Source: a virus (lineage: Duplodnaviria; Heunggongvirae; Uroviricota; Caudoviricetes). From it: a stretch of 29,317 bases of DNA. Below are positions 1 to 29,317 of the stretch, in pieces; the first letter of the stretch is position 1; the number at the start of each line of letters is the position of its first letter. Both the position numbers and the translations under genes were made by a program. Below the pieces are notes generated by a model that was given only the letters and a program-made list of their open reading frames with translations, had not been told where the DNA came from and ran no database searches. Location: positions 1 through 29,317 of the IMG/VR virus record IMGVR_UViG_2872164251_000007. One strand, given 5' to 3'.

Positions 1-858
1 ATGATGGCATTATTACTGGAGCCACTGCAGTTCACCTTTATGAGTCACGCACTGCTGATTTCACTGGTAGTTTCCATACCCTGTGCGCTGCTGTCGGTCT
101 TTCTGGTCCTGAAAGGTTGGGCACTGATGGGTGACGCGATGAGTCATGCGGTTTTTCCTGGCATCGTGCTTACCTGGATTCTGGGGTTACCTCTGGCTAC
201 AGGGGCATTCGTCGCCGGAGTATTCTGCGCGGTGGCGACGGGATACCTGAAAGACAACAGCCGAATCAAGCAAGATACAGTTATGGGGATTGTTTTTTCT
301 GGCATGTTTGCCGCAGGTCTGATCTTGTATATTGCAATTAAACCAGACGTACATCTTGACCATATTCTTTTCGGCGACATGCTCGGGATAACCATCGGCG
401 ATATAATCCAGACGGTGATTATTGCCGGGCTGGTTACACTTGTTATTAGCGTAAAATGGCGGGATTTTTTGCTGTTCAGCTTTGATTATCAACAGGCGCA
501 GGTAAGCGGTTTGCATACGAGATGGCTGCATTATGGGCTGCTGTGCATGGTTTCCCTGACCATTGTGGCGACGCTGAAAGCAGTAGGTATCATTCTCTCT
601 ATTTCTCTGCTCATTGCGCCTGGCGCCATTGCAGTACTCCTGACACAACGCTTTCATATTGCGCTCCTACTGGCGACTGGCATATCGGTAATAGTGTCAA
701 TGACTGGTGTCTGGCTGTCCTTTTTTATCGACAGCGCACCAGCTCCGACGATTGTCGTCTTATTCGCGGTCGTGTTCATCATGACGTTTACCGTTACCAG
801 CATCAACGCACGCACAAAGGGAAACGCCCATACACAGGATCTGTTATCACCCAATTAG
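1..858 (+). CDS. sitD: Metal (Mn/Fe) ABC transporter permease, SitD-like
   Basis: 285-aa ORF in the track; strongly hydrophobic multi-TM protein of the ABC-3 permease type; N-terminus matches my recollection of SitD from Shigella/pathogenic E. coli. ORF starts at base 1, so the 5' end may be clipped by the window. Confidence 0.7.
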   Translation: MMALLLEPLQFTFMSHALLISLVVSIPCALLSVFLVLKGWALMGDAMSHAVFPGIVLTWILGLPLATGAFVAGVFCAVATGYLKDNSRIKQDTVMGIVFSGMFAAGLILYIAIKPDVHLDHILFGDMLGITIGDIIQTVIIAGLVTLVISVKWRDFLLFSFDYQQAQVSGLHTRWLHYGLLCMVSLTIVATLKAVGIILSISLLIAPGAIAVLLTQRFHIALLLATGISVIVSMTGVWLSFFIDSAPAPTIVVLFAVVFIMTFTVTSINARTKGNAHTQDLLSPN

Positions 859-1205
859 CACAACATCCGAGGACAGCATCGTCCGCCAGCCTACAGAAGT
901 CCGGAAAGCCATGGAAGGTCGTTGGGAGGAGGTACGAATTCTATCATGCAAAAAATACGTAAAATCGATAACGCCTAGAAATCATTCAATACTCGCACTA
1001 TCGAAAGTTTACCAGCCAACCGCGGCACGTTCCTGCATACGACGTGCCGCAGCTTCTGTTATTCCACGATAAAATTCCTAACCGAATTCAAATCCTTCAG
1101 ACTATTCAGCTCTTCCTTCAGCTCCCGCTGACGGCGATAAATCTCATCGTTGCGATCGACCTGCGCCTGCACCGTAAGCGCCCCGAGAAGTACGTAGCGT
1201 AAGGA

Positions 1206-2807
1206 TTATTTTACAGACGAGAAGTTCCAGGGCAGCAGTTCATGCACTTGGTTCGACGGCCAGTCATTGAGCTTCTCGATCACTTCGCGCAACCAGTCCT
1301 CCGGCTCCACTTCGTTCTGTTTGCAGGTGACCAGCAGACTGTAGATGATCGCCGCACTTTCTCCTCCCTTGTCTGAGCCGAAAAAGAGATAATTTTTTCT
1401 TCCAACCGCCACCGATCGTAACGCGTTTTCACCGATGTTGTTGTCTATTTCCACCCAGCCGTCACGACAGAACTCGTTCAGCGCATTCCAGTGATTCAGG
1501 ATATAGTCGAACGCCTTCGCCATCTCCGCATGTTTCGACAGCGTTTTCCTCTGCAACTGTATCCAGTCGTACAACGACTGCATCAACTGGACGCTTCTGG
1601 CTTTTCTGACTGCAAGCCGTTCCTCTGCCGGACTGCCACGTATCTCCGCTTCTATGTCGTATAACTCTGCTATCCGTCTGAGCGCTTCCTGAGTCATTTC
1701 TGTCGGACGGCGCACATCCTCGTCATGGATTTTTCGGCGGGCGTGGGCCAGGCACCCGGCTTCCTTCACCCGGCCCGTTTCGTACAGTACGTTATAACCT
1801 GCATAGGCATCAGCCTGCAGTACGCCCTGATACTTTGCCAGGTGGAGCTGCGGATGTTCTCCTTTGCGATCTGCCGAATACGCGAACCAGACGGCTGCCG
1901 GCAGGGATGAACCCGCATTACGATCATCCCTGACGTATACCCACAGACGACCCGTTTTCGTCTTTCCGTTCCCCGGGGCCAGTACTTTCACCGGAGTGTC
2001 ATCTGCGTGCACCTTTCCTGCCTCCAGAACATAGTCATTCAGCGCTATATACAGAGGACGGAGTTTGTCTGCCATTTCTGATACCCAGCGCACCATGGTA
2101 TTACGGCTCAGCTCCACGCCCTGTCGCGCGTATATTTCTGACTGGCGATATAAAGGGATATGTTCCATATATTTGCTGACCAGGATCCGTGCAAGTAACC
2201 CTGCACTGGCATAACCGCGTTCGATCGGTTTAGGGGGAAGTGGTGCCTGAACGATGACATCACACCGGCTACAGGCCAGTTTGGGACGTATGGTTTCGAT
2301 AACTTTAAAGGCGGTATTAATGATATCCAGTTGCTCTGAGATTGTTTCCCCCATTTCTTTCAGAACACCTCCACAGGCCGGGCAACTGGTTTCAGCAGGC
2401 AGAAGGCGATGTGTCTCCCGGGGAAGTTCTGCCGGCAGCGGTTTTCGTGAAGATTTTCGTCCCGGGAATTCAGGCTTACTGGCGATCGGGTTTTCTGACG
2501 GGGGACTGGTGTCAGGTGAATCTGTGACTGACGATGCATCTTCCAGAAGATTTCTGGCTGTGTTCAGCCGGTTTTCCAGTTCCGACAGTCGTTTTTCTGC
2601 CTGTCGGATCTGATTTTCAAGCTTATGACGCTTTTTCTCTGAACTCTGGCCGAACAACATACGACGCAACCTGTCGAGTTGCGCTTTCAGCCGTTCAATT
2701 TCCTGCTCATAGCCCGCGACCTGACAGGCATACTGTCGAAGCCGACTCTGTTGCTTACGCAACATGGCTTTAAGCAGCTCAATATCATCGGGGAGTTCAT
2801 TGTTCAT
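1206..2807 (-). CDS. tnpC: IS66-family transposase TnpC (orf3)
   Basis: 533-aa ORF with N-terminal coiled-coil/leucine-zipper region and zinc-finger CxxC motifs typical of IS66 TnpC. Confidence 0.85.
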
Positions 2808-2826
2808 TCCCTTGTTTTATCACGGG

Positions 2827-3174
2827 TTATATCCGGATGCCAGGCCGTTCTGTCCGTTTGGGATGTTGCCACGCGATCCCCTCCAGTAGCATGGATAACT
2901 GAGCTGGCGTCAGGTGCACTTTCCCTTCCCGGGTCACCGGCCAGACGAAGCGGCCCCGTTCCAGGCGTTTGGCGAACAGGCATAACCCGTCACGATCGGC
3001 CCACAGTATTTTCACCATTTTGCCACTGCGGCCCCGGAAGACGAAGATATGCCCGGAGAACGGGTCATCTTTCAGCGTGTTCTGCACCTTCGAAGCCAGG
3101 CCATTGAAGCCACAACGCATATCTGTGATGCCAGCGATGATCCAGATTTTGGTACCGGTCGGCAGCGTTATCAT
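2827..3174 (-). CDS. tnpB: IS66-family TnpB (orf2)
   Basis: 115-aa ORF immediately upstream of tnpC and overlapping tnpA stop by 4 nt; size and sequence typical of IS66 Orf2. Confidence 0.8.
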   Translation of the reverse strand: MITLPTGTKIWIIAGITDMRCGFNGLASKVQNTLKDDPFSGHIFVFRGRSGKMVKILWADRDGLCLFAKRLERGRFVWPVTREGKVHLTPAQLSMLLEGIAWQHPKRTERPGIRI

Positions 3175-3845
3175 CGGATACCCCCTTTCATTTCGCGGAT
3201 TAGCGCCCGTAACAGTTCCGGAGTGAGAGGGTCAAACAGTTTTACCACACCTGATTTAAGATGCAGCTCGCACCGTGGGACGTTTCCGGGAGCCCCCTCA
3301 GGGCGCTCATCATGCTTGTTACGCCAGAAGGGATTTGTAACTGGTCTGGTCGGCTCCGGCGTATCAGTCAGTGCCACCGGGACAGGCATGCATTCCTGTA
3401 TGTCATCATCGCTCAGTAAGCCGTCCTCGTACTGGCTTTTCCATTTAAACAGCAGGTTATTATTGATATCGTGTTCTCTGGCGATCCGGGCAACAACAGC
3501 CCCAGGCTGTAACGCCTGCTTAGCCAGACGGACCTTAAATTCACGGCTATAGCTGGTTCGCCGTTCTTTTCGCCATGAGCCTTCTCTGATTTGAGGCTCT
3601 GTTAATTCCTTCTTTCTGTTGGCATAAAGGATGGCGTCAAGTTGAGCGAATGAAACTGAATCGGGCAATGGCCATGCGATACCGGATGCAAGAAATCGCT
3701 GAAAAAGCGTATGTATTGTGGAATGACTGAGACCCAGACGCTGAGCGATGGCCCGGATGGTCAGTTTATCTTCAAATCTTAAACGCAGGGCATCAGGCAA
3801 ATAAGAACGGAAGCAGGGAATATCTTTTGTTGTCTGGGAATTCAT
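3171..3845 (-). CDS. tnpA: IS66-family TnpA (orf1), HTH accessory protein
   Basis: 224-aa ORF at the 5' side of the tnpB/tnpC pair, inside the IS66-type inverted repeats. Confidence 0.7.
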   Translation of the reverse strand: MNSQTTKDIPCFRSYLPDALRLRFEDKLTIRAIAQRLGLSHSTIHTLFQRFLASGIAWPLPDSVSFAQLDAILYANRKKELTEPQIREGSWRKERRTSYSREFKVRLAKQALQPGAVVARIAREHDINNNLLFKWKSQYEDGLLSDDDIQECMPVPVALTDTPEPTRPVTNPFWRNKHDERPEGAPGNVPRCELHLKSGVVKLFDPLTPELLRALIREMKGGIR

Positions 3846-3927
3846 CGTTCGTGTCCATCAATATAGATGGGCGCGATTGTTGCCAGACAGGACAATTTTC
3901 ACAAGACGTCGCTGATGGGGCGCTTAC

Positions 3928-4212
3928 CGTTACTCTAAAGAGTTCAAAGCCGAAGCTGTCAGAACGGTTCTTGAAAATCAACTTTCGATCAGTGAAGGCG
4001 CTTCCCGATTATCCCTTCCTGAAGGCACTTTAGGACAATGGGTTACCGCCGCCAGAAAAGGGCTCGGTACTCCTGGTTCCCGCACGGTGGCTGAACTGGA
4101 ATCTGAAATTCTGCAACTGCGTAAGGCGTTAAATGAAGCTCGCCTTGAGCGAGATATATTAAAAAAAGCAACAGCGTATTTTGCACAGGAGTCGCTGAAA
4201 AATACGCGTTAA
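3928..4212 (+). pseudogene. IS600 orfA, 5'-truncated (no start codon)
   Basis: Open frame encoding YSKEFKAEAV...KNTR identical in register to orfA of the complete copy, but beginning at the junction with the IS66-family element. Confidence 0.75.
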
Positions 4213-4247
4213 TCGAACAATGGCGACAACAATTTCCCATTGAAGCG

Positions 4248-5066
4248 ATGTGTCAGGTATTTGGTGTATCCAGGAGCGGTTATTACAACTGGGTACAGCA
4301 TGAACCCTCAGACAGAAAACAAAGTGATGAGCGGCTAAAACTGGAGATTAAGGTGGCACATATCCGCACTCGCGAAACATATGGAACCCGGCGGCTCCAG
4401 ACGGAGCTGGCAGAGAATGGCATCATCGTTGGTCGTGACCGACTGGCACGTCTTCGTAAGGAGCTGAGGCTACGCTGTAAGCAGAAACGCAAGTTCAGAG
4501 CGACTACGAACCCGAACCACAATCTGCCAGTTGCGCCAAATCTGCTGAACCAGACGTTCGCTCCTACAGCACCAAATCAGGTCTGGGTGGCGGACCTGAC
4601 GTATGTTGCCACACAGGAGGGATGGTTGTACCTCGCTGGCATCAAAGATGTTTATACGTGTGAAATTGTCGGCTACGCCATGGGAGAGCGCATGACAAAA
4701 GAGCTGACAGGTAAAGCCCTGTTTATGGCGCTCAGGAGCCAGCGCCCACCTGCCGGGCTAATCCACCACTCTGATCGAGGTTCACAGTACTGCGCATACG
4801 ATTACCGGGTCATACAGGAGCAGTTTGGTCTGAAAACATCAATGTCGCGTAAAGGTAACTGTTACGACAACGCTCCGATGGAAAGCTTCTGGGGAACGCT
4901 GAAAAATGAGAGCCTGAGCCACTATCGTTTTAATAACCGGGATGAAGCCATCTCAGTAATACGGGAATACATTGAGATTTTCTACAATCGTCAGCGTCGT
5001 CACTCTCGTCTGGGGAATATCTCCCCGGCAGCCTTCAGGGAAAAATATCATCAGATGGCTGCTTAA
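4248..5066 (+). CDS. IS600 orfB (DDE transposase catalytic domain)
   Basis: 272-aa ORF identical to orfB of the complete IS600 copy; IS3-family DDE region; normally expressed as an OrfAB fusion by frameshifting. Confidence 0.85.
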   Translation: MCQVFGVSRSGYYNWVQHEPSDRKQSDERLKLEIKVAHIRTRETYGTRRLQTELAENGIIVGRDRLARLRKELRLRCKQKRKFRATTNPNHNLPVAPNLLNQTFAPTAPNQVWVADLTYVATQEGWLYLAGIKDVYTCEIVGYAMGERMTKELTGKALFMALRSQRPPAGLIHHSDRGSQYCAYDYRVIQEQFGLKTSMSRKGNCYDNAPMESFWGTLKNESLSHYRFNNRDEAISVIREYIEIFYNRQRRHSRLGNISPAAFREKYHQMAA

Positions 5067-5109
5067 AAAAAGAACAAATGGTAGTGTCCGCTATTGCCAG
5101 TACACCTCA

Positions 5110-5297
5110 CCAGGCATGATGTCTTTTCCGGTGTGTCCGTGACATACAGTCCATACACCAATGATATCTTTGTATGGTATGTAGCTCACACCTTCCAGAC
5201 CATCGTTACCACCTGGGCCAGTGATTAACACAGATGCTATAGCAACAGCCCCGCCACCAATAGCAACTGCAACAGCCTTGCGTAATGATGGCGACAT
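5110..5297 (-). pseudogene. Phage endolysin (lysozyme with SAR-type N-terminal anchor), truncated after about 62 codons by IS600
   Basis: N-terminus [28 protein letters not shown]...[17 protein letters not shown] matches lambdoid (phage-21-type) SAR endolysins from memory; the reading frame runs into the IS600 right end at 5109. Confidence 0.75.
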
Positions 5298-5321
5298 TAT
5301 TCACCTCTCGCAGCCTTACGC

Positions 5322-5501
5322 TTATCTTCTCTTATTTTGCGTCAGATAAGTCAGAAGCCCCAGAAGCAGACTTCCCAGCACACCAATCGCAGCCCACTGT
5401 GATGGACTGACCTGATCCAACCACTGCAAAAACCAGTAGCCGGCACTGCCGGCGGCGGTGCCGTAGGCAATGCCCGTTGAAATTTTGTCCATGGATTTCA
5501 T
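5322..5501 (-). pseudogene. Phage holin (S21-type small holin), probably frameshifted near its 3' end
   Basis: [62 protein letters not shown]; a different frame across 5297-5340 encodes [13 protein letters not shown], which is the holin C-terminus I recall, ending in TAATG overlap with the endolysin start. RBS GGAGGTGAGG upstream. Confidence 0.6.
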
Positions 5502-5793
5502 AGCCTCACCTCCGCAAATAACGGATGGCGTAGTTTTACACTGAGAAATGAAAGGGATTTGAAAAGAAAAAAACGCAAAAGCGGGCGAAACGATATATAC
5601 AGTAAGGAAAGCACTCTATCCAACAAACCACCCACAGTTAATCGGAATAAAAGCAGAGTGCTTATGAATGATCGCACGCCCGAAGGTTAGTATTTCTGCA
5701 CAGCAATTTTGCAAAAAAAGGCGATCATTCATAACTTAAACGTCTTTCAGTCACTCCGGGATTTCCCATCATCGCAGACTGAAAGACTCTGAC

Positions 5794-5810
5794 TGGAGCG
5801 GGCAGCGGGA
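5794..5810. repeat. Candidate attR: 17-bp direct repeat of the tRNA-Gly 3' end
   Basis: TGGAGCGGGCAGCGGGA here versus TGGAGCGGGCGAAGGGA at 14705-14721 (10-bp perfect block, 14/17 overall); this copy restores correct acceptor/T-stem pairing if placed on the tRNA. Confidence 0.45.
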
Positions 5811-6058
5811 GCCTACGACAAATCGAAGACAACCAGCTAACCTATTGTTTCTTAAAGACAGGTGAATCCAGTTGGTTGTAGTGATAGTCACACATTTAGA
5901 GATAGAAGGTCAAGACTTGAAGCACGTAATATTCCCTCTAAAGGAATAGAACTCACGGTCTGACTACCCGGCCCTTTTGGTCTGGCTGAAGTGGCACACT
6001 GAATTTGGCCACCTGAACAGAGGTGATATGCTCACCTCAGAACAACACAGGTGCTCCA

Positions 6059-7227
<1,169 letters not shown>

Positions 7228-7309
7228 CCACTTCAGGCTCAGGTCAGGCTATGGGGGCTTTTGGCTCGCTCTTTATATTAGATGAGGTCTCACATTTTTC
7301 AGTCAAAAC

Positions 7310-7390
7310 TCATCGTCTAATAGCCCATAGCCAGACCACCAGTCCCAGCTTTAGCAGGAAGACCACGAGATAGACTTTGTGTAGGTCCAT
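7310..7390 (-). CDS. Small hydrophobic peptide (26 aa), candidate membrane peptide
   Basis: ATG preceded by AGGAGG at 5-nt spacing; product MDLHKVYLVVFLLKLGLVVWLWAIRR; last ORF of the minus-strand gene array. Below the ORF-track size cutoff. Confidence 0.25.
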   Translation of the reverse strand: MDLHKVYLVVFLLKLGLVVWLWAIRR

Positions 7391-7485
7391 TTGGCCCTCC
7401 TACTTTCTGTATTCACGAACTAGATTACTAGTACAAAATAAAGGCCAGACATCCAGTTCGGAAGTCTGACCAATAGTCGTTATTG

Positions 7486-8475
7486 TTAGTTAGCTTCTTT
7501 AGTGAAGCTCAGGCGTTTGACTACAGGCAGGACAGCAGTAGCCGAGCCAGTACCCATCTTGATGGTCGTAGCAGCTTCAGCTACAACAAACACCTTGCCG
7601 AGAATCTCAAGGTCGTGAGACTGGGAGTCTCCATCACGTGAAAGGACCACAGTAATGCTCTCGCCATCGTGACGGAAGCAACCGAAGCTCAGAGCCGTAA
7701 AACGCTTAGCCATCATGAACACGCCACGGTCTTCACCGTTGTAATAGGCGACGTCAGTCCCCAGCATATCGACGATAGCGTCTTCACCACCGAAGCCCTG
7801 CTTAGCAGCCAGACGGGAGAGAGCCTTGAGGTGTGACTCATGGGCGATAATGCCGTAGTCAGAAACCTCAGAACCGAAAGAAGACTCCGTGTTCTCGTAC
7901 AGGGCATCCATGATAGCGTCAGCCTTAGCGGTCAGGCTACCAGTCAGGGCCGGAAGTTCTACGGTCTTCAGCAGCTTTGAGGACTCCAGCACGTCAACCA
8001 TCTTAGAGTTAATGGTACGAATCACGTTATCGCAGATGTTCAGTGCGTCCTGCTGGAGCGTCCCCTGAGTGAAACCAGTGGTCGACTTCTGGTCCCAAAG
8101 CTTTGTTTGGTGAGACACGAGGATCGCCTGTTCAATCGGCTCAACGGTGATTTCAGCGCCAGACGGAGCGGTCACAACTTCAGGTCGCTTACCACCACGG
8201 ACAGGGACCAGCACAGAGCGGTCAGCCAGAGTGTGAGCAATGATTGGAGTCGGTAAGCTGTTACGGGTCGGCAGGACTTCTACAGGGAACGGGATGTTAT
8301 CTTGAGCGTCTTTAAGTACACCGTTCAGCATAGCCTTAACAGTCTTAGCTAACTGGAGGGCATAGACCTGAGGGTCGGCGTTAGTCGGAAGGCCCTCATT
8401 AACCTGAAGGTTGTCGTTGTCGGTGATATGAACAGGCTCAATGCCAAACTGGAAAGCGTTTTTAGTCATATTCAT
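7486..8475 (-). CDS. Hypothetical protein, 329 aa (island cargo; function unknown)
   Basis: Long ORF with AAGGAGA RBS about 10 nt upstream; co-oriented and tightly packed with the upstream 163-aa ORF; I cannot assign a family by eye. Confidence 0.6.
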   Translation of the reverse strand: MNMTKNAFQFGIEPVHITDNDNLQVNEGLPTNADPQVYALQLAKTVKAMLNGVLKDAQDNIPFPVEVLPTRNSLPTPIIAHTLADRSVLVPVRGGKRPEVVTAPSGAEITVEPIEQAILVSHQTKLWDQKSTTGFTQGTLQQDALNICDNVIRTINSKMVDVLESSKLLKTVELPALTGSLTAKADAIMDALYENTESSFGSEVSDYGIIAHESHLKALSRLAAKQGFGGEDAIVDMLGTDVAYYNGEDRGVFMMAKRFTALSFGCFRHDGESITVVLSRDGDSQSHDLEILGKVFVVAEAATTIKMGTGSATAVLPVVKRLSFTKEAN

Positions 8476-8558
8476 TATAATTAATCTCCTTGAGTCAAAT
8501 ACTTGAAGTCCCTAACAGGCAGTCAGGGACCGTGTGTTCTCAGATGAGGGACGCTTGC

Positions 8559-9050
8559 TTACAAGCTGTCCATCCAGTTACCGCCTGACTCAAGGTCAGC
8601 GACGATAGCGGCACGTGAGCGACCAGCGGAATGAGTAGCGCTGCGGAGGTTTTCACCATAGGTCCGGCGTTCAGCTTTGACCTGTTCGCGGCGCTGTAGC
8701 TCTTTTTGCCATTCGTCTTCGGTCATGAACATTTCGCGGGTACGCTCTTTCTGAGACGCTAGCTCTTTAGCGATACGCTCAGCTTCAGCTCGTTTGTTCA
8801 TCTGGCGGCGTTGGTAGGCGGTCATCAGGTCATTACTGAAGAAGTTACCAATGGTCACGCCAGCTTCAGCCAGAGCTTCCAGTAACTCCATCGCCTCGCG
8901 GCTGGTGGACGGTAAGCCTGACAGGTAGCCCGGAATGAGGGTCTTGATAGCGAGCGACAACGGATAGGACTGACCGTCCAGACTCACAGTGTTTTCATAA
9001 AGGTTGATGTCGGTGACTGACAGCTTCCAGTTGTTGTTGTTGAACATCAT
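8559..9050 (-). CDS. Hypothetical protein, 163 aa, with charged coiled-coil-like C-terminal half
   Basis: ORF with AGGAGA RBS 7 nt upstream of ATG; C-terminal half rich in E/R/K/Q. Confidence 0.6.
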   Translation of the reverse strand: MMFNNNNWKLSVTDINLYENTVSLDGQSYPLSLAIKTLIPGYLSGLPSTSREAMELLEALAEAGVTIGNFFSNDLMTAYQRRQMNKRAEAERIAKELASQKERTREMFMTEDEWQKELQRREQVKAERRTYGENLRSATHSAGRSRAAIVADLESGGNWMDSL

Positions 9051-9169
9051 AGGTAATTCTCCTCTTGAGAGTTGAGACTATCGGTATCGCAGGCACAGTA
9101 AGGCCTACGGGTCTCCCCGCATCGGTCATCTCAAAAGGTGTTTAAATTAGGTATTGAGTAGGTGAGCTA

Positions 9170-9346
9170 CTAACGGTTAAGCGGCAGTTTCATAGCGACC
9201 AGTTGGGCTATTAGCTCGTCTCGGGATTGGTGCTGGCGGGTCTCATCTTCCGGGTCTAGACCAAGCTCTCTGAGGAGGACTTCAGTCCGGTAGCCACGGT
9301 AACGGAGAGTCATGCGCCCCTCAGGTGTGCGCGGGTCAATCATCAT
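9170..9346 (-). CDS. Small ORF, 58 aa
   Basis: Starts ATGATG one nucleotide after the Rha-family stop, GGAGGG about 7 nt upstream; product MMIDPRTPEGRMTLRYRGYRTEVLLRELGLDPEDETRQHQSRDELIAQLVAMKLPLNR. Below the ORF-track cutoff. Confidence 0.3.
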   Translation of the reverse strand: MMIDPRTPEGRMTLRYRGYRTEVLLRELGLDPEDETRQHQSRDELIAQLVAMKLPLNR

Positions 9347-10103
9347 CTTAGATTCCCTCCACCTTACCGGATTGTGCCAGCTTCAGGAGGTGCTCTTGCT
9401 TCTGCTGGTCGGTGCCAGTGAATGCAATAAGGATGCCTCGCATCTTGTCAACCATCTCAGGCTTACCGAAGACCTCCAGCCCCTTAGCGTTGAACCGGAA
9501 GTTATACCCACCTGCTGAGAACTTCTGGTCTGACGGCTTAATGATACGAAAGCAGTCGGAATACTTCGGATTTACAGACCACTCGTTACTGATTGGGTTC
9601 TTACGAAAGAGGCCACGATGCTGGAGAAGTGCGGTCATTAGCTTCTGAGCGGGCAGACCATAGGTTTTGCAGTAGTCGCCCCAAGTCACGCCTCGGCGGT
9701 TAGCGGACTGAATGGCTGCTCGCTTCTTCTGGTCTTCCAGTTGAAGGACTCGACGCTCTAACGTCTGAATATGGTCGTAACACTTGGCGCGGAGGTGAAC
9801 GGAATAGCCAGCGACCAGAATGAAAGTATGCTTACGGTCGAGACGATACAGCGGCTGCTGTTTCCCCTGCGCGTTTAGATAGACATCTTCAGTCACCCCG
9901 ATATGACTGCTCAGTTTTGAGCACTGCTCAGTTTTGAGCGCGTTAAGCTCCTCAGCCATATTGCGAATATCACGCAGGACATTTCGGTGCTCCTTGCCTG
10001 TCAGCTCAGCAATTTCAACTGAGGTCATGGAGACAAGCTGGTCGAGGTTTGAACCGCCCCGGGAATCCTGGAGACTAAACTTCCTGAGAAAGAGGTAAAC
10101 AGG

Positions 10104-10430
10104 ATGACTAAAAATACTCGTTTTTCCCCCGAAGTCCGTCAACGGGCAGTCCGTATGGTTCTGGAAAGTCAGGGCGAATATGACTCACAATGGGCGACAA
10201 TTTGTTCCATTGCTCCAAAGATTGGCTGTACGCCGGAGACTCTGCGTGTCTGGGTTCGCCAGCATGAGCGGGATACCGGGGGCGGTGATGGAGGGCTCAC
10301 CACCGCTGAACGTCAGCGTCTGAAAGAGCTGGAGCGTGAAAATCGTGAACTGCGCCGCAGTAACGATATCCTTCGCCAGGCTTCCGCTTATTTTGCGAAG
10401 GCGGAGTTCGACCGCCTCTGGAAAAAATGA
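10104..10430 (+). CDS. IS629 orfA
   Basis: 108-aa [24 protein letters not shown]... with HTH and leucine-zipper features. Confidence 0.85.
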
Positions 10431-11317
10431 TGCCACTGCTGGATAAGCTGCGTGAGCAGTACGGGGTCGGACCGCTATGCAGCGAACTGCATATTGCCCC
10501 GTCAACGTATTACCACTGTCAGCAACAGCGACATCATCCGGATAAACGCAGTGCCCGTGCGCAGCGCGATGACTGGCTGAAGAAAGAGATACAGCGCGTA
10601 TACGATGAAAATCACAAGGTATACGGTGTGCGTAAAGTCTGGCGTCAGTTGTTACGGGAAGGTATCAGAGTGGCCAGATGCACTGTGGCACGTCTCATGG
10701 CGGTTATGGGACTTGCCGGTGTTCTCCGGGGTAAAAAGGTCCGTACGACCATCAGCCGGAAAGCCGTTGCCGCAGGCGACCGCGTAAACCGTCAGTTCGT
10801 GGCAGAACGACCTGACCAGCTGTGGGTGGCTGATTTTACTTACGTCAGCACATGGCAGGGCTTCGTCTATGTGGCGTTCATCATTGATGTGTTTGCCGGA
10901 TGCATCGTGGGGTGGCGGGTCTCATCGTCCATGGAAACGACATTCGTGCTGGATGCACTGGAGCAGGCGTTATGGGCCCGTCGACCGTCCGGCACGGTCC
11001 ATCACAGTGATAAAGGTTCTCAGTATGTATCGCTGGCCTACACACAGCGGCTTAAGGAAGCCGGATTACTGGCATCAACAGGAAGTACAGGCGACTCGTA
11101 TGACAACGCGATGGCGGAGAGCATCAATGGTCTTTACAAAGCGGAGGTAATACACCGTAAGAGCTGGAAAAACCGTGCAGAAGTGGAACTGGCCACACTA
11201 ACGTGGGTGGACTGGTATAACAATCGACGATTGCTGGAAAGGCTGGGCCACATCCCTCCGGCAGAAGCAGAAAAAGCTTATTATGCTTCCATCGGAAACG
11301 ATGATCTGGCAGCCTGA
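10427..11317 (+). CDS. IS629 orfB (DDE transposase domain)
   Basis: 296-aa ORF overlapping orfA end; IS3-family DDE region. Confidence 0.85.

Positions 11318-29317: not shown

Follow-up and report, generated by a model that had tools for sequence, protein, structure and literature searches.

Apparent decay of a phage 21-like lysis cassette in Shigella flexneri: a frameshifted holin gene and an IS600-truncated endolysin gene

The stretch of DNA analysed here (29,317 nucleotides, IMG/VR record IMGVR_UViG_2872164251_000007; hereafter the window) contains two short adjoining open reading frames (ORFs), one resembling a holin and the other the beginning of an endolysin, which raises the question of whether they still form a working lysis cassette and, if they do not, what has befallen them. 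A sequence-only reading of the locus had proposed that the cassette was inactivated twice, by a frameshift in the holin gene and by an IS600 element that cut the endolysin gene short. Our analyses indicate that the locus is very probably a remnant, about 700 bp long, from the late-operon lysis cassette (S-R-Rz/Rz1) that a phage 21/phi467-like lambdoid prophage once carried, now stranded between IS elements in the S. flexneri chromosome and no longer lytic. The locus is real and biologically ordinary; nothing about it is new in kind, and its sequences are already in GenBank. A literature search on this lesion (S. flexneri prophage, IS600, holin) returned general reviews of prophage grounding and no report of the lesion itself. 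The features discussed below are collected in Table 1.

Table 1. Positions of the lysis cassette remnant and its neighbours in the window
Feature	Position	Strand	Basis
IS66-family element, three ORFs, GTAAGCGCCCC terminal repeats	1174-3927	-	Pfam DDE_Tnp_IS66, TnpB_IS66, HTH_Tnp_1; inverted repeat
IS600 (IS3 family), right end intact at 5109, ~80 bp of left end missing	3928-5109	+	99.8% identity to PGAP IS600, terminal repeat, full copy in L003
5' remnant of R21/RrrD-type SAR endolysin gene (R'), 62 codons + 2 nt	5110-5297	-	BLASTP against R21, PDB 3HDE/4ZPU, Pfam PF00959
Ancestral holin tail coding sequence, out of frame	5297-5338	-	Translation; intact sister allele
Frameshifted S21-type class II holin (pinholin) gene S, 59 aa	5322-5501	-	ORF list, Pfam PF04971, PHROG holin families, alignments
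11-bp deletion junction	5339/5340	-	Alignments with phage 21, phi467, L003
Untranslated leader from phage tRNA cluster to S, phi467-homologous	5502-5793	-	Alignment
Orphan 3' end of phage-borne tRNA-Gly (TCCCGCTGCCCGCTCCA)	5794-5812	-	phi467 tRNA-Gly alignment, repeat search
Integrative island, ~8.9 kb including two IS insertions	5813-14704	-	Pfam/PHROG scans, tRNA scan
IS911, simple insertion	5987-7235	+	99.2% identity to PGAP IS911; ends read
Q-like late antiterminator gene (DUF1133 / Phage_antitermQ)	18398-19072	-	Pfam

The short holin gene and its distribution

The holin gene was recognized from its match to Pfam family PF04971 (Phage_holin_2_1, 'Bacteriophage P21 holin S'), which scored 86.6 bits against a curated cut-off of 26 and aligned residues 5-54 to profile positions 1-50 of 64; a PDB search gave no solved relative. 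Three-frame translation of the minus strand over 5085-5510 showed that the ORF reads MKSMDK...TYLTQNKRR before its stop codon. The beginning of the protein is unaltered: MKSMDK is identical to S21, and the dual-start motif MKSM (Met1-Lys-Ser-Met4), which gives rise to an antiholin and a holin form, is intact. Both transmembrane domains (TMDs), the Gly/Ala-rich TMD1 and the pore-lining TMD2, can be traced as uncharged runs, the first covering residues 7-28 and the second 30-56. The loop is kept, and so is the TMD2 hydrophobic core (36-54, 19 residues), but TMD2 has lost LYF at its cytoplasmic end. The native charged tail, NLYFKIRED(K/R)RKAARGE, is not in frame, and QNKRR stands in its place.

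Alignment with phage 21, phi467 and an intact S. flexneri allele (CP054892.1, L003) showed a single clean 11-column gap (AATCTGTAT/CTT), the window running from CTGACG straight into CAAAAT where the phages have CTGAC(A)AATCTGTA(C/T)TTCAAAAT. The 11 bp gone, AATCTGTATTT, are missing between these two motifs, and the reading frame is shifted after Thr54 to give the 59-aa product ending in QNKRR. As the sequence-only reading had described, the holin tail persists in the wrong frame: its stop codon (5297-5299) overlaps the endolysin ATG (5295-5297) as TAATG. That reading's estimate of a deletion of about 11 bp turned out to be exact, and the S21 C-terminus that it had assumed was correct, the intact S. 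flexneri allele encoding a 71-aa holin that is 94% identical to S21-71 and has the same kind of tail. The deletion also uncouples the stop of S from the start of R.

How the deletion arose was also considered. No microhomology was found on either side of the junction, where G and C border AATCTGTATTT, and slippage was rejected as a cause, the nearby ATCTG...ATCTG repeat being one that would remove 9 bp, not 11. Because no repeat flanks the junction, the same deletion is unlikely to have recurred independently. Ribosomal frameshifting was likewise rejected as a means of restoring the tail; a +1 shift would be needed at ACG-CAA-AAU, and inspection by eye revealed no frameshift-prone motif there.

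An 11-bp gap in a single record might be an artefact of sequencing or assembly, a possibility that owes its place here to having been raised beforehand by the sequence-only reading. It is highly improbable, as the identical deletion occurs in at least five other, independent S. flexneri assemblies (CP032513.1, AFGW01000067, AKMX01000027, CABVWR010000306 and AAVDWN010000357, plus UDVF01000380), and the loss of 11 bp from non-repetitive sequence is atypical of a homopolymer-type error. The copies in CP032513.1 (L005), AFGW01000067 (L007/L013) and AKMX01000027 (L015) match the window with 100% identity across 746 bp, and two short contigs (L016 and L017) are identical to it over their own lengths. 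A sequencing error can thus be set aside.

The other possibility is that short holins ending in QNKRR are a natural length variant of S21, in which nothing was deleted and the longer form is the derived one. The Pfam match, which spans only the first 50 of the 64 profile positions, would suit such a variant, but the canonical tail, with its TAATG overlap, can still be read in the out-of-frame remnant, and the distribution of the allele does not fit. None of 5,426 complete E. coli genomes and none of 50,697 phage records contained a 50-mer spanning the deletion junction, and a SNP-tolerant junction pattern was likewise missing from one genome per GTDB species and from IMG/VR, whereas the intact pattern was found in at least 120 IMG/VR contigs. 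By exact-sequence look-up, the 59-aa protein is recorded from S. flexneri only; both it and the 68-aa ORF that runs from the endolysin into IS600 exist as exact public sequences, named 'holin' and 'lysozyme' in S. flexneri. The intact alleles in CP054892.1 and CP026098.1 (L004), together with L008, L009 and L011, have zero mismatches to the window over 746 bp besides the 11-bp gap. With the junction absent from E. coli, phages and IMG/VR, the short form does not behave as a normal holin variant, and the idea that it is one is almost certainly wrong. As far as these sequence data show, the lesion is derived and restricted to S. flexneri.

The endolysin stub and its surroundings

BLASTP aligned the endolysin stub R' to residues 1-61 of the 165-aa R21 with 92% identity, and a PDB search matched it to the solved structures 3HDE (R21) and 4ZPU (RrrD). 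The weakly hydrophobic, Gly/Ala-rich signal-anchor-release (SAR) domain is present, residues 1-30 aligning to R21 and 3HDE with 92% identity, and by alignment to R21 the 62-residue remnant also retains E35, D44 and T50, which we take to be the catalytic Glu-Asp-Thr residues of R21. The complete lysozyme domain of ~165 aa is not present: 62 of 165 codons are left, about 103 C-terminal codons are missing and the Phage_lysozyme family (PF00959) is matched only at profile positions 3-29 of 125. Homology to R ends at 5110, after 62 codons and GG, and IS600 sits in codon 63, so that the earlier figure of about 62 codons before the IS600 right end can be stated as exactly 62 codons and 2 nt. The frame stays open into IS600, which yields the 68-aa ORF (5091-5297). 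Because about 100 residues of the lysozyme fold are missing, the stub presumably cannot fold into a lysozyme and would be inactive.

The identity of IS600 is based on 99.8% identity to the PGAP entry 'IS3-like element IS600 family transposase'; its right terminal repeat, TGAGGTGTACTGGCAATAGC, lies at 5090-5109 and its orfB, with rve domains in Pfam, at 4248-5066. The element is not complete, since its left ~80 bp have been replaced by the adjoining IS66-family element, which truncates it at 3927/3928. In the full IS600 copy of L003 the far-side flank is unmatched (TGG vs GTC) and there is no 3-bp target duplication, which points to a deletion or rearrangement after insertion. We rejected a simple IS600 insertion with the rest of R on its far side: the 3' part of R was absent from the window, as were Rz/Rz1, the HNH gene and terS/terminase, which come after R in phi467 and L014, and no target duplication was seen.

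On the other side of the cassette, the ribosome-binding site of S, GGAGGTGAGG, is intact in the leader. A local promoter for S was considered and rejected, a consensus scan of 5050-6050 having given no promoter-like site. Homology to phi467 upstream of S stops within the last 17-19 nt of tRNA-Gly (window ~5794-5812), and this orphan tRNA-Gly 3' end is the right attachment site left by an integrative island. The island encodes a 536-aa tyrosine integrase adjoining the tRNA, a Rha/Ant-like gene and ORFs of 202, 163 and 329 aa, for which Pfam, PHROGs, NCBIfam and PADLOC gave no match. It also holds two IS elements, IS911 and an IS3-family (IS629-like) element. IS911 lies within the island, 486 bp upstream of the S start, between target duplications of GGC (5984-5986 and 7236-7238), and is not at this site in L003. 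The same island, ~6.4 kb without the two IS elements, occupies the chromosomal glyU of E. coli CFSAN064035, and in the window a paralogous tRNA gene of the phage seems to have served it as a secondary attachment site. By inserting in the phage tRNA-Gly, the island has parted S from the late promoter region; upstream, the first gene of late regulation is the Q-like gene, ~13 kb from S. Also between Q and S are four tRNA genes (a cluster of tRNA-Gly(tcc), tRNA-Thr, tRNA-Arg and tRNA-Met at 14705-15015), an IS91-family element, an IS600 fragment (15753-16346) and an antirepressor gene.

Several further features of the island and its tRNA genes were observed. In E. coli CFSAN064035, the glyU island adjoins ETT2 type III secretion genes (compare L138, 4811-11258). 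The slot that the island occupies in the window, between the phage tRNA cluster and S, is where Stx phages carry stx. The 329-aa ORF (7486-8475) and the 163-aa ORF (8559-9050), both on the minus strand, are oriented like the late operon; their DNA occurs in about 310 of the 5,426 complete E. coli genomes, and the annotation there calls them hypothetical proteins. The reconstituted tRNA-Gly gene at 14705-14779 (minus strand) is a hybrid of a phage-type 5' part and a 3' end of glyU type, which reads CCCTTCGCCCGCTCCA rather than CCCGCTGCCCGCTCCA. Judged by eye, this end brings in two mismatches, one within the T stem and the other at the base of the acceptor stem; ARAGORN still calls the gene, but the tRNA may be impaired.

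The density of IS elements in the window as a whole is very high. Besides IS911 and the IS66-family element, there are three IS600 copies or fragments (the one next to R', the IS600 fragment between Q and S and a third at 27618-28881), two further IS3-family members (an element at 10104-11317, matching IS629 of Stx phages, and a transposase with an rve domain at 26249-27154), an IS91-family element at 16755-17987 and an IS1 transposase at 20166-20669. The left edge of the window (1-858) encodes an ABC-3 family permease.

Taken together, the cassette has lost its link to the late promoter, carries a frameshift in S and a truncation in R, and has no spanins. Of the proposal that it was inactivated twice, both lesions stand, in place and in size. 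The count is too low, since at least five more disruptions come on top of these two, and the holin knockout is better worded as a presumption. Without endolysin and spanins, the cassette would be unable to lyse cells, whatever the pore-forming ability of the short holin. Both ORFs are best labelled as pseudogene remnants of an S21/R21 cassette, in a prophage that presumably cannot lyse its host.

Residual holin activity and the order of events

The frameshift would be expected to kill the holin protein. However, both TMDs and a basic KRR end are kept, so that the published truncation data for S21 do not prove the protein dead. The 59-aa product might instead be a still-active pinholin, the frameshift amounting to a tail swap, which would depolarise the membrane if transcribed; we consider this unlikely. 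The net charge of the tail is +3 in both the short allele (QNKRR) and the native one with its 17-residue tail, the uncharged TMD2 run is 27 residues in the short form and 29 in the intact one, and the ribosome-binding site and dual-start motif are unharmed. In a truncation series of S21-68, the C-terminus was 'largely dispensable for assembly' down to K56, and a basic residue (Lys/Arg) was needed at position 56 as a membrane anchor (bioRxiv 10.1101/2021.04.20.440580). S21-68 cut back to K56 thus largely keeps pore formation, Arg can substitute for K56, and in S68 numbering the Shigella variant has 56 residues and ends in Arg. The truncations tested, however, retained NLYF, where the window has the polar and charged QNKR, a swap that shortens TMD2 at its cytoplasmic end. 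Furthermore, the allele occurred in no phage or other prophage in the phage, E. coli, GTDB and IMG/VR searches and so gives no sign of being a selected form, and expression would have to do without a nearby promoter-like site, Q/pR' lying ~13 kb and several IS elements away. Dead or active, the short form provides a natural experiment on how much of its C-terminus a pinholin can do without.

Other copies of the locus bear on the order in which the lesions arose. The genome CP032513.1 carries, besides the copy identical to the window, a second S-R'::IS600::IS66 copy at 1.26 Mb (L006), which corresponds to window positions 3701-5810. This second copy is 93% identical to the window upstream of ~5403 and nearly identical downstream, with 37 differences upstream of 5403 and only two (5324 and 5187) between 5403 and the IS600 junction. 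This pattern indicates that the junction between R' and IS600 is old and was spread or homogenised by IS600-anchored recombination, and the presence of two copies in one genome suggests either an IS-anchored duplication or gene conversion between prophage remnants. At its IS600/IS66 junction, L006 keeps 11 more bases of IS600 (GAAAAACCCAA). The R'-IS600 junction would be the older of the two lesions, being common to the intact-holin sister allele and the diverged L006. The 11-bp deletion probably came later, on an L003-type background, and, judged from these alignments, would be recent, lineage-restricted and neutral; it would have hit a cassette already dead through IS600.

One assembly departs from this order. 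In UDVF01000380 (GCA_900486275.1; L014), IS911 and the deletion are present but are followed by an uninterrupted 165-aa endolysin gene and then by Rz, HNH and terS. If real, this arrangement conflicts with IS600 insertion first and deletion second, and needs recombination between prophage copies. It may be a real recombinant or a short-read chimera; a chimera is suspected because the scaffold is interrupted by stretches of N and because the one base at which it departs from the window, 5187 G>C, is shared with the paralogous L006. Together with the other haplotypes, L014 makes up a four-gamete pattern.

A broader reading has two separate parts: some lineages of S. flexneri would have retained the 59/56-aa holin as a working pinholin that depolarises the membrane on its own, uncoupled from any endolysin, and the R'::IS600 junction, identical in at least three genomic contexts, would have been homogenised by IS600-anchored gene conversion. 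We regard this combination as decidedly unlikely; if it were true, the new KRR anchor would sit where S21 truncations need a basic residue. Stepwise decay remains our preferred reading, and the locus offers a clean, datable case of it in a Shigella prophage. The 11-bp deletion is polymorphic among copies that are otherwise identical, and it could be used to mark lineages.

Comparison with known lysis cassettes and decayed prophages

The S21/R21-type families are the best-studied pair of pinholin and SAR endolysin. The cassette in the window is like that of phage 21, in which S21 (antiholin S21-71 and pinholin S21-68) is followed by R21, in its gene order, its MKSM start and its TAATG overlap. 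In contrast to phage 21, S in the window is without the 11 bp and the native tail, R ends at codon 62, Rz/Rz1 are missing and the cassette no longer adjoins Q/pR'. Megablast against phage records gave 92% identity to phi467 and 86% to phage 21, both with S, R and Rz in that order. The closest DNA relatives are Escherichia phage phi467, an Stx1 phage, and prophages of EIEC and other E. coli with the arrangement tRNA-Thr, tRNA-Gly, S, rrrD, Rz. These are 92-94% identical to the window over the tRNA-Gly 3' end, the leader, S and the 5' part of R, and their tRNAs lie directly upstream of S, as in the layout of the window. All have an intact 71-aa holin, a 165-aa endolysin and Rz, and none has the deletion junction.

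Decay of this sort has precedents. Lambdoid prophages of Shigella are well known to be grounded and eroded by IS elements (PMC6379469, citing McDonough and Butterton 1999). An example is the stx-bearing remnant of S. dysenteriae 1 (McDonough and Butterton 1999, as cited in PMC6379469), which, like the prophage in the window, is a lambdoid prophage immobilised and worn down by IS insertion and by deletion or rearrangement that IS elements mediate, with IS600 and IS911 among the agents. The window differs from that remnant in species and locus and has no toxin genes, and neither its 11-bp deletion in S nor its IS600 at codon 63 of R turned up in the literature searched. A further relative is the cryptic prophage DLP12 of E. 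coli K-12, whose essD-rrrD-rzpD genes form the same S21/R21-type cassette and whose RrrD (4ZPU) matches R'. The lysis genes of DLP12 are reportedly assigned a role in E. coli biofilm formation in the title of a 2011 article by Toba et al. They are full-length, whereas the cassette in the window is truncated.

Follow-up and report, generated by a model that had tools for sequence, protein, structure and literature searches.

Within the window (the whole 29,317-nt stretch of IMG/VR virus record IMGVR_UViG_2872164251_000007), a run of four minus-strand open reading frames at 7310–9346, encoding 58, 163, 329 and 26 aa, raises the question of what kind of genetic element it serves. The first-pass annotation had read the run as one operon behind a Rha-family gene and phage promoters, and had offered two functions for it: a satellite capsid/scaffold pair that redirects capsids, or a sensor-effector pair acting in defence. 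All four frames are present (Table 1), and the good ribosome binding sites claimed for them are found as Shine-Dalgarno-like sequences 5–9 nt upstream of p58, p163, the 329-aa frame and p26 (GGAGGG, GAGGAG, AAGGAG and AGGAGG, respectively); p58 starts 2 nt past the stop codon of the Rha gene. The frames represent more than chance, because the trio of p58, p163 and the 329-aa gene is found in unchanged order wherever a related locus extends far enough to reveal it, the dN/dS values are low, and the p26 frame is retained. Comparison of the window with the sister locus L004 (dS about 1.0–1.2) gave dN/dS of 0.35 for p58 and 0.24 for both p163 and the 329-aa gene, which indicates purifying selection on the trio, while six sequence variants of p26, among them one with an in-frame two-codon insertion, all retain the open frame and a GGAGG site.

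Table 1. Features of the element copy and of the insertion that interrupts it (window coordinates).
Feature	Position	Strand	Basis
Mimic of the T7-like right-end/terminal-repeat junction, candidate pac site	7235..7322	-	GACGATGAGTTTTG..GAAAAATGTGAGACC..ATCTAATA..CCCCCATAG
p26, conserved hydrophobic peptide, 26 aa	7310..7390	-	six variants keep frame
Terminator-like hairpin	7435..7471	-	GGUCAGAC..GUCUGGCC, then UUUAUUUU; -19.7 kcal/mol, z -3.56
HK97-fold capsid (shell) protein, 329 aa	7486..8475	-	predicted structure
p163, candidate scaffolding or shell-binding protein, 163 aa	8559..9050	-	always directly upstream of capsid gene
p58, small conserved protein, 58 aa	9170..9346	-	53-100% identical in all elements
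Rha-family regulator	9348..10049	-	Pfam Phage_pRha E 4.3e-18; PHROG anti-repressor E 2e-69
IS3-family insertion, not the element's own	10050..11380	+	orfA 10104-10430, orfB 10427-11317
Long conserved 5' leader of operon	11381..11702	-	84% match to L004 leader
P3, proximal operon promoter, ACTAAACTATCACTATAGGGACCA	11703..11726	-	match to CR44b promoter
Conserved structured non-coding RNA	11860..12263	-	downstream of P1/P2; alignment of 24 loci
Tandem T7-family promoters P1 + P2	12264..12315	-	sequence match
P1, CACCTCACTATAGAGG	12292-12315	-	T7-family phage RNA polymerase promoter
P2, TTAACTATCACTATAGGGGAGA	12264-12287	-	T7-family phage RNA polymerase promoter
p202, variable-slot gene	12320..12928	-	89% identical in L004
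Tyrosine integrase, 536 aa, type A	12960..14570	-	Pfam Phage_integrase E 1.6e-18
tRNA-Gly(UCC), left attachment site	14705..14779	-	ARAGORN

The array forms the right half of a compact integrative element, which measures 6.35–6.45 kb between its att repeats and is uniform in length in seven independent copies (L020, L018, L004, L033, L035, L036 and L039). In L020, L018, L033, L035, L036 and L039 the repeat at the far end is the att core TTCCCTTCGCCCGCTCCA, the 3' end of the tRNA-Gly gene (14705–14722 in the window). The element occurs in E. coli, Shigella, Citrobacter, Enterobacter, Leclercia and Buttiauxella, integrated at a tRNA-Gly gene or in the interior of a ynfE/F-like gene. As an intact unit of ~6.4 kb with both att repeats it is known from no fewer than six genera and from two unrelated sites. 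Its order runs from the integrase through a variable second gene (RAZR/PD-T7-4 or p202), T7-type promoters and a structured non-coding RNA (ncRNA) of ~400 nt to a variable Rha/KilA-N regulator, p58, p163, the capsid protein, a hairpin, the 26-aa membrane peptide and the junction mimic. In the window the second gene is p202, in which an R-x4-H motif (EVRDAIAHG) was spotted by eye. The integrase, second gene, regulator, p58, p163, capsid protein and p26 are the complete protein-gene content of an intact element, and this list contains no portal, terminase, protease, tail, lysis or replication gene. Recombination has combined two integrase types, either of two second genes and at least four different regulators with the same unvarying core, which consists of the ncRNA, p58, p163 and the capsid gene. 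The integrase is 94–100% identical in sister elements adjoining tRNA-Gly, and the regulator slot of sister elements is filled by a KilA-N protein or by unrelated proteins of 161 or 188 aa.

The copy in the window is damaged. It lies in a decayed, IS-filled lambdoid prophage region, IS911 cuts its right end at about 7234, and the att core is present once, which leaves attL only. The IS3-family insertion, one end of which matches IS copies in Stx phages, removed the first 9 codons of the Rha gene: homology to the intact gene begins at the IS edge, at 10049, and the next in-frame ATG is at 10028. In intact elements the operon leader continues straight into the regulator gene, whereas here the insertion severs it from the genes and parts the operon from the nearest phage-type promoter. 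The annotation is to be corrected in that the Rha gene is 5'-truncated and the promoter is separated by an IS. Broken by two IS and lacking attR, the window copy is probably no longer mobile. The annotation had named assignment to ordinary lambdoid prophage functions as what would refute it. This assignment was rejected, since the unit stands by itself and carries its own att repeats at two integration sites that are unrelated; moreover, 50,697 phage genomes gave no match to the array DNA (megablast) except at IS ends, and none to the 329-aa protein (tblastn).

A predicted structure supplied the assignment of the 329-aa protein. The model contains the N-arm, the E-loop hairpin, the P domain with its long spine helix and the A domain of the HK97 fold, a positive outcome for the capsid fold that the annotation had proposed to look for. 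Prediction from 11 close homologues gave a pLDDT of 35.6, and the fold appeared only after an exhaustive HMM search had added distant relatives. The family is rare, with 66 matches to that search among 1.84 billion representative proteins, and a word-indexed protein search with the wide profile yielded little beyond close relatives. In one distant member the C terminus bears a Big_2 Ig-like domain, frequent in virion surface proteins. The 329-aa protein and 37 relatives match no Pfam model, encapsulin and all phage_coat-clan models included; against PHROGs the protein gave a chance-level match only (E 0.021), and against PADLOC and NCBIfam nothing significant. By HMM comparison and hhalign it also shows no similarity to gp10 of Kayfunavirus CR44b, nor does p163 to CR44b gp9, which counts against a satellite reading. 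A recent copying of the capsid gene from the helper was rejected, since the same methods revealed no similarity to the CR44b proteome. As there is no detectable similarity to the helper capsid, the protein looks, from its sequence, like the element's own shell and not like a modifier of the helper capsid.

The partner protein p163 had been described as coiled-coil. A charged helical middle part agrees with this description, but p163 also comprises a globular N-terminal part of ~75 aa and a conserved C-terminal tail. The sole structural relative of its family profile in the PDB is the uncharacterised protein 5EUR (E 1.4e-15), possibly Shigella SF216; our literature search on this entry found nothing relevant. 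No significant match to p163 was obtained in Pfam, PHROGs, PADLOC or NCBIfam, and no enzyme domain was recognised. Position and composition make p163 a candidate scaffold. The neighbouring p58 had no match in the same four collections.

The signals upstream of the operon point to a phage RNA polymerase. Judged by the 23-nt consensus of the T7 group, its CACTATAGG core and the phage-specific -8 to -12 region, P1–P3 read as promoters of T7-group single-subunit RNA polymerases. The 16-mer AACTATCACTATAGGG, present twice in the window where 0 are expected, equals annotated promoters of CR44b; P3 corresponds to the CR44b promoter at 15891, identical over 22 nt (ACTAAACTATCACTATAGGGAC), and P2 and P3 fit the CR44b consensus ACTAAACTATCACTATAGGGA. 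Taken over the elements, the promoters match the 11 annotated promoters of CR44b and the phiOR-like promoter of phage Dev2. Every element with an intact region carries 2–4 T7-type promoters on the operon strand, in the sole intergenic region upstream of the operon, and the distant branches of the capsid family in L011 and L009 (27–33% identity) have phage-polymerase-type promoters of other specificities. Inside 7230–10060, 0 sigma-70-like promoters were found versus 1.5 expected.

The ncRNA downstream of P1/P2 was aligned over 24 loci, leaving out L045 (a chance metagenome match) and L027 (truncated), with a mean column identity of 85%. Of the 104 pairs predicted by RNAalifold, 11 show compensatory changes; 98.9% of cells were paired, compared with 33–42% when the partners were slid, and the covariation score was reached by 0 of 500 shuffles. 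The RNA matches no Rfam family, nor does any other part of the element.

At the other end of the array, the terminator-like hairpin, which folds at 7443–7471 and is kept in L020, separates p26 from the genes upstream. Lying beyond it, p26 may not share their transcript, so the conserved gene order favours the single operon of the first-pass annotation, but possibly without its last member. No significant Pfam, PHROGs, PADLOC or NCBIfam match was found for p26, which the first-pass annotation had likened to small membrane-active toxin or holin-like peptides, a putative activity. Its position is that of gene 19.5 in T7-like phages; in CR44b, gene 19.5 encodes a small protein with one predicted membrane helix, between a phiOR-like promoter and the right terminal repeat. 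The adjacent junction mimic contains conserved blocks common to the T7, T3 and CR44b junctions, including CGATGAGTTTTG, which occurs once in CR44b, 31 nt ahead of the terminal repeat. In blastn the mimic matched 87 records of T7-like phages, at the terminal repeat in every record that annotates one; the E-values are individually modest (9e-4 to 0.1), which counts against a satellite reading.

The slot beside the integrase adds a further connection to T7-like phages. In sister elements it holds PD-T7-4/RAZR, a membership defined by a match to the PADLOC PD-T7-4 model (E 1.3e-102 for the L020 protein) and by a zinc finger with a DUF4145 HEPN domain. The system emerged from a selection for defence against T7 and responds to T7/T3 portal rings (PMC9519451, PMC13017515), and Vassallo et al. 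noted that PD-T7-4 'often overlaps an integrase gene' (PMC9519451). Carriage of this gene ties the element ecologically to T7-like phages. It seems hard to reconcile with dependence on such phages, though, that the element carries an abortive-infection RNase which responds to their T7/T3 portals. In the window, p202 was rejected as a member of PD-T7-4/RAZR, as it has no Pfam or PADLOC match and no BLASTP similarity to RAZR; NCBIfam gave no match either. The term 'T7 promoter' is absent from the main text of the 2022 PD-T7-4 paper (PMC9519451), the main text of the RAZR paper contains neither 'satellite', 'mobile' nor 'integrase' (PMC13017515), and term searches of these texts brought up no description of the rest of the element (PMC9519451, PMC13017515).

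Taken together, we consider it fairly probable that the element represents a new family of phage satellites, transcribed by a helper's RNA polymerase and packaged by the helper's terminase into shells built from its own capsid and scaffold-like proteins. In keeping with satellites in general, it combines a recombinase and att repeats with the lack of autonomous lytic-cycle genes. We interpret virulent T7-like podophages (Autographiviridae, chiefly Kayfunavirus) as the putative helpers, to which the promoters and the junction mimic, as cis signals recognised by similarity, would tie both expression and packaging. According to the proposed cycle, the element would lie silent at tRNA-Gly or the ynfE/F-like gene, with only the integrase and the variable gene expressed under host signals, until an infecting T7-like phage brings in the single-subunit RNA polymerase that would read the matching promoters, yielding the structured ncRNA and then the regulator, p58, p163 and the capsid protein. 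A shell sized for the small genome would be assembled from the HK97-fold protein, with p163 as the probable scaffold. The helper would provide portal, terminase, core, tail, replication and lysis, since the element encodes none of these, and its terminase would recognise the homologous copy of the terminal-repeat junction and package the element. The uniform length of 6.35–6.45 kb across species and two integration sites suggests a size constraint typical of packaged genomes. Of the capsid/scaffold pair envisaged by the first-pass annotation, the satellite context is thus upheld by the HK97 fold, integrase, att repeats, T7-type promoters and junction mimic, but not the redirecting of a helper capsid, to which no similarity was found. 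Against the satellite reading also count the absence of a recognisable excisionase or replication gene in the element and the absence of circular or attP-type contigs in metagenomes. The IMG/VR matches have isolate-genome-style names and lengths of 16–73 kb, from which we infer that they are predicted prophage regions and not sequenced particles.

The same promoters and mimic could belong to a defence island that is never packaged: the promoters would sense infection, and the capsid-like protein, p163 and the junction mimic would act as decoys, either poisoning the assembly of helper capsids or titrating terminase, and so protect the population. Such an island would account for PD-T7-4/RAZR, a system proven to act against T7, in the neighbouring slot of sister elements (PMC13017515), for promoters that would confine expression to infected cells, for the failure to find an encapsidated or circular form, and for the lack of helper-capsid similarity that would guarantee co-assembly into infectious particles. 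Nevertheless, we regard it as rather unlikely, as an integrase, intact att repeats and a uniform 6.35–6.45 kb suggest the size constraint of a packaged genome, and a complete, conserved HK97 protein with a partner exceeds what a decoy needs. Known satellites interfere with their helpers too, so defence and transfer are compatible. The sensor-effector pair of the annotation does not fit the array genes in any case; the defence gene of this element family is the one beside the integrase in sister copies.

An encapsulin-like nanocompartment on a mobile island, with the 329-aa protein as a closed shell and p163 as a cargo or adaptor loaded through its C-terminal tail, is improbable in our view. 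Here, as in family 1 encapsulin operons, the gene for the partner immediately precedes the shell gene and encodes a conserved C-terminal peptide. Mini-elements of ~8.9 kb that lack a portal but have an integrase, a scaffold and an encapsulin-like capsid protein are also on record (bioRxiv 10.1101/2025.06.18.659913). However, neither the 329-aa protein nor its 37 family members match the Pfam encapsulin or phage_coat-clan models, p163 has no enzyme domain, the expression signals are phage-polymerase promoters, a packaging-junction mimic adjoins the capsid gene, and a distant family member bears the virion-typical Ig-like domain. The predicted shared fold and the conserved tail of p163 may still reflect a functional resemblance to encapsulin systems. 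It is very improbable that the array is an inert remnant of a lambdoid prophage or a temperate T7-like phage whose genes have no present function. The disrupted window copy within its decayed, IS-rich surroundings, and a Rha gene of a kind common in prophages, give that impression, but six or more genera and two unrelated sites hold the unit intact with both att repeats, its genes are under purifying selection, and the array genes occur in 0 of 50,697 phage genome records.

Within the satellite reading, membership in the P4-like, PICI and cf-PICI families was rejected because of the absence of their hallmark genes. Neither the P4-like psu, sid, delta and alpha nor the PICI alpA, pri-rep, terS/rpp and cpm were detected by Pfam, PHROG or NCBIfam among the element genes of the window and L004, and the cf-PICI head and packaging set is represented by the capsid protein and p163 alone. 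The cf-PICIs (e.g., EcCI2) are larger, encode full head and packaging sets (terminase, portal, protease, connectors) and use temperate tailed phages that supply only tails. In contrast, the element has 6.4 kb, a shell protein and a putative scaffold only, phage-polymerase promoters and virulent T7-like candidate helpers. Ccm of SaPIbov5 is a homologue of the helper capsid protein and co-assembles with it, whereas the element capsid has no detectable similarity to gp10 of the candidate helper. PLE of Vibrio cholerae and the PICMIs, whose helpers are ICP1 and Schitoviridae, respectively, are small chromosomal islands activated by virulent phages that carry no structural gene set and act as defence; the PLE external scaffold TcaP acts on the helper capsid protein. 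By description, the element would resemble them as a small chromosomal island activated by virulent phages, and we know of no phage-polymerase promoters or own capsid gene in PLE or PICMIs. Chung and Hinkle (J Mol Biol, 1990) reportedly observed that T7 replicates and packages plasmids bearing a T7 origin/promoter and the concatemer junction, two cis elements that are enough for a helper to propagate foreign DNA. The same pair, as a T7-class promoter with a terminal-repeat junction, is seen here by sequence, but those plasmids were laboratory constructs, and the element would be a natural case with its own capsid gene.

The so-called 'mini viral entities' also combine an integrase, a capsid protein and a scaffold with the lack of portal, terminase and tail genes; they average 8.9 kb, come from gut metagenomes, and encode Pfam-detectable encapsulin domains, RepA/helicase and sigma factors (bioRxiv 10.1101/2025.06.18.659913). 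The element differs in having no Pfam capsid signal and no replication genes, and in its link to a helper through promoters and a packaging junction. Compared with the PD-T7-4/RAZR loci, the window carries an unrelated 202-aa protein in the integrase-side slot. No satellites of T7-like phages were found in the literature searched. We give even chances to the proposal that this is the first such family, defined by a size of ~6.4 kb, a switch operated by the helper polymerase, a private HK97 shell made from one capsid gene and a scaffold, packaging through a copied junction, a structured ncRNA and a swappable second gene that is often RAZR.

T7 and its relatives rank with the phages that are studied and used most, serving as therapy candidates, expression systems and tools of defence screens. 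If the satellite reading is true, the element would reveal a hidden path by which genes move horizontally and phages are interfered with in E. coli, Shigella, Citrobacter and Enterobacter, and in which phage-polymerase promoters serve, as a natural case, as the infection sensor. The element would also supply the missing genomic context for RAZR/PD-T7-4 and one more structured RNA without an Rfam family. A shell gene and its partner would constitute a minimal capsid system for the study of capsid size determination and for engineering, and the relation between encapsulins and small portal-less HK97 elements would become approachable by experiment in a tractable host.

The four minus-strand ORFs that follow the Rha-family gene are, to judge from their conservation, real genes. 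They lie exactly where the first-pass annotation had placed them, each preceded by the Shine-Dalgarno-like sequence that it had reported, and the tight spacing it described shows in the 2 nt between the stop of the upstream gene, which encodes a Rha/anti-repressor-type protein, and the start of p58 (58 aa). Against a copy 60–71% identical in DNA, in a comparison with synonymous sites near saturation, dN/dS is 0.35 for p58 and 0.24 for both p163 (163 aa) and the 329-aa gene. The 26-aa ORF (p26) encodes a hydrophobic peptide of one helix with a basic end; six variants of it retain an open frame and a GGAGG ribosome-binding site, and one of them carries two extra codons in frame. The 163- and 329-aa proteins had not been assignable to a family by eye, and standard libraries likewise give none for any of the four products. 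Neither the array DNA nor the 329-aa protein has a match in a phage-genome collection of 50,697 records, and outside the elements described here no relative of p58 is detectable.

A word-indexed search with the 329-aa protein retrieved only 32 close relatives, in Enterobacteriaceae, and a structure model built from these alone failed (pLDDT 35.6). A profile search run exhaustively over 1.84 billion representative proteins gave 66 matches, including about 35 full-length relatives of 20–42% identity, and the model from the wide alignment is confident (pLDDT 85.4, pTM 0.79). The HK97 capsid fold, raised earlier as a hypothesis, is borne out by this predicted model because it finds structural matches in both PDB (Foldseek, 222 at E<=1e-3, all those listed being phage major capsid proteins or encapsulins) and BFVD (197 viral capsids, identity <=14% among the 50 best listed), and because a distant member of the family carries an Ig-like Big_2 domain at its C-terminus, as virion proteins commonly do. 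The predicted structure is that of an HK97-fold shell protein. In one related locus (L003) the capsid gene is interrupted by an insert encoding a group II intron-type reverse transcriptase (RVT_1 + GIIM) and an IS110 transposase.

The gene for p163 stands immediately before the capsid gene in every case, and the protein combines a globular N-terminal part with a charged helical middle and a tail, GRSRA..NWMDSL, that is conserved; position and composition point to a putative scaffold or shell-binding protein. The p163 family profile matches PDB 5EUR (136 aa, solved, uncharacterised; E 1.4e-15), a kinship that could offer a structure-based handle on the role of p163, and some family members have weak Pfam matches to DUF6971.

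These genes form part of a self-contained 6.4-kb integrative element. Searching DNA alone for a non-coding-region motif brought up 21 metagenomic loci and one viral locus that are related, with identical gene order in every locus long enough to show it. In E. coli 5444 the order is tRNA-Gly, integrase, DUF4145 gene and the array genes. A diverged copy (L004; 64–70% protein identity) consists of a different integrase, a KilA-N protein replacing Rha, a 63-aa p58 homologue, p163 and the capsid gene. It sits within a molybdopterin-oxidoreductase gene, and its integrase type goes with insertion in ynfE/F- or dmsA-like genes of this kind, leaving two gene fragments (also in L002, L005, L007 and L008). 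More distant copies (33–42% identity) have the same layout. Direct repeats mark both element ends and, at tRNA-Gly sites, consist of the tRNA 3' end. The ncRNA, p58, p163 and the capsid gene form a constant core; the integrase (two types), the second gene (two variants) and the regulator (at least four) differ between copies. The att-core spacing is 6.35–6.45 kb in seven copies (L020, L018, L004, L033, L035, L036, L039), and such uniformity despite exchanged integrases, second genes and regulators suggests a size constraint. The element has no portal, terminase, protease, tail, lysis or replication gene.

Coordinates of features in the window and in related loci
Feature	Locus	Position	Strand	Remark
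p26	window	7310-7390	minus	
Capsid gene, 329 aa	window	7486-8475	minus	
p163	window	8559-9050	minus	
p58	window	9170-9346	minus	
Promoter P3	window	11703-11726	minus	operon-proximal
Structured ncRNA, ~400 nt	window	11860-12263	minus	between P2 and P3; alignment A6
Promoters P2, P1	window	12264-12287, 12292-12315	minus	tandem pair
Swappable slot next to integrase	window	12320-12928	minus	202-aa protein with R-x4-H motif
Swappable slot next to integrase	L020, intact sister element	6827-7486		PD-T7-4/RAZR
tRNA array	window	14705-15015		
Lambdoid prophage genes	window	15224-29317		
Dense IS pile-up	window	1206-5066, 6023-7234, 10050-11380, 16755-17495		
att core at oxidoreductase site	L004	5479-5498, 11927-11946		20-nt direct repeat TGACACAAGGCTGACACAAA
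Interrupted capsid gene	L003	10563-16433		~4.9 kb insert
Distant capsid relatives (27-33% identity) and promoter-like repeats	L011	2614-7550, 8764-10347		within another integrase-bearing element
Distant capsid relatives (27-33% identity) and promoter-like repeats	L009	7750-7800, 11460-11485		within another integrase-bearing element

Two to four T7-family promoter sites, all on the operon strand, lie in the sole long intergenic region, from second gene to regulator; no sigma-70-like promoter was found inside the operon. The window has two sites of one class, AACTATCACTATAGGG, where the expected number is zero; this class is the consensus of the 11 annotated promoters of the Citrobacter phage CR44b (Kayfunavirus), and P3 shares an identical stretch of 22 nt with the one at 15891. 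A 58-nt query covering the tandem pair matched 245 phage records, the best match being at the phiOR-like promoter close to the right genome end. The 40 records listed are ~37.9–40.4 kb, except two short or partial ones, and nearly all are named as Enterobacteria or Vibrio phages. Sites of the other class, ACCCTCACTATAGGG, carry CC at -10/-11 like the T3 phiOR promoter and may point to a second helper class. Promoter-like repeats of specificities different from those of window-type elements accompany the distant capsid-family branches, with four copies of TAATTCCTACCACTATAGGGAGA-like sites in L011 and two of TAAACCCCGACTATAGAGAG in L009, and the association of this capsid family with phage-polymerase-type promoters looks general. 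A T7 gp0.4-like Pfam match, a ParE-like gene and an HNH gene are further features of L011.

The ncRNA is the best conserved part of the element, with ~90% identity versus 60–71% for the coding genes of the same copies. RNAalifold gives 104 pairs, 11 with compensatory double changes and one with three pair types; pairing holds in 98.9% of cells versus 33–42% with partners slid, and no shuffle reached the covariation score. No Rfam family matches it.

The capsid gene is followed, in order, by a terminator-like hairpin, the p26 ORF and a segment of which 97 nt align at ~72–73% identity with the right-end junction in 87 T7-like phages, a site annotated as terminal repeat in several of these records. 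In the alignment the blocks CGATGAGTTTTG, AAAA.T.TGAG, ATCT.A.A and CCCCATAG are invariant between elements and phages and lie either side of the annotated repeat start; T7 and T3 show this architecture too, and in CR44b CGATGAGTTTTG occurs once, 31 nt before the terminal repeat. The T7-like right end of phiOR, gene 19.5 and terminal repeat is mirrored in the element by promoter, small membrane ORF and junction.

In the window, attL is tRNA-Gly(UCC), the last of a tight Met-Arg-Thr-Gly array that lambdoid genes (ORF6N, Q-like DUF1133, DUF1367, DnaC-like ATPase) adjoin; this is therefore a satellite-like element within a prophage remnant, not at chromosomal glyU. Its coding genes are intact. 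An IS3-family element (~10050-11380) divides P3 and the leader from the operon, with nine Rha codons lost, IS911 truncates the junction mimic ~20 nt past CCCCCATAG, and no attR is left in the window; this copy is probably immobile. The IS pile-up comprises the IS66 family, another IS3-family transposase, IS911, the IS3-family insertion in the satellite-like element and a fragment of IS91 type, a pattern typical of genome decay as in Shigella.

The best explanation, and a fairly probable one, is that of a capsid-encoding mini-satellite of T7-like phages, a reading built on the observed fold, element boundaries, gene content, promoter identity and junction homology. The swappable slot beside the integrase gives a link to defence. 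There, overlapping the integrase gene, many sister elements carry PD-T7-4 (PADLOC E 1.3e-102), to which the slot protein of the window is unrelated. Selection with T7 had yielded PD-T7-4, described in that work as one that "often overlaps an integrase gene" (PMC9519451); now named RAZR, it is a HEPN RNase activated by assembly around T7/T3 portal rings (PMC13017515). By term searches of their main texts, neither paper refers to the remainder of the element, "T7 promoter" being absent from the former and "satellite", "mobile" and "integrase" from the latter. We consider an infection-triggered, non-transmissible defence island unlikely. An encapsulin-like compartment is a distinctly poorer candidate, and an inert prophage remnant, with dN/dS as it is, appears more improbable still.

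As a mini-satellite, the element would be transcribed by a helper polymerase, its capsid protein would assemble into a shell with p163 serving as scaffold, and a helper terminase would package it for transfer. Its 6.4 kb are ~16% of the T7 genome, a fraction that by our rough volume scaling points to a shell close to T=3, not T=7. In full-text literature searches, neither this element nor any satellite of T7-like phages was found described. The nearest concept, the portal-less "mini" HK97 elements of gut viromes, differs in size, gene content and detectable domains.
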